Assembly: GCA_965205855.1 (NCBI GenBank)
Contig: OZ242184.1
Span: 928,001 to 992,000, forward strand
Length of the DNA: 64,000 bases
From: Thermodesulfobacteriota bacterium
Lineage (GTDB): Bacteria > Desulfobacterota_D > UBA1144 > Nemesobacterales > Mycalebacteriaceae
Reading direction: 5' to 3'
A model generated the notes under the pieces. It made no database searches, was not told the DNA's origin, and saw only the letters and a program-made list of their open reading frames with translations. The translations under genes were made by a program, and so were the position numbers. Shown here in pieces: positions 1 to 64,000 of this stretch. How positions within the stretch are numbered: the first letter of the stretch is position 1; the number at the start of each line of letters is the position of its first letter.

Positions 1-684
<684 letters not shown>

Positions 685-748
685 TTAATTGCCGTCCGTG
701 GCGCGACAGAGTGAAGTGGGAAAAGACGCACGCGGGGAATTGAGAAAA

Positions 749-1003
749 TCACTCTGCGGGAGAAACGACCGAGACGGTGTTTCTTTTTCCTTTGCGGAAT
801 TTCACAACTCCGTCTGCAAGAGCAAAAAGCGTCCAGTCCCGTCCGGTTCCGACATTGTCTCCGGCGTGAAAAGAAGACCCTCTCTGGCGGATGATGATGT
901 TTCCCGCTTTGACGACTTCTCCGCCGAATTTTTTAACGCCGAGCCGTTTGCCCGCCGAATCTCTTCCGTTTCTTGAACTGCCGCCGCCTTTTTTTGTGGA
1001 CAT
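749..1003 (-). CDS. rpmA: 50S ribosomal protein L27
   Basis: [13 protein letters not shown]...[10 protein letters not shown] signature; follows rplU. Confidence 0.98.
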
Positions 1004-1015
1004 TCTCTGTCTCTC

Positions 1016-1333
1016 CTACCCTTTTATACCGGTTATGCGAACCGATGTGTATCTCTGCCGGTGTCCGGCTTTAAGTCTGTATTTTTTGCGTCTTTTGAAT
1101 TTAAAAACGGTAATTTTAGGTCCTTTCTTCTGAGAGACGATTTCGCCTTTAACTTCCGCTCCGTCAACAACGGGAGTACCCACGCGCGCCTCACCCTCTC
1201 CGTCCGAAACCATAAGCACATCGGGAAATCCGATCGTGTCTCCGGGGCTACCCTCGATTTTTTCTATGTCAAGAACATCTCCGGATTTGACCAAGTACTG
1301 TCTGTTTCCTGTTCTTATTACTGCCTGCTGCAT
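1016..1333 (-). CDS. rplU: 50S ribosomal protein L21
   Basis: AVIRTGNRQYLV...KFKRRKKY...GHRQ signature; canonical rplU-rpmA pair. Confidence 0.98.
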   Translation of the reverse strand: MQQAVIRTGNRQYLVKSGDVLDIEKIEGSPGDTIGFPDVLMVSDGEGEARVGTPVVDGAEVKGEIVSQKKGPKITVFKFKRRKKYRLKAGHRQRYTSVRITGIKG

Positions 1334-1357
1334 AAAGATTGCTCCGCTCTTGGAAGG

Positions 1358-2116
1358 TCAATTATGCCACAAAAAGGGATGGAGTGTCAAACTATACGGC
1401 GACCGCCTGATAGTCGGGGAGTTCACCCATTGTTTTCCCTCAAGAGCGCGTCCCGTCTTCTTTTTGTTCACACCGCCCCATTGTTTGAAGAAAAACGGAA
1501 CCCCGCTTTCAACGCAGTTGTCCCTGATTTCCGTAACCCATTCCTCTTTCATCGGTCTTGCGCCGGGGCCGGACTCTCCACCGACAATGACCCAGTCTAT
1601 GCCTGACAAATTGAGGTTTGGAAACGGGGCAAGCAACGGTTCAAGAGAAAGAAACTTCACGCAAGCATCGGTCTGTTTTAAAACTTCTGTACGGGAAAGA
1701 TATTTCTCGGACTCTACGCTTGTTCCCATCCAGATGTTGGAAGTCCAGTGCAGGTGTTTGTTCGCCTTCACAACCCTTTCCGGTCTTTTTGTGAGAACCT
1801 GAAAAGTGTGTTGAGATGCTTCGTTCATAACTTCAAAAACGGACATAATGAATTTTGCGGGAACATCCTTGTGGAACAAATCGCTCATTGAATTGACAAA
1901 AACTATTTTCGGTTTTTTCCATTTAAGCGGGTCTTTCAAAGTGTGTTCATGAGTGGTGAGTTTGAAACCGTTTCTGTATTTCTCCATCCCTTGAGCGTGA
2001 AGCCGCTTTGCCATCCGCTCGGCGTAGCAGTATTTGCAACCGTGGCTGATTTTTGAACAACCGGTAATGGGGTTCCATGTTGTGTGAGTCCATCCTATTT
2101 TGGAGGGTTGGGTCAT
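1358..2116 (-). CDS. DUF5131 / phage Gp37-Gp68 family protein (radical-SAM-like Cys motif)
   Basis: [68 protein letters not shown] motifs. Confidence 0.9.
1361..1390 (-). promoter_or_regulatory. Putative sigma70 promoter for rplU-rpmA
   Basis: Minus strand TTGACA (1390-1385), 18-bp spacer, CATAAT (1366-1361), 27 bp upstream of rplU. Confidence 0.55.
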
Positions 2117-4659
2117 TACTGTTTGTTGATAACACCGTTTATATCGTCCCGCCAGCTGTCTTCAAACATCATCCTGAAAGTAGCGGGCGTCTTATTGATG
2201 GCCATTTCGCCTCTGTCAAGGGCGATCCTGTATGTTTTTTCAAGCGTGTCGAGCAATTTTTTCTTGTAACTCGTATCTTCGCTGCCTTTCAGGTGGATGC
2301 CCTTTGTTTCCAGAATTAGCAGTTTTCCGTTATCTTTTCGGCAGGCCACAAAATCGGGATACACGCGCTGGCGTCGCCAGCCTTGCAGATAGTACGCTTG
2401 TCTTGCAGCTATTCTGTGCCACCAGTAGATGGCGTTGCTCTTATCCAGATAAAGCGCAAAATCCCGCTCCAGACCGTTAAAACTACTTTCATAAACAGGT
2501 TCAAAAAGGTTTTGCTGTATAGGTCTGCCATGTTCGCTCTGTAATGATCTTTCTTGACTGGAAACAAAAACCTCGAACGACTTGCTCAATTCGTAGTCCA
2601 GTCGCTGGTCGGTCTCAAGGTGAAACCGAATCACATTCCGCCCAACCTTTTCCCGAAACACCGCTTCGGCCTCGTCGTCTATGGCCTTGTTCACGCGGCG
2701 GCTCAATTCTTCGGAAAGGTAAATTCGGTTATTCAACAATTTGCTTTCATCGTGTTTCCTGTTTTTATGTGTTTGAATAAACCCCTCCGCCATGCGCGCC
2801 GCCTGCCACGGATTGGGCACCTTGTCCACAAGCCGCCGAACAAAATAATCCACGCTCAGCCGCTTTTCGCTGTCAGGGATTTGTTCCGAAGCCTTAACCT
2901 GCCCTTGAATGTCCACCGTGGTTTTGATCTCCTGAGTGATGTCTCTATCATCCAGATTCACCGCTGCGCCCGCGTCAATGGTGTCCCAATCAATCGCGCT
3001 TAATATATCGCGGTCGTAATCAATGGGGCGCCAGGTGCGCCCCGCTTTGTGTAACACCTGCGGGAGAAAAATTTTCAATGGCCGGTATTTACCACGACGT
3101 TTGACGGTGGTCGGTTTCGGTGCATCGCCCTCGCCATGCCCGTGAACAAAATCGCCAAGCCCGGTCAGCCCTTCATTCTCCAGGCCGGCCTTCACGCCTT
3201 TGATCGCCTTGCCTACGACCTGATTATAGCAATAGATATAACACTGGTTCAGCGCATCGCCTTGTGCGATTCTGCGTGCATGGGGTTGCCGCATCACCCG
3301 ACCGACCATTTGCGTGATGGCGGTGGTTGCGGTGGTGTTATCCAGCAAGGCAAGCAGATATGCAAACGAGCAATCCCAGCCTTCTTTCAGCGCGTCTTTG
3401 GTGATAATCCAGCGCACCTCGCTTGTCTCGCTCAACAAATCCTCACCCGCAAGTTCCTTGCGTTCCGATGATTGAATCCTGATGTGATTCTCCGGCACAG
3501 CAAGATTTTGTATCAGGTATTCGCGCGCATCCTCCGAATGAATTTTTCCTTGCCCTCTTTGTTTTGCGCCCGTTCTTTCCACCCTGACCAAAGCGATGGG
3601 TCGGATATGGCGGTTTTCCTGTTCCTGTAATTTTTGCGCCGCACTTTCAAGCTCATCCAGTTTTTCCTGTGTTTTGGCAAGCGTGTGTTCCCAGTCGGAA
3701 TTGCTGAAACTGTGAATCTCTATCGGCAGTTTGATCATCTCCTCGTCCTGGAGGTCGCGGCCCGATGTGTTGACCAGGATATTGCTGATGCCGATTTTCG
3801 GCGTGGCGGACAGTTCAAGCACAAAACGGGGGTTGAGCCGGTTGACGGATTTGACAAACTCCTGGTTGTTTTGATTATTCGGTCCATATGCTTTATGCGC
3901 TTCGTCCAAAATCACCGTGGGACGAATCAGTTTCAGCACATTGATCAGGCTTTGCTTAACCCAGTCGCCGGGTGCATTTTTCTCCAGGTCGGGATGGTGT
4001 TCCGAAAGCGTTGCATTGGCCGCCGCGTCATCCTGCTCGGGAAAAAACGACATATACCCGCTGCTGTCGCGGAATATTTTGAGAAACTCCCTGTTCTTTT
4101 GCCGGTTGGCGGAGGGTAGCATCAGCAGCATAATGCAAAGATAGTTTTCGGTATCCTGTCGGGTAAAGCGGTCGGTTTTTTGCAACAATTTGACCCTGCC
4201 GCCAGACATATGTTCGAGCATCTGCCGGTAGGTATGTTCGCGGGTGTGGAACGCCTGGCGGGTCTGCTCGTAGATCGCCCGGGTCGGCACAATCCACAAC
4301 ACAAAGCCGGTATCCCGCTTGATCCGCTCAAGCGTGGCCACGCCCAACAGCGTCTTGCCGCCGCCGGTCGGCACCTTCAGGCAAACATGCGGGATGGGTT
4401 CGCCGGATGCCGCAGTGCGGGAAATGTAGCCGGGAACTGCCATGTCACCGTCTTGGGAAATGCCGGGGAGGATATTTTGATCTTTCAGCGCCTTCCAAGC
4501 TAAGAGGGGATAGTTTTGCAGTTCTTCAGGAATATCAATCCCCGACTCTTCAAGAGCTTTGCCCGCCTTTTCACTAGTCAGCCGCGCTTCCTTGAGCGCG
4601 TCCAGCCAGCGGTCTAACTGTTCAAGAGCTTGTTGCTGATAGTTTTTCAGGGAGAGCAT
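2116..4659 (-). CDS. res: Type III restriction enzyme Res subunit (SF2 helicase-like ATPase plus PD-(D/E)xK nuclease)
   Basis: Start reassigned to MLSLKNYQ at 4659; Walker [35 protein letters not shown]-terminal YPDF...LETKG. Confidence 0.88.
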
Positions 4660-4660
4660 A

Positions 4661-5218
4661 TCACGGATTTTTTGAGTCAGTACTGTCTGAATTATTTGGC
4701 AAATTGATGATTTCAACAGGCACATTCCTTTTACCAACTGCAAGACCGACAGCGTAGTTACGGATAATAGTTTGATCCATTTCCATATCCGCATAGCCTT
4801 GTGGATAGTACGAACCCCTTAGAATTTCCATCTGTTCTACCTTAAAATCTAGCACCTTGGCCATTGAGCTAAGCATCTCCGTGAGCAATTCCATTTGCTC
4901 CTTGCCGAGTCGTTCATAGTGCGAACGAGAATCATTTTCTTCGTTAGGCCTCTTAGCATGCGTTTCACCATAATGCTTGCGGAGTGCTGCCCATTTTTCT
5001 ATAACTTCTTTATGCTTAACAAATTCTATCTCAACCAGATTAATGGCTCCGACATAATCAGGTGATAAACGCGCATTTCGTGTACGCATTAACGTCTTGA
5101 ATATATCCATTTTTCGCGCCTTTTGTTCGCGCCATCTGTCAAGAAGACCGTTAACCCAGACAGCTGCGCAAGGACCGATTAAGATGGCTGCAATGGTGAT
5201 GATAGAATATGAATTCAT
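4661..5218 (-). CDS. Membrane-anchored hypothetical protein, DUF6680-like
   Basis: N-terminal hydrophobic helix IITIAAILIGPCAAVWV, then IFKTLMRTR...AINLVEIEF and YYPQG; AT-richer than its neighbours; family assignment by recognition only. Confidence 0.6.
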   Translation of the reverse strand: MNSYSIITIAAILIGPCAAVWVNGLLDRWREQKARKMDIFKTLMRTRNARLSPDYVGAINLVEIEFVKHKEVIEKWAALRKHYGETHAKRPNEENDSRSHYERLGKEQMELLTEMLSSMAKVLDFKVEQMEILRGSYYPQGYADMEMDQTIIRNYAVGLAVGKRNVPVEIINLPNNSDSTDSKNP

Positions 5219-5220
5219 GT

Positions 5221-6860
5221 TTATCTTATACCCTCATATGGTAATTGGGCAAAAGTTATCCCCATCTCGGTTAATGCTTTTTGTCCCATGAATTTGTGAG
5301 TGGCGAACACCACCGCGGTTTTCTTTTTTGCCTTGGCCTGTTTGGCGATGCGTTCGGCGCGGGTGCTGTTCAAAGCGGAATCCGCACTGCGCAGAAAATC
5401 AAGGTTCGGCTCGTAGATCAGGTAAAACATTTTGTCACCTGCTTCATAAAATAAACCGTCTTTGCCACGCCTTGTTTTCGGGTTGAGTTTATGCGGCGAT
5501 TGTCCGCTTGCGGTATAGATCAGATGGCGGGCAAAGGTTTCATAGCCCGGCAGGTTCCTGCCGGTGAGCATTTTTTCAATGCTGATTTCATCGCCCAGTG
5601 TGCAATAGGCAAAACTGCCGCCCAGTCCGTTTTTTAGGTTCTCATCCTTTGCTTTTGGTATGCCCTTTATCACACGGCGAACGCGCTCGGCGGTGATTTT
5701 GTCGGCGTAGTCTTCGCATTCCACCAAGATAAATTTGCGGTTGCCGCCGTCTTCCTTGTTCAGCGCAAGCACGGCGTGGGCAGTGGTGCCGGAACCGGCG
5801 AAGGAGTCGAGGATAATGGCGTTTTTTGTCGTTGCCAGTTGTAAAATCTTTTTCACAAGGGAAATTGGTTTGGGGTTTTGGAACTGATTAGAACCAAACA
5901 CCGTCCTCAACTCGATTGTGCCGTTGGTTGTTGTACCTACATCATCCCACCAAGTGCTAGGCGTTAACCCCCTTCGGCGTGCCTCTGACAAAAAACGTTT
6001 GCGCTGAGGTCTGGAACTATTTCTCTTTCCGAATACGATTCTATTGTCTGCAAGAAGCTCCTCAAATTTGTTCAAATCGTTTTTCCAGCAATTACCTTCA
6101 GTGGGGTAAAATATTTCTTTTGTTTTAGGGTTTCTTATCGGATACATCTGATTAGGTCGAACCCCACCAGCCTCAAATGGATCCGCCTTCCATGGGCCTC
6201 TCGGATCATTATCAGGATTTTTGAATCCTTCTAAAATGGCAGGAAGTTTGAAATCTTTTCTAATGGTTTTTAATACATTCAGTTGTTTAGCATAAGCTAT
6301 ATTATGAGTGTGTGATATTGATACTAATGCAGGATTTGTAATTGATTTTGTGCTATGCCACACAAAATCTGCAACAAAATTCTCCTCCCCAAAAATCTCA
6401 TCCATGACCATCCGCAGGCGGTGCTGTTCATTGTCGTCGATGGAAATAAAAATTACGCCATCTTCGGCCAGCAATTCTCTTAACAACTGCAATCTTGGCC
6501 ACATCATGCACAGCCATTTGTCGTGCCGCTCCAGGTCTTCGCCATCCACCGGACTTTTGCCTTTCAGCCACGCCTTCATCATCGGGCTGTTGACATTGTC
6601 GTTATAGACCCATTTCTCATTGCCGGTGTTGTAGGGCGGGTCGATGTAAATGCAGTTGACGCGGCTGGCATAGCGCGGCAGCAACGCCTTGAGCGCGTGC
6701 AGATTGTCGCCGTGGATAATCAGATTGTCATCAAGGGAAGGGTTACCCCCCCATTTTTCGCTGAAAGAGATTTTTTAGTGTCTATCTCAAGTGTCCTGGA
6801 CGGAACAGTCAGGTGGTGCGCATAAATGAGTTGCTTCCCTTTGAAATCAATTGTCGGCAT
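5221..6860 (-). pseudogene. mod: Type III R-M Mod subunit (N6-adenine MTase), out of frame at a G7 tract (possibly phase-variable)
   Basis: ATG at 6860 gives MPTIDFKGKQLIYAHHL..; the frame changes at C7 (6746-6752) into ..NLIIHGDNLHALKALLPRY..IYIDPPYNTG..LDSFAGSGTT. Span is 1640 nt, 1 short of a multiple of 3. Confidence 0.85.
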
Positions 6861-7017
6861 TGAAAACCCCGTAAATCAGTTTGATATTGGCTTTGAAGAT
6901 ACCCGATTTACTCCCCCAACCTAAACCCCTCAACCTCCCGATGCACCGCCCCTTCCCGTCTCAATTCACTCTCCATCAAACAAACTCTTTCAGAAGCAAA
7001 ACCAAGTTCAAACTGCG
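6854..7017. repeat. thpR-3'-end repeat copy A (164 bp)
   Basis: Identical by eye to 9675-9838 and homologous to the thpR 3' end and downstream bases starting at 10620. Confidence 0.95.
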
Positions 7018-7517
7018 CCCGCGGTGACATGGAGAACCGGATCAAGGATCAGCAGTTGGATTTGTTTGCGGATCGCACCTCTTGTCACCGCTGGTGGCCC
7101 AACCAGTGCCGGCAGTTGCTGTCAGGGTTGGCTTACACGTTGATTGAGGGATTGCGGCGCCTTGCACTACAGGGCACCGAACTGGCCAAAGCCAGTCCTC
7201 ACAGGATCAGGCTGACACTGCTTAAAATCGGTGCCGTGATCATCCGCAACACGCGCCGCATCCGCCTACTGATGAGCAGTGCTTATCCCCATCAGGCGTT
7301 GTTCCGCACGGCAGCCTATCGGCTCAACTCCCCATAAACCCAACCCAGTGCTGCCCCGGCATGTTGATAAACAATGGGGGTAGGGGGAGTTGCGCCCGAA
7401 ATCTGTGAACAACGAAAGAATTGATCAAAGAACAGGCAACTGCATCATATGATGCATCGACAGGGATGGCGCTACCGAAAAATCGACCACCACCGCTTCA
7501 CTCATGAAATATCCGGG
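7012..7517 (+). mobile_element. IS1380-family remnant (3' part of transposase plus right end)
   Basis: CARGDMENRIKDQQLDLFADRTS..RIRLTLLKIGAVIIRNTRRIRLLMSSAYP (ORF 7029-7337); ends in CTCATGAAATATCCGGG, resembling an IS1380 terminal repeat; 5' part missing. Confidence 0.85.
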
Positions 7518-7528
7518 ATAGTCTCGCT

Positions 7529-8668
7529 TTATTTTCGGATGAGAAACAGAAATTCTTTATTCGGATCGCTGGATTCCCGCAACCACTCATTTGTCCATTT
7601 CATGGCGGCCATCACATTTTTTTTATACTCAATTTTTGCGCTATCCACAATTTCTCCGTTACGCGTTATCACCTCGTTTAATTCCTCCGCGGTTGCTCGT
7701 CCACCGGAACTGTAAGAGAGCAAGATCCATCGGCAAGGAGTTTCCTTCAGCAAACGCTCTATGGCTTCCACCACAACCAATCGTCCTGATTTGCTTCTAC
7801 GAAATTCCTCGAACACTGAAGTCGCCACTTTATCGGATGTGTCTTTTCTGCGGAGGGACTTGCCAAATAGCACGGGATGATCATTTTTACATATGGTCGT
7901 CCACAAATGATAATATGAAGCGTACCGAACCCTTGAAGGTGGCATTTTTTCATTGTTTGACCCATACGGAGGATCAAAATAAGCAAGATCGGCGTCCGCT
8001 TCGGGAAGTACCTTAAAAACATCACCACACAGCACCGTGTTTTCGATTTCATTTTTCCACAACCGTGGCACTTTCAATTGTAAATTTTTGAATGAACGCG
8101 GCGACCAATCTTTTAAATAAGAAACAAAATGACCAAGAGTACTGTCTATCTCATTCAACCCTAAAATCAGGCTTGTCAATGCCACACTTTTGGAAACGTC
8201 ATCCAGCATCAAGGCATCGATCTCTCTCCTGATTGCATCAAGTTTTCTTGTATTTTTTTTCTGCCAAGGCTTTTTGGTTCCATCCTTCTGAATAGCATTA
8301 TGGCAAGTTCCAGAGCGAACATCACCACCGTAATTCTCAGTAAACCATCCGTCTTCCGGAGGAAGCGAATTTAAATGATCAATAAGAGGTTGGTATATTT
8401 TCGGGTTTTTTAAGTTTTTCAAATAGCACGTGGCAAAAATTCTTGACCATTCGGAAATATCATTTGATACCACGCGATATCCTGCTTGTGCAAAAGATTG
8501 ACTTACTCTGGTGGAGCCTGAAAAACCGTCAAAAATGCTTTTTGCTCCGGTCTGTTTTGACAGATTAAAAATATGTGGAAGCAGTTTCAGTTTTGAGCCT
8601 GCGTAATTGATGCCTTCGGTTTTTGGAACATCAATCCAATCACGAAAAATTTGAACTTGCCCTTGCAT
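7529..8668 (-). CDS. Adenine-specific DNA methyltransferase (D12-class / FokI-like), type II R-M
   Basis: INYAGSKLKLL, FDGFSGS (motif I), YFDPPYG (motif IV), ILLSYS. Confidence 0.9.
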   Translation of the reverse strand: MQGQVQIFRDWIDVPKTEGINYAGSKLKLLPHIFNLSKQTGAKSIFDGFSGSTRVSQSFAQAGYRVVSNDISEWSRIFATCYLKNLKNPKIYQPLIDHLNSLPPEDGWFTENYGGDVRSGTCHNAIQKDGTKKPWQKKNTRKLDAIRREIDALMLDDVSKSVALTSLILGLNEIDSTLGHFVSYLKDWSPRSFKNLQLKVPRLWKNEIENTVLCGDVFKVLPEADADLAYFDPPYGSNNEKMPPSRVRYASYYHLWTTICKNDHPVLFGKSLRRKDTSDKVATSVFEEFRRSKSGRLVVVEAIERLLKETPCRWILLSYSSGGRATAEELNEVITRNGEIVDSAKIEYKKNVMAAMKWTNEWLRESSDPNKEFLFLIRK

Positions 8669-9517
8669 TATGTAACTTTAAAGCGGGAAGCCTGCTTGAG
8701 TCTAACAATATCATCTTTCACTTTTGCAAGAGCCTCATTCTGGCCGAAATCAGAAGAAACAAGCGCGTGAGAAAATAGTTGGACCAAGATAGGATTGTGA
8801 GAATAATCAACCCATCCATTGGTTATGCTATCAAAATAGTTTAAACCACTTTTTGTATGAGTCCAAAGCCCTCGCTGGAGGGCATTGGCGGTTGCGCTTC
8901 CATAACGCACCTCGCAAATATAAGAATCGCTTGCATCGTAGAAACGATATACTGGGTGCTTTCTACCTTTCTTTTTTGTTTCTTTTACTATTTTCACCGT
9001 TTCAGTTTCAGCGCGGTGGTAATCGAAGACAAGAATATTACACTGTCGATTTTTTTCGTCATAAATTAATGGCAAAACATTTACATTGTAAAAATCCGAG
9101 AAAGCGGGGTCGGCAAGCACTCGTTGTACATTTTTCTTGCCCACTATTTCATCCCCCTCTTGTGCCAATCTCGGAAACATTTTGAAATTCTTGTCGGTTG
9201 AAAGTTGAAGGGGACCATCACCATACGCTTTGATGCTAACAGGAAATTCAGCTTCGGTTACTTCATTTATTATTTTGATGTCTTCTTCCCGAGATTTGGC
9301 TCTGTATAAATCTTTGCCAACATGGATCGAGCGAAAATCATACATACTACTGGTTGATAAATTCGGCTATGGCGATTTCTGCCAAATCTCCATGTGTTTT
9401 ATTTCCAATGAGGCGCATGGTGAAAATGTTGCTCAATGTCAAGATTATTAAATCCGGGCGTTTACTCGCAAGAAGCTTCAATCTCGAGATGAAATCTTTA
9501 TATGGATCATTTTTCAT
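8668..9517 (-). pseudogene. Putative type II restriction endonuclease split by a 1-bp insertion
   Basis: ORF 9347-9556 ends EFINQ*, and ORF 8668-9345 starts 1 nt later (CAG TAG T ATG). Removing one base gives continuous EFINQYMYDF. D..ISIK-like nuclease pattern; TAATG coupling to the MTase. Confidence 0.6.
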
Positions 9518-9674
9518 GTTTTTCGTTTGATGCCTCTGTTTTGGTATTTTTATCAACCTTCATTTTTCAGATCGTCGCATGAGCTTGGGTTGAGATGATT
9601 CGGTAGCGTCATCGAGAATTCATGTGTATCAATTGCTGTTCAAGTTTAACCCGTTTTGCCTGTAAATCACCCAA

Positions 9675-9904
9675 TCGGCATTGAAAACCCCGTAAATCAG
9701 TTTGATATTGGCTTTGAAGATACCCGATTTACTCCCCCAACCTAAACCCCTCAACCTCCCGATGCACCGCCCCTTCCCGTCTCAATTCACTCTCCATCAA
9801 ACAAACTCTTTCAGAAGCAAAACCAAGTTCAAACTGCGGCAATTCGGGTAGCTTCATCCTTTTTTTTATCCACCCTATCGTAACGTGCGACATAAAATCC
9901 CGTT
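9675..9904. repeat. thpR-3'-end repeat copy B (230 bp)
   Basis: First 164 bp identical to copy A; 9697-9904 aligns gap-free to 10620-10827 with 18 mismatches in 208 bp (hand count). Confidence 0.95.
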
Positions 9905-9958
9905 ATTGTAGGCTGCTGTTATGTGTAACGGAGTTTCATATGAAAATTCTCTGCTATG

Positions 9959-9992
9959 AGCAATTGTGGTCACTGGGATTCTCACAATTGCT
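9959..9992. repeat. 10-bp perfect inverted repeat (possible terminator for 10031-10441)
   Basis: AGCAATTGTG-14nt-CACAATTGCT. Confidence 0.45.
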
Positions 9993-10030
9993 GGTTGTGC
10001 GAGCCAGCCAGATTTGACAATGACTCAGTA

Positions 10031-10441
10031 TTAGTGCTCGCCCTCTTGATTAATTTGTTTCCACAAACTGCCGATAGCAAGTAGTGCTGGAATAATAAGT
10101 AGCACCACTACAATTGGCACACTTGATTTAATTACCTCTACATTTAATGCATATACGGTAATAACATCGGATATGTCCGTCAATAATCTGACAATTAATA
10201 TCGCTAAAAGTGCTTTATGAGACTTAAGGAATAAAGCAACTATTATCCCTATAACTACCATTACATTTCTTGTAATGTAAAGTTGTGTAACATAATTCAA
10301 TTCGGAAACCTCTGGTATGAAACCACTTGGGTTCATGGCCGTACCAGCTGAGAAGAAAAGCACTAAAGATATTTGTATTAGAACAATGACCCATACCCAA
10401 ATAGGTAAGAATCCATTGGTTTGACCATTTTTGTAATTCAT
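10031..10441 (-). CDS. AT-rich integral membrane protein (about 4 TM helices), unknown function
   Basis: 136-aa hydrophobic ORF with upstream AGAGG RBS; very low GC. Confidence 0.7.
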   Translation of the reverse strand: MNYKNGQTNGFLPIWVWVIVLIQISLVLFFSAGTAMNPSGFIPEVSELNYVTQLYITRNVMVVIGIIVALFLKSHKALLAILIVRLLTDISDVITVYALNVEVIKSSVPIVVVLLIIPALLAIGSLWKQINQEGEH

Positions 10442-10462
10442 ATTTGCAACCTCTTATTTTTA

Positions 10463-10619
10463 CCTAATTATCACTTAAACTAAGCAGAGTTTCAAGATAT
10501 TTTCCGGCATCGGCGGCGTTTTGAGCGCTGCATAAGCAAGTCTCGGTATTAACTCGCACAAATCAAAGCGACGATTGAAACGATACTGAAATTCTGACAA
10601 ATAACGCTGTGCGTATTTT
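10463..10619 (-). mobile_element. IS1595-family remnant (transposase C-terminus plus terminal repeat)
   Basis: Minus-strand translation KYAQRYLSEFQYRFNRRFDLCELIPRLAYAALKTPPMPE, followed by TAAGTGATAATTAGG end sequence. Confidence 0.75.
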
Positions 10620-10651
10620 TCAGTTTGATATTGGCTTTGAAAATACCCGAT

Positions 10652-11233
10652 TTACTCCCCCAACCTAAAACCCTCAACCTCCCGATGCACCGCCCCTTCT
10701 CGTCTCAATTCACTCTCCATCAAACAAACCCTGTCAGAAACAAACTCAAGTTTAAACTGCGGCAATTCGGGCAGTTTTATCCTTTTTCTTATCCGCCCTA
10801 TCGTAATGTGTGGTATAAAATCCCGTTTCTCCGGCTCAAAACCGATTGTCTCAAGTTTTGAGTCAATCTCGTCCTTGAGACTGAAAAACGCGTCCCCGGA
10901 TTCCGCAATCACCGCAAGCGTCTGCGTATAACGGCGGAGTATAAGCGCCTCAACCCCGTCCGTTGTGATGTCGAGCGGCACAAACCGCTTGCAACAACTT
11001 TCAATAACCCCGCACAGTTCGGGAATCAATTCGCGGCGCGTCTCTCCGAGAAACCTTAAAGTAATATGGAATTTTTCAGACAGCTCCCAACGCACATGGC
11101 GGAGCGAGCGTATTGCGGCGGAACGGGATTTTATCACCCTTTTTGCTTTTTCGGGAACTTCAAGAGAAATAAAAAGCCGGACGGTAGCGCTGTCAACTCT
11201 CAAGCTCAACATTCCAGTATGAGGCATCAACAA
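10652..11233 (-). CDS. thpR: RNA 2',3'-cyclic phosphodiesterase (2H family); true start probably 11203-11212
   Basis: RLFISL, two HxT motifs FHITLRFLG and PHITIGR, LMESEL. Confidence 0.9.
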   Translation of the reverse strand: MLMPHTGMLSLRVDSATVRLFISLEVPEKAKRVIKSRSAAIRSLRHVRWELSEKFHITLRFLGETRRELIPELCGVIESCCKRFVPLDITTDGVEALILRRYTQTLAVIAESGDAFFSLKDEIDSKLETIGFEPEKRDFIPHITIGRIRKRIKLPELPQFKLEFVSDRVCLMESELRREGAVHREVEGFRLGE

Positions 11234-11801
11234 AACTTACAAACGGCTCCCATTCTTTGTAGCGGATTGGGTGCGCGTAAATGTTTGCAAACGGTCCCCA
11301 CTGCGGTTCGGAGGGAATTGTGAGCAATTTCATCCTTGCCTGTTCGGGAGTTCTACCGCCTTTTCTGCGGTTGCACGAGCCGCAGGAGCAGACAACATTG
11401 TCCCATCTGCTTTCTCCGCCGTGCGCGCGCGGAATAACATGGTCTATCGTAAGCTCGGTTTTGGAAAAATGCTTTCCGCAGTATTGGCATTTACCGCTGT
11501 CTCTGCGGAATATGTTGAAGCGCGTAAATCTCGGACGCTTTCTGTGAAATCCGCTGTAACGGAGCAGGATTATAACCCTCGGCGCTTTGATGATCCTTGT
11601 AACGGTTCTCACATAGTCGCCACGCCCTCCGGCGGCAGAGGCGGCGGAAACCTCCGCCCAACTCTCAAAATCAAAAGTCTCGTAGGTTTTTGTTACGGCT
11701 TTCGCCTCGCCGCAATAGAGCATCACAAATGCCCGTCGCAAATTGGTAACGGAAACGGGCATATAGTTTTTGTTCAAAACCAGAACCGGCGAACTCAACA
11801 T
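11193..11801 (-). CDS. HNH endonuclease (McrA-like)
   Basis: VLVLNKNY, NIFRRDSGKCQYCG..TIDHVIPRAHGG..WDNVVCSCGSCNRRKGGRTP. Confidence 0.9.
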   Translation of the reverse strand: MLSSPVLVLNKNYMPVSVTNLRRAFVMLYCGEAKAVTKTYETFDFESWAEVSAASAAGGRGDYVRTVTRIIKAPRVIILLRYSGFHRKRPRFTRFNIFRRDSGKCQYCGKHFSKTELTIDHVIPRAHGGESRWDNVVCSCGSCNRRKGGRTPEQARMKLLTIPSEPQWGPFANIYAHPIRYKEWEPFVSFVDASYWNVELES

Positions 11802-12037
11802 ATCCCGATATTTTACAGTCGGAAACGGACTATTTCAAAAAAAAACCGGCCGCTGTTGAAAAAAAGTCTGAAAAGATATAAATAGAACAAAGGCGTTTGC
11901 CGGTTATGGATATTACAGCAAATATTGTTTTTCTTGTTAACTTTCTGCTCTGCGCGGGCTTTTTCTCCCTGCTGTTTGCGCTTTCGAGAACAAACGCGCG
12001 CGCGGAAAAAGCCGCCCAAGAGAAACGGCACGGTTAG

Positions 12038-12802
12038 ATGTATCCGGATCTTTTCAAAGCCGGAGACTTTACGGTCGGCTCATTCGGCGTTCTTGTCGCT
12101 CTGGCGTTTCTTGTCGCCTACATCGTTGCGGCGGGAGAGTTGAAAAGAAAAGGCGCGCCGCCCTCCGCCGCTCAGGACATGTTTGTGTGGATTTCTTTGT
12201 GCTCAATAGTGGGAGCAAAACTGTTCTTTGTCACGGAAAATTTCACATTTGCAGAAATAATCTCAGACCCCGTTCCGGTTCTTTTTTCGCGCAACGGGCT
12301 GACTTTCTACGGCGGTCTGCTCGGCGGGATTGCGGGCGGGATATACGCCGCGCGTAAAAACGGCGTGCAGGTGCGAAAGGCGCTTGACGCTGTGGCTCCC
12401 GCGCTTGCAATCGGCTACGCGATTGGAAGAATCGGCTGCCTACTTGTTGGAGACGACTACGGAACGGCGTCCGACCTGCCGTGGGCAATGGCGTTTCCAA
12501 ACGGATATCCGCCCGTGGATTTTACCGTTCATCCGACCCAGATATACGAATCGGTTTTAATGTTCGCGGTGTTCGCCCTGCTGTGGAGAATCAGGAAAAC
12601 CGCCATGCCCGACGGACGCCTGTTCGCGCTTTATCTCGCGCTTGCGGGCACAGAGCGGTTTCTCGTTGAGTTTATAAGAACAACCACCCAAAGCGGATTT
12701 GCCGGACTTTCAGTCGCGCAAGTCATTGCCCTTGCGTCAGTAACAATCGGATGTGTGTGGCTTGTCGTTTCCCGCCCATCGGGTTCGCGCCACGAACTAT
12801 AA
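12038..12802 (+). CDS. lgt: Prolipoprotein diacylglyceryl transferase
   Basis: GLTFYGGLLGG, IGRIGCLL.GDDYG, HPTQIYE, RFLVEFIR. Confidence 0.95.
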   Translation: MYPDLFKAGDFTVGSFGVLVALAFLVAYIVAAGELKRKGAPPSAAQDMFVWISLCSIVGAKLFFVTENFTFAEIISDPVPVLFSRNGLTFYGGLLGGIAGGIYAARKNGVQVRKALDAVAPALAIGYAIGRIGCLLVGDDYGTASDLPWAMAFPNGYPPVDFTVHPTQIYESVLMFAVFALLWRIRKTAMPDGRLFALYLALAGTERFLVEFIRTTTQSGFAGLSVAQVIALASVTIGCVWLVVSRPSGSRHEL

Positions 12803-13882
12803 AACAGCCGGAACAATGTCGCGTAAACAGGCCTCAAACTCACGGTTTTCTTCCGCAAGTCCGACCGTAACCCTGAGACAGTCCTCGACACCGCCACCGG
12901 AAAAATTGCGCACAAGAACGCTTTTTTCAACAAGCGCCCGGTAAACCCTGTCCGCCGCCGCCACGTCCGGGAAACGGATAAGAAGAAAATTGGAATCACT
13001 CCGATAAACGGTAACGCCTTCAACGGCAGAGAGAGATTTGAATATTTTTGCACGCTCCGCCGCGACGGTTTTCACGTTTTCCTCAAACATCGCGCGGTTT
13101 TCAAAAAAGAACATGACCGCCGCCTGCGTGAGCGAGTTTATGTTATACGGAAGCCTGACTTTTGACAGTTGCGCGGAAAGTTCGGGACGCATAAACAAAA
13201 CTCCAAGCCGGAGAGCGGCGAATCCGATTTTGGAGAATGTGCGCATAACGGCAAGGTTCTCGTATTTTTCCATAAGCGGTGTGTTGTCCGCGCCGCAGAA
13301 CGCGCCGTATGCCTCATCCACAACAACAACCCCCGGAGCGTTTTTTATGACCGATTCCACCCTTCGGGGCGACAGCAAATTTCCGGTCGGGCTGTTGGGT
13401 GAGGCGAGAAACACAATGTCGGGGTCGCATTTCTCAATAGCGTGTTGCATAGCAGCTTCTTCAAGGTCAAACTCCGGGTCAAGGTTTTCAGAAACAACCT
13501 TTCTGCCAAGAGCCGCCGCCGTGAGCGCATACATTGAAAATGTCGGAGACGGAACAAGCACGGTTTGAGAACCACCGCAAAAAGCCTCCACGGCCATCTG
13601 TATCAACTCATCCGAGCCATTGCCGAAAACAATGCCGTCCGGACAAACTCCGCTCCATTGCGACACCGCCTCTCTGAGACGCGAGCAGTCCGGGTCGGGA
13701 TAACGGTTGAGCGGAACGCTCGAAAGGTTTTTCAGAATCTCGCCGCGCTCTCCCACGGAAAGCGGAAAAGGGCTTTCGTTGCCATCAAGCCGTATCCGGC
13801 ACTGCGGTCTTGAGGAGTCGTAAGCCGAAAGGTCGCGCACGGAGCCGCGAACCCTGTGCAGAAGTTGTTCAACGCCCGCCAT
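12797..13882 (-). CDS. hisC: Histidinol-phosphate aminotransferase
   Basis: LDGNESP, NRYPD, GNGSDELI, VDEAY, RTFSK; follows hisD. Confidence 0.95.
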   Translation of the reverse strand: MAGVEQLLHRVRGSVRDLSAYDSSRPQCRIRLDGNESPFPLSVGERGEILKNLSSVPLNRYPDPDCSRLREAVSQWSGVCPDGIVFGNGSDELIQMAVEAFCGGSQTVLVPSPTFSMYALTAAALGRKVVSENLDPEFDLEEAAMQHAIEKCDPDIVFLASPNSPTGNLLSPRRVESVIKNAPGVVVVDEAYGAFCGADNTPLMEKYENLAVMRTFSKIGFAALRLGVLFMRPELSAQLSKVRLPYNINSLTQAAVMFFFENRAMFEENVKTVAAERAKIFKSLSAVEGVTVYRSDSNFLLIRFPDVAAADRVYRALVEKSVLVRNFSGGGVEDCLRVTVGLAEENREFEACLRDIVPAVL

Positions 13883-15176
13883 TTGAGAAGTTTTTCTTCC
13901 TTGTGGTTACGGAAAGAGCGTGAGCGGAAAGCCCTTCGGCGAGGGCGAGGTTGACCACTGTGTCCGAGAGGTTTTCAAACCCTTTTTCCGTAAGTTCGGC
14001 GACACTCGGTGTTTTCACAAAATCCGCGGCGGAAAGAGGCGAAGAGAACCGCGCCGCGCCGCCCGTAGGTAGCACGTGGCTTGAGCCGCAAACATAGTCG
14101 CCAAACGCCTCGGTGGTGTTTTTCCCCATAAAAATGGCGCCGGCGTGCCGTATCAGAGGCAGAACCGAACGCGGAGATTTAACGCAAAGCTCAAGATGTT
14201 CGGGAGCGACCGCGTTTGCGATACGTGCGGCCAGATTGATGTTTCTCACAACAAAGATTCTTCCGTTGTTTCGTATCGCCGCAAGAGCGATGGCGCTTCT
14301 TTCAATCCCGTGCGCCATTTCGTAAAGCGCGGATTTAACCTTGGCGGCGTGGGACGCAGAGGTTGTAACAAGGGTCGGGGTCGCCATTTCATCATGCTCG
14401 GCTTGGGCGAGCAAATCCGCGGCAATCCACCGCGCGGGACATGAACCGTCTGAGATAACAAGCACCTCGCTGGGCCCGGCCATCATGTCTATGTCTGTTT
14501 CGCCGTAGACGAGTTTCTTCGCAATCGTAACATAGATGTTTCCTGGACCGACAATCTTGTCCGCACGGGGAACCAAGCGTGTTCCAAAAGCGAGCGCGGA
14601 GATTGCCTGAGCGCCTCCGATTTTGAAAATACGGTCAACACCCGCAATACCTGCCGCGGCAATCGTTTCGGGATTTAACTCCCCCCCGCGGCACGGTGTC
14701 GCCATGACTATTTCACGAACTCCGGCGACCTTTGCCGGAACAGCCGTCATGAGAACGGTTGAGGGATACGCCGCTTTTCCTCCGGGAATATATATCCCGA
14801 CTCTGTCAAGCGGCCGGACAACCCAGCCCAGTTTGTTCCCGTATTTGTCCCTGTGCTCATGAGAGCGCGGCAGTTTTTTTTTCTGGTATTCCGCTATGCG
14901 GCGGCGCGCGGTTTTCAAATCCCTTATGACGGATTTTGCAACCTTTGCAGTCGCCATCTTCGCTTCGTCCGGCGAGACCTCAACCGTCCGGGAGTTTACG
15001 ACCGTGCCGTCAAATTTTTTTGTAAGCGAAAAAAGAGCCCGGTCGCCTCCGGTTCTTACGAGTTCAACAATCTTCGCAACAGAGGCAACCTCCCGCGTAC
15101 TGAACGGAGAAGCCGTCTTGCGTATCCGGGCAATCTGTTTCTCAATGTTGGAGAAATCTATTTTGACAGTTTTCAT
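13869..15176 (-). CDS. hisD: Histidinol dehydrogenase
   Basis: YIPGGKAAYPSTVLM, GPGNIYV, AGPSEV, QAEHD, APEHLEL. Confidence 0.97.
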   Translation of the reverse strand: MKTVKIDFSNIEKQIARIRKTASPFSTREVASVAKIVELVRTGGDRALFSLTKKFDGTVVNSRTVEVSPDEAKMATAKVAKSVIRDLKTARRRIAEYQKKKLPRSHEHRDKYGNKLGWVVRPLDRVGIYIPGGKAAYPSTVLMTAVPAKVAGVREIVMATPCRGGELNPETIAAAGIAGVDRIFKIGGAQAISALAFGTRLVPRADKIVGPGNIYVTIAKKLVYGETDIDMMAGPSEVLVISDGSCPARWIAADLLAQAEHDEMATPTLVTTSASHAAKVKSALYEMAHGIERSAIALAAIRNNGRIFVVRNINLAARIANAVAPEHLELCVKSPRSVLPLIRHAGAIFMGKNTTEAFGDYVCGSSHVLPTGGAARFSSPLSAADFVKTPSVAELTEKGFENLSDTVVNLALAEGLSAHALSVTTRKKNFSNGGR

Positions 15177-15188
15177 ATCCGCGCCGCA

Positions 15189-15476
15189 TCATTCTCCGGT
15201 GTGAGCACCCTCCCCGAATCCGCTCTCCACAAAGCCGGATATCTGCTCGGAGGCTTCCTGAGCATCGCCGCCCGAAACCCTGATATCAATCTCCGTGCCT
15301 CTTGTGGCGCCGAGGGAAAGAATTCCGAGAATGCTTTTGCCGTCCACTTCGTATCCGTTTTTAATTATCTTCACATCCGATGAAAATCTGCTTGAAAGTT
15401 TGACAAAACCCGCCGCCGCTCGCGCGTGCAAACCGAGGGTGTTGACAATTGTGAGGGTTTTGTTTATTGAATCCAC
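15189..15476 (-). CDS. ptsH: Phosphocarrier protein HPr
   Basis: GLHARAA (His15) and VDGKSILG (Ser46); GTG start after AGAGG. Confidence 0.93.
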   Translation of the reverse strand: MDSINKTLTIVNTLGLHARAAAGFVKLSSRFSSDVKIIKNGYEVDGKSILGILSLGATRGTEIDIRVSGGDAQEASEQISGFVESGFGEGAHTGE

Positions 15477-15561
15477 TACTGTTGCCTCTGTAAAAATACG
15501 ATGACGGATTATACACAATTATACGGCAAGCATTAAAAACCGTGGCACGGCAAGTTACAAT

Positions 15562-16647
15562 GTGAGCAGTATGAGCATCAAAGAAATATGTGGCAAGGTA
15601 ATGGACTGCGAAAGACTGCGCGGCGATGACGGACTTGAACTCCTGCGCGGTGCGACCCTGACGCAACTCGGTGGCCTTGCGTCTTTTTGCAGACAGAGGT
15701 GCAACCCCGGCAAAACCGTAACCTTCATCTGCGACACAAACCCGAACTATACAAATGTGTGCGACACAGAATGCCTTTTCTGCGCCTTCTGGAGACCCGC
15801 GGATGCGTCGGACGCCTACACTCTTTCAGTGGACAGGCTCATTGAGATGATGAAAACATCTTATCACAACGGAGCCACAACGGTTTTGCTTCAGGGCGGT
15901 CACAATCCCGATATCGGAATTGAGTATTACGAGAAAATTGTGAGGCGCGCGAGAGAGGAAATTCCCGGTCTTCATCTTCACGCCTTTTCCGCGCCGGAAA
16001 TAGCGGCAATCGCGAAATACGAGGGCATCAATACGCGGGATGTGCTGTGGAGACTCTGGAATGCCGGACTCAGAACAATCCCCGGCGGTGGCGCGGAGAT
16101 ACTTTCCAACAGAGTGAGAAAAAAAATCAGCCCGCTCAAGATAGATGCGGACAAGTGGATTGGAATTACAAAAGAGGCACATGAAACCGGATTCAAAACC
16201 ACCGCGACAATGATGTTCGGTCATTTAGAGCGGGACGAAGACATTGTGGAGCATCTCACGAGGGTGCGCGATTTGCAGGATGAAACGGGCGGTTTTCTCG
16301 CTTTTATACCCTGGATATTCAAGCCTTCCAACACCTTCCTTGAGCGCAAAATTTCCGCCGAAATAGGCGGGGAACGCTATTTACGTGTGCTTGCGGTGTG
16401 CCGAATCTTCCTTGACAACTTCAGATTTATTCAGGGCTCGTGGTTCACTCAGGGGTTTAAAATCGGGTCTGCGTCAATGAATTTCGGCGCGGACGACCTT
16501 GGGGGAACATTGTATGAGGAAAACGTGCTCAGATGCGCGGAGAACAGAATAAAGGCGAGTGCCGGAGAGATTTCCGGAATGATAGAGCGCGCGGGCTTCA
16601 AGCCGGCGCGGAGAAACACTTTTTATGAAATCATACCCAAACCCTGA
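15562..16647 (+). CDS. mqnC: Cyclic dehypoxanthinyl futalosine synthase (radical SAM, menaquinone futalosine pathway)
   Basis: NYTNVCDTECLFCAF, LQGGHNP, IPGGGAEIL, TATMMFGH, FGADDLGGT. Confidence 0.85.
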   Translation: MSSMSIKEICGKVMDCERLRGDDGLELLRGATLTQLGGLASFCRQRCNPGKTVTFICDTNPNYTNVCDTECLFCAFWRPADASDAYTLSVDRLIEMMKTSYHNGATTVLLQGGHNPDIGIEYYEKIVRRAREEIPGLHLHAFSAPEIAAIAKYEGINTRDVLWRLWNAGLRTIPGGGAEILSNRVRKKISPLKIDADKWIGITKEAHETGFKTTATMMFGHLERDEDIVEHLTRVRDLQDETGGFLAFIPWIFKPSNTFLERKISAEIGGERYLRVLAVCRIFLDNFRFIQGSWFTQGFKIGSASMNFGADDLGGTLYEENVLRCAENRIKASAGEISGMIERAGFKPARRNTFYEIIPKP

Positions 16648-17390
16648 TGGCTGAGCGTATACAGAAACTGCTCGCGGGCGCCGGAGCGGGCTCGCGGAGA
16701 CAGGCGGAAAAGTTGATAAAATCCGGCGCGGTTTTTGTCAACGGAAAGATTTGCAAACTCGGAGACAAAGCGGAGCCGCATGACGCCATTACAATAGACG
16801 GAAGGGAAATTGATTGTAAAACAGACCCGTCCGAAAAACTCGTAATCGCATACAACAAGCCCGCCGGAAAAATCGTGAGCAGAAGCGACCCTCAAAACCG
16901 CCCCGTTGTTTTTGATGATTTGCCCCCGTTAAAGAAAGCCCGCTGGGTTTGTGCGGGGCGGCTGGACGTGAATACATCGGGGTTGCTGCTCTTCTGTTCG
17001 GACGGACTGCTTGCGCACAGGCTTGCTCATCCCTCAAGCGGAATTGAGCGCGAATATATGGCGCGTGTGCGCGGAAACACGGGTCCGGAAACGATTAATA
17101 AACTGCTCGCGGGCGTTGTTCTTGACGGCAAAAAGGGGCAGTTTGAAAAAATTACAGCAGTTGCCTCAAAGAACAAAAGCAACAAATGGTTCAAGATAAT
17201 TGTACAAGAGGGAAGAAACAGGTTTGTCAGAAGAATGTGGGAAAGTTGCGGGTGTTCGGTCAGTCGCTTGATAAGGGTCAGGTTCGCAACGGTGAGGCTT
17301 CCGAAAAAATTGCCCACGGGAGCGTCGGTATTTCTTGATGGGAAGGAAATCCGGAAGATTTATAAAGCCACGGGGGTTAATACGGGTTAG
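16647..17390 (+). CDS. rluB: rRNA pseudouridine synthase, RluB/RsuA family
   Basis: S4 domain ERIQKLLA..SRRQAE, NKPAG, GRLDVNTSGLLL, EGRNR. Confidence 0.85.
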   Translation: MAERIQKLLAGAGAGSRRQAEKLIKSGAVFVNGKICKLGDKAEPHDAITIDGREIDCKTDPSEKLVIAYNKPAGKIVSRSDPQNRPVVFDDLPPLKKARWVCAGRLDVNTSGLLLFCSDGLLAHRLAHPSSGIEREYMARVRGNTGPETINKLLAGVVLDGKKGQFEKITAVASKNKSNKWFKIIVQEGRNRFVRRMWESCGCSVSRLIRVRFATVRLPKKLPTGASVFLDGKEIRKIYKATGVNTG

Positions 17391-17417
17391 GCAATTTGCG
17401 TGCCGTCGCGGGTGGAA

Positions 17418-17984
17418 TCACTTCACCCTTTCAACATAACTTCCGTCCCTTGTATCAACCCTTATGATATCCCCAGGGTTGACAAAAAGCGGGACGTTAA
17501 CCTTCGCTCCGGTCTCAAGAGTCGCGGGCTTTGTCGCGGACGCGGCGGTGTCTCCCTTCACTCCCGGTTCCGCCTCGGTAACTTTCAATTCCACAACCGC
17601 CTTGGGAAACTCAACTCCACGCGGCTCCCCGTTGATGAAGTTGACCTGGACCTCCTGGTGCTCGCTGATAAAATCCGCCATGCTCCCAACCTGAGCGGCC
17701 GAAAGCTCCCATTGGTCAAACTTCTCGCTGTCCATAAAATGGTAGGAAGAACCGTCCGAATACAGAAACTGCATTGCCGTTTTTTTTATGTCAGGAGTAT
17801 CAAATTTGTCTCCCGAACGGAATTTTTTTTCCTGTACCGCTCCCGTAACTATGTTGCGCACCTTTACCGTTACGATGGGACTACGTTGAGCCATCTTTGA
17901 GTGCTGATACTCAATGATCTCCCAAATCCCGTCATCGGTCTGTATTTTCATTCCTCTGTGAAAATCGTTTGTTTCAACAACCAT
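17418..17984 (-). CDS. efp: Elongation factor P (non-canonical loop)
   Basis: MQFLYSDG, PGVKGDTA..KPATLETGAKVNVPLFV..IRVDTRDGSYVER; start reassigned to MVVETNDF. Confidence 0.95.
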   Translation of the reverse strand: MVVETNDFHRGMKIQTDDGIWEIIEYQHSKMAQRSPIVTVKVRNIVTGAVQEKKFRSGDKFDTPDIKKTAMQFLYSDGSSYHFMDSEKFDQWELSAAQVGSMADFISEHQEVQVNFINGEPRGVEFPKAVVELKVTEAEPGVKGDTAASATKPATLETGAKVNVPLFVNPGDIIRVDTRDGSYVERVK

Positions 17985-18006
17985 TTTATTCTCCGGACAA
18001 GTGAGA

Positions 18007-19809
18007 TTACTTTCTCTTGAACATCTTCTCAAGACTGCCGTAAGTAATTCTTACCGCGACCGGCCTGCCGTGCGGACAGAAATGGGGAGACTCGCATTTG
18101 TCCATATCGGAGAAAAAAGTATTTAACTCCTCCTCCGCCGTTATGTATCCGGCACGGATGGACCGGTGACACGCCATTGTGGCGAGAATGTGCTCGGTTT
18201 TTTCGTCAAGCTTGTTGGAAAGTTCCGGACAGTCGGCCTCTTTCAGTTCGGTAAAAATATCGATAAATAGGTTTCTACCACTTACGCACGGCAAAATGGC
18301 GGGAAGCGCACCAAGTCTGATGGCATCTTCTCCAAACGCTTCTGCGCCAAACCCTATTCTGCTCATTTTCGGTTCAATCTCCGCAAACAGGATGATATCT
18401 TCGGGACGCATCTCTATAATCTCCGGTATGAGAAGCCTCTGAGCCTTCAAGCCGCCGTCGTTGAGGTAACTGTTTTTAAGCCGCTCAAAATTGACTCTCT
18501 CGTGCGCTGCATGTTGGTCAATCAGCACAAGTCCCTCTTTTGACTCACAGATAATGTAAAGCCCTGCTACCAGCCCGATACGGTTAAGTTGGGAGAAAAA
18601 ACCCCTCTCCGCAGGGGAAGAGATTCCTTGCGGATTGCCGGTTCGCGGTGGCTCCTCCAAAGCTGTGAAATCCAAATCGGGGGCTTTGTTTACCGGTGGC
18701 TTTCCGTAAACCTGAGCACCGATAGACTGCCGTGCCGCGCGGGAGCCGGAACCGTACCGTTCGGATTCGGGGGTCTCTCTCATCGGAGATGTTTGCCGGG
18801 GAGCGGACGGTTCCGGATAACCGGTAATCCACGGAGCGGATGAAAGGAAAGCCTCCACCGCCGCGCGAACTGACGCGGCAACCGCGGCGGGAGACTTGAA
18901 ACGAACCTCGTGTTTTGTGGGATGCACATTGACATCAACCTCCTCCGACGACAGGTTGATAAAAAGCGCCCCTTGCGGATAACGCCCCCTTTCAAATGTG
19001 CGCCCGAAGGCGCCTATCACAACCTTGTTGACAAACCTGTCCCGCACATACCTGCCGTTAACATAGCAGTAAAAATGCGTCATTGAGGAAAATCCGTCCA
19101 AAGGGGAACAGAGAAATCCCTTTATTTCAACTGCGCCGCCCGTGGCTTCAATCTCATACGGCTTTATCTTTCCGAGCACATCCCCGACTCTGCGCTCAAG
19201 GTCGCCCGGAGAAAAACTGAAAATGCTTTTGCCGTTGTGCAGAACCTCAAAGCCAACTTCGGGATTTGCCAGCGCGATGGAACGGATAACTCCGGCGCAC
19301 CTTGAAAGCTCGGTTTCATTTGTTTTCAGAAATTTGAGACGCGGACGCGTGTTGAAGAAAAGAGAGCGCGCCTCAACGGTTGTTCCTGCGGGACAGCCCG
19401 TGTCCTTCACACCGCCTGATCTTCCGCCCTCCACAACTATAAGGGTTCCGGTGTCGCAATCGCGCGGGCGTGTCTCAAGAGAGAATCTGGACACAGCGGC
19501 AATGGAGGCAAGCGCCTCTCCCCTGAACCCAAAGGTGGACACAGAGGCAAGCTCCTTTTCGTTCTTTATCTTGCTTGTGGTATGCCGTTCAACGCTCAAC
19601 ACAGCATCTTCGCGCGACATTCCGCAACCGTCATCGGCAACCCTTACAAGGCGTTTTCCACCCGAATCAAGCTCAACCGAAATCCTTTTCGCTCCCGCAT
19701 CAACGGAGTTCTCAAGAAACTCTTTGAGAACCGACGCGGGTCTTTCAATTACTTCTCCGGCAGATATTTTGGAAATAAGGATATCGTCAAGTTTTTGAAT
19801 GTGGTTCAT
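18007..19809 (-). CDS. mutL: DNA mismatch repair endonuclease MutL
   Basis: AGEVIERPASVLKE, GFRGEALASI, DVNVHPTK, DQHAAHER, CPHGRP. Confidence 0.97.
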   Translation of the reverse strand: MNHIQKLDDILISKISAGEVIERPASVLKEFLENSVDAGAKRISVELDSGGKRLVRVADDGCGMSREDAVLSVERHTTSKIKNEKELASVSTFGFRGEALASIAAVSRFSLETRPRDCDTGTLIVVEGGRSGGVKDTGCPAGTTVEARSLFFNTRPRLKFLKTNETELSRCAGVIRSIALANPEVGFEVLHNGKSIFSFSPGDLERRVGDVLGKIKPYEIEATGGAVEIKGFLCSPLDGFSSMTHFYCYVNGRYVRDRFVNKVVIGAFGRTFERGRYPQGALFINLSSEEVDVNVHPTKHEVRFKSPAAVAASVRAAVEAFLSSAPWITGYPEPSAPRQTSPMRETPESERYGSGSRAARQSIGAQVYGKPPVNKAPDLDFTALEEPPRTGNPQGISSPAERGFFSQLNRIGLVAGLYIICESKEGLVLIDQHAAHERVNFERLKNSYLNDGGLKAQRLLIPEIIEMRPEDIILFAEIEPKMSRIGFGAEAFGEDAIRLGALPAILPCVSGRNLFIDIFTELKEADCPELSNKLDEKTEHILATMACHRSIRAGYITAEEELNTFFSDMDKCESPHFCPHGRPVAVRITYGSLEKMFKRK

Positions 19810-19813
19810 AAAT

Positions 19814-19999
19814 TCAGAACGCCCCGGATACCCTCAAAACTGCTATGATCGCAATCACAGCAACGGGAACAACAACGGCGGCAAAAGCGAAAAGTACATA
19901 GAAAAAAAGAGCGCGGGAAGCATTTTTGCCGTAAACATCACCGGACTGCTCTTTTAAGGAAGCAAATAGCGACAGAAAAAATCCGCCGTCCGAGCTCAT
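19814..19999 (-). CDS. Small membrane protein, hypothetical
   Basis: 61-aa ORF coupled by ATGA to the upstream gene; one hydrophobic segment. Confidence 0.5.
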   Translation of the reverse strand: MSSDGGFFLSLFASLKEQSGDVYGKNASRALFFYVLFAFAAVVVPVAVIAIIAVLRVSGAF

Positions 20000-20313
20000 C
20001 TTTTTTCGTTTCTCCTCTCGGCTTTGTCTTTGGCAAGAGTATCCACCACCGAGTCAATTGAAATAGCCACAAGAGTAATAATCTCAACGGTTCCCCTTGA
20101 GCAAAGCTCAACCGACACCTGACCTATGGTTTCATTGTCCGGGGCTTCGACGATATTGACAAAATCGTAATGACCGAGAGTGGCATACTGCTCAATAACC
20201 TGGACACCGAATTTTTCAAGCTCCCTGTCAACTTCTTTGATTCTCTCCGGCCTTTCCTTGACTGTTTTTCTTCCTTCGGGCGTTAACTTGCTGAGTAGAA
20301 TATAGATTGACAA
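19996..20313 (-). CDS. GYD domain protein
   Basis: YILLSKLTPEG...YATLGHYDFVNIVEAPD. Confidence 0.85.
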   Translation of the reverse strand: MSIYILLSKLTPEGRKTVKERPERIKEVDRELEKFGVQVIEQYATLGHYDFVNIVEAPDNETIGQVSVELCSRGTVEIITLVAISIDSVVDTLAKDKAERRNEKR

Positions 20314-20369
20314 AACCCTTTCCGTTCCTGTGATATAGTCTTATTTTAATTGTATCGGTTCTTTGCCAC

Positions 20370-21476
20370 ATGACAACAAGGAAAATAAATTCACTCACTC
20401 TTACTGCGTTCTTTTTTATGGTTTCGGCGTTTTGGATTGCGGATGCGCACGCTTTGTCGCGCATCGGCATTTTCGGCGGGCGGCAAAGCACGGACATCAC
20501 CGTTGAAAGCTTCAAATGGCAGTCTGGCGGAATCGGCAGAAAAGCGGTTTTTTCGGAAGTAACGCTCCGCAACAACAGCAATCTGGACTATTCCTCGGTC
20601 ACATTGAGAGCCCGGCTTCTGGTATCGGGAAAGTCAAGAGGCGGCGTTCGGGGCAAACTGAACACCGCTTTGAAAGCCTGGGAGATGAAAACATTCAAAA
20701 ATGTGCGTCTCGGAAGAATGAACTTCAATGCGGACTCCGTCTCGCTTGAGGTTGTCGGCGCAACTCTCGCGTCAGAGGACGGAAAACGGCGAAACCCTCT
20801 CAAAATAACGGATTGGGAATGGAAAAGCGGAGGGCAACAGATGGGAAGCGGAACAATTGAAAAAATTGTCATAAAAAACCCGTCAAATACTCCGTACGGG
20901 AAAGTGCGCATTCTCATAGTTCAGAAAAGAGCGGGAAAAAGACTTCAGGCTTATCCGGTAACGATAAATAAAATCGCCCGACCCGGCACGGAGACGGTTT
21001 ATGAAAACGTGAATCCAGGATTTATCCACCCTTCGGCCGACGAGATTGAAGTCTCCATCGTCTCCGCATATCCGGTCTCGGAAAAACAGATAGCTTTGAT
21101 GAGCGAAAGAGCCGGAGAGAAAAACACAAAGGCCGTAAAGTTCGGTGGCAAAGCCAAGGCCGTTCCGGGTTACGATATTGTGGTAAGAGAATTCGAATGG
21201 GGAAGCGGAGTCGCCGGTTCGCTGGGGGTTGTCAAATCTCTTGTCTTGACAAATAGAAGCGCTGTCCGATATGCGGAAGTTTCCATGGCGGTGGAGTTTC
21301 TCTCAAGAAAAGGAACGGTTGTTAACACAAAAGTTTTCAAGATAAAAAAACCACCGACACCCGGAGAAACCGTCACTTTCAAAAACTTGAAATTGGGAAT
21401 TCTAAATTACTCTCCAGAAAAAAGACTGATGAGAATATATGTTAAAGGTGGCAAGAACACAGACTTGGAACAATAA
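20370..21476 (+). CDS. Exported protein with three tandem ~90-aa beta-rich repeats
   Basis: Signal peptide ending AHA; repeats begin ITVESFKWQSGG, ITDWEWKSGG and IVVREFEWGSG. Confidence 0.75.
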   Translation: MTTRKINSLTLTAFFFMVSAFWIADAHALSRIGIFGGRQSTDITVESFKWQSGGIGRKAVFSEVTLRNNSNLDYSSVTLRARLLVSGKSRGGVRGKLNTALKAWEMKTFKNVRLGRMNFNADSVSLEVVGATLASEDGKRRNPLKITDWEWKSGGQQMGSGTIEKIVIKNPSNTPYGKVRILIVQKRAGKRLQAYPVTINKIARPGTETVYENVNPGFIHPSADEIEVSIVSAYPVSEKQIALMSERAGEKNTKAVKFGGKAKAVPGYDIVVREFEWGSGVAGSLGVVKSLVLTNRSAVRYAEVSMAVEFLSRKGTVVNTKVFKIKKPPTPGETVTFKNLKLGILNYSPEKRLMRIYVKGGKNTDLEQ

Positions 21477-21479
21477 AAA

Positions 21480-21698
21480 TCAGTCCGTTACAAGAGATGC
21501 CTTTTTCATAATATCCGCTAAGCTTTCGCTAAACGATTGAGCCCCGCTGAGAGGAATCACTATGCATGAACGACCGCCGCTCACTTCGGTTATGCGTACA
21601 TATTTTCCCTTATGGTTTTCTTTCAAGTCAAAAAAGAACTTTTTCTGTTCTATGTTAATCTGTTTACTGATATGGTCTTTTTCAAAATTTCCGCTCAT
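21480..21698 (-). CDS. PUR-alpha-like ssDNA/RNA-binding protein (single PUR repeat)
   Basis: SKQINIEQKKFFFDLKENHKGKYVRITEV..RSCIVIP. Confidence 0.8.
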   Translation of the reverse strand: MSGNFEKDHISKQINIEQKKFFFDLKENHKGKYVRITEVSGGRSCIVIPLSGAQSFSESLADIMKKASLVTD

Positions 21699-21808
21699 TG
21701 TTCACTCCCGCTAATTAAGACACTCTGACAGAAATTCTATACTACAAGCAAGCGGAGAAAAATCAAACCGGCTTGGCAGCCGCGGAAAATGAATTTATAT
21801 TGCCATAT

Positions 21809-22255
21809 ATGGCGAAAATTAAGATAGAAATGCCGGATTTTTTTCTGTTTTCCACCGATATTACCGTAAGAATAAACGACATCAACTATGGAATGCACGT
21901 TGGGCATGACTCATTTCTTACAATAACCCATGAAGCACGGGTCAGGTTTCTGAGAAGTCTCGGAGCGACCGAAGGCGATGTGTTTGGAAAAGGAATAGTG
22001 TTGTCTCACGCGGCCCTTTCATACACAAACGAGTCTTTCTACGGAGATGTGATAACGGTCAAAATAGGAGCCGGAGAGTTTAGTAAATACGGGCTGGAGC
22101 TTTTCTATCTGCTTTCCGAAAATACGCGCGAGACAGAGATAGGCAGAGTGCGAACCGGAATTGTCTTCTTTGACTACAAGAAACGGAAAGTGGCGCGCGT
22201 GCCGGCGAAATTCGCGCAAATGATTTCCAGTATCCGCGCGGCCGCGGACATTTGA
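21809..22255 (+). CDS. Acyl-CoA thioesterase (hotdog fold)
   Basis: VRINDINYGMHVGHD..HEARVRF..TGIVFFDY. Confidence 0.85.
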   Translation: MAKIKIEMPDFFLFSTDITVRINDINYGMHVGHDSFLTITHEARVRFLRSLGATEGDVFGKGIVLSHAALSYTNESFYGDVITVKIGAGEFSKYGLELFYLLSENTRETEIGRVRTGIVFFDYKKRKVARVPAKFAQMISSIRAAADI

Positions 22256-22258
22256 CGC

Positions 22259-23833
22259 CTATTTGCCATTCGGGTAATCAACCCTGAACGCAATAAACAG
22301 GTTGCCACCCCTTCTCCGGACAAGAAACCGCACCGGCTTGTTTTTATCAATGTCTTTTATCTTTGCGTTGTAATGGTCTACGGATTTTATCTCATCACCG
22401 TTCACCTTAAGCACAATATCCCCACGACGAACACCGGCATCCCACGCGGGACTGTCTCCGCGCACGTTGACCACAACAACACCGGAGCGCGAATCCAGAG
22501 CGTAACGTTCCGCAAGACCCTGAGTAACCTGAGCAACCCGTATTCCGGTTGAGGAAGATGGCTCTTGCTTTTGACGCTGTTGCCCAGTTTGCTTCTCTTC
22601 CCCAATCTCCATTCTGGCAATTTGAATTTCCAGAGTATTCTTCGCTCCGTTCCTGAAAACGACAACCTTGACCGGGGTGCCGGGTTTCAAGTCGGCGACT
22701 ATTCTCGGCAAATCGGAAGATTCTTTCACATTCCGCCCGTTGAACTTGAGTATCACATCTCCCTCTTTTATTCCGGCTTTTTGGGCGGGGCCGTCTTTGA
22801 AAACCTCGCTTATAAGAGCGCCCTCGGTCTTTTTGAGGCCAATGCCCAGCGCGAGATCTTCGGTCAATGCCTGTATTGAAACCCCTATCCATCCCCTCAC
22901 GACCGTTCCGTTTTCTTTCAACTGGCGGACGATTCCGGAAACCATGTCAATGGGAATGGAAAACCCTATTCCCTGCCCGCGCGAGGCGACCGCCGTATTT
23001 ACCGCGACTACAAGACCGTCCAGATTGAACAGAGGACCGCCGCTGTTGCCCGGATTGAGGGAAGCGTCTGTCTGTATGAAATCGTCATATGCCCCCATGC
23101 CGAGCAGTCTTCCCTTCGCGCTGACTATTCCAGCCGTTACCGTGTAACCGAAACCGAGCGGATTGCCTATTGCGATAACCCATTCGCCTATCCTCAGCTT
23201 CTCCGAACTTCCGAACCGGACGGGAACTATTTTCTCGCGCGGTTCTATTTTGATAAGGGCAATGTCCGTTTTCGGGTCCGAGCCGACAACGGACGCCTCG
23301 TATTTTGAGCCGTTTGAAAGAGTTACCTCTATTGTCTCCGCGCTCTTCACAACATGGTTGTTTGTTACGATATGTCCGGCGGTGTCAATAATGAAACCGG
23401 AGCCAAGTCCGCGGTTTTTGAATTCCCTCTCCGGCACCTGTTCGAAGAAACCCTTAAAAAACTGCTCAAATAAATCCCCTCTCCCTCCGAACGGAAATTG
23501 ACCGAAAGTCCCGACCCGCGAAACGGTTGTTGTGTTTATGTTCACAACGGACGGTTTGTGTTTTTCAACAAGTGCGACAAATGACGGAAAAACTTCTCGT
23601 ACAACAACCCTCTCCTCCGTTTTGGCTGCGGGCGGAGCGGATATTACGGATTTTTCCGCCACGGCGGGAGGTACAAACACAGACGCGGGCGGCTCGTCGG
23701 GTTTTCCAGCAGGCGGTTCAACAACGGCGCCGTCAGGAAAAACCGGCGAGGCAACAAAGGAAAAGCCCCGTGAAACGACAACGCCTACAACAACCAGTGT
23801 AAGAGCAATAAGAAGAACATTTGTTTTTTTCAT
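22259..23833 (-). CDS. degQ: DegP/DegQ (HtrA) serine protease with two PDZ domains
   Basis: GLGSGFII, TNNHVV, TDIALIK, QTDASLNPGNSGGPL, two PDZ domains. Confidence 0.93.
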   Translation of the reverse strand: MKKTNVLLIALTLVVVGVVVSRGFSFVASPVFPDGAVVEPPAGKPDEPPASVFVPPAVAEKSVISAPPAAKTEERVVVREVFPSFVALVEKHKPSVVNINTTTVSRVGTFGQFPFGGRGDLFEQFFKGFFEQVPEREFKNRGLGSGFIIDTAGHIVTNNHVVKSAETIEVTLSNGSKYEASVVGSDPKTDIALIKIEPREKIVPVRFGSSEKLRIGEWVIAIGNPLGFGYTVTAGIVSAKGRLLGMGAYDDFIQTDASLNPGNSGGPLFNLDGLVVAVNTAVASRGQGIGFSIPIDMVSGIVRQLKENGTVVRGWIGVSIQALTEDLALGIGLKKTEGALISEVFKDGPAQKAGIKEGDVILKFNGRNVKESSDLPRIVADLKPGTPVKVVVFRNGAKNTLEIQIARMEIGEEKQTGQQRQKQEPSSSTGIRVAQVTQGLAERYALDSRSGVVVVNVRGDSPAWDAGVRRGDIVLKVNGDEIKSVDHYNAKIKDIDKNKPVRFLVRRRGGNLFIAFRVDYPNGK

Positions 23834-24393
23834 TTTTTACGCTCCGATATTTTTATAACTCCTTTTGCAATAAGAATATCCGCAACTTTATCCGCAACCT
23901 CACGGGAAGAAAACCCGTCCGTTTCTATTGTAAAGCCCGCCGTTTTATAAAACCGCTCGCGAGCGGAAAAAAGCTCCGCCGCCTTTGAACACGGGTCTTC
24001 AACCTTGAGCAAAGGTCTCGGAGTATCGCCTGATATTCTCCGCATCAGTGTTTCCATTCTGGCCTTCAAGTATATAACAACTCCGCACTGTTCCATAGCC
24101 CTGCGGTTTGCGGTGGCGACCACGGCTCCGCCGCCGGTTGAAACAACTGCCGCTCCCGGTAAGGAGCAAATCTCGGCAAGCAATTCGGATTCAAGCCTGC
24201 GAAACTCCGGCTCTCCGAACGAGGAAATTATCTCCTCAATCCCGACGGAGTGCCGTTCGGCAAGCATAGAGTCCAAATCGTGGAACCTCATATTTAAAAT
24301 GCCAGAAAGAGACGAACCGACCGATGTTTTACCGGCTCCCATAAATCCTGTAAAAAAAACCTTCTCAGGAAGTTTTTCCACTGTCAAAATCAA
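23830..24393 (-). CDS. aroK: Shikimate kinase
   Basis: GFMGAGKT, GEPEFRRLE, STGGGAV, RPLL. Confidence 0.93.
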   Translation of the reverse strand: MILTVEKLPEKVFFTGFMGAGKTSVGSSLSGILNMRFHDLDSMLAERHSVGIEEIISSFGEPEFRRLESELLAEICSLPGAAVVSTGGGAVVATANRRAMEQCGVVIYLKARMETLMRRISGDTPRPLLKVEDPCSKAAELFSARERFYKTAGFTIETDGFSSREVADKVADILIAKGVIKISERKK

Positions 24394-24970
24394 TCAACCT
24401 CTCAATATATTTTGCGACAATATCGCATTCAAAATTCACTTTGTCTCCCACAGAAAGCGATGAAAAAGTCGTATGCGAGAGAGTGTGAGGTATGATGTTG
24501 ACAGAGAACCCGTTTTCCCCCGCCTCATTCACGGTCAGGCTGACGCCGTCAAGGGTTATACAACCCTTGGGAGCAACATATTTCATAAATCCGTCCGGCA
24601 GTAAAAAATTGAATTCAATCGATTCTCCCTTCGTCACAGTTGACTCAACGGCCCCGACTCCGTCTATGTGTCCGGTGACTATGTGGCCTCCCACAAGTCC
24701 GTCCGGGGTTACAGACCTTTCAAGGTTCACAACCTTTCCGGGCTTGGCTTCAAGCATCTTCGTCCTTGAAAAGGTCTCACGGGACACTTGAATGAAAAAA
24801 GCATCTTTCCCAACCGAGACGACTGTGAGGCAAACGCCGTCTACGGAGACGCTTTCCCCTGTTTTCATGGACGTGGGATCAATCGCCGAGGGCTTGATTT
24901 CCACGGTGGCGTCGCCGCCGGAAATAATGGAGGTTATCACTCCGGTATCTTGAACTATCCCCGTGAACAC
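24365..24970 (-). CDS. ribE: Riboflavin synthase
   Basis: MFTGIV start, DGVCLTV, VNLERS, GGHIVTGHIDG. Confidence 0.96.
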   Translation of the reverse strand: MFTGIVQDTGVITSIISGGDATVEIKPSAIDPTSMKTGESVSVDGVCLTVVSVGKDAFFIQVSRETFSRTKMLEAKPGKVVNLERSVTPDGLVGGHIVTGHIDGVGAVESTVTKGESIEFNFLLPDGFMKYVAPKGCITLDGVSLTVNEAGENGFSVNIIPHTLSHTTFSSLSVGDKVNFECDIVAKYIERLIDFDSGKTS

Positions 24971-25443
24971 TTTCCGCTCCGATTGAGAAAATCCACCATA
25001 ATCCCGGCCGCTCCGACTGTTATAAAGAAATCCGCAATGTTAAATGCGGGCCAATGCAACGACTCATTTCCGAACCAGTGAAAATCAAGAAAATCGGTTA
25101 CATATCCGAACAAAAATCTGTCAATGGAATTCCCTATTGCCCCTCCGAGAATAAATGAGCCGAAAAGTGCCGCGCCGCCGCCGCGTCTCATAAAGACCGC
25201 GGCAAAAACGCAAGCCGCAACAAACGCGCCACTGTAAAGAAAAGTAAGGAAGATGCCATTTAAATCCCCGAGTATCCCAAATGCGATTCCCGTATTTCTG
25301 TAATGGACAATGTCAAAAAACGACAACACATTCAGCCCCGTTCCCGGAGCAATTGCCGCGGCAACCAGCATTTTTGAAACCCTATCGCATACAACAATCA
25401 AAAAAACAACCAGAAAAAATACCGGAGTTCTGTTAGAAATCAT
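24955..25443 (-). CDS. lspA: Signal peptidase II
   Basis: NTGIAFG, GGAIGNSIDR, VTDF, FNIAD. Confidence 0.95.
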   Translation of the reverse strand: MISNRTPVFFLVVFLIVVCDRVSKMLVAAAIAPGTGLNVLSFFDIVHYRNTGIAFGILGDLNGIFLTFLYSGAFVAACVFAAVFMRRGGGAALFGSFILGGAIGNSIDRFLFGYVTDFLDFHWFGNESLHWPAFNIADFFITVGAAGIMVDFLNRSGKCSRG

Positions 25444-26003
25444 TAAACCCCTTTTCCCGGTCTTTCATGAAAAAGACATACCGAGTTGACACAATAGCGT
25501 TTTCCGGCGGGCGGCGGCCCGTCGTCAAAAATATGTCCGAGATGGGCCCCGCACCTGCCGCACAATATCTCGGTTCTTGACATACCGAATGAACCATCGC
25601 TCTTGTATGCAACGGCGCCTTTCTTTATGGAACGGGTGAAGCTCGGCCATCCGGTGTGAGAATCGTATTTGTCCTCGGAAGAAAAAAGTTCAAGACCGCA
25701 ACTTGAGCACTTGTAAACTCCGTTTTTGTAAAAACTGTTGTATTTTCCTGTGTAAGGAAATTCTGTGCCCCCTCGCCTGCATATTCTGAAACGTTTTTTT
25801 GACAAAGCATCCCGCCAGTAAACGGTGTCTTTGGCCTTCCAGTCAACACTGTCAACGTCAACTCCGGCAAGATGGGAGGGGAACCCATCGTCCGAGCGCA
25901 CATCAAAAACCGCCGCGGAAAAAATCGACACAAGCGCGAGTGCAAGAAAAACCACACGCGGAAACGGCTTTGCCGGAGGTGAGGCCGAGGAAACGCCCAT
26001 CAA
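25443..26003 (-). CDS. msrB: Peptide methionine (R)-sulfoxide reductase with N-terminal export/membrane segment
   Basis: GTE, KYDSHTGWPSF, HLGHIFDDGP, RYCVNS. Confidence 0.95.
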   Translation of the reverse strand: MMGVSSASPPAKPFPRVVFLALALVSIFSAAVFDVRSDDGFPSHLAGVDVDSVDWKAKDTVYWRDALSKKRFRICRRGGTEFPYTGKYNSFYKNGVYKCSSCGLELFSSEDKYDSHTGWPSFTRSIKKGAVAYKSDGSFGMSRTEILCGRCGAHLGHIFDDGPPPAGKRYCVNSVCLFHERPGKGV

Positions 26004-26473
26004 TCTATTCCCATTACCACAAATTCCCTCACCCCGCCCGGAGCCATAACTTTCACTTCATCGTCAACTTCCTTGCCTACAAGGGCTTTTCCTATTGGGG
26101 AAGTTACGGAGATAAGACCTTTGTCCGGATCCGTTTCGTCGGGTCCGACAAGTTGATACTTCTTTGTGTCACCGGTCTCAGTATCCTCAATGGTAATCGT
26201 AAGACCGAAAACAACTTTGTCTTTTTTCATTATAAGTTTGGGGTCAATGATCTCCGCGAGTCCGAGTTTTGCTTCAATATCCTTGATTTTCCCCTCAACC
26301 ATTGACTGTTTGTTTTTTGCGGTTTCATACTCAGCGTTTTCGGATAAATCCCCGAGGGAACGCGCGTATTCAATCTGCTTTATAACATCCGGGCGCTCAA
26401 CATCCTTAAGGTGTGTCAACTCCCGTTTGAGTTTTTCATATCCTCCTGGTGTTATTGGTATTCTGTCGCTCAT
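26000..26473 (-). CDS. greA: Transcription elongation factor GreA
   Basis: GDLSENAEY, ISVTSPIGKALVGK. Confidence 0.96.
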   Translation of the reverse strand: MSDRIPITPGGYEKLKRELTHLKDVERPDVIKQIEYARSLGDLSENAEYETAKNKQSMVEGKIKDIEAKLGLAEIIDPKLIMKKDKVVFGLTITIEDTETGDTKKYQLVGPDETDPDKGLISVTSPIGKALVGKEVDDEVKVMAPGGVREFVVMGID

Positions 26474-26497
26474 TGTTTAATCCTTCCGTAAAACAGT

Positions 26498-29400
26498 TTA
26501 TAGAATTGAACTCCAATTCTCAAAATCCTGTAGCGCGTTCACGGCAAGGCTCTCTCCCGATATTTCCTCTATGGCTCCGGCGGCGGCTTTCGCGCCCTCA
26601 ATGGTCGTAAAATACGGAACCGAACTCACAAGCGAAGTGCGCCTGATGGAAAAAGACTGAAGGACTTGTTCCTTTCCGCTGGTTGTGTTAATAACAAGCT
26701 GAACCCCGCCGTTTTTCAAAATGTCAACAATGTTGGGCCTTCCCTCCTTGACTTTTTTGACGGTTTCGCACAAAACCCCGCTTTGGAAGAGAAACCGCGC
26801 CGTTCCGGAGGTCGCGGCAATCTGAAACCCGACAGCGCTCAGACGACGGGCTATGTCAACGACGGTGTCGTTTTTATCTTCGTCCCTTACGCTTATAAAA
26901 GCGGTTCCCGAAACGGGAAGTGAATTGCCCGCAGCTATCTGGGACTTGGCAAAAGCCCTGTTCATATCGGCATCCATACCCATGACCTCTCCGGTTGATT
27001 TCATTTCGGGGCCGAGGATTGTGTCCACTCCGGGAAAACGTAGAAAAGGAAAAACCGACTCCTTCACGCAAAACATCTCTGGTTCAATCTCTTTTGTGAA
27101 CCCGATTTCCTCAAGATTCATTCCGGACATAATGTAAGTCGCCACCTTTGCAAGAGGCACGCCTATGGCTTTGCTGATAAAAGGAACCGTTCTGCTCGCC
27201 CTCGGGTTGACTTCAATGATAAAAACCTCTCCACCGCAAACGGCAAACTGCACATTGAGCAGTCCCAGAACCTTGAGTTCAAGTGCAAGCGCTTTTGTCT
27301 GGTCAATAATTTTGTCAACTGTCTCATTCTCTATCGAAACCGGAGGAGTTATCATCGCACTGTCGCCCGAATGGACTCCCGCCTCCTCTATGTGCTCCAT
27401 TACCGCACCGACCACAACCCTTTTGCCATCACAAACGGCGTCAACATCAACCTCACCGGAGTTCTTCATAAACTCGTCTATAAGTATCGGACGGTTTGGA
27501 GATACTGAAACCGCCTCTTTTATGTAGCGGACAAGGTCTTCCTCCTTGTAAACAATTTCCATCGCCCTGCCACCGAGAACATAAGAGGGGCGCACCACAA
27601 CCGGATACCCTATCTCACTGGCTTTGAGAGTCGCCTCGTCCGCGCTGTGCGCGATAGTGCCTCTGGGTTGCTTCAACCCGAGATTTGACACAAGCTTGTT
27701 GAATCTCTCCCTGTCCTCCGCAAGGTCTATGCTGTCAGGGGAAGTCCCCATTATTTTCACCCCGTGCTTTTCAAGCGGAATTGCAAGATTGAGCGGAGTC
27801 TGCCCACCGAAATTAACGATTACCCCTTCGGGTTTTTCCCTGTCAACTATTGAGAGCACGTCCTCAAGTGTAAGCGGCTCAAAATAAAGCCTGTCCGAAG
27901 TGTCGTAATCCGTGCTGACGGTTTCGGGGTTGCAGTTGACCATAATGGTCTCATACCCGCGCTCTTTGAGCGCGAACGCGGCATGGACGCAACAGTAGTC
28001 AAACTCTATGCCCTGCCCTATTCTGTTGGGCCCGCCTCCGAGAATAACAACTTTTTTAGAGTCCGTAACTGGCGCCTCGCTCTCGGTGTCATACGAGGAG
28101 TAGAGATAAGGCGTTTGGGACTCAAACTCCGCGGCGCATGTGTCCACCATCTTGTAGGAGGGAACTACTCCAAGCCTTTTGCGCTCTTGTCTTATTTCGT
28201 CCTCCGTTTTACCGGTAAAACTGGCTATGGCAAGGTCTGAAAATCCTTTTCTTTTCGCGTCTCTGAGAACTTCTTCGGGTGGAAACGACCCTTTGTGACT
28301 CCTGATGGCTTTTTCCTGCTCAACTATCTGAAATATATTGCGCAGAAACCACGGGTCTATGGAAGTGAGACGGTAGACTTCGTCCTCGTCCATGCTGCTT
28401 CGAAAAGCGTCCGCAACAAACCAGAGCCTGTCTGGCCCAGGGGTAGCAAGGTTCTGTTTTATACGCTCGGCGTCATCTGTTATATGATCAAAAAAAGGTC
28501 TGTCTGTCTCAAGAGACCGGACGGCTTTTTGCAACGATTCCTTGAAAGTTCTACCCATTGCCATTGCCTCGCCGACAGATTTCATCTGTGTGGTCAGGGA
28601 CGAGACCGTATTGGGAAATTTTTCAAATGCGAACCTCGGTATCTTGACGACAACATAGTCTATCGCAGGCTCAAATGAGGCGGGAGTGTGGCGGGTTATA
28701 TCATTTGAAATCTCATCAAGCGTGTATCCCACGGCGAGCTTCGCGGCAATTTTGGCAATGGGGAATCCTGTGGCTTTTGAAGCCAGAGCGGAGCTTCGCG
28801 AAACTCTGGGATTCATTTCAATCACAACAAAATCGCCGTTTTGCGGATTCACGCCAAACTGTATGTTAGAACCCCCGGTGTCCACCCCTATCTCCCTTAT
28901 TATTGCGACCGAAGCGTCCCGAAGACGCTGATATTCCTTGTCCGTAAGGGTCTGCGCCGGAGCGACCGTTATGCTGTCACCCGTGTGAACTCCCATAGGG
29001 TCAAGGTTCTCAATTGAGCATATGATAACGACGTTGTCTTTTATGTCTCTCATAACCTCAAGTTCAAACTCTTTCCATCCCAGAACCGACTGCTCAACCA
29101 GAATCTCTCTTATCGGACTGGAATCCAGCCCTGCCTCCGCGTAAAGAGCAAACTCTTCCTTATTGTAGGCAATGCTCCCACCGCTGCCGCCCAGAGTGAA
29201 TGAAGACCGTATAATCGCCGGAAAGCCTACTTCCTCAACCACTTTCCAGGCTTCTTCCATATTGTGGGCAAGACCGCTTTGGGGCAGCCTAAGCCCTATT
29301 TTCAACATGGCTTCCTTGAACAACTCTCGGCTTTCCGCCTTCTTTATCGCCTCCAAGCTGGCCCCTATCATGCGCACCCCGAATTTTTCAAGCGTCCCGT

Positions 29401-29713
29401 CCTCCGCGAGGCTGACGGCGGTGTTAAGTGCGGTTTGGCCTCCAAGAGTTGGCAAAAGAGCGTCAGGACGCTCTTTTTCTATAATTTTGGCAACCGTTGC
29501 GGGCTCTATGGGTTCAACATAAGTCCGGTCGGCAATCGAAGGGTCGGTCATAATCGTGGCAGGATTGCTATTTACAAGGATTGTCTTGTATCCGTCTTTC
29601 CTGAGCGCTTTGCACGCCTGAGTGCCAGAATAATCAAACTCACAAGCCTGCCCTATCACAATGGGGCCTGAGCCTATGATGAGAATGCTTTCAATATCTG
29701 TTCGCTTCGGCAT
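26498..29713 (-). CDS. carB: Carbamoyl-phosphate synthase large subunit
   Basis: [24 protein letters not shown], duplicated ATP-grasp domains, MGS domain. Confidence 0.98.
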
Positions 29714-30045
29714 GGGAAATTCAGTCCAAGTTATACAACAAAATGCCCGACTGCAACCGCAAAGTCGAGAGACAAACCTGACAACTACACCCGTACCAGG
29801 CCTTAAATAATCAACAAAAAAGTTAACTTGGATACTTAACCAACAGAAAGCAATACTGAATATTTACAATGCTTCTCAAACTACTGGTATACTTGTATAA
29901 TTTTATACTACAAGAAAACTGTCAAATATATTTTGACAGCTTGAAAACCCGTTTGAACACTCATCGACGACAGGGGAAAATCCGTTCAAATACACGGTAT
30001 GAGAAAACTTCCTGAAACTCCGCCGCATCTACATATGGAGAGACT

Positions 30046-31110
30046 TCAGCAACATGAACCGCCAAGCTCCCGGTCAGAATCAGAAACGGGATTTCCGCAA
30101 TCGGAGAAAACTCCCAGGTGTGTGCTCGTATCACCGAAAAAATCAAAATACGGCGCGAACCGGGTTTTTTGAAGCATATGAAATGTGTTTGCGCAGACCA
30201 GCACAACCCTTCCTTTTTCAAAACTGTGTCCGGTGTCCAAATCAAAGAAAAAAGGAAAATCCGCGATTCCGCCCCTGTAACGCACGGCTTGCCCGTAGTC
30301 TTCACAGCAATCCTCAAGTTCGGGAATTTTGAAAAGACGGTATGTTACAGAATCAAACTTTGCGCTACCGACAAGCAAGGCAATTTCTGTGTTTTGAATT
30401 ATTATGGGTTCTGACCGCACAACTCTGCAGTCGGAAAAGCCCGTTGCGGCCGCTATTCTGCGAAAATCCCCGCCGTACAGAGCCCCTCCGAGACATTCCC
30501 CGTAGAGAAGAGGGTTTTCCGCCACATCTCGGGCAATGCGTCTATCGCAATAGACATCGCTGAAATAGAATTCTCCACCGGGTTTCAAAGCCCTGTAAAC
30601 CCCCTTGAGAACAGACTTTTTGTCGGGAGAAAGATTTACAACACAGTTTGAAACCACAATGTCAAACTCGCCTTCGGAAATTCCGGCGTCTTCAAGAAGC
30701 TCAATATATCCCTTTCTGAAATCTACATTCGGTTTTTTATAGCCAAAAAGAGAGGTGTGATAGTTAATGTGGCGGCTTGCAATTTCAATCTGCTCATCGG
30801 TCATGTCAACTCCCACAACACAGCCGCTGTCTCCGACAAGTTTGGAAAGAACAAAAACGTCCCGTCCCGAACCGGAGCCGAGGTCAAGAATTTTCATCCC
30901 CTCAAGCAACGGAGGAATAACCGAGCCGCAACCGTAGTATCTGGAGGTTACTTCCTTGTGAAGAAGGGAAACAATATCGGCCACGGAGCCGCTTGGAGGT
31001 TCGGCACAACAAGCATTGGTACTCAAATCCGAGGAAGACTTAAGTGTGCGACCGTAGTACTCTTTTACAACTTCGCGAAGGTTGTCCCCGCTTTTAAAAA
31101 CCGTTTTCAT
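30046..31110 (-). CDS. SAM-dependent methyltransferase, arsenite methyltransferase (ArsM/AS3MT)-like
   Basis: YYG..NACC, RYYGCG, LDLGSGSGRD, VSNCVVNLSPDK, LYGECLGGA, C-terminal CC. Confidence 0.8.
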   Translation of the reverse strand: MKTVFKSGDNLREVVKEYYGRTLKSSSDLSTNACCAEPPSGSVADIVSLLHKEVTSRYYGCGSVIPPLLEGMKILDLGSGSGRDVFVLSKLVGDSGCVVGVDMTDEQIEIASRHINYHTSLFGYKKPNVDFRKGYIELLEDAGISEGEFDIVVSNCVVNLSPDKKSVLKGVYRALKPGGEFYFSDVYCDRRIARDVAENPLLYGECLGGALYGGDFRRIAAATGFSDCRVVRSEPIIIQNTEIALLVGSAKFDSVTYRLFKIPELEDCCEDYGQAVRYRGGIADFPFFFDLDTGHSFEKGRVVLVCANTFHMLQKTRFAPYFDFFGDTSTHLGVFSDCGNPVSDSDRELGGSCC

Positions 31111-31133
31111 TGTGAGTTGACTCTGGGCAAACC

Positions 31134-34010
<2,877 letters not shown>

Positions 34011-34012
34011 AA

Positions 34013-35701
34013 TCATTCACTCAAGACCGCCCCTTCGCGCCTCGGGTCAGCACCACCGCGAATGCCCGCGTCCGTGAACTCAATGCCGTGAAGCCCACTT
34101 CTCAGTTCAGTTATTTTCACCTCATGACCGAGTTTTCTCAATCCGCTAGCGAGGTTCTCCGCCTGCGTGCCGAGTTCCAGTTCGGTTTTTCCGTTACGGT
34201 TTGCGTAATGCGGAAGGCTGACGGCGGACTGAACATCAAGCCCCCAATCCAGAACCGCCACAATCGCGCGGGCAACATAGTTAATTATCCGGCTTCCACC
34301 GGGAGACCCTATTATAAGACGCAAATTCCCTTCAAGGTCAAAAACAACCATTGGAGACATCGAACTTCTCGGTCTTTTTCCCGGCTCCACGCGGTTTGGA
34401 ATCAGACAATCGTTTTTACCAAACGTGGAAAAAGAGAAATCGGTGAGCTGGTTGTTGAGCAGAAAACCTCCCGTCATTAGAGTCGAACCGAAGGCGTTCT
34501 CTATGCTCGCGGTCATTGAGACCGCGTTGCCCCGCCGGTCAACGGCCGAAATATGGGTTGTTGAGGGAAATTCAAAAACTCCGCCGTTTTGCGCGTAACA
34601 ACCTCCTTTGATTCCCGTGGATGCTTTTCCCATGTCCGCTCCCGGGTCTATCAGAGCCGAGCGTTTTTTCAGATACTCCGCGTCTGTCAGTTTTTCCGCC
34701 GGAACCGGATAGAAATCAGAGTCCGCCATATGGGAATTCCTGTCGGCGTAGGCGAGTTTTGCCGCCTGTGTAAAAAGGTGCGCCGCTTCAACGGACATGG
34801 GACGCAAGGAGGCCACGTCAAATCGCTCAAGAAGTTTCAGTATTTGAATAACGGTCATCCCCCCGGAAGTCGGGGGACCCATACCGCACACAAGATACGA
34901 GCGATATAAAGAACATACGGGTTCGCGCGAGACGGCACGGTAGCCGCGAAGGTCCCGTATGGAAAGAATCCCTCCGGCGTTTTCAACCACGCCAACTATC
35001 CGGTGCGCCATTGCTCCATCGTAGAAAACGCTCGCACCACCGTTTGCCAGTTCCTCAAAAGTTTTTGCCAGTTGGGGATTTTTCAAAATTGAATTCACTG
35101 CGACGGGCTCTCCCGAAGGGGCAAAAAAATACAAACGCGCCTGCGCATATTTTCCAAGTCCGCGGCTTTGAAACTTTCCAATCAACCCGTTCAAAAGTGG
35201 GGAGACTCTGAAACCTTCTTTCGAAAGTTTGATTGCGGGTTGAAAAAGCTCCTTCCACTTGAGTTTTCCGTGCTTTTTATGAGCCTTACGGAGCATCGCA
35301 ATCAAACCCGGGGTTCCCACCGAACGCCCGCCGACAACCGCGTCTTCCCATCGCATCGGCTTTCCGCCCGAAGCGAACAGGTTGCCGTCCGCAAATAGTG
35401 AAGCGGTTTCCCTACCATCAAAAGTTGTGAGATTGCGCGCGGGAGCGTCCCAGTGGAGAAGAAAACCCCCTCCTCCTATTCCGGCGGACTGCGGTTCCAC
35501 AAGATTGAGAACCATCTGCGCCGCTATGACTGCATCCAGAGCGGAACCGCCTTTGCGGAGAATTTCGACCCCCGCGCGCGCGGCGCGTGGGTCCGCTGCA
35601 CTTACCATGCCTTGATGATCGCCGGAACGCGCGGCAACGGCGTGAGAAAGAAAAAGGGCAAAAACGGAGACCGTTAACAAAAGGCACAAGTCAAACTTCA
35701 T
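34013..35701 (-). CDS. ggt: Gamma-glutamyltransferase with signal peptide
   Basis: EPQSAGIGGG, DGRE, STTHIS (autocleavage Thr), LNNQLTDF, KRPRSSMSP, GSPGG, DPRREG. Confidence 0.95.
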   Translation of the reverse strand: MKFDLCLLLTVSVFALFLSHAVAARSGDHQGMVSAADPRAARAGVEILRKGGSALDAVIAAQMVLNLVEPQSAGIGGGGFLLHWDAPARNLTTFDGRETASLFADGNLFASGGKPMRWEDAVVGGRSVGTPGLIAMLRKAHKKHGKLKWKELFQPAIKLSKEGFRVSPLLNGLIGKFQSRGLGKYAQARLYFFAPSGEPVAVNSILKNPQLAKTFEELANGGASVFYDGAMAHRIVGVVENAGGILSIRDLRGYRAVSREPVCSLYRSYLVCGMGPPTSGGMTVIQILKLLERFDVASLRPMSVEAAHLFTQAAKLAYADRNSHMADSDFYPVPAEKLTDAEYLKKRSALIDPGADMGKASTGIKGGCYAQNGGVFEFPSTTHISAVDRRGNAVSMTASIENAFGSTLMTGGFLLNNQLTDFSFSTFGKNDCLIPNRVEPGKRPRSSMSPMVVFDLEGNLRLIIGSPGGSRIINYVARAIVAVLDWGLDVQSAVSLPHYANRNGKTELELGTQAENLASGLRKLGHEVKITELRSGLHGIEFTDAGIRGGADPRREGAVLSE

Positions 35702-35975
35702 AATCAACCACATTTCTGTCAGTAGCAATTTTTTTGAGAAAATCCGCCACTTTTACATGGTCGGGATGTTTCTGGTAGGCGGCAAGCGAATCCGTGTCAT
35801 CAAATACCGAATACAGAACGACATCGGCTGCGGCCGGCGAAGGATTGAAGTTGATTCCGACTTCAATCTCTTTTATTTGCGGTATCTTCCCGGAAAGCCC
35901 CTCAAGCATTACCTTCAGCGCCAGAGCGTTGCTTTCCTTGTCTTTCAGCTTCCACATAACAATGTGCTTTATCAT
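35691..35975 (-). CDS. Dabb family (stress-responsive alpha/beta barrel) protein
   Basis: MIKHIVMWKLK..YQKHPDH..VVDYE. Confidence 0.88.
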   Translation of the reverse strand: MIKHIVMWKLKDKESNALALKVMLEGLSGKIPQIKEIEVGINFNPSPAAADVVLYSVFDDTDSLAAYQKHPDHVKVADFLKKIATDRNVVDYEV

Positions 35976-35985
35976 TTTTTTCCTC

Positions 35986-36348
35986 CTATGCTTCTTTGAG
36001 TGATTTCACAAAAAACCAAAGCCTCCTTCTTGTGTTCCTTCCCCATGACGGAAGTATAAAAACAAAATTACCTCTAATAAAACGTCCCGAACCTCCGCTG
36101 ACCGTAAAATCAACTTTGCCTTTGCTCTCTATGTTTATAAGGACATTGCCGCTTTCAACCAAATCCGGAGAGGAGCACAACGGGCGGGTTTTTACATCCG
36201 CGTCGGGACAAATTTCCACAGCGAGCCGTTTTTCCCTCGGTTTAAAAGGGTCAAGAAACGGTATTATCCAAGCCCTTTCCCCGACAAAAAGGACAAGATG
36301 AGGTTTTTCCGTTTCTTTTTTATAGAGGAAGAATTTCGTCATTTTCAC
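35986..36348 (-). CDS. Hypothetical protein, weakly LigD phosphoesterase-domain-like
   Basis: AWIIP..PREKRLAVE..G.F.F..WFFVK pattern. Confidence 0.45.
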   Translation of the reverse strand: MKMTKFFLYKKETEKPHLVLFVGERAWIIPFLDPFKPREKRLAVEICPDADVKTRPLCSSPDLVESGNVLINIESKGKVDFTVSGGSGRFIRGNFVFILPSWGRNTRRRLWFFVKSLKEA

Positions 36349-37186
36349 GCAAAATTATCAAAAGCCCTTTCAAAGTGAGCAGACTGTCAACTTGTGAGAC
36401 AGTTTCACATTCACCTGCAATAACGGACGCGAAACCACCCGTTACGACAACACAAGGAGCTTCGTCTCCCATCTCGAAGGAGAGAGAGCGAACCATTCCG
36501 TCAACCATCCGTGCGTAACCGAGCATTGTTCCGGATTTTATGCAGTCTTCAGTGTTTCTTCCGATAACCGAGGGAGGAAATTCAAGAGGCGTTTGCGGAA
36601 GTGCGGGAGCACCTCGCGCAAGCGCGTCACGGAACAATTCCAAACCCGCCGTTATTGCGCCGCCGACGTAACAGCCATCGTGAGAAACACAGTCAAAAGT
36701 CGTCGCGGTCCCAAGGTCAACCGCGATACAGGACCGTCGGCACAGGGCAAACAGAGCGGCGGCGTTTGCAAGCCGGTCAATTCCAAGCATACGCGGATTT
36801 TGGTATGAAACTTCAATTCCCGCTTTCATTCCGCAATCGGCGACAAAAGGCGCGATTCCGAAAGCGTCTTCAACAGCGCACGCGGCGGTTTGCGAAAAAC
36901 CGCCGGCGACCGACCCTATAACCGCCTTCGCCGGAGCGGAATGAAACTCCCCGGACAGCATACCGGCGAGTTCCGCCGCCGTGCAGGAAAGCGGGCACTC
37001 AACATGCCCCTCGGCTTCCCAATGTTCCAACGACACTTCGCAGTTGCGGAAAACCGCCGCGTCAACACTCGTATTACCGATATCAACCGCCAGAAAAGTA
37101 TGTTTGTTGCTTTTATCCGTGTGCAAAACCGTATATATTTTAACACCATCACAGAATTGGCAAGAGCGGTATCCGCAATTTGTCAA
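36320..37186 (-). CDS. coaX: Type III pantothenate kinase (start probably downstream of 37186)
   Basis: AVDIGNT, LGIDR, VDLGTATTFD, VVTGG, LTLKGL. Confidence 0.93.
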   Translation of the reverse strand: MTNCGYRSCQFCDGVKIYTVLHTDKSNKHTFLAVDIGNTSVDAAVFRNCEVSLEHWEAEGHVECPLSCTAAELAGMLSGEFHSAPAKAVIGSVAGGFSQTAACAVEDAFGIAPFVADCGMKAGIEVSYQNPRMLGIDRLANAAALFALCRRSCIAVDLGTATTFDCVSHDGCYVGGAITAGLELFRDALARGAPALPQTPLEFPPSVIGRNTEDCIKSGTMLGYARMVDGMVRSLSFEMGDEAPCVVVTGGFASVIAGECETVSQVDSLLTLKGLLIILRENDEILPL

Positions 37187-37204
37187 ATACCGGGAGACAT
37201 TTAA

Positions 37205-37393
37205 ATGGTTAACGACAAGGCGATTTTTGATGTGCGGATAGTGAAAAGAAACATTTCTGAGGGCGCTACCTCAGAAAAAAATTATCAAAAAAAACTCAGT
37301 GAACTGAAAGACTCAAGCGACAACGCGGAGTTTTTCTCGATTGAAGAAGAATCGGTTGAAGAACCGGAAACACCGGAGAAAGAGACAGAATGA
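37205..37393 (+). CDS. Small acidic hypothetical protein
   Basis: 62-aa ORF with GGAG RBS; FDVRIVKRNI..Y..L..L.D; ATGA-coupled to the next gene. Confidence 0.65.
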   Translation: MVNDKAIFDVRIVKRNISEGATSEKNYQKKLSELKDSSDNAEFFSIEEESVEEPETPEKETE

Positions 37394-37599
37394 GAAAGTG
37401 GCAGTATAAAATTGTGCCTCTAAAGAGTATTTTTGAGAACTCATCCGACCACAACATAGACGTATCGATTGAGGAAGGAAAAACGAAATCGGAAAAGACA
37501 AGAAGCGGAATGGAGAAAAAACTGAATGAACTAGGAAACGAGGGCTGGGAACTTACCTGCGCGTTCGGAGAGTTTGTTCTTTTGAAGAAAGAAGAATAG
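37390..37599 (+). CDS. DUF4177-like small protein
   Basis: KWQYKIV...LNELGNEGWEL. Confidence 0.75.
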   Translation: MRKWQYKIVPLKSIFENSSDHNIDVSIEEGKTKSEKTRSGMEKKLNELGNEGWELTCAFGEFVLLKKEE

Positions 37600-37841
37600 A
37601 AACGGAAATAACAGACTTCACGCCAATTCAATCAATTTGAATGGCGGAGTTTTGCCAGCCTGACACGCTTCTCTTCAGCCATAAGAAAAACCTTACTCCC
37701 ACTCAACTGTCTATCTGGCGTAACACACTGTAAACATTACGCTTTATTTTTACTTGGTAACAAAACAAGCCTTTCTCAATATAATCAATGGACTGCCAGT
37801 AAACACCTATTGCTCTATTCCGATGCTTTTGAGTTCCTTCC

Positions 37842-38318
37842 TCAAACAGTCCCAAACGTGTTGTCTTTTTTGAAATGAAGAACAGTGCCAGACTCGATGC
37901 CTAATATCTGGAAGTTGAAACGCTCTTCTCCCCTCTTTGCACTGTCTAATGCTTGGGAGTCTTGAGGTGTTTCTACGATTTCACCTGTCGGAGTAATATT
38001 CTTTCCGTCCATTACCTCTGCAATCTCAAGAAGTGATTTTGCTCTTTCTGGGGTGGTGTTGAAAAACTCTCTATTCTGTCTAATGCGGCAGTCGTCCAAA
38101 CCTTGATGCATTTTTTTCTAAATGACAGATGCGTCTGGAACTTCCACTGCGTAAAAACACTCAAATGGAAGCGCTACGCTAGTGTTGTTCAGTTGTTTGA
38201 TGCGCTGTTCAAGATTGTCAGTAATTTCAATCTTTATTGTGTCAGGCATACATTCACTAGTGAGTATGCAAACGATTGGCGTCTTCCAACGCCCCGACTG
38301 GAAAAAGTTTGTTACCAA
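37842..38318 (-). pseudogene. GIY-YIG/T5orf172-domain pseudogene
   Basis: IKI..T..LEQRIKQL..TSVALPFECFYA, in-frame TAG at 38118-38120, then KKMHQG..R..NREFF; AT-rich and truncated. Confidence 0.7.
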
Positions 38319-38526
38319 GTGCTTAGCAGTATATTTAAAATACTAAAGAACTGATTTAACTACGTTTTTAAGATAATACATCATTCTACAGAGTAGCCTG
38401 TCTACTTGGCAAAAAGGTTAACAACTGAGAAAATTAAGTTATTGAATTTATTACATAAAAAATACAGAAAATTAAATCGTCTACCAATTTAACTATTTGT
38501 TTTTATTGTATTTTTATGACCGTGGG

Positions 38527-40074
38527 TCATTCCCACTCAATAGTCCCCGGCGGTTTTGTGGAAATGTCATAAACCACCCTTCCCACTCCTTCAATCTCGT
38601 TGATTATGCGCGTTGAGGTTTTTTCAAGAACCCCGGAAGGGATCTTCGCCCAGTCCGCGGTCATTCCATCTGTGCTTGTTACGGCTCTGAGCGCGATAAC
38701 ATTGTCGTAGGTTCGTTTGTCTCCCATAACCCCGACAGTGCGCACCGGAAGAAAAACCGCAAAAGCCTGCCAGATGTCGCCGTATATTCTGGCATTGCGT
38801 ATCTCTTCAATAAATATGGCGTCCGCGCGTTTGAGCACGTCAAGAGAATCAGGCGTAACCTCTCCGAGAATTCTTATCGCAAGCCCCGGCCCCGGAAACG
38901 GATGACGGTCAAGGATGATGGACGGAAGGCCAAGATGCCGTCCCACATCCCTCACTTCGTCCTTGAAAAGCTCGCGCAGTGGCTCAACAAGCCGCAGATT
39001 CATCTTTTCCGGCAATCCACCCACGTTGTGATGGCTTTTGATGGTAACGGCGGAACCGTGCGCGCTCGCGCTTTCTATCACATCCGGATAAAGCGTTCCT
39101 TGAGCGAGAAAATCGGCGTTTTCTATGTTTTTCGCCTCGCGCTCAAAAACCGATATGAACTCACGCCCGATAATTTTCCTCTTTGCCTCCGGATCTGAGA
39201 CGCCCTTGAGCTTTTCAAGAAAACGCTCGCGCTCATTGACGCGCACAACTTCAATTCCCGCTTTGTCAAACATCTCAACAACCTCGTCGCCCTCATTAAG
39301 ACGCAAAAGCCCGGTGTCAACAAAAATACAGACAAGCGATTTACCCACCGCTTTGCGCACAAGCGCCGCTGTTACGGAAGAATCAACCCCGCCCGAAAGC
39401 CCACATATCACGCGCGACGGGCTAATTTGCTTGCGAATTGCGGCAACAGACTGCTCAATAAACGCCTCGGATGTCCATAACTTGTCGCAACCGGAGATTT
39501 TGAACAGGAAGTTGGAAAGCATCTTCATTCCCTCGCGAGTATGCACCACTTCGGGATGAAATTGAGTTCCAAATATCTTCCTTGCCGGGTATTTGATGGC
39601 CGCCGCGGGAGTATTGGAACTTCTTGCGGTAACAACAAAACCTTCAGGCAATTGCGCAACCTTGTCTCCGTGAGACATCCATACATCGGAAGAGCCGGAA
39701 AAACCGGAAAACAACCCGTCCGTATCGGTTATGTCTATGGATGCGGGGCCAAACTCTCTTTTGTAAGAACTCTCAATCTCTCCTCCAAACATACGGACGA
39801 GAATCTGCATCCCATAGCATATTCCGAGAAACGGAACCGGAATCTCAACAATCCCACCGTCAAGCTCCGCCGCACCCGTATCCCATACGCTTGAGGGGCC
39901 GCCCGAAAGAACTATCGCGCGGGGGGATATTTTACGGACTTCATCCGCCGTAATTGTATGAGGTTTTATCTCCGAGAAAACGCCTTGCTCGCGGATGCGG
40001 CGGGCTATCAGTTGTGTATATTGAGACCCGAAATCAATTACCAGAACGGTTTGTTTCATATTATTGTCCACCAA
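38527..40074 (-). CDS. guaA: GMP synthase (glutamine-hydrolysing)
   Basis: DFGSQYTQLIARR, GICYGMQ, SGGVDS, KPPGTIEWE. Confidence 0.98.
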   Translation of the reverse strand: MVDNNMKQTVLVIDFGSQYTQLIARRIREQGVFSEIKPHTITADEVRKISPRAIVLSGGPSSVWDTGAAELDGGIVEIPVPFLGICYGMQILVRMFGGEIESSYKREFGPASIDITDTDGLFSGFSGSSDVWMSHGDKVAQLPEGFVVTARSSNTPAAAIKYPARKIFGTQFHPEVVHTREGMKMLSNFLFKISGCDKLWTSEAFIEQSVAAIRKQISPSRVICGLSGGVDSSVTAALVRKAVGKSLVCIFVDTGLLRLNEGDEVVEMFDKAGIEVVRVNERERFLEKLKGVSDPEAKRKIIGREFISVFEREAKNIENADFLAQGTLYPDVIESASAHGSAVTIKSHHNVGGLPEKMNLRLVEPLRELFKDEVRDVGRHLGLPSIILDRHPFPGPGLAIRILGEVTPDSLDVLKRADAIFIEEIRNARIYGDIWQAFAVFLPVRTVGVMGDKRTYDNVIALRAVTSTDGMTADWAKIPSGVLEKTSTRIINEIEGVGRVVYDISTKPPGTIEWE

Positions 40075-40140
40075 ACTCCCTTGTCCGGAAAAGATTGGAG
40101 ATTATAGCAGACTGCCGAGCCATTCTCATTCGATCGGGTT

Positions 40141-40719
40141 TCACTTGCACATTTTATGGCGAAAACAGTCCGTAATGTGGTCGTTCACAAGACCCGCAGA
40201 CTGCATATAAGCGTAGATTATTGTAGTTCCGACAAAGGACATTCCGCGTTTTTTCAAATCGCTTGAAAGGGCATCGGACTCTCTTGTGCGCGTGGGAAGT
40301 TGAGACTGTGTCTTCCACTTGTTGACTTTGGGTTTTCCGCCCGTAAAACGCCATACATAAGAGTCAAAAGAGCCAAACTCTTTTTGAATCTCAAGAAAAA
40401 TACGGGCGTTTTTGATTGCGGAGCAAATTTTCAGCCGGTTGCGGACAATGCCCGAATCCGCAAGAAGTTTGTTTATCTCGGCATCTGTGTAGTGGGCTAT
40501 TTTTTCCGGGTCAAAACCGTCAAAAGCGGCGCGGTAGTTTTCGCGTTTCTTCAAAATAGTCTGCCAGCTCAGCCCCGCCTGTGCGCCGTCAAGAAGAAGA
40601 AACTCAAAATGGCGACAGTCATCATGAAGAGGAGTTCCCCATTCGCTGTCATGATAGCGGGCAAGCAAGTCGCTTTTTGACGCCCATGGACACCGTTTTC
40701 TTCCGTCCGGGCTTTCCAC
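40141..40719 (-). CDS. tag: DNA-3-methyladenine glycosylase I
   Basis: RCPW..YHDSEWG, QAGLSW.TILKKR, VNDH..C. Confidence 0.93.
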   Translation of the reverse strand: MESPDGRKRCPWASKSDLLARYHDSEWGTPLHDDCRHFEFLLLDGAQAGLSWQTILKKRENYRAAFDGFDPEKIAHYTDAEINKLLADSGIVRNRLKICSAIKNARIFLEIQKEFGSFDSYVWRFTGGKPKVNKWKTQSQLPTRTRESDALSSDLKKRGMSFVGTTIIYAYMQSAGLVNDHITDCFRHKMCK

Positions 40720-40723
40720 TCTT

Positions 40724-42199
40724 TTACTCTATCCTGTAGTTCGGCGCTTCGCGGGTGATTATCACATCATGGACATGTCCTTCTCTCTGCCCCGCACCTG
40801 TTACTTGGACAAATTTTGAATGTTTTTTGAGCTTCTCTATATCCGTACAACCGACATATCCCATGCCCGACCTTAATCCGCCGACTATCTGATATACAAT
40901 CGCTCCGAGACTGCCCCTGTATGGGACTCTGCCCTCTATGCCTTCGGGAACAAGTTTTCCCGTTTCCACCACTTTTTCCTGAGAGTATCTGTCGCGGCTT
41001 TGCCCTCCGCGCATTGACTCAATCGAGCCCATTCCCCTGTAAACTTTGTAGGTTCTCCCCTGAAACAGAACCACCTCTCCGGGCGCCTCATCGGTTCCCG
41101 CGAAAATATTTCCCATCATCACAGATGACGCACCGAATGCAATTGCCTTTACCACATCCCCGGAAAACTTCACCCCACCGTCCGCTATGACCGGAATCCC
41201 ACGGCGACGCGCGACTGAATACACATCCGAAACCGCCGTTATTTGAGGCATTCCCACGCCCGCGACAACTCTTGTCGTGCAGATTGAGCCGGGACCGACA
41301 CCCACCTTCAGAGCGTCCGCGCCGGCTTCCATAAGAACCTTCGCGGCTTCTGCGGTCGCTATATTGCCCGCCACAACCTCAATACCGGAAAAGTTGGATT
41401 TAATCTCTCTAACACTTTCAATAACTCTTTGTGAATGCGCGTGCGCCGTATCAACAAAAATCACATCACAACCGGCGGCTTTGACCTTCTCAACCCTTTC
41501 ATCCCTGTCAGAACTGACTCCGACTGCCGCCGCGCACCTAAGCCTTCCCAAACCGTCCTTTGACGCGGTGGGAAACTTTCTTATCTTCTCTATGTCCTTC
41601 ATTGTTATCATTCCCTTGAGGCGGAACTTTGAATCTACCACGGGTAGTTTCTCAATGCGGAATTTATGAAGCAAAGCGGTCGCTTTGTCGGTTGTAATCT
41701 TCCCCTCTCTTACGGTAACAAGTTTGTCCTTCGGCGTCATTATCTCTTTGACCAAACGGGAGACACGTTTCTCAAACCTTAAATCCCGATTGGTTATGAT
41801 GCCGACAAGAACTCCGTCATTCTCGGTTACCGGAAGACCGGTTATGGAGTTTGAGTTCATGATTTCCAGAGCGTTCTTAGCCGTATGGGAGGGGCGGACG
41901 GTAAGCGGGTTGACTATCATTCCGCTTTCGTATTTTTTTACTTTTTCCACCTCCGCCGCCTGGGAATCCACGGCAAGATTTCTGTGAATTACGCCAATCC
42001 CGCCCTCCTGAGCCATAGATATGGCGGTTTTGGATTCGGTAACGGTGTCCATCGCCGCGCTGATAAGCGGAATATTCAGTTTTATTGATTTTGTAAGCGA
42101 GGTTGAAACATCAACCTCGTCAGGGAGAACCGCAGAATAAGACGGAACAAGCAGTATGTCGTCAAATGTGAGGGTTTGTTCAACTTTTTTGTCCGGCAT
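40724..42199 (-). CDS. guaB: IMP dehydrogenase
   Basis: [32 protein letters not shown] pair. Confidence 0.98.
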
Positions 42200-42231
42200 C
42201 TTCAAACTCCGCATAGGAATATGAACGGCTG

Positions 42232-42768
42232 TTATTTCTTCCCCGCCGCTTTCCGGTTGGTTTTTCTCGCGGTTGCGGAAGAGGTTTTTGGGGTTACGGA
42301 TTTCTCGGATGATTTCTTTGCGGCGGGGAGGTTCTTTTTCGCAGATGCAGACTTCACCGGAGTCTTGGTCTTATTTGAAGAGGTTGCTTTTTGAGACAGT
42401 TTTTTCGGAGCTGTCTTTTTCGGAGACGGTTTCTTGGAAGGCGATTTTTTCGGCGCCGTAACGGCGAGTTTGGAATTGGTATCGCCAGACGGCTTTTGAG
42501 TGAAGATATCCACCACCTTTTCCCGCAACTCCGAATGAGCAACGGTAAGTTCTATCTCAATCTCCTGAGTCTTTTCGCCAACCACTACAAAAACCGGCAT
42601 TATGCCTATAAAAGTTGTTCTTTTTTTGTCGCTGTCAACCTTCTCAAAATCAAGCGCCGTCATCAGTTTCTTCGGAAGTCCCTGCAATATGGTTTCGCCA
42701 AGATGAATGCTCTGTTGAGGAAGGAGCCCGTCCTGACTTATACTGAGTTTTATAACAGTAGGTTTCAT
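42232..42768 (-). CDS. Hypothetical protein with Lys/Ser/Pro-rich histone-H1-like C-terminal tail
   Basis: [19 protein letters not shown]...[17 protein letters not shown]. Confidence 0.7.
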
Positions 42769-42917
42769 AAGCGAAATTAAGAAGATAGAACCTTAACAAA
42801 AACCGGATTCCAAATCAAGAAGAAATACGGCGCCTGTTTTAAACGGTTGACAGGAATGTGGTAAGAACTTGCGAAAAAAATACTGACATATAGTATGATG
42901 AACGGAAACATCACGGA

Positions 42918-43868
42918 ATGAATAACAAACTGTTTCAAAAAATTCAGAAAGAGCTTGACAAGCACATAATCGGTCACAAGGAAGTAAAAACCGCTTTGTT
43001 GCTTGGCATTCTATCAAGAGAGCACATCTATATTGAGGGCCCCCCCGGAACCGCGAAGACTATGCTTTCCGAGATTATAGCGTCCTGCGCTCAACTGAAG
43101 TTTTTCTTTTACCAGCTTCACAGAGACACAAGGCTTTCCGAGCTTGTGGGAGACATGGTCATTTCAAAGGAAACAAATGATGACGAGGAGATAATCCGGC
43201 AGAAGATAGTCAAAGGGGGAATCCTGACCGCGGAAATATGCCTCCTTGACGACATATCAAGGGCCCCCGGAGAATCCCTGAATGTGCTTCTCCGAATCCT
43301 GAATGAGAGGAAATTCTTTGAAGACCCGCTGCCGCTTATGACGGCGATAGCAACAAGCAATCCAACCGCCGATGAATACTACAACGAACCGCTTGACCCG
43401 GCCAATCTGGACAGATTTGTGTTGCAGATAAAATCTGTCGGCACATCTTATAAACGCGACTGGAAAACCGCAGACAACATTATTTCCCTCTACTCGGACA
43501 AGGATGAGAAGACGGAAGTCGCAAGGATACTAGACAGGCGTATGCTTGACGAACTGCACGACAGGGTCAAAGCGACGCCGATATCCAAAAAGGTACAACA
43601 GGGGCTCAGAGAATTCATCCGCATTCTTGTTGAGGAATACGGGCTGAATGAGACTAACTCGCTTATTTCGGACAGAACCTTCCTTGTAAAAGCGCTTAAA
43701 ATAATAAAGGCGCATGCGGTTTTAAACGGAAGAAAATCATGCGTGATGCAAGACCTTGAAGTATTGAAATACATTACCGTTTTCCGCATTCCACCTGAAG
43801 TCTACGAGCAGATTGACGCCATTTTGGAACAGATTAACAGTAAAAAAAAAAGCCAGAAGAACGGCTGA
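42918..43868 (+). CDS. MoxR/RavA-like AAA+ ATPase (short product of a possibly frameshifted gene)
   Basis: EHIYIEGPPGTAKT (Walker A), LLDDISRA (Walker B), LNER, ATSN..LDPANLDRF; ends SKKKSQKNG* after an A10 run. Confidence 0.9.
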   Translation: MNNKLFQKIQKELDKHIIGHKEVKTALLLGILSREHIYIEGPPGTAKTMLSEIIASCAQLKFFFYQLHRDTRLSELVGDMVISKETNDDEEIIRQKIVKGGILTAEICLLDDISRAPGESLNVLLRILNERKFFEDPLPLMTAIATSNPTADEYYNEPLDPANLDRFVLQIKSVGTSYKRDWKTADNIISLYSDKDEKTEVARILDRRMLDELHDRVKATPISKKVQQGLREFIRILVEEYGLNETNSLISDRTFLVKALKIIKAHAVLNGRKSCVMQDLEVLKYITVFRIPPEVYEQIDAILEQINSKKKSQKNG

Positions 43869-45184
43869 ACCAACCTCAGGAACAAGAACCGGAACCACAG
43901 TCCGAATTTGACAAAGATATCCAAGACAAGGAAAAAGAGGAAATTCCCGACGAAGACTCCGAGAAGGAGGGGGAAGAACAACATGAAGACGCCCGCGAGA
44001 CATTTTTTCAGGTTCTGAAAGACCTTAGGGAAGAGAAGATGCAGCCGCCCGAAGGAATGGACATTCCATCCGACCCCAAAGGGCAACCGGACCAAGATGC
44101 GGGAGAGGACAAGCAGAAAGAACTGTCAGAAAAAACCACTTCAAGCAAATCCCTCCGTCCCGGAGATACGGACGAGAACGCGGCGGCGGCTTACAGAAAC
44201 TACGAAACCGCCAAAAATATCAAACTGATAATGAGAGTGCTTGAGGGGAGTTTTCAGCGAAACACCGCCACAAAAAGGAGCCACCCTGGCGGAATGCCGA
44301 GGAAGTGGAAAAGGATGAACGCCTTTGATCTTGATGACTCCGACCCTCTGGAGCTTTTCCTCTGGTCAGACCACACATCGCCCTCTCTGCCACGCATTCA
44401 ATTCAGGGAAAAAGAGACAACCGGTGGCGAGGTTGCAATCTTGCGCGATGTCAGCACTTCAATGATGGGAATTTACAGCGAATGGGCTTCATCGGTTGTC
44501 CGGGGCGTGGTGGAACTCGCCCGAACAAAAAACATGAGAGTGGGCTACCTTGAATTCAACCACAAAGCCGACCCTTACGGACGGAAGAAAAACCGGCCAA
44601 GTTTTTTCACAAGAGAATACAGATGGCTTATGAACCTTGCCGAGTCAACCGACTGTTCCGGCAATACGAACTATGAGGAAGCCCTCAAAAATGTGGTTAT
44701 GGAGTTTAAAGGGCGCGGGCTGAGAAACAAACACATCCTTTTTATAACGGACGGCATTCCGACTTCGGGAGACATCTCATTCGGAGACGACGAAATGCCA
44801 ACCCGTCATTCCCTTCCTCGCAAAAATGAAAAACATTTGCTGGAATACCTAAACGCCGGCGCCCCTCACCGCGCTCAACAGGACTGGACGCAACCCCGCC
44901 CCCTGCGGGAGACGGTGCACAAAACGCAACGACTCGGCATTTTCATACACTCCATTTTTATCGGCTCAAAAAACTATCCGAAAATTCTTCAGAAAATCTC
45001 CGAGGAAACAGATGGCACACAGTTTGTCGCCTTCAAAAACGATGAGAGCATCATGCAGGTTGAGCGCAGAGACAAGTTCATCAACGACTACAAACTGAGA
45101 CATCAGGAAATGGACGACAGTTTTGATCCCATCAAAGCCGCTTTTTCCCGACGCAGGATTCACACCGTAACGGGAAAACTTTAG
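43844..45184 (+). CDS. Acidic/Pro-rich linker plus VWA (MIDAS) domain; open from 43844 in the -1 frame of the AAA gene (first ATG 44039)
   Basis: Stop-free from 43844: KKKPEERLNQPQEQEPEPQSEFDKD..; MIDAS RDVSTSM, GNTNY, LFITDGIP. Confidence 0.8.
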   Translation, partial: KKKPEERLNQPQEQEPEPQSEFDKDIQDKEKEEIPDEDSEKEGEEQHEDARETFFQVLKDLREEKMQPPEGMDIPSDPKGQPDQDAGEDKQKELSEKTTSSKSLRPGDTDENAAAAYRNYETAKNIKLIMRVLEGSFQRNTATKRSHPGGMPRKWKRMNAFDLDDSDPLELFLWSDHTSPSLPRIQFREKETTGGEVAILRDVSTSMMGIYSEWASSVVRGVVELARTKNMRVGYLEFNHKADPYGRKKNRPSFFTREYRWLMNLAESTDCSGNTNYEEALKNVVMEFKGRGLRNKHILFITDGIPTSGDISFGDDEMPTRHSLPRKNEKHLLEYLNAGAPHRAQQDWTQPRPLRETVHKTQRLGIFIHSIFIGSKNYPKILQKISEETDGTQFVAFKNDESIMQVERRDKFINDYKLRHQEMDDSFDPIKAAFSRRRIHTVTGKL

Positions 45185-45190
45185 TCCCGT

Positions 45191-46330
45191 CTATTTAACC
45201 AAAACTACAAGGTTGTTACGGTGTATAACCTCATCGCCGTATTTGTAGCCGAGTATTTTTTCAATGCCGGAGCCCTTTGAGCCAGCGATTCGCCTTGTTT
45301 CATCGGATGAATAAGAGACAAGACCGTGGGCAATTTCTTTTCCGTTTTCATCAATGCACAGAACCGGTTCTCCTCTGCCGAAATCTCCGCCGACCGCCGT
45401 TATCCCCGAAGGAAGCAGGCTTCTGCCGGATTTGCCGACCGCTTCCGCGGCTCCCGTGTCTATTGTTATCTCACCTTTCGGCTTGAGCGTATGCGCTATC
45501 CAGTGCTTGCGCGCGCCGAGTTTTTCACCGGTTGAGGGAATAAGCGTCCCGATATTCACGCCAGAAAAGATTCTCATTATGTTTTCGGGATCTCTGCCAT
45601 CCGCTATAATGGAGCGGATACCGAAGGCGGAAACCTTTTGTGCCGCTTGAAGTTTCGTTTTCATTCCCCCGGTTGTGGTCGCTCCCGAAGTGTCACCGCA
45701 GCTTTTCTCAAGCGCGCTATGCGTGTCTTCTATTACGGACAGGAGCTTCGCGTTTTTGTCTTCGCCGGGGTCTGAGTCATAAACACCCGCCGTGTCGGTG
45801 AGCATAAGAAGCAAGTCCGCCTCAATAAGGGTCGCGACAATTGCCGCAAGGTTGTCGTTGTCACCGAACATGATTTCCTCAACGGCGACCGTATCATTCT
45901 CATTCACAACGGGCACCGCTCCCATCTCCAGAAGCTCGTTTAGAGTGCCGCGCGCGTTTAGGAAGTAACGTCTGTCTGAAACTCCGTCCTGAGTGAGAAG
46001 CACCTGCGCGACGGTAAAGCGGCTTTGGGAAAAGGCGTTTTCGTAGTTCTTCATAAGGCGAGTCTGCCCGCAAGCCGCGACCGCCTGTTTCCGCCGTATG
46101 GAATCCGGCTTTGTGTCAATGCCGAGGGTTTTCATCCCGGCGGCAATCGCCCCTGAAGACACAAGAACCACTCTAATCCCCTTCTCGCGCAGAATCGACA
46201 CTTGCCGGGCGAGCGGGGCGAAAAAGGACTCGTCAAAACCGGACTTCGAAACAAGTATGCTGCTTCCCGTCTTGATAACGGCGGTTTTCACACCCGATAT
46301 AAAATTTCTGTCATTCGTATTCGTTGACAT
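45191..46330 (-). CDS. proB: Glutamate 5-kinase
   Basis: VIKTGSS, VSSGAIAAG, NENDTV, GDNDNL, TGGMKTK, PUA domain. Confidence 0.96.
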   Translation of the reverse strand: MSTNTNDRNFISGVKTAVIKTGSSILVSKSGFDESFFAPLARQVSILREKGIRVVLVSSGAIAAGMKTLGIDTKPDSIRRKQAVAACGQTRLMKNYENAFSQSRFTVAQVLLTQDGVSDRRYFLNARGTLNELLEMGAVPVVNENDTVAVEEIMFGDNDNLAAIVATLIEADLLLMLTDTAGVYDSDPGEDKNAKLLSVIEDTHSALEKSCGDTSGATTTGGMKTKLQAAQKVSAFGIRSIIADGRDPENIMRIFSGVNIGTLIPSTGEKLGARKHWIAHTLKPKGEITIDTGAAEAVGKSGRSLLPSGITAVGGDFGRGEPVLCIDENGKEIAHGLVSYSSDETRRIAGSKGSGIEKILGYKYGDEVIHRNNLVVLVK

Positions 46331-46415
46331 AAAAGGTTCCCGTGGCTCGGCAAGTTGTGATTGACAGCTCGAAACACGGGTGATAGTTTCCACTTTTGCT
46401 GTCAAAAGTAAAACT

Positions 46416-46489
46416 GCGGGAGTAGCTCAGTTGGCCAGAGCATTTGCTTCCCAAGCAAAGGGTCGCGGGTTCGAGCCCCGTCTCCCGCT
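46416..46489 (+). tRNA. tRNA-Gly(CCC), CCA not encoded
   Basis: GCGGGAGTAGCTCAG..TTTGC-TTCCCAA-GCAAA..GGTTCGAGCC..CTCCCGCT. Confidence 0.95.
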
Positions 46490-46539
46490 GGTGCTGTTGA
46501 CAACGCAAGACGTGAAGGATAGCCTCAGTGTCCTTAAAT

Positions 46540-46616
46540 GCGGGAGTAGCTCAGTTGGCTAGAGCGTTTCCTTGCCAAGGAAAAGGTCGCGGGTTCGAAT
46601 CCCGTCTCCCGCTCCA
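46540..46616 (+). tRNA. tRNA-Gly(GCC), CCA encoded
   Basis: GCGGGAGTAGCTCAG..TTTCC-TTGCCAA-GGAAA..GGTTCGAATCC..CTCCCGCTCCA. Confidence 0.96.
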
Positions 46617-46629
46617 TTCTGAAAGACCG

Positions 46630-47232
46630 TCAGATTCTCATTTGTGTAAAACCGGGTTGAGATTCAACCGTTTTTACCCAGTTTGAAACTTCCGGATATT
46701 GTGAAATATCAATCTCACCCTCATGGGCGAGCGAGACATAAGGGTAGCAGGCAATATCGGCTATTGTATAAGTGTCTGCGAGAAATTCGCGATTTTTCAA
46801 ACCCTCGTTCAAAATTTCCAGTGCTACTCTTCCTTCCACACGCTTTTGCGCAACCGCTTTCGCATCAACCTTTTCCGACGGAAGATACTTTGTCCAGAAA
46901 CGCACGAGTGCGAGTGGCGGATCCAAAGTTGTTTTCCCGAAAATGACCCACTGAGCCATCTTACCAAATGCTTCGGGGTCTTCGGGAAGATAGGGACTCG
47001 GAGCAAACTTGCGCGCGATATAAAACAGAAGCGCGTTTGATTCCCAGATAACAAAATCACCGTCAACAAGAACCGGAATTTTGCGGTTGGGATTCAGTTT
47101 TGTAAATTCTCCGGTCTGATGCTCACCTTTGAATATGTCAACGTTGACCTTCTCAAACTCCACGCCGAGGTGGGAAAGCAGAAGTTCGGCTTTGTATGCG
47201 TTGCCAGAAAGCGGATGGGTGTACAGTTTCAT
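46630..47232 (-). CDS. Glutathione S-transferase family protein
   Basis: SGNAYK, LNPNRKIPVL.DG..IWESNA, YTIADIA; AGGAG RBS before 47232. Confidence 0.92.
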   Translation of the reverse strand: MKLYTHPLSGNAYKAELLLSHLGVEFEKVNVDIFKGEHQTGEFTKLNPNRKIPVLVDGDFVIWESNALLFYIARKFAPSPYLPEDPEAFGKMAQWVIFGKTTLDPPLALVRFWTKYLPSEKVDAKAVAQKRVEGRVALEILNEGLKNREFLADTYTIADIACYPYVSLAHEGEIDISQYPEVSNWVKTVESQPGFTQMRI

Positions 47233-47285
47233 TTTCTGATCTCCTTGTTTTTTGGGGTTTTTATCCATTGTTCTATCTCTTTTTT

Positions 47286-47843
47286 TCACTCCTCAAGATA
47301 CCTCTCAAACTTCCCCTTCAGGGTTTCCTCTCCAAGTATAGCGTTCAATGTTTTTCTGTCCGGCAGAGAGTATGTTACGACAGCTTTTGCCGAGTTTTTT
47401 CCACCTTCGCCCTTTATCGCGGCTGAAACGCGAACGACCCTGCCCTCATGCTCCAGCACTTTTGCGCGCGCCTCAACCGGCGCATCAAAACCGACAGGCG
47501 AAAGATAACGCAAGTCTATGCGCGTTGTAACACCAATCCTGCCCACTTTGTCAAACATCGCCCAGAAGGCGAGCTCATCAATAACCGCGCACTGTATTCC
47601 ACCGTGAAGAATTCCGGGAAATCCGTTGAAATGTCTTTGCGGGTTGAGAGTTGTAATCACTTCGCCGGTTTCGTCATCGGCAAAAAACCTGAGTTTCAAG
47701 CCGAATTCATTGTTCGGATGACAGGCAAAACAGTTGTTACCCGGAAGATTTTTGAAAACATTTTCTATCTCACGGAGCAAGGATGGGTTACTCTTCTCCT
47801 GTTCCGCCCTCTGCAGGAGCGTCTTCAGAAATATCTTCATCAT
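47286..47843 (-). CDS. PaaI-family thioesterase (true start likely near 47780)
   Basis: [24 protein letters not shown]. Confidence 0.85.
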
Positions 47844-50283
47844 CGGTGTCTTCCCTTTCTACAACCCTTGCCGCAGCGGCAATAATTTCACCTTCTTGAA
47901 GACGCACTATCCTCACGCCCTGAGCCACGCGTCCGGTGTTTCTGATTTCACTGACATTAACCCTGATTACTTTGCCCGCCGGGGTCGTGATAAGAATAAG
48001 TTGAGTCGCGTCTGTAACATGGAAAGAGCCGATAACTTTGCCATTCTTCTCCGTTATGGCCACAGTTTTGACTCCCTTGCCGCCGCGATTTGTCTGGCGG
48101 TAATCCGCAATGCGCGTCCTTTTGCCAAAACCTTTCTCGGTAACCGTAAGTATCTGAGCTTCGGAGTCTTCCACCGATTCAAGACTGACAAGACAGTCGT
48201 CCGAATCCAGATTCAGACCCTTGACACCGGCGGCTCCCCTCCCCATCGCGCGAACCTTTGTCTCTTCAAAACGAATCGCCTTGCCGTTATGAGAGGACAG
48301 GAAAATCTCACTGTTTCCATTGGTTATGCGAGCCGCGACCAGTTCGTCGCCGTTTTTTATGTTCAGGGCGATTATCCCGCCCGAACGCGGACGCGAATAC
48401 GCCATCAAACTTGTTTTCTTCACAATGCCGTGCCGGGTCGCCATGAGGATAAATTTGCCTTCTTCAAACTTTTTCACCGGAAGCACGGCGGCAACTTTCT
48501 CGTCTTCGCCGAGGTTCAGCAAGTTCACCATCGCCCTGCCTTTCGCAGTTCGTCCCGCTTCGGGAATTTCATAAACTTTCAACCAATGACACCTGCCATG
48601 GTTTGTAAAGAAAAGAACATGGTTGTGATTTGAAGCCGTAAAAAGATCTTCAACAAAATCGCTCGCACGGGTTGTCATTCCCTTCTTCCCTTTGCCACCG
48701 CGCCTCTGGCTTCTATAAATGCTGAGAGGAGTGGTTTTTATATATCCCTCATGTGAGATTGTTACGACCATATCCTCATCCGAGATAAGGTCTTCAATTG
48801 AAATTTCCTCAACATTATCAAGTATCTCGGTTCTTCTTTTGTCGGAGTATTTTCCTTTTATCTCAACTAATTCATCACTTACAATTTTGAAAATAAGTTC
48901 CTCATTGGCAAGTATTTTTTTGAGTTCTTCCACGGTTTTCAAAATCTCATTTCTTTCCTCAAAAATTTTGTCTCTCTCAAGGGCGGTGAGCCTCTGAAGC
49001 CTCATGTCAAGTATTGCCTGCGCCTGAATATCGGAAAGCGAGAGGTTTTTCACAAGACCGTTTTTGGCTTCCATGGGGCTTTTAGACCCTCTTATGAGTT
49101 TGATAACCGTATCAAGGTTGTCCAACGCTATCTTGAGCCCTTCAAGAATGTGCAACCGCGCTTGGGCTTTTTCAAGATCAAAGATTGTTCTACGTATAAC
49201 AACTTCTTTGCGGTGCTCAATAAACTGGCCAAGTGCCTGTTTAAGGCTGAGTATCTGCGGCTGGTTGCCGACAAGCGCGAGCATTATCACACCGAAAGAT
49301 GTATCCATCTGGCTGTTTTTATAAAGCTGGTTGAGAATCACTTCCGCGTTCTCTCCTCTTTTGAGTTCCACCACAATGCGTATTCCGTCCCTGTCGGATT
49401 CATCGCGAATGTCGCTTATTCCCTTGATTCTCTCTTCTTTGACGAGTTCGGCTATGCGTTCTATAAGTTTGACTTTGTTGATCTGATAGGGAATCTCGTT
49501 TATCACAACAAGGCTTTTGTCGCCCTTTTTCTGCTTCTCTATGGAGGCTTTCGCCCTGATTTTGATTATCCCTCTTCCCGTTTCGTATATCTGCCTTATG
49601 GGAGCGCTTCCGCAGATAAACCCCCCGGTCGGAAAATCCGGCCCCGGAATGTACTTCATCAGTTCGCTGACTTTGATATCAGGGTTTTTAATCTGTGCGA
49701 CAATCGCGTCAACAAGTTCGCCGAGGTTATGAGGCGGTATGTTTGTGGACATTCCCACCGCTATTCCGGCCGAACCGTTCAGAAGGAGGTTTGGAATTTT
49801 CGACGGCAGAACAACGGGCTCATTCTCGCCACCGTCATAGTTCGGAACAAAATCAACGGTGTTTTTGTCAAGGTTATCGAGAAGTTCGCCCGCTATTCTG
49901 TCAAGACGGACTTCGGTGTAACGCATTGCCGCCGGGGGGTCTCCGTCCATTGAGCCGAAATTCCCCTGCCCGTCAACAAGCGGGTAGCGCATTGAAAAAT
50001 CCTGCGCCATTCGCACAAGCGTGTCGTATATCGCCGAGTCGCCGTGGGGGTGGAATTTACCCATGACGTCACCGACAATTCTCGCGGACTTTTTATACGG
50101 TCTGTTCCATGCGTTTCCGACTTCATGCATTCCGTAGAGAATGCGCCTGTGAACGGGTTTCATTCCGTCTCTGGCGTCGGGCAGCGCCCTGCCCACAATC
50201 ACGCTCATTGAGTAGGAAAGATAAGAATCTTTCATCTCATCTTCTATACTTACGGGAAGAAAACGGGTCGGGTTATCTGACAT
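47788..50283 (-). CDS. gyrA: DNA gyrase subunit A
   Basis: [28 protein letters not shown], GyrA-box QRRGGKG, acidic tail. Confidence 0.98.
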
Positions 50284-50481
50284 ATAAATTAGGTTCCTTG
50301 AAACTCAGCCTTGAAGGCTGAAATAAAGACTGAAATTGCCTGCAAGTATATTATGAATGAGGGTGATAATCAATCGGTTTGCGAAGACATAACATGAGCG
50401 GAATCAGAAGCTGCAAAATAAGCCGTTTCAGATGCCTTTCCGTCTTGCGGCTACTTCTTCCTTCGGTATGCTTCTCCGGCT

Positions 50482-51033
50482 ATGAAAGTAATAACCGGCT
50501 CTGCAAAGGGCAGAAAAATCAAAACCGCGCAAAACGGAGTGCGTCCGATGGCGGCGCGGGTCAAAAAATCCGTGTTTGACACACTTGGCGACATAACCGA
50601 CGCGCGGGTTCTGGATGTTTTTGCCGGCTCGGGCGCGCTCGGAATAGAATCAATGAGCAGAGGGGCGGTCTCGGTCGTGTTTGTTGAAAAAAGCGCGCAT
50701 GTGGCTGACATTCTCGCAGGCAATATAAAGGAATGCGGTTTTGAATACGGTTGCGAAGTGATTTGTGCGGACTACGCCAAAGCCGCAAGCCGCCTGCTTG
50801 ACCGCGGGGAAAAGTTTGACCTCGTATTCATCGCCCCACCCTACAAGTTTTACGAGCGGGTTTCGGGGGAAAAACTGACGTACTGCTTTTCCCCTCTGCT
50901 GTCGCAAAACGGCAGAATTGTAATAGAGTATGAGACTGTCGGAGAAACGAAGCATAAAGACTTTGGCGAAAACTGCCGGACAAAAAAATATGGAGGAACA
51001 ACCGTCAGCATAATCTCCCCGAAAACCGGCTGA
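50482..51033 (+). CDS. rsmD: 16S rRNA m2G966 methyltransferase
   Basis: MKVITGSAKGR, LDVFAGSGALGIESMSRGA, KKYG; adjacent to coaD. Confidence 0.88.
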   Translation: MKVITGSAKGRKIKTAQNGVRPMAARVKKSVFDTLGDITDARVLDVFAGSGALGIESMSRGAVSVVFVEKSAHVADILAGNIKECGFEYGCEVICADYAKAASRLLDRGEKFDLVFIAPPYKFYERVSGEKLTYCFSPLLSQNGRIVIEYETVGETKHKDFGENCRTKKYGGTTVSIISPKTG

Positions 51034-51051
51034 AAACGGTAAAATACTGAA

Positions 51052-51564
51052 ATGAAAAGAGCGGCAATATATCCGGGGTCCTTCGATCCCATTACTCTTG
51101 GACATATCAATGTGGTGGAGCGCGGGGCGAGGGTTTTTGATGAAATAACAGTCGCGGTGGCGAGAGACATATCAAAAAACGCGACTTTCTCACCCGAAGA
51201 AAGAATGGAAATGGTAATGCGAGCGGTTGGAAATAAAAAAAATATCAAAGTGGAATGCTTTAACGGACTGCTTGTGGAATACGTCTCTTCAAAGAAGATA
51301 AACACAATACTGAGGGGAATGAGAAGCGTGTCCGATTTTGAGTACGAGCTTCAGATGGCCGGAGCAAACACGGCTCTCAACCCCGATGTGGAAACGGTGT
51401 TTATGGTTACGGACTCAAAATATTCACATATCAGCTCGTCTCTCATAAAAGAGATTGTAGCCCTTGGCGGTTCGGCGCGCGGACTTATTCCCAAGTTCAT
51501 CGAGAAACGCCTGCGGACGAAACTTCTTGAGAAAAAAGCGGCTTCGGAAGGTCAAACCGAATGA
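51052..51564 (+). CDS. coaD: Phosphopantetheine adenylyltransferase
   Basis: YPGSFDPITLGH, RGMRSVSDFEYE, ISSSLIKE. Confidence 0.97.
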   Translation: MKRAAIYPGSFDPITLGHINVVERGARVFDEITVAVARDISKNATFSPEERMEMVMRAVGNKKNIKVECFNGLLVEYVSSKKINTILRGMRSVSDFEYELQMAGANTALNPDVETVFMVTDSKYSHISSSLIKEIVALGGSARGLIPKFIEKRLRTKLLEKKAASEGQTE

Positions 51565-52757
51565 GCATAGAAATTTCCCGAAAAGCCTCCGGCATCAAGC
51601 AGTCGGCAACTTTAGCCATTACCGGTCGCGTAAAGGAATTAAGGTCCAAAGGAGTGGACATCATAGGATTTGGAGCCGGAGAACCGGATTTTGACACTCC
51701 GGAGAATGTAAAAAACTCCGGCATTGAGGCGATAAAAAACGGCTTCAACAAATACACACCCGTCGGCGGAATACCGGAGCTCAAAGAGGCGATAATAGAA
51801 AGGATAAAAAATGATTACGGAATTGAGTATTCACAGCAGGAAATCATAGTCTCATGCGGAGCAAAGCACTCGCTCTACAACGTGGCGCACGCAGTGTTAA
51901 ACCCCGGAGACGAAGTGATTGTTCCGTCTCCGTACTGGGTTTCATATCCCGCGCAGATTGAGCTTGCCGGAGCAATCTCCGTTATTGCCGAGACATCATT
52001 TAAAGACGGATTCAAACTGAACCCCGAAATTCTCAAAGAGAAAATCTCCTCAAAAACAAGAGCCCTAATACTCAACTATCCGTCAAACCCTACGGGAGCA
52101 ACATACGACCGCAAAGAGTTGGAAGCCATTGTGGAAGTTGCCATGGAAGCGGGGATTGTAATAATATCGGATGAAATATACGACAAAATCCTTTACGGTA
52201 GCCGCACTCATACGCCCATCGCCGCGCTGGGCGAGGATGTGAAGAAAAACTCCATTCTTGTAAACGGAGTTTCAAAAACCTACTCAATGACAGGGTGGAG
52301 AATAGGATATGTCGCGTGCGAGAAAGACGTTGTGTCCGCGATGTCAAGAATACAAGGACAATGCACATCCAATCCGATGTCTATAGCTCAAATCGGAACA
52401 ATTGAAGCGCTTTCGGGCAATCAGGAGATAGTAACCAAAAGAACCGAAGAATTTGAACGCAGAAAAGACTTTATTATTTCTCGCATTGAAGAGATGGAAC
52501 TGAGATGTCTCAAACCTCAGGGAGCATTCTACATATTCCCTTCAATAGAAAACCTGATTGGCGCGAAGTTCGGCGACAGAACAATAGAAAACAGTATGGA
52601 CTTTACGGATTTTCTGCTGAGTCAGGCGAAGGTGGCGGTTGTTCCGGGCGTAGAGTTTGGAAAAGAAAACCACATCAGAATCTCTTATGCGACCTCAATG
52701 GAAAACATTGAACAGGGAATGGACAGAATGGAAAAAGTTCTTTCCCTTCTTTCTTGA
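51561..52757 (+). CDS. aspC: Aspartate aminotransferase (class I PLP)
   Basis: GAGEPDFDTP, PSNPTG, SDEIY, SKTYSMTGWRIG. Confidence 0.9.
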   Translation: MSIEISRKASGIKQSATLAITGRVKELRSKGVDIIGFGAGEPDFDTPENVKNSGIEAIKNGFNKYTPVGGIPELKEAIIERIKNDYGIEYSQQEIIVSCGAKHSLYNVAHAVLNPGDEVIVPSPYWVSYPAQIELAGAISVIAETSFKDGFKLNPEILKEKISSKTRALILNYPSNPTGATYDRKELEAIVEVAMEAGIVIISDEIYDKILYGSRTHTPIAALGEDVKKNSILVNGVSKTYSMTGWRIGYVACEKDVVSAMSRIQGQCTSNPMSIAQIGTIEALSGNQEIVTKRTEEFERRKDFIISRIEEMELRCLKPQGAFYIFPSIENLIGAKFGDRTIENSMDFTDFLLSQAKVAVVPGVEFGKENHIRISYATSMENIEQGMDRMEKVLSLLS

Positions 52758-53857
<1,100 letters not shown>

Positions 53858-53874
53858 CGAAACAACAACCGGAA

Positions 53875-53947
53875 TGGAGGTGAGCGGGTTCGAACCGCCG
53901 ACCTCCGGCTTGCAAAGCCGGCGCTCTCCCAACTGAGCTACACCCCC
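53875..53947 (-). tRNA. tRNA-Ala(TGC)
   Basis: GGGGGTGTAGCTCAG..CCGGC-TTTGCAA-GCCGG..CACCTCCA; G3-U70 pair. Confidence 0.95.
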
Positions 53948-53967
53948 GTGGTGCCTTCAAAATTCAA

Positions 53968-54042
<75 letters not shown>

Positions 54043-54054
54043 CGCAAAGGGCAA

Positions 54055-54083
54055 AGTGTATAAACAATCGGGTGGAGTGTCAA
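54055..54083 (-). promoter_or_regulatory. sigma70 promoter for the Ile-Ala-Ala tRNA cluster
   Basis: TTGACA (54083-54078), 17-bp spacer, TACACT (54060-54055), 12 nt before tRNA-Ile. Confidence 0.7.
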
Positions 54084-54095
54084 AAGAAAACGGTG

Positions 54096-54620
54096 TCATG
54101 CAAAACTGTTGATTGAGCGTCCCGTGTATTCACACGCTTTCAAAACAACATGAGCGCACGCCTTCGCGTCTTCAAGCGCGTCGTGATGGTTGAATAAAAT
54201 GCCAAGGTTTGAGCATAAGAATTTAAGAGACGCCCCGCTGTTCAAAATACGGCTTCCCGCAAATGCGCTACGGGCAATCTGAACGCTGTGCATCCATTTG
54301 CCGCAGATTGATGCAACCCCATATTTCTGCTTTGCCTGGTTGACTGCTTGGAAGTCAAAAAGTGTATGGCTGATTACAATGCGGTTTTGAAGTTTAGAAC
54401 GGAGGGCACCGGAAATTTCCGCAAAGGTCGGATAGTCCTCAACATCTTCGGGACAGATGCCATGAATTCCAATATTGCCCTCTTCAAAATGTTCTTCGGG
54501 ATTTATAAGCGTTGACCATTCGTCCGCAAAAACACCGTTGCGAACCTCAACACCGATTTGGCAAATGCTCCCTCGGCTGTGGTTGGCGGTTTCAACTTCT
54601 ATGGCGGTGAAATTGCTCAC
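54096..54620 (-). CDS. DEDDh 3'-5' exonuclease (DnaQ-like), possibly degenerate
   Basis: FTAIEVETAN, IHGI, SHTLFD, HHDALEDA. Confidence 0.75.
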   Translation of the reverse strand: MSNFTAIEVETANHSRGSICQIGVEVRNGVFADEWSTLINPEEHFEEGNIGIHGICPEDVEDYPTFAEISGALRSKLQNRIVISHTLFDFQAVNQAKQKYGVASICGKWMHSVQIARSAFAGSRILNSGASLKFLCSNLGILFNHHDALEDAKACAHVVLKACEYTGRSINSFA

Positions 54621-54687
54621 GGAAGAGAATTATACACGACAGCAATTTGACATCATAACGCTATGACACTTTCCGGAGGCATGGAAA

Positions 54688-54915
54688 ATGGAAAAAAGAA
54701 CTGTCTATTTTGACGCAAAACTTGCGCGTGAGCTTCGCCTGATAGCCGCCGGAAATGACACATCGGTTTCCGTCATTATCAATAATGTCTTAAAAGACAG
54801 ACTTGCCAAGGATGCGGAGAATTATACGATTGTTGAACAACGCAAGAATGAGCCCACAGTTCCGCTCGAAAAAATTCTGAAAGACTTCAAAAAAAAGTGG
54901 CAATTTTTGAAATGA
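54688..54915 (+). CDS. CopG/ribbon-helix-helix antitoxin-like regulator
   Basis: KRTVYFD..L..LRL.AA..DTSVS.IIN..; GGAGG RBS. Confidence 0.7.
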   Translation: MEKRTVYFDAKLARELRLIAAGNDTSVSVIINNVLKDRLAKDAENYTIVEQRKNEPTVPLEKILKDFKKKWQFLK

Positions 54916-54948
54916 CGGGCGGACAAATCCAACAGAAAAGCCTTTGCC

Positions 54949-54970
54949 AACTGAAAAGCACATACGACAG
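54949..54970 (-). other. 3' arm of the 16S pre-rRNA processing stalk
   Basis: Reverse complement of 56649-56670 with 21/22 matches. Confidence 0.8.
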
Positions 54971-55051
54971 ACGAACCACAAAACCGTTTCATTCAAACGA
55001 TTGAATTGTCTTACTTGTTTACTCTTTATGAGTAAAAATTTACTCCGTGAG

Positions 55052-56611
<1,560 letters not shown>

Positions 56612-56648
56612 AATTGTAATCGTCTGGAAACGACTCTACATTTGTCCG

Positions 56649-56746
56649 CTGTCGTATGTGCTATTCAGTTTTCAAAGAACTCGCAACGTTCAAGAACAAG
56701 AACCGTTGGGAGCGGTAAAACTAACGAAGACAATTTGCATTGTCAA
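56649..56746 (-). promoter_or_regulatory. rRNA promoter, boxA-like element and 5' arm of the processing stalk
   Basis: TTGACA (56746-56741)-17-TAGTTT; GTTCTTTGAAAACT boxA-like; AACTGAATAGCACATACGACAG stalk arm. Confidence 0.6.
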
Positions 56747-56825
56747 TAGAGTGGAAGGGAAAATAAATAAAAAACGCCGAACACACTCATGTGAGTCCGG
56801 CGCTTGTTAAAAACCACAGAGATTG

Positions 56826-57467
56826 TCAGAACAGAAAAGAGACCCTTGCGGTACCTGAAGCTCCCCACAAACTGTCAATGGGGCCATCCGGATTGTTGAG
56901 AACGTAGTGGAATCTTCCCTCAACACCCATTTTCACCTTGGGGCTTTTTATATAGTCAAAAGAAAGCGTGCCTATAACCGGTAGGAATTTTTTATTGTCA
57001 ATCTGGTCTCCCAAATCATAAATCAGCAATCCGGTTCCCGCGCCCACAGACACTTCCACCGGAGCCGCCGGCATCAACCAACTGGCTTCCACAATAGCCG
57101 GCACAAAGAGGTGACTTAAAGAGTTATCTCTGCTACTCGTGACCCCAACCATAATCTCAGGCTCAACCCTGACTCTTGAATTGACCATTACTCCAAAGAC
57201 GTCGACTTTAAAAAAAGAACGGGTCATTCCGGCACTCATGGTAAAGCCTTGTTCGCTGATGTCTTGTTCGCCGGTCAGAGAGGCCTTTTGGTAGAAGTAC
57301 CCGCTTTTGAGGGTAATTTCCTTGTTTCTGTCACTGTAAACATTTGCCTCCATACTCTCCATAATGTCACCATCGTCTTCCATAACTCCCGCTCCCGCAT
57401 TGGAAACAAAGAAAAACGCGACGGCGGCCACAATAATCACAAAAAAGATAGATTTTTGATTACTCAC
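56826..57467 (-). CDS. Outer-membrane beta-barrel protein
   Basis: GGAGG RBS plus GTG start, signal peptide, alternating hydrophobic strands, C-terminal Phe (ARVSFLF). Confidence 0.7.
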   Translation of the reverse strand: MSNQKSIFFVIIVAAVAFFFVSNAGAGVMEDDGDIMESMEANVYSDRNKEITLKSGYFYQKASLTGEQDISEQGFTMSAGMTRSFFKVDVFGVMVNSRVRVEPEIMVGVTSSRDNSLSHLFVPAIVEASWLMPAAPVEVSVGAGTGLLIYDLGDQIDNKKFLPVIGTLSFDYIKSPKVKMGVEGRFHYVLNNPDGPIDSLWGASGTARVSFLF

Positions 57468-57680
57468 TTGCAAGTCCTCCTGCATATTATAAAACATTAA
57501 AGCCACACTTAAGAAATGTTTAGATATTGTATTCCGTGCCATTTTACAACCTTCAACCGGAGTTTGTCAATATGCGATTATAAAAAACAGCGCAATTTGA
57601 ATTTTTCCGTCATTGCTGTGAATATATGTTTTTGCGGTCTGTTTCCGACCGTAAATTTCACTTGGAAGGTGGGTTTTTAT

Positions 57681-58463
57681 ATGAAAGAAAACATGAAAGG
57701 CAAATGGGCGGTTGTTCTTGGAGCTTCAAGCGGTTTCGGCGAAGCCGCCTGTATTGAATTGGCGAGAAACGGCATGAACATCTGCGGCGTCCATTTGGAC
57801 AGAAGGGCGGGAATGGAAAATGTTGAGAAAATTAAAGACAAAATTCAGTCCGAAGGGGTAGAAGCCGTTTTCTCCAATGTTAACGCCGCCGATCCTGAAA
57901 AGCGCAAAGAGGTGCTGGACGGATTGGAGGGGGAAGGCTCTGTCAAAGTTCTTCTGCACTCTCTCGCATTCGGAACCTTGAAACACTACATATCGGATGA
58001 CCCCGCGCAGATGCTGACAAACAAGAACATTGATATGACGCTTGATGTTATGGCTCACAGCCTCGTCTACTGGTCTCAGGGTATCGTAACAAGAAAACTC
58101 ATGACCGAAGGCGGAAGAATCTTTGCGATGACAAGCTCCGGGAGCCACCGAGTCTGGCCCACTTACGGAGCCGTTTCCGCTGCGAAAGCAGCGCTTGAGC
58201 ACCACATTCGTCAACTTGCCGTTGAGCTTGCTCCGAAAAAAATTACCGCCAACTCAATAAGGGCGGGTGTAACTGACACTCCTGCGCTCAGGAAAATTCC
58301 TGGAAACAAAGCGCTTGTTGAAAACGCAATCAGAGTCAACCCTTCGGGACGATTGACAACAACCGAAGATGTGGCAAAAGCAATCGCCCTACTCTGCCGT
58401 GACGAAGCAAACTGGATTACCGGCAATATCATAGGAGTTGACGGCGGAGAGGATTTAATATGA
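57681..58463 (+). CDS. SDR oxidoreductase, enoyl-ACP reductase (FabL)-like
   Basis: LGASSGFG, YGAVSAAKAALE, TDTPAL, WITG..VDGG. Confidence 0.85.
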   Translation: MKENMKGKWAVVLGASSGFGEAACIELARNGMNICGVHLDRRAGMENVEKIKDKIQSEGVEAVFSNVNAADPEKRKEVLDGLEGEGSVKVLLHSLAFGTLKHYISDDPAQMLTNKNIDMTLDVMAHSLVYWSQGIVTRKLMTEGGRIFAMTSSGSHRVWPTYGAVSAAKAALEHHIRQLAVELAPKKITANSIRAGVTDTPALRKIPGNKALVENAIRVNPSGRLTTTEDVAKAIALLCRDEANWITGNIIGVDGGEDLI

Positions 58464-58713
58464 AAAACCCAGTGCTTGAGAACTATTCGCCGTTCCTTTA
58501 GAGACAAGCAAACTTTCCCTCTCTTTGTGACAGCCGACACATGGTAAATTTCTTTCACGGAAAACCCCTTCCAAGTCCGCAAAATCCTCTTCCTCTCGAA
58601 CGCAAATCTAAAGGGCGGAGAGTTATCCCTTTCCGATAAAATGGCAAATAGTATATGATGTATCTTCTGATTGACGAGAGGCGGCGCGGGGTTAACACAG
58701 GACACAGGCGGAA

Positions 58714-60165
58714 ATGAGCAAACTTCCCGACATCAAACTCTACAATACCCTTTTGCACAAGAAAGAGACGCTTGAACCGAAAAACTCCGGCAAGGTCGGC
58801 ATATATGCGTGCGGCCCCACGGTTTATGACTCCGCCCACCTTGGGCATGCGCGCTCGGCGGTATCGTTTGATGTTATAAGGCGTTTTCTTGTCCACGCGG
58901 GATACGAAGTAACCTTCGTACGCAACTACACCGATGTTGATGATAAAATCATCAACCGCGCAAATGAAACCGGAAAAACTGCGGAAGAAATATCTGAGAT
59001 TTACATAAAAGACTACAGCGAGGACATGGAAGCCCTTGGCGTTCTGACCCCCGATGTTGAGCCGAGAGTTACAACCCACATTGCGCAAATCATCTCTCTT
59101 GTTAAGCAAATTATCAAAAGCGGTATCGCCTATGAGTCCGGTGGCGATGTATTCTTTTCCGTAAGAAAATTTGAGAAATACGGGGAACTGTCGCGCAGAA
59201 GCGTTGACTCAATGTTTGAAGCGGTGCGCATAGACCTGAATGAAAAAAAGGATGACGCTCTTGATTTTGCTCTGTGGAAAGCAGCAAAGCCCGGAGAGCC
59301 AAGCTGGGAAAGCCCATGGGGAAAAGGCAGGCCAGGATGGCATATAGAATGTAGCGCGATGAGCATGGAGTATCTCGGAAGCGACTTTGACATACACGGC
59401 GGCGGAAAGGATTTGATTTTTCCTCACCATGAGAATGAAATCGCCCAGTCCCGCGCGGCAGGAGGCGGATTTGCCAAATACTGGATGCACAATGGGCTTA
59501 TACAGATAAACAGGGAAAAGATGTCAAAATCGCTTGACAACTTTCTGACCGTAAAACAGGCGCTTGAAATCTGGTCTCCCGAAGCCATACGGCTTTTCTT
59601 TTTGCTTCACCACTACCGCAATCCGGCGGATTTTTCAGAGAAAGCTCTGAACGAGGCGGAGGTGTCTCTGGAACGTCTTTATAAAACAGTCGGACGCGCA
59701 AAGATGGCGGAAACGGACGGGGGAGAAGATTCCGGACTCGCTCGGGCGACAAAAAATTTCAGAGAAAAAAGTTTCAGCGCCATGTGCGATGACTTCAATT
59801 CCGCAAGCGCCCTCGGACACCTGTTTGACCTGATAAGAGAGATAAACCGCTCGCTTGATTCTCAAGGCGGCTCTAAACAGGTCGCCGAAGCCATTGAAGC
59901 CATAGAGGAGTTTTCGGGCGTTATAGGTATTCTGTCAAACAATCCCGAGGAATACTTGAAAAGCCCCGCGCCGTCATCGGAAGATGCAATTCCCGAAAGC
60001 GAGATTGCAAAACTGATAGAGGAAAGAGAAACGGCGAGAGAAGAAAAAAACTGGGACAAAGCCGATGAAATCAGAAATATGCTTGCGGACAAAGGCGTTG
60101 TTCTTGAAGACGGAGCGCAAGGAACGGTCTGGAGCGTGAAGAAAAAAATTAACCCGTCCCTTTAG
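58714..60165 (+). CDS. cysS: Cysteine--tRNA ligase
   Basis: CGPTVYDSAHLGH, GRPGWHIECSAM, HGGG.DLIFPHHENE, KMSKS. Confidence 0.98.
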   Translation: MSKLPDIKLYNTLLHKKETLEPKNSGKVGIYACGPTVYDSAHLGHARSAVSFDVIRRFLVHAGYEVTFVRNYTDVDDKIINRANETGKTAEEISEIYIKDYSEDMEALGVLTPDVEPRVTTHIAQIISLVKQIIKSGIAYESGGDVFFSVRKFEKYGELSRRSVDSMFEAVRIDLNEKKDDALDFALWKAAKPGEPSWESPWGKGRPGWHIECSAMSMEYLGSDFDIHGGGKDLIFPHHENEIAQSRAAGGGFAKYWMHNGLIQINREKMSKSLDNFLTVKQALEIWSPEAIRLFFLLHHYRNPADFSEKALNEAEVSLERLYKTVGRAKMAETDGGEDSGLARATKNFREKSFSAMCDDFNSASALGHLFDLIREINRSLDSQGGSKQVAEAIEAIEEFSGVIGILSNNPEEYLKSPAPSSEDAIPESEIAKLIEERETAREEKNWDKADEIRNMLADKGVVLEDGAQGTVWSVKKKINPSL

Positions 60166-60203
60166 TATTCAGCAAGCAGACCTAATTTACTGAAAAAAAT
60201 AAA

Positions 60204-61172
60204 TCAGAGCCAGACGCCCATATACTCAAGCGCTCTTTTTACGGTTTGCGGAGCCTGCGTTTCACCCCGGCAGCTGAACCAGCACGCTTCGCATTTTGTC
60301 TTTTGAAAAAGATCGGGCTTGTATTCGGACCAGTGCGCCACAACAGGCATTTCACTACATCTTTTTATATGACCGCTTGGAGTTATCTGTATATGCTCAA
60401 TCCCCGCCGTGCAGTCGGCCACTCCGCCACGTTCAAAGTAGGCCGGAATCTTGTTCAGATAGTATTCACTTGAAAGAATTGTCCCCTTCCATTTCCGGCG
60501 GCGCTCAACGATTGAATCAACAACACTGCGCACGCGCCCGATGTGTTTGGGGTCAATAAAATGCGACTCATTATTTGTCTTCATAACCGAGTAGGAACTA
60601 AAGGAGACACCGATTCCCCACTCTCTCGCCATGTCCGCTATGCTCAAAATCTCGTCCAGATTGTCCTCCATGATGACCGTGTTCACAATTATGCTTTTGC
60701 CCGGAAACTCCTTTGCCATAGCCGGCATAAGTTCGGAGATGTGTTTCCAGAGCCCCTGTATACCCCTGTACTGGTCGTGCCTTTCCCCCGGAAAATCAAG
60801 AGAAATCGCAATCTGATCCATGCCGGAGTCAAAAAGTTCACGCGCTTTGGCAATGTCGAGAAGGTCGCCCTTTGTAACCATTGAGGTGAAAATATACATT
60901 GAAGACTCTTTTATCTGGCTAAATATGTCGGGAAGATCTTTGCGTATCATCGGCTCTCCACCGGTTACGACCGTGACAAGCGGGTTGATTTTTTTTATAA
61001 CGGGGCTGTAGTCATCAAGGCGAACTTCGTGGCGCGTTTGCCAGTAATCGCAAAAATCGCATTTTGCGTTGCAAAGTTTTGTAACTTCAAGGTTTGCAAG
61101 TATCGGTCTTCCTGCGGCTCTGGAATAGGCGTATTTGGCAATGCCCGCCGCGCCTTCTCTTATTGAAAGCAT
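60204..61172 (-). CDS. Radical SAM protein with C-terminal SPASM/twitch-like cysteines
   Basis: CNAKCDFC, TGGEP, CTAG..I..G..RC..C..C...C. Confidence 0.85.
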   Translation of the reverse strand: MLSIREGAAGIAKYAYSRAAGRPILANLEVTKLCNAKCDFCDYWQTRHEVRLDDYSPVIKKINPLVTVVTGGEPMIRKDLPDIFSQIKESSMYIFTSMVTKGDLLDIAKARELFDSGMDQIAISLDFPGERHDQYRGIQGLWKHISELMPAMAKEFPGKSIIVNTVIMEDNLDEILSIADMAREWGIGVSFSSYSVMKTNNESHFIDPKHIGRVRSVVDSIVERRRKWKGTILSSEYYLNKIPAYFERGGVADCTAGIEHIQITPSGHIKRCSEMPVVAHWSEYKPDLFQKTKCEACWFSCRGETQAPQTVKRALEYMGVWL

Positions 61173-61289
61173 TCGGGCATTTTATCACGGGCACAGCGCC
61201 GTTTCAATCAATAACTTCACCTCAAAACACCTCCGCTCCGCGTCCCGTCCGCTTGCGGGCAATCGCGTCCGCCTGTTAACATTACCCAA

Positions 61290-62834
61290 ATGAAAGCCGC
61301 CACAAGGGAAGAGATTCGTGAGATTGACCGCGCTTCGGTTGAAGACTACGGCATCTCGGTAAATGTGCTTATGGAAAACGCCGGACGCGCCGTCTGCACC
61401 GCAGTGGTCGGGAAATTCCCTAAAGCGCAAAAAATCGCCGTGATCTGCGGAGGCGGCAACAACGGCGGAGACGGCTTTGTCGCTGCGCGCCATCTGGCCG
61501 GAAAGAAAAAAAAAGTCACAGTTTACACATCAAGAAAAATCGCAAAATACTCCAAACAACCGCTGGAAAACCTGAATTCCGCCGATAAAAGCGGGATTCC
61601 AATCGTTGAAATTGACGCAAATCCGTCCAAAATTTCCCCTTGTGATTTGATAGTGGACGCTCTGCTTGGCACCGGGCTTGAGTCCGAAGTGAGGAAATCC
61701 GATGCCGACTTGATAGACTTCATCAACAACTCAAAATGTCCTCGTCTTTCCGTGGATATCCCCTCGGGAATAGACGCAAACACCGGAGCCCTTCTCGGGA
61801 AAGCGGTCAAAGCGGACGCGACCGTAACATTTGTTGTGCCGAAAATCGGCATATCGGTTCATCCGGGAGTTGAGTATGCGGGAGAGATTTTTGTTGCGGG
61901 AATCACGACCCCTCACCACCTTGAGGAAAAAATAGACTGCGAAATCACAACTTACGCCACTTGCGCGAAAATTTTAAATCCGCGCGCGGTGGATTCTCAC
62001 AAAGGGACTTACGGACACACTGTTATCCTCGCGGGTAGCGTGGGAAAATCCGGCGCGGCGATTCTTGCAACCGAAGCGGCGGTCCATTCGGGCTCTGGCC
62101 TTGTAACGCTCTGTGTTCCGAAAAGCGTTCACCCTTCCGCCGAGCAAAAAGTTGTTGAAGCAATGACAGAACCATTGGAAGAATCCGCCGGATGTTTCGG
62201 CAAACCATCCGTGGCAAAAGCCAAAGAAATCCTTTCAGGCAAAAGCGCTCTTGTAATCGGTCCCGGCATATCAACTTCGGAAGAAACCGCCTTTTTTCTC
62301 TCTGAAATTGTCTCCGCAGTATCCCGTCCCATTGTGATAGACGCAGACGGGTTGAACATTCTCGCCGACAATCCCGGCATATTTGAGAAAATCGGAGCGG
62401 AGATAATTTTAACGCCTCACCCTGCTGAAATGGCGCGGCTCTGCGGAAAAAGTACGGCGGAAATTCAGACAGACAGAGTTGGAGAGGCGCGCAAACTCGC
62501 TGAAAAAACGGGATGCTTTGTCGTCCTCAAAGGAGCACGGACAATAATCGCGTCTCCGCGCGGAAAAGTGTTCATTAATCCAACGGGCAATCCCGCAATG
62601 GCTTCGGGCGGAATGGGTGATGTGCTAGCGGGAATTATCGGCGGGCTGCTTGCTCAAGGTTACAAGCCCGAACAGGCGTGCGTTTTCGGCGTTTTTGCTC
62701 ACGGGCTTTCGGGGGATATAGCGGCGGAAAAATCCGGCGGCATGGCGGTTCGCGCAAGCAAGGTTTCAGCCGCCCTTCCCGCCGCATTTGCGAAAATCAG
62801 AACTTCGGACGAGGGGTTTTTTAAGGTCATTTGA
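61290..62834 (+). CDS. nnr: Bifunctional NAD(P)H-hydrate epimerase/dehydratase
   Basis: LMENAG, GGGNNGGDG, DIPSG, HKGTYG, IDADGLN, TPHPAEMARL, GGMGDVLAG. Confidence 0.95.
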   Translation: MKAATREEIREIDRASVEDYGISVNVLMENAGRAVCTAVVGKFPKAQKIAVICGGGNNGGDGFVAARHLAGKKKKVTVYTSRKIAKYSKQPLENLNSADKSGIPIVEIDANPSKISPCDLIVDALLGTGLESEVRKSDADLIDFINNSKCPRLSVDIPSGIDANTGALLGKAVKADATVTFVVPKIGISVHPGVEYAGEIFVAGITTPHHLEEKIDCEITTYATCAKILNPRAVDSHKGTYGHTVILAGSVGKSGAAILATEAAVHSGSGLVTLCVPKSVHPSAEQKVVEAMTEPLEESAGCFGKPSVAKAKEILSGKSALVIGPGISTSEETAFFLSEIVSAVSRPIVIDADGLNILADNPGIFEKIGAEIILTPHPAEMARLCGKSTAEIQTDRVGEARKLAEKTGCFVVLKGARTIIASPRGKVFINPTGNPAMASGGMGDVLAGIIGGLLAQGYKPEQACVFGVFAHGLSGDIAAEKSGGMAVRASKVSAALPAAFAKIRTSDEGFFKVI

Positions 62835-63346
62835 GCAGACAATTAAAAGTTACCACTGCAAGCGAGAAGGGAACCGAAAAACTCGGCGAAAAACTCGCGG
62901 CAGTTTTGAAGCCGGGAAACACAATCCTGCTCTACGGCAACCTCGGAGCGGGCAAAACTGTCATCGCAAGAGGGATAGCACGCGGGCTTGGAATAGAAGA
63001 AATAATAACAAGCCCGACTTTTGTCATAATGAACCGCTACAAATGCCCGCCGCCTCGCTCTGCTCCGCTTTACCATTTTGACCTTTACAGAAACCCGTCC
63101 GCCATGGAGTTTGAACAGTTGGGGTTTGCGGAAATTCTGAACGGAAACGGGTTTTGCGTGATTGAATGGGCGGAAAATCTTCCGGCGGAGTTTGTCGGAA
63201 ATTCAATCGGAATTGAGATAAAACTATCAAAAGAAAACAAAAACAAGAGGGAAATCACAATAATAGCAAATAAAGAAAAAGCCACCCATATAGAAACCGA
63301 AATGGAGAAAGGTTTCCGGCTTAAAGAGATTCAAGAAACCGTATGA
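62831..63346 (+). CDS. tsaE: tRNA threonylcarbamoyladenosine biosynthesis ATPase
   Basis: GNLGAGKT, TSPTF, HFDLYR, IEWA. Confidence 0.95.
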   Translation: MSRQLKVTTASEKGTEKLGEKLAAVLKPGNTILLYGNLGAGKTVIARGIARGLGIEEIITSPTFVIMNRYKCPPPRSAPLYHFDLYRNPSAMEFEQLGFAEILNGNGFCVIEWAENLPAEFVGNSIGIEIKLSKENKNKREITIIANKEKATHIETEMEKGFRLKEIQETV

Positions 63347-64000
63347 GCACCCGCCTTTGTTCGGGAGTCATTGAAACAACACGGTCTCGCGCGGCTTGCG
63401 CCTCGCCCCCATGCCAGAGTACCGCCTCAAGAAGAGTTTGAGCCCGCCCGTCGTGCAGATAGCCGGCATTTGGATTCACGGTTTTCACCAAGCCGATTCC
63501 CCAAAGCGGAGAAGTGCGCCATTCCGAACCCGAAGCATCTCCCGAAGGACGTCCGTCTGCAAGCCCCCTGCCCATATCGTGAAGTAAAAAGTCCGTATAG
63601 GGCCAGATAAGCTGAAAGCCTCTCTCTTTTTCAATATCCTTGCGGGTAACATATTTTGGAGTGTGGCAGGAGGCGCATTGCGATTCGTAAAACAGTTTTT
63701 TGCCTTGAAGAACTTCCCTGTCGCTGACATTTCGACGTGCCGGTACGGCGAGATTTTTTGAGTAAAACTCAACAAACTCAAGAACGGGATCGGGTGCCTC
63801 GGTATCTCCGAGGTGTTTTTGCGCTCCGTGCGGAGCGTTGCGGCAGTCCGTCTGCCGTTTTGTGCATTCGCCCCAATCGGAACCTTCAAGCGGATTGGAA
63901 ATTCCAATATCATTCACAAACGCTTTTGCCACTTGCATCAAAATGGAACCGGATGATGCTTTGAACCCGAAACGCCCGATGGTTATCTCTCCGGTCTTTG
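63321..64000 (-). CDS. Di-heme oxidoreductase (DHOR) family protein, C-terminal part (runs off the window edge)
   Basis: Frame open to the edge with GRFGFKA; CASCH heme motif, YTDFLLHDMG, WRTSPLWGIG, LHDGRA..EAVLWHGGEA. Confidence 0.88.
   Translation of the reverse strand, partial: KTGEITIGRFGFKASSGSILMQVAKAFVNDIGISNPLEGSDWGECTKRQTDCRNAPHGAQKHLGDTEAPDPVLEFVEFYSKNLAVPARRNVSDREVLQGKKLFYESQCASCHTPKYVTRKDIEKERGFQLIWPYTDFLLHDMGRGLADGRPSGDASGSEWRTSPLWGIGLVKTVNPNAGYLHDGRAQTLLEAVLWHGGEAQAARDRVVSMTPEQRRVLIRFLESL

Follow-up and report, generated by a model that had tools for sequence, protein, structure and literature searches.

How did three copies of the 3' end of thpR come to lie in direct orientation with different cargo between them, and do they amount to a growing integron-like defence array, as the original prediction held? 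The question was addressed on a 64-kb stretch of DNA, here called the window, by following the copies, their junctions and the corresponding interval in other genomes.

The thpR end and the DNA behind it

Repeats were detected by self-BLAST of the window. The three predicted copies, called A, B and C, were recovered, and apart from them only tRNA paralogues were listed as repeats. Copies A (6854-7017) and B (9675-9838) are identical at 164/164 positions (E 2e-80); B (9697-9904) and C (10620-10827) match without gaps at 190/208 (E 5e-80), which agrees with the 18 differences and no indels originally counted; A (6876-7017) and C (10620-10761) match at 133/142. Re-translation also reproduced the C-terminal peptides quoted for B and C. 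The features of the locus are listed below, with the evidence in parenthesis; L001 is a related locus described in the next section.

749..1333, minus strand: rplU-rpmA, conserved downstream flank (Pfam; rplU syntenic in L001)
1358..2116, minus strand: DUF5131 / PDC-M41B gene (Pfam, PADLOC)
2116..4659, minus strand: type III res, open ORF (PADLOC REase_III, E 7e-213)
4661..5218, minus strand: DUF6680 gene within the type III operon (PF20385)
5221..6860, minus strand: type III mod, out of frame at a G7 run, plus-strand positions 6746-6752 (PADLOC MTase_III)
6854..7017, minus strand: copy A, comprising the terminal 110 nt of thpR, the spacer and the start of mod (self-BLAST)
7012..7517, plus strand: IS1380-family 3' stub with right end (PF13701, NF033539)
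7529..8668, minus strand: type II D12-class N6-adenine methyltransferase, intact ORF (PF02086; PDLC03342, E 7e-162)
8668..9517, minus strand: gene for the type II restriction endonuclease, which a frameshift at ~9347 divides in two (PADLOC PDLC03568)
9567..9674, minus strand: tentatively, the 3' end of another IS1380-type element in inverted orientation (14/15-nt match to the 3' region of the IS1380 stub)
9675..9904, minus strand: copy B, with 176 nt from the 3' end of a variant thpR, then 47 nt of spacer and 7 nt from the start of mod
9905..10030, no strand assigned: unassigned insert end, whose plus strand tentatively resembles the start of a lipoprotein gene with a frameshift (six-frame translation)
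10031..10441, minus strand: intact gene for a 136-aa hypothetical protein, DUF4267-like, 35% GC (homologues, Atlas clusters, GC)
10462..10619, minus strand: IS1595-family 3' stub, last ~46 transposase codons and right end, cut at copy C (tblastn)
10620..10827, minus strand: copy C, last 176 nt of thpR and 32 nt downstream (self-BLAST)
10652..11233, minus strand: thpR, RNA 2',3'-cyclic phosphodiesterase, intact (TIGR02258, PF02834)
11193..11801, minus strand: HNH-domain gene, conserved upstream flank (Pfam HNH; syntenic in L001)

The intact thpR scores 102 bits against TIGR02258 (cut-off 65.7), and its start may fall about 21 nt later than given, the database protein P0001 being 186 aa long. 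The ATG of mod lies at 6860, so that copy A takes in the first 7 nt of this gene. Four features had been overlooked in the first reading of the sequence: the start of mod within copy A, its change of frame, the frameshift in the nuclease gene and the presence of two inserts only. As the type III operon lacks a closing repeat, three copies delimit two inserts and the operon is considered resident; its interpretation as a third cassette was ruled out for the same reason.

The insert between B and A is 2,657 bp long, is bracketed by the identical 164-nt duplication and contains a type II restriction-modification (R-M) system with a frameshifted nuclease, together with the IS1380 stub. PADLOC matched positions 2-56 and 58-278 of PDLC03568 in two different frames of the nuclease gene, both spanned by 65/150 homologues, and the frameshift falls outside any homopolymer. 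A plasmid search detected only distant relatives of the methyltransferase (best 32%) and no match to 9500-9690. The score of the 9567-9674 match was reached by 0/1152 window tiles with lenient gaps and by 2/1152 with strict ones; because the result varies with gap scoring, the second IS1380 end stays tentative, and so does the idea that the type II system may form the core of an inverted IS1380 composite.

The insert between C and B measures 715 bp and is bracketed by the 208-nt duplication (91%). Its IS1595 stub gave tblastn matches 58-65% identical, the majority annotated as IS1595 transposase. The 136-aa protein, first labelled a membrane gene, has 682 homologues among 733 candidates (best 88%); in its Atlas clusters Pseudomonadota are commonest, and DUF4267 is found in 24% of one cluster. 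The gene, of 35% GC, is regarded as foreign. Plasmid searches with 10440-10640 (as DNA), with 9880-10040 and with the protein returned no match. No R or M gene is contained in this insert, so that only one of the two carries defence genes.

In the resident operon, mod gave tblastn matches in two frames, and an N-terminal motif, here in the upstream frame, is present in 99/120 homologues. The 115 window frames scanned (24 + 45 + 46) contained no Pfam family of integrases or recombinases, and the closest tRNA lies at 46416, in line with the predicted absence of both from the neighbourhood. Rfam matches in the window were limited to tRNAs and 16S. No competence or conjugation genes were detected among the scanned window ORFs, and a literature search listed no paper on competence in Dadabacteria. 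A promoter and terminator scan of 6600-11300 was uninformative (12 promoter-like sites, 8.3 +/- 3.1 expected). With two inserts, defence genes in one of them, a frameshifted nuclease and, in this assembly, mod out of frame, the description as a growing integron-like defence array was not upheld.

Relatives, junctions and the two alleles

A genome scan with a ThpR alignment yielded 15 loci, including one close relative, L001 (64% ThpR identity); the remaining 14, 25-34% identical, are little informative, and neither a same-species genome nor an empty site was found among the 15. L001, at only ~70-75% nucleotide identity, has a single thpR, without thpR-end repeats, followed by different DNA, and the same thpR-rplU interval carries an unrelated R-M pair on the opposite strand, whose Mod is 25% identical. 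TcmP (PDC-M41A), the partner of PDC-M41B, is present there and absent at the studied locus. Cargo thus differs in this one relative, as expected; stacking of thpR ends as a shared trait was not, since L001 lacks the repeats and a second direct copy of the own thpR end occurs in 0/15 loci (60 to 10,000 nt of downstream DNA examined), L010 having a single 28-nt inverted match. From this comparison of two genomes the interval looks like a defence hotspot in which stacking is not general.

The boundaries of the two duplications are offset by 66 nt on one side and by 22 nt on the other, neither being shared, and insert ends fall within broken IS elements. In place of bounded cassettes the inserts are broken fragments, and the relative has no thpR-end repeats, which also speaks against the integron-like array of the original prediction. 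Similarity to IS1380 begins at 7012 and copy A stops at 7017, so that the first 6 nt of the stub overlap the copy. These bases, which lie in the codons of a C-(A/G)-R-G motif found in both IS1380 relatives compared, match the Pseudomonas putida relative at 6/6 positions and the Marinobacter one at 5/6; at least six matching bases are expected at a junction by chance with a probability of about 0.0003-0.0016. Microhomology was judged against relatives of the IS elements, in place of the true donor, at two of the four junctions (6 nt at A/IS1380, ~1 nt at C/IS1595). Short microhomology at an illegitimate junction is a feature of the products of homology-facilitated illegitimate recombination. 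The differing boundaries, the ends inside broken IS elements and the 6-nt overlap together point to illegitimate, not site-specific, joining of the inserts.

The differences between B and C were polarised with L001 as outgroup: 9 are derived in B, 7 in C, and 2 have no assignment. Three residues of B show the orthologue state (7/8, 8/8 and 7/8 orthologues) from which C deviates, and four amino-acid changes lie on the side of C, the intact gene. B contains no stop and no indel, and its dN/dS against C is 0.42, not significantly below 1 (Fisher p 0.12). It has, in turn, changed two residues invariant in 8/8 orthologues, beside the second HxT motif, which fits decay; its own changes are also compatible with a neutral process (p 0.11). 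The differences are clustered, with 15 of them in the first 98 nt against 3 in the remaining 110 (p 0.027 by permutation), and in this resemble recombined alleles. Allele B is absent as a full-length protein among 34 ThpR homologues, the 8 closest being 61-66% identical and thus none of them an allele from the same species. B and C appear allelic and mosaic at p values of 0.03-0.12 and show no definable crossover point; on these weak statistics, B resembles a sister allele more than a copy in decay.

Origin of the duplications

The account which we favour, and hold to be somewhat probable, is that of an integrase-free hotspot, where two insertions of broken DNA by homologous and illegitimate joining were added to a resident thpR and type III operon. 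We infer the order of events, a donor of a related strain or species and the route by which the DNA entered. In the resident state thpR would have been followed directly by the type III R-M operon. Broken foreign DNA would then have been inserted on two separate occasions, each time leaving the thpR end as a long direct repeat. The donor DNA would have come from a related cell already carrying other cargo behind thpR, recombining homologously within thpR on one side and being joined on the other, by an illegitimate event at a handful of matching nucleotides, to a site within the resident thpR. One whole thpR would be kept, with the old end and old cargo pushed downstream. This part of the original prediction is supported by the lack of an integrase in the scanned frames, the unequal boundaries, the 6-nt microhomology, the orthologue-like residues of B and the differing cargo of a relative, and the mechanism has precedents (PMC2853133, PMC5361080); the array claim is not supported. 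A limit on the account is that L001 is just 64% identical in ThpR.

It is rather unlikely that the structure arose in place, the thpR end being duplicated in the chromosome, IS elements and their passengers landing between the copies, and microhomology deletions trimming IS and repeats alike. C and B would then be an old duplication diverged in place, and A and B a recent one inside a dead copy. Three, possibly four, insert ends do lie in or at IS remnants, the type II system may be the core of the tentative inverted IS1380 composite, and one report (PMC11708052) describes IS-associated duplications arising experimentally. The changes of B at invariant residues and its compatibility with neutral decay (p 0.11) would also suit an origin in place; however, changes are nearly symmetric (9 and 7), four amino-acid replacements fall in the intact gene, neither a stop nor an indel interrupts B, and the adjoining 136-aa gene is intact and 88% identical to its best homologue. 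Moreover, at the repeat junctions the stubs have lost their 5' parts, while the right ends are kept and face the cargo, which indicates that the junctions are not transposase-made ends. Concatenation of strain variants of a variable locus during assembly, with sequencing errors as frameshifts, could account for the 100% identity of A and B over 164 nt and for the one frameshift within a homopolymer, the G run of mod, and kinship to the uncultured Ca. Mycalebacterium would make a mixed-strain metagenome source plausible. We consider it improbable, given that the copies are partial with unequal ends, that one junction lies on biological-looking microhomology and that B and C diverge by 9%; the window's proteins are encoded on a 1,401,274-bp contig, core genes with Pfam matches are single ORFs, so that the indel error rate looks low, and the nuclease frameshift is outside a homopolymer.

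Replacement of a gene end, with displacement of the old one, is the usual footprint of site-specific islands. Tandem islands using the thpR 3' end as attachment site and restoring the gene end, their integrase lost or acting in trans, would leave a footprint as in trmE- and dusA-targeting islands. This origin is very improbable: the 115 scanned frames contain 0 integrase families, the inserts are fragments of 0.7 and 2.7 kb, and thpR went unmentioned in the papers listed by a literature search on such islands; the lack of a boundary common to both duplications (66 and 22 nt apart) weakens it further.

Relation to known systems

R-M 'insertion with long target duplication' was reportedly described by Nobusato et al. 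in 2000. Furuta, Abe and Kobayashi (2010, PMC2853133) tabulate R-M inserts between repeats of 24-423 bp (Table 3), often spanning start or stop codons, including a Campylobacter jejuni case with repeats matching at 195/208, one copy equalling the empty site; among the targets they mention a type III M gene in which a frameshift resulted, and the mechanism was then a hypothesis. The locus is alike in having a type II R-M system between 164-nt direct repeats with no integrase, repeats spanning a stop and a start codon, a type III M gene as target, here too with a frameshift, and diverged repeats (190/208). Unlike those cases, a single anchor has taken two nested events, both inserts contain IS stubs, which that screen excluded, and the second insert lacks R-M genes. 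By the definitions found there, both inserts are below 20 kb with duplications above 30 bp (2,657 bp/164 nt; 715 bp/208 nt), homologues of both R and M occur in the B-A insert only, and the locus departs from the exclusion of other mobile-element genes by its IS1380 and IS1595 transposase stubs, truncated and unable to encode activity.

For Vibrio cholerae, Kirchberger et al. (2017, PMC5361080) propose that the immunity arrays of its T6SS and its Rhs orphans arose through displacement by homology-facilitated illegitimate recombination, with illegitimate events orders of magnitude rarer than homologous replacement, and explicitly liken them to integrons. Shared with that system, as portrayed there, are a conserved upstream anchor, the downstream shift of the old 3' end and cargo, and the lack of an integrase; the anchor, however, is here a housekeeping gene and there a toxin, selection for retained immunity has no counterpart shown for the thpR locus, and two steps in one genome compare with up to six in many strains. 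Conserved flanks, differing defence cargo and no recognisable intact mobile element also recall the hotspots of horizontal transfer, located between core genes and free of mobile elements, of Oliveira et al. (2017, PMC5635113), although the status of the thpR-rplU interval rests on two genomes. The likeness to integrons, co-oriented cargo behind a fixed point, is superficial: the scanned frames hold no integron integrase, a constant recombination boundary is missing, cargo ends are broken IS pieces, and the repeats are, by eye, thpR coding sequence and not attC-like hairpins. A search of titles and term counts in the open-access literature found no report of thpR as an insertion anchor.

The locus is best read as an example of a known integrase-free arrival route for defence genes, not of a new cassette system. 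It is quite unlikely that, across the species, the thpR 3' end is a recurring anchor where R-M modules are stacked and shed without an integrase, the identical A and B letting the type II system excise or amplify and the G run switching the type III one, as an integron-like array of the population. Limited to a single genome with two events and cargo that is broken in part, the case is a neat example for specialists and no surprise. If the favoured account is true, a lineage that has received little study, and whose relatives bear the names Ca. Mycalebacterium and Thermodesulfobacteriota, would preserve a clean record of two insertions made one after the other at the end of one core gene, both without an integrase, and would provide base-level junction evidence for the entry of R-M systems into hotspots without mobile elements.

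Repeated thpR ends and their inserts

Self-comparison of the window bore out the original prediction of three thpR 3' ends in direct orientation, A, B and C, of which C is the 3' end of an intact thpR (TIGR02258 score above cut-off). A (6854-7017) and B (9675-9838) are identical at 164 of 164 bases, and B (9697-9904) and C (10620-10827) differ, as predicted, at 18 of 208 sites with no gaps; E-values near 1e-80 exclude chance for these matches. Since there are three copies, two inserts are bracketed.

Elements of the locus, in minus-strand order
10620-10827, minus strand: copy C, within thpR
715-bp insert: IS1595-family remnant, consisting of the final 46 codons plus the element's right end
715-bp insert: intact 136-aa gene, 35% GC, 682 homologues, Atlas look-alikes mainly from Pseudomonadota
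9905-10030, end of the 715-bp insert: 126 bases with no assignment
9675-9904: copy B, between the two inserts
Start of the 2,657-bp insert: about 110 bases, tentative candidate for a second IS1380 end
2,657-bp insert: type II restriction endonuclease (REase) gene, then its methyltransferase (MTase) gene
2,657-bp insert: IS1380 3' stub, inverted
6854-7017: copy A, terminating within the first seven bases of mod
Beyond copy A: type III operon (mod, res), then DUF5131, rplU and rpmA

Separate cargo had been proposed behind each copy. This holds for the inserts behind C and B; the type III operon behind A is best read as resident, because no repeat closes it. On the plus strand, 9905-10030 resembles a ribosome-binding site, a start codon and a frameshifted lipoprotein signal, and had no match among plasmids. 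A short motif just before these features may resemble an integron cassette boundary.

Ends, junctions and proposed route of insertion

Compared with each other, the A/B and B/C duplications are offset by 66 nt at their 5' ends and by 22 nt at their 3' ends; these unequal ends, like the repeats and the insert contents, are plain in the window. Neither end is common to both duplications, a pattern that speaks against a fixed recombination site. The predicted lack of a nearby integrase or tRNA was confirmed for the frames covered. The Pfam scans took in 24 ORFs from the opening 22 kb of the window, 45 out of 48 frames chosen from the rest of it (three over or beside the 16S gene were excluded) and, of the 74 short frames within the locus, 46 (the 28 excluded overlie the MTase and REase genes); none of these matched an integrase or recombinase family, and the closest tRNA is 35 kb off. 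Tandem islands made by an integrase are most improbable. The window ThpR is encoded on a 1.40-Mb contig, and an assembly chimera is considered very unlikely.

At 53784-56611, an exonuclease-domain ORF (54096-54620) comes next after the 16S rRNA gene, and behind it lie tRNA-Ile, tRNA-Ala(TGC) and tRNA-Ala(GGC); the window shows no 23S gene beyond them, and this rRNA operon is unlinked and interrupted. A low-GC stretch (37271-38529, 42-44%) with no Pfam matches lies directly 3' of guaA, a gene that serves as an island target.

Microhomology was read at two junctions, from IS relatives. At A/IS1380, similarity to the element starts at 7012 and the repeat stops at 7017, giving a six-base overlap which two IS1380 relatives match at 6/6 and 5/6 bases (chance roughly 0.0003-0.0016); at C/IS1595, at most about one base is shared (three relatives). 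A putative illegitimate microhomology join is well supported in one case, the A junction.

Copy B has no stops and no indels. Counted against C, synonymous differences number 6.5 and non-synonymous ones 10.5 (dN/dS 0.42, Fisher p 0.12); polarised with L001, the corresponding locus of a close relative, as outgroup, 9 differences are assigned to B and 7 to C, with 2 ambiguous. At three residues B has the state of 7-8 of 8 orthologues and C is derived; B is the derived copy at two positions that all 8 orthologues keep unchanged, and at two more. The differences are unevenly spread, with 15 lying in the first 98 nt against 3 in the last 110 (permutation p 0.027 for clustering), and neutral decay of B was not rejected (p 0.11). 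By these sequence measures, B and C look somewhat more like sister alleles that have recombined than like a gene end and its decayed copy. An origin of the locus by duplication in place, with IS traffic and deletions, is unlikely; PMC11708052 describes IS copies between duplications.

Two separate insertions are somewhat favoured instead. In each, one flank would have formed by homologous recombination within thpR and the other by illegitimate joining to a point inside the resident thpR, which would leave a single complete thpR and shift the old end downstream. The displacement by recombination originally proposed is therefore plausible, with precedent in PMC5361080 and PMC2853133; donor origin, order of insertions and DNA uptake are what we infer.

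Known systems and state of the defence genes

The class of R-M insertions with long target duplication is set out in PMC2853133, with repeats of 24-423 bp (195/208 for a C. jejuni pair) that frequently span start or stop codons; the majority of cases come from naturally competent species, and a type III M target ended up frameshifted. The B-A insert agrees with this class in size and content and departs from its stipulation of no other mobile elements; for this reason, and being known from the filled site alone, it is likened to the class and not filed as a member. PMC5361080 puts forward the same kind of displacement to account for the T6SS arrays of V. cholerae and itself draws a parallel to integrons, PMC5635113 describes hotspots without mobile elements, and PMC4760077 reports mostly pseudogenised R-M systems at symbiont rearrangements, without flanking repeats there. 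No report of thpR as a recombination anchor was found in the open-access literature searched.

The defence cargo is partly broken. The REase aligned to one PADLOC model in two pieces, positions 2-56 and 58-278, that lie in different frames; of 150 homologues, 65 cover both frames. The N-terminus of mod, present in 99 of 120 homologues, sits here in another frame, the shift being located at a seven-G run (6746-6752; minus-strand gene). Near this point the usual N-terminus is also missing from three mod homologues (P0162, P0156 and P0171). P0162, a protein from another genome, is called from the same position, its start being followed by three glycines. These glycines hint at a variable G run, homopolymer error being equally possible, and the run is a candidate phase-variable switch or recurrent homopolymer error.

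The thpR-rplU interval in relatives

Among named sequences, the ThpR of Ca. Mycalebacterium sp. comes closest (66%). Among 15 loci found by a genome scan with thpR, one was close, L001, from a Thermodesulfobacteriota MAG (64%), syntenic with the window from hisD through rplU. Its radical-SAM gene (L001 781-1812) is split, and is a single ORF in the window, which suggests indel errors in the L001 assembly. On either side of its thpR, L001 has a gene that the window lacks: an additional one between HNH and thpR (L001 6314-6943), and one for a hydrolase that overlaps the stop codon of thpR (L001 7506-8420). Variation therefore affects both flanks of thpR.

The L001 interval between thpR and rplU contains the hydrolase, an R-M pair lying on the opposite strand (a BPTD_3080-family nuclease with a type III MTase), two genes with no assigned function, TcmP and DUF5131. 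DUF5131 (PADLOC candidate PDC-M41B; window 1358-2116 compared with L001 15340-16940) adjoins rplU in both, with 84% nucleotide identity; its partner TcmP/PDC-M41A occurs only in L001, and res abuts DUF5131 in the window. The L001 Mod is 25% identical to that of the window, and Res is barely alignable.

The variable cargo predicted for relatives was thus found in the one close relative checked, and the thpR-end repeat is absent from it: repeat stacking is not lineage-wide. The "growing integron-like defence array" was not upheld, since there are two events of which one brought no defence genes, nucleases or methylases are broken, and L001 has no repeats; a species-wide stacking anchor at thpR with switchable modules is quite doubtful. 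Since L001 holds different defence genes, the thpR-rplU interval is, in this sample of two, one in which defence genes are swapped between lineages.

Follow-up and report, generated by a model that had tools for sequence, protein, structure and literature searches.

We analyzed a stretch of 64,000 nucleotides (here, the window) from the 1.40-Mb genome of a member of Candidatus Dadabacteria, an uncultured phylum. Within it, a gene for a MoxR/RavA-like AAA+ ATPase ends just past a run of 10 adenines (A10), and a second reading frame, encoding a linker and a VWA domain, opens at this run. The features of the locus are as follows.

42918..43868, + strand: ORF1, a MoxR/RavA-like AAA+ ATPase of 316 aa with its stop codon TGA at 43866-43868, identified from profile and structure matches
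43842..43851, + strand: A10 recoding site, a putative slippery homopolymer whose first A is codon position 1 in the ATPase frame
43844..45184, + strand: -1 frame with linker and VWA domain, 446 codons plus stop, from its stop-free translation
43853..44038, + strand: acidic Pro-rich linker that precedes any in-frame start codon, seen in conserved columns, pN/pS, and third-position variability
43901-43918, + strand: conserved linker motif SEFDKD, in conserved columns upstream of the Met
43991-44032, + strand: conserved linker helix ARETFFQVLKDLRE, modeled at residues 351-373 of a fused orthologue
44039..44041, + strand: ATG, Met66 of the -1 frame, apparently conserved as a residue and not as a start codon of its own
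44435..45100 (end approximate), + strand: VWA domain whose MIDAS motif is complete, matched by Pfam VWA_2/VWA/VWA_CoxE

At the junction the ATPase frame reads AGT AAA AAA AAA AGC CAG AAG AAC GGC TGA. The stop codon of the ATPase ORF lies 17 nt past the A10, and the 316-aa form carries the tail SQKNG. The -1 frame translates into 446 residues with the N-terminal start KKKPEERLNQPQ, and because a TAA at 43841-43843 closes it, this frame can be reached only via recoding. A preliminary description of this DNA had reported the same arrangement. Its A10 and ATPase frame proved exact when re-read from the sequence, the frame that it gave as shut by TAA at 43841 and open from 43844 to 45184 contains no stop, and the 65 codons ahead of the ATG at 44039 and the products of 316 aa and about 755 aa both follow from the coordinates. 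The MIDAS-type VWA domain that it placed downstream is also present, with D-x-S-x-S at 44447-44461, though the Pfam matches are weak. The genome contains 37 A/T runs of at least 9 nt, only 2 of which are found at the end of a long ORF where another frame opens, and the placement here thus exceeds chance. The other runs of this length in the window are in frame (3/3), as had been stated.

Homopolymer errors typically take the form of A10 read for A11, and this gene has relatives that are fused, so that the locus might be a plain fused gene with a miscalled run or a recently broken pseudogene. We regard this explanation as extremely improbable. Logan contigs from a pair of runs (326x and 76x) that belong to one study gave the A10 without differences or gaps; these are assembled contigs that hide minor variants and are possibly the source of the genome itself. 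An identical run is shown by a contig of another study (X5), which we did not count as bridging because it starts only 11 nt upstream of the run; run X4, which had no cover at the A-run, was left out of the bridging contigs. Moreover, the -1 layout recurs in 94 independent species genomes produced with different assemblers and platforms, and both halves of the gene are under purifying selection. Thus, with the recurrence of the layout and the agreement of two deep contigs, the earlier view that the A-run is no homopolymer error is upheld.

The ATPase had Pfam matches that all exceeded the cutoffs, to bpMoxR (4.5e-21), AAA_5 (6.7e-20), AAA_3 (7.1e-13), and AAA_lid_8 (6.8e-8). Its Walker A motif is GPPGTAKT, and LLDD (Asp-Asp) occupies the Walker B position. 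In a profile search of the PDB, the closest solved structures were RavA (1.4e-31) and 2r44 (6.4e-28). A single-sequence AlphaFold model reached a pLDDT of only 33, and its place was taken by an alignment-based model of a natural fused orthologue (L018), which is not the window's own protein; Foldseek with this model returned 2r44 (1.3e-20; TM to target, 0.73) and RavA (2.8e-16). The VWA part was modeled as a confident alpha/beta fold. Although the VWA_2 match was weak (2.1e-5), the MIDAS residues (D516, S518, S520, T586, and D614) were almost invariant among 46 full-length homologues. The VWA/MIDAS association of the MoxR clade is present, with the full D-x-S-x-S...T...D motif found in the adjoining frame or fused.

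Several more specific assignments were rejected. The RavA equivalog (NF010054) scored 59.5 bits against a cutoff of 681, with profile positions 14-286 of 498 covered. For ChlD/BchD via a ChlI-type AAA+ module, Pfam Mg_chelatase reached 20.2 bits against a cutoff of 20.3 and matched residues 16-55 only; AAA_lid_2 was unmatched, unlike in the true chlD-type gene of this genome, and BLASTP between the two ATPases gave an E value of 0.6. A chelatase role was rejected as well, since CobN/ChlH (PF02514) was found in 6/120 Dadabacteria genomes, all of genus g1, whereas the MoxR-VWA gene was found in 117/120. Judged by these comparisons, the ATPase is a MoxR-type AAA+ protein and not a chelatase.

Of the orthologues in these 117 species genomes, 115 had a junction that we located on a contig, and every one carried a run of A9 to A12 at the homologous place (A9 in 15, A10 in 68, A11 in 31, and A12 in 1). 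Going by the record titles, the 115 junctions represent numerous independent assemblies that vary in kind. Relative to the ATPase, the VWA frame was at -1 in 94 junctions, fused in 17, at +1 in 3, and irregular in 1, and the suggested check of whether homologues keep the poly-A and the -1 offset came out positive for the run in 115/115 and for the offset in 94/115. The preliminary description had also raised the case of homologues without the slippery run; none occurred among the orthologues (115/115 have the run), but distant fused homologues, at no more than 55% identity, do lack it. A quick tree placed a run-less clade, at weak support (82), between Dadabacteria and a sister clade that bears the run. 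One should bear in mind that the 3 loci at +1 and some fused ones that stand isolated are possibly homopolymer errors of single assemblies, and that one genome (G094) is 59% complete and another (G060) carries three in-frame TGA codons.

The codon phase of the run was 0, 1, or 2, depending on the family. At 12 conserved lysine columns elsewhere in the gene, AAA made up 517/928 codons (AAG, 44%; AAA in fused genes, 99/198), and therefore three consecutive AAA codons would be expected in about 12 to 17% of genes. Against this expectation, the A-run was uninterrupted in all orthologue junctions, the fused genes included. In 16 of the 17 fused genes, a stop in the +1 frame lay 25 to 28 nt past the run, the same place as the split-gene stop. 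The intact run, set against this codon usage, indicates that the A homopolymer itself is under selection. The locus has the hallmark of a programmed slippage site, an A/T homopolymer of about 9 or more that is kept as nucleotides against synonymous alternatives.

We then considered the codons between the run and the internal ATG at 44039. If the locus held two ordinary genes, the VWA protein would begin at this ATG, with no translation of the open stretch that lies upstream. A purine-rich stretch does precede the ATG, and 40/62 split genes have an aligned Met here; however, the same Met is present in 11/17 natural fusions, and SD-like motifs upstream of it are no more common in split genes (12/40) than in fused ones (4/11). 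In family f9 the column is Lys in 14/18 loci, and the first start codon lies 37 to 128 codons past the run in the 17 f9 loci at -1. Among the first 79 loci, the first ATG, GTG, or TTG in the VWA frame was 11 to 131 codons past the run in 60/62 split loci, and the frame opened exactly at the run in 30/62, which also argues against separate genes. We found conserved motifs upstream of the first usable start codon in the VWA frame. Within the family, the pN/pS of the linker was 0.21 in the VWA frame versus 1.37 and 2.06 in the other two frames (VWA domain, 0.08), values that come from a protein-guided alignment in which synonymous sites were saturated (pS, about 0.74). When split loci alone were aligned as nucleotides, blind to frame, variability lay at third positions, in family f8 for example at 46/50 third versus 11/50 second positions, a control that meets the caveat of protein guidance and not that of saturation. 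The roughly 60 upstream codons thus evolve as coding sequence in the VWA frame of split genomes, and the linker ahead of any usable start codon appears to be under purifying selection in that frame only. We therefore consider two separate genes very unlikely.

Poly-A tracts of 9 to 12 are prone to slippage during replication. A hypermutable A-run could accordingly toggle the VWA part on and off at the DNA level within a population, and neither RNA nor protein would be recoded. In line with such phase variation, a difference of one A, and of state, separates related species (near relatives one A apart flip between split and fused in L058 versus L069 and in L059 and L060 versus L032), and the quick tree requires at least 3 to 4 fused/split switches within the phylum. 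However, the state is stable through families: among the 79 loci, 14/14 of f8 and 17/18 of f9 were at -1 and 13/14 of f7 were fused, and 22/23 additional f8 loci were again at -1. A VWA part that was off in 94/115 species should decay, yet the low pN/pS of both VWA domain and linker points the other way, and each of the two deep assemblies has the run at one length, although minor variants are hidden in contigs. Phase variation is therefore a very improbable account of the locus.

The run, the frame relation, and the coding constraint on the linker are conserved across the phylum. On this comparative evidence, we consider it probable (roughly 0.85) that the locus is a single gene from which programmed recoding at the A-run, of either kind, yields two products. 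The central proposal of the preliminary description, one non-chelatase MoxR-type gene with two products, is thereby supported. Standard decoding would yield the 316-aa MoxR-type ATPase, and in part of the expression events a one-base frame move at the A10 would join the ATPase to the flexible acidic linker and the VWA/MIDAS domain, giving the product of about 755 aa.

Two routes could move the frame. We think it somewhat likely that transcriptional slippage is the main one, in which RNA polymerase would slip on the A10/T10 template and add one A in some transcripts. Alternatively, the same two products could arise from a uniform mRNA by programmed -1 ribosomal frameshifting on an in-phase A_AAA_AAA heptamer (A_AAA_AAG in f2, f6, and f9). 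Such a heptamer was present in phase in all split-locus junctions, and because every run holds one, ribosomal -1 frameshifting fits the 94 loci at -1, where a shift of exactly -1 is needed, equally well. Published chlD sites, in the available portion of the source, are also AT-rich slippery sites read by ribosomes (PMC9227772). Yet 7 nt would suffice for the ribosome, and the run was at least 9 in 115/115 junctions; nor does a -1 signal explain the +1 loci or the fused loci that keep the run. Over 70 nt downstream, we found no consistent stem-loop structure (window z = -0.15; 62 split loci, mean z = -0.73, with 12/62 below -2), and no conserved SD-like element was found upstream of the run (0/6 in f1, 0/18 in f9, and 2/14 in f8). 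The chlD signals, by contrast, include downstream structures, as far as they are described in that portion (PMC9227772). Hence, with a run that is never below 9, a phase that varies, near relatives one A apart that flip between split and fused, fused genes (16/17) that still have the +1-frame stop of split genes, fused and +1 genes that keep the run, and no conserved stimulatory structure, we favor slippage by the polymerase and consider ribosomal frameshifting unlikely as the main route, though -1 slippage on A_AAA_AAA/G possibly contributes.

Because the AAA+ module is common to both products, the 316-aa and ~755-aa forms may co-assemble into one MoxR ring with a limited number of tethered MIDAS adaptors, in the manner of ChlI/ChlD and DnaX tau/gamma. 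We infer that both proteins exist, in some ratio, and that they may assemble together; recoding may in this way set the stoichiometry of ATPase to adaptor. A fixed ratio of ATPase to fusion is not conserved, because the fusion is the default product in 17 genomes. More tentatively, and at somewhat less than even odds, the homopolymer may act as a "rheostat": slippage on A9 to A12 would give free and VWA-tethered MoxR ATPases that form mixed hexamers in which the number of MIDAS adaptors is set, and evolution would retune the ratio by the gain or loss of one A, the source of the -1, fused, and +1 states that persist in nature. An AAA+ core made with or without an adaptor tail would then be a general, convergent principle, as in the chlD-type gene and dnaX.

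The closest parallel is fs-chlD of the Mg/Co chelatases, in which one gene gives the small and medium subunits (Antonov et al. 2013, PMC3711429; Kuznetsov et al. 2022, PMC9227772). The portions of PMC3711429 available to us report 10 to 63% frameshifting for chlD-type genes in reporters and cite, as slippage sites, runs of more than 7 A and the A9 in dnaX of Thermus. The parallel is direct because the same genome holds a second, unrelated ChlI/ChlD-type AAA+/VWA gene recoded at an A10 run. Both designs combine an AAA+ module, a Pro-rich or acidic linker, and a C-terminal VWA/MIDAS domain, a likeness of architecture only. In both, the AAA/linker boundary coincides exactly with an A-rich slippery site, the short product is the ATPase and the long one the ATPase with adaptor, and plain fusions occur in other taxa. 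Unlike fs-chlD, the MoxR-VWA gene belongs to a different AAA+ clade, with RavA and 2r44 as its nearest structures, occurs independently of CobN/ChlH, and lacks a detectable downstream RNA structure at its run.

In Thermus thermophilus dnaX, tau and gamma are made via transcriptional slippage on A9, and two-ORF dnaX genes with A10 are described in the same portion of that source (PMC3711429). As in dnaX, a homopolymer of 9 to 10 A lies within an AAA+ gene, the ATPase module is common to the long and short forms, both forms are meant for one complex, and two-ORF and one-ORF layouts both occur. In contrast, dnaX encodes a clamp loader of an unrelated AAA+ family, and its slippage has been shown experimentally, whereas here it is predicted.

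The MoxR-VWA chaperone pairs RavA-ViaA, CbbQ-CbbO, and NorQ-NorD (PMC10743472, in its available portion) likewise combine a MoxR-clade ATPase with a VWA/MIDAS partner, and RavA is the best solved match to the ATPase. Their partners are separate genes, whereas here recoding would leave the partner tethered to the ATPase, and this ATPase has Asp-Asp at its Walker B position. RavA chains have 497 to 500 residues and are matched only to about residue 284, with an extra C-terminal part in RavA. The general statement in the preliminary description that MoxR ATPases normally work with VWA partners encoded separately is not valid for this subfamily, whose members outside Dadabacteria are plain AAA-linker-VWA fusions.

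The surroundings of the gene gave no conserved neighbor that would name a client, with no neighbor cluster in more than 22/69 loci. The commonest neighbors were unrelated (a zinc-ribbon protein, a Na:alanine symporter, and an OMP beta-barrel). A scan for promoters and terminators returned 3 promoter-like sites versus 2.2 expected. Our search found no publication on a recoded MoxR-type gene. The words "MoxR," "ATPase," and "Willebrand" do not occur in the main text of PMC3711429; its list of 146 candidate frameshift clusters, which lies beyond the portion available to us, could contain an AAA/VWA cluster.

Recoding of one gene into an AAA+ motor and a motor-plus-VWA protein has so far been described for chlD chelatase genes. 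A chlD-like design would now be present in the MoxR/RavA-like clade, kept in nearly every species of an uncultured phylum. For annotation, such pairs of ORFs in Dadabacteria, labeled "AAA family ATPase" and "VWA," would be read as one recoded gene and not as two genes or a pseudogene. The locus would also offer a clean site for telling slippage of RNA polymerase from that of the ribosome, and the three natural genotypes (fused genes and genes split at either -1 or +1) form a ready-made series on the effects of the product ratio. For MoxR proteins, whose clients and stoichiometry are mostly unknown, it would provide a case of an adaptor physically tethered to its motor. If the "rheostat" is true, making one AAA+ core both with and without its adaptor tail would be a general principle of assembly rather than a curiosity of the chelatases.

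The junction between the ATPase open reading frame (ORF) and the VWA frame comprises the following features.

Features at the junction (window positions)
42918-43868: ATPase ORF, 316 amino acids, ending 17 nt past the A10 run
43842-43851: A10 run, read as Lys-Lys-Lys by the ATPase frame
43844-45184: -1 frame, 446 open codons, closed on its upstream side by the TAA at 43841-43843

The run, the frame relation, and the ORF ends were as the preliminary description had given them. Translation of the -1 frame also bore out its account of 65 acidic, Pro-rich codons before the first ATG (44039), followed by a VWA domain with weak Pfam matches (VWA_2, 2.1e-5) and a complete MIDAS motif. The ATPase had been called MoxR type; this agrees with Pfam, which identifies a MoxR-type AAA+ protein (bpMoxR, 4.5e-21; AAA_5; AAA_3; lid domain AAA_lid_8), and with the nearest solved proteins, the MoxR ATPases RavA and 2r44. 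Its score against the NCBIfam RavA model fell below the cut-off (59.5 versus 681 bits). Across the 1,401,274-bp genome there are 37 A/T runs of at least 9 nt, and only 2 of them coincide with the end of a long ORF and the opening of a new frame. The run could have been A11 in the DNA; two deep Logan contigs (326x and 76x, both from one study that is possibly the source of the genome) read A10 without any difference. A contig from sequencing run X5 (record 10, window 43831-44004), which belongs to an unrelated second study, agrees on the run but starts 11 nt before it. In sequencing run X4, positions ~43792 to 43996 were uncovered. Where short-read contigs break at the A-run, its length might vary in those samples, or depth might simply be low. 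Upstream, a divergent gene (42232-42768, minus strand) encodes a 178-amino-acid protein with a Lys/Ala/Pro/Ser-rich tail, which resembles histone-H1-like nucleoid proteins and had no Pfam match at an E value of ≤1e-5.

We compared 120 species genomes of the phylum Candidatus Dadabacteria (equivalent here to one class), representing 2 orders and 9 families. An ATPase orthologue was found in 117 of them, with 52 to 87% identity over the match. Two of these 117 loci (G078 and G116) were left out because the contig edge came before the junction, and in all 115 remaining junctions an uninterrupted A-run occupied the homologous position.

Run length and frame relation at 115 junctions
A9: 15 junctions
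A10: 68 junctions
A11: 31 junctions
A12: 1 junction
VWA at -1 (split): 94 junctions
Fused: 17 junctions (13/14 in family f7, 2/2 in f5, two isolated cases in f2)
VWA at +1: 3 junctions (G003, G111, and G094, each with a run one A shorter than in its congeners)
Irregular: 1 junction (G060, three in-frame TGA codons in the ATPase)

The run in G099 is at least 11 nt long, because masked bases come after it. The preliminary description had asked whether homologues keep the poly-A and the -1 offset: the former was present at all 115 junctions, and the latter held at 94 of 115 junctions and failed in the fused, +1, and irregular cases. Exactly one A separates close relatives in genera g16 (A12 fused, A11 split) and g12 (A11 fused, A10 split). 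These genomes stem from many assemblers and platforms, which excludes a sequencing error common to them all. The irregular copy (locus L257) matches the ATPase at only 52% identity, has an A9 run, and seems either to come from an error-rich assembly or to be decaying.

At 12 conserved Lys columns elsewhere in the gene, the codon counts were 517 AAA and 411 AAG (99 and 99 in fused genes only); at these frequencies, about one gene in six to eight should have three successive AAA codons. The remaining three KKK stretches in these genes all have mixed codons. The run was nevertheless unbroken at every junction, including 17/17 fusions, where the long protein needs no shift. These comparisons argue that the homopolymer itself is under selection. 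In 16/17 fusions, a +1-frame stop lies 25 to 28 nt past the run, at the stop site of split genes. A transcript minus one A would thus yield the same short ATPase, and every genotype can therefore yield the same product pair, in differing proportions.

Of the first 79 loci, 62 are split, and in these the VWA frame has its earliest start codon (ATG, GTG, or TTG) 11 to 131 codons past the run, except in L075 and L040, which have a chance start codon 5' of it; in 30/62 the frame opens within the run. Alignment of the VWA-frame products revealed two conserved motifs 5' of ATG 44039, SEFDKD and a helix, A-R-x-T-F-x-x-A-L-x-x-L-x-x-N, which an alignment-based model of a natural fused orthologue (overall pLDDT, 82.4) places between two disordered stretches. 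A Met aligns with ATG 44039 in 40/62 split genes and 11/17 natural fusions, and Lys replaces it in 14 split loci (the rows shown are from family f9). SD-like motifs before the aligned Met were not commoner in split (12/40) than in fused (4/11) genes. Within-family Nei-Gojobori counts from the ATPase-frame stop to the aligned Met gave the linker a pN/pS of 0.21 in the VWA frame, versus 1.37 and 2.06 in the two alternative frames (VWA domain control, 0.08). Because that alignment was protein guided, the test was redone frame-blind on nucleotide alignments of split loci only in five families: third positions of the VWA frame varied at 42/48 up to 48/50 sites and second positions at 9/48 up to 20/50. 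By these measures the linker evolves as coding sequence in genomes without a start codon able to reach it, and recoding at the run would therefore be required. This constraint upstream speaks against synthesis of the VWA protein only from ATG 44039, the outcome named as damaging in the preliminary description. Phase variation at the DNA level, with the VWA part "off" in split genomes, is unlikely: entire families are fixed for one state, and strong purifying selection acts on the VWA part in the 94 species that would have it switched off.

The universal run and the linker constraint thus provide comparative sequence evidence for the recoding first proposed, in which one gene would give two products at the A-run. 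The main route would be RNA polymerase slippage on the run, to which we assign a probability of about 0.6. The run never falls below 9 nt, whereas a ribosomal site would need only 7; families differ in its codon phase (0, 1, or 2); and it is kept in the fused and +1 states. Ribosomal frameshifting at the run would fit the in-phase heptamer (A_AAA_AAA or A_AAA_AAG) that every split locus contains and the need for exactly -1 at 94/115 junctions, but we consider it less likely given the excess run length, the lack of consistent structure over the next 70 nt (z = -0.15 in the window and -0.73 on average for 62 split loci, 12 of them below -2), and an upstream SD-like element that was looked for and is not conserved; these same points favor slippage. 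One paper lists runs of more than 7 A's, and the A9 in Thermus dnaX, among slippage sites, and allows a shift in either transcription or translation at poly-A sites (PMC3711429).

An exhaustive search with a natural 702-amino-acid fusion returned 155 clusters at an E value of ≤1e-30, many of them full-length fusions (560 to 1,000 amino acids, 30 to 52% identity), including a 727-amino-acid "ATPase ravA" of Hondaea fermentalgiana. The protist full-length fusions (P0008, P0009, and P0030; 35 to 42% identity) came from H. fermentalgiana and marine transcriptome collections, so the MoxR-linker-VWA family extends beyond bacteria. Outgroup alignment yielded 80 metagenome loci; 5 partial loci were left out, and 75 were grouped by identity to the window ATPase.

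A-runs of at least 9 nt at the junction in 75 metagenome loci
Identity ≥63%: 25 of 25 loci
Identity 53 to 57%, mostly plain fusions with A10: 32 of 35 loci
Identity <53%, fused: 0 of 15 loci

The 18 run-less loci appear GC-rich, judged by their junction sequences. In the 53 to 57% sister clade (L168 to L194 and others, mostly metagenome contigs), fused genes keep A10 (32 loci), and individual loci that carry an extra A are split. Dadabacteria grouped together in a quick tree (SH-aLRT, 100) that is weakly supported and does not settle a single origin of the run. It is likely that a plain fusion gained the run and that most lineages of the phylum then settled as -1 splits.

A second A10 run lies between two frames of the same genome, outside the window, at genome position 1,265,056.

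Second recoded gene
G000:C1:1264156-1265918 (locus L080, 2157-3919): chlD-type gene, A10 at the AAA/VWA domain boundary

Its first ORF (300 codons) encodes a ChlI-type AAA+ domain (Pfam AAA_lid_2, 6.3e-16), and its -1 frame encodes a Pro/acidic linker and a VWA domain (VWA_2, 3.7e-15). This gene is confined to the window's genus (6/6 genomes; 4 split at -1 with A9 to A10, 2 fused with A8 or A10) and co-occurs exactly with the CobN/ChlH large subunit, CobN being present in 6/120 genomes; it thus matches the published frameshifted cobalt chelatase gene, fs-chlD. The MoxR-type gene shares with fs-chlD the order AAA+, Pro/acidic linker, and VWA at -1 across a poly-A run. Its ATPase has no detectable similarity to the ChlI-type ATPase of this genome (BLASTP E = 0.6), and it occurs in 117/120 genomes instead of following CobN, as expected of the non-chelatase first suggested; it is therefore a separate system using the same device.

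At the Walker B position the ATPase has Leu-Leu-Asp-Asp (window 43239-43250, residues 108-111, CLLD, plus D112); D111 and D112 do not vary among 12 orthologues, and 46 full-length homologues have the consensus LDD. The usual Walker B motif is Asp-Glu. With Asp-Asp, ATP hydrolysis could be slow or regulated. No gene neighbor that might point to a client is conserved around the MoxR-type loci. On the model of ChlI/ChlD and DnaX tau/gamma, short and long forms may assemble into mixed rings of free and VWA-tethered ATPase. Frameshifting in chlD is already known; in the literature covered, which included the main text of a 2013 survey, we found no report of recoding in Dadabacteria or in any MoxR-type gene. 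Recoding of a MoxR-type gene would be of clear interest to the fields of recoding and AAA+ machines.
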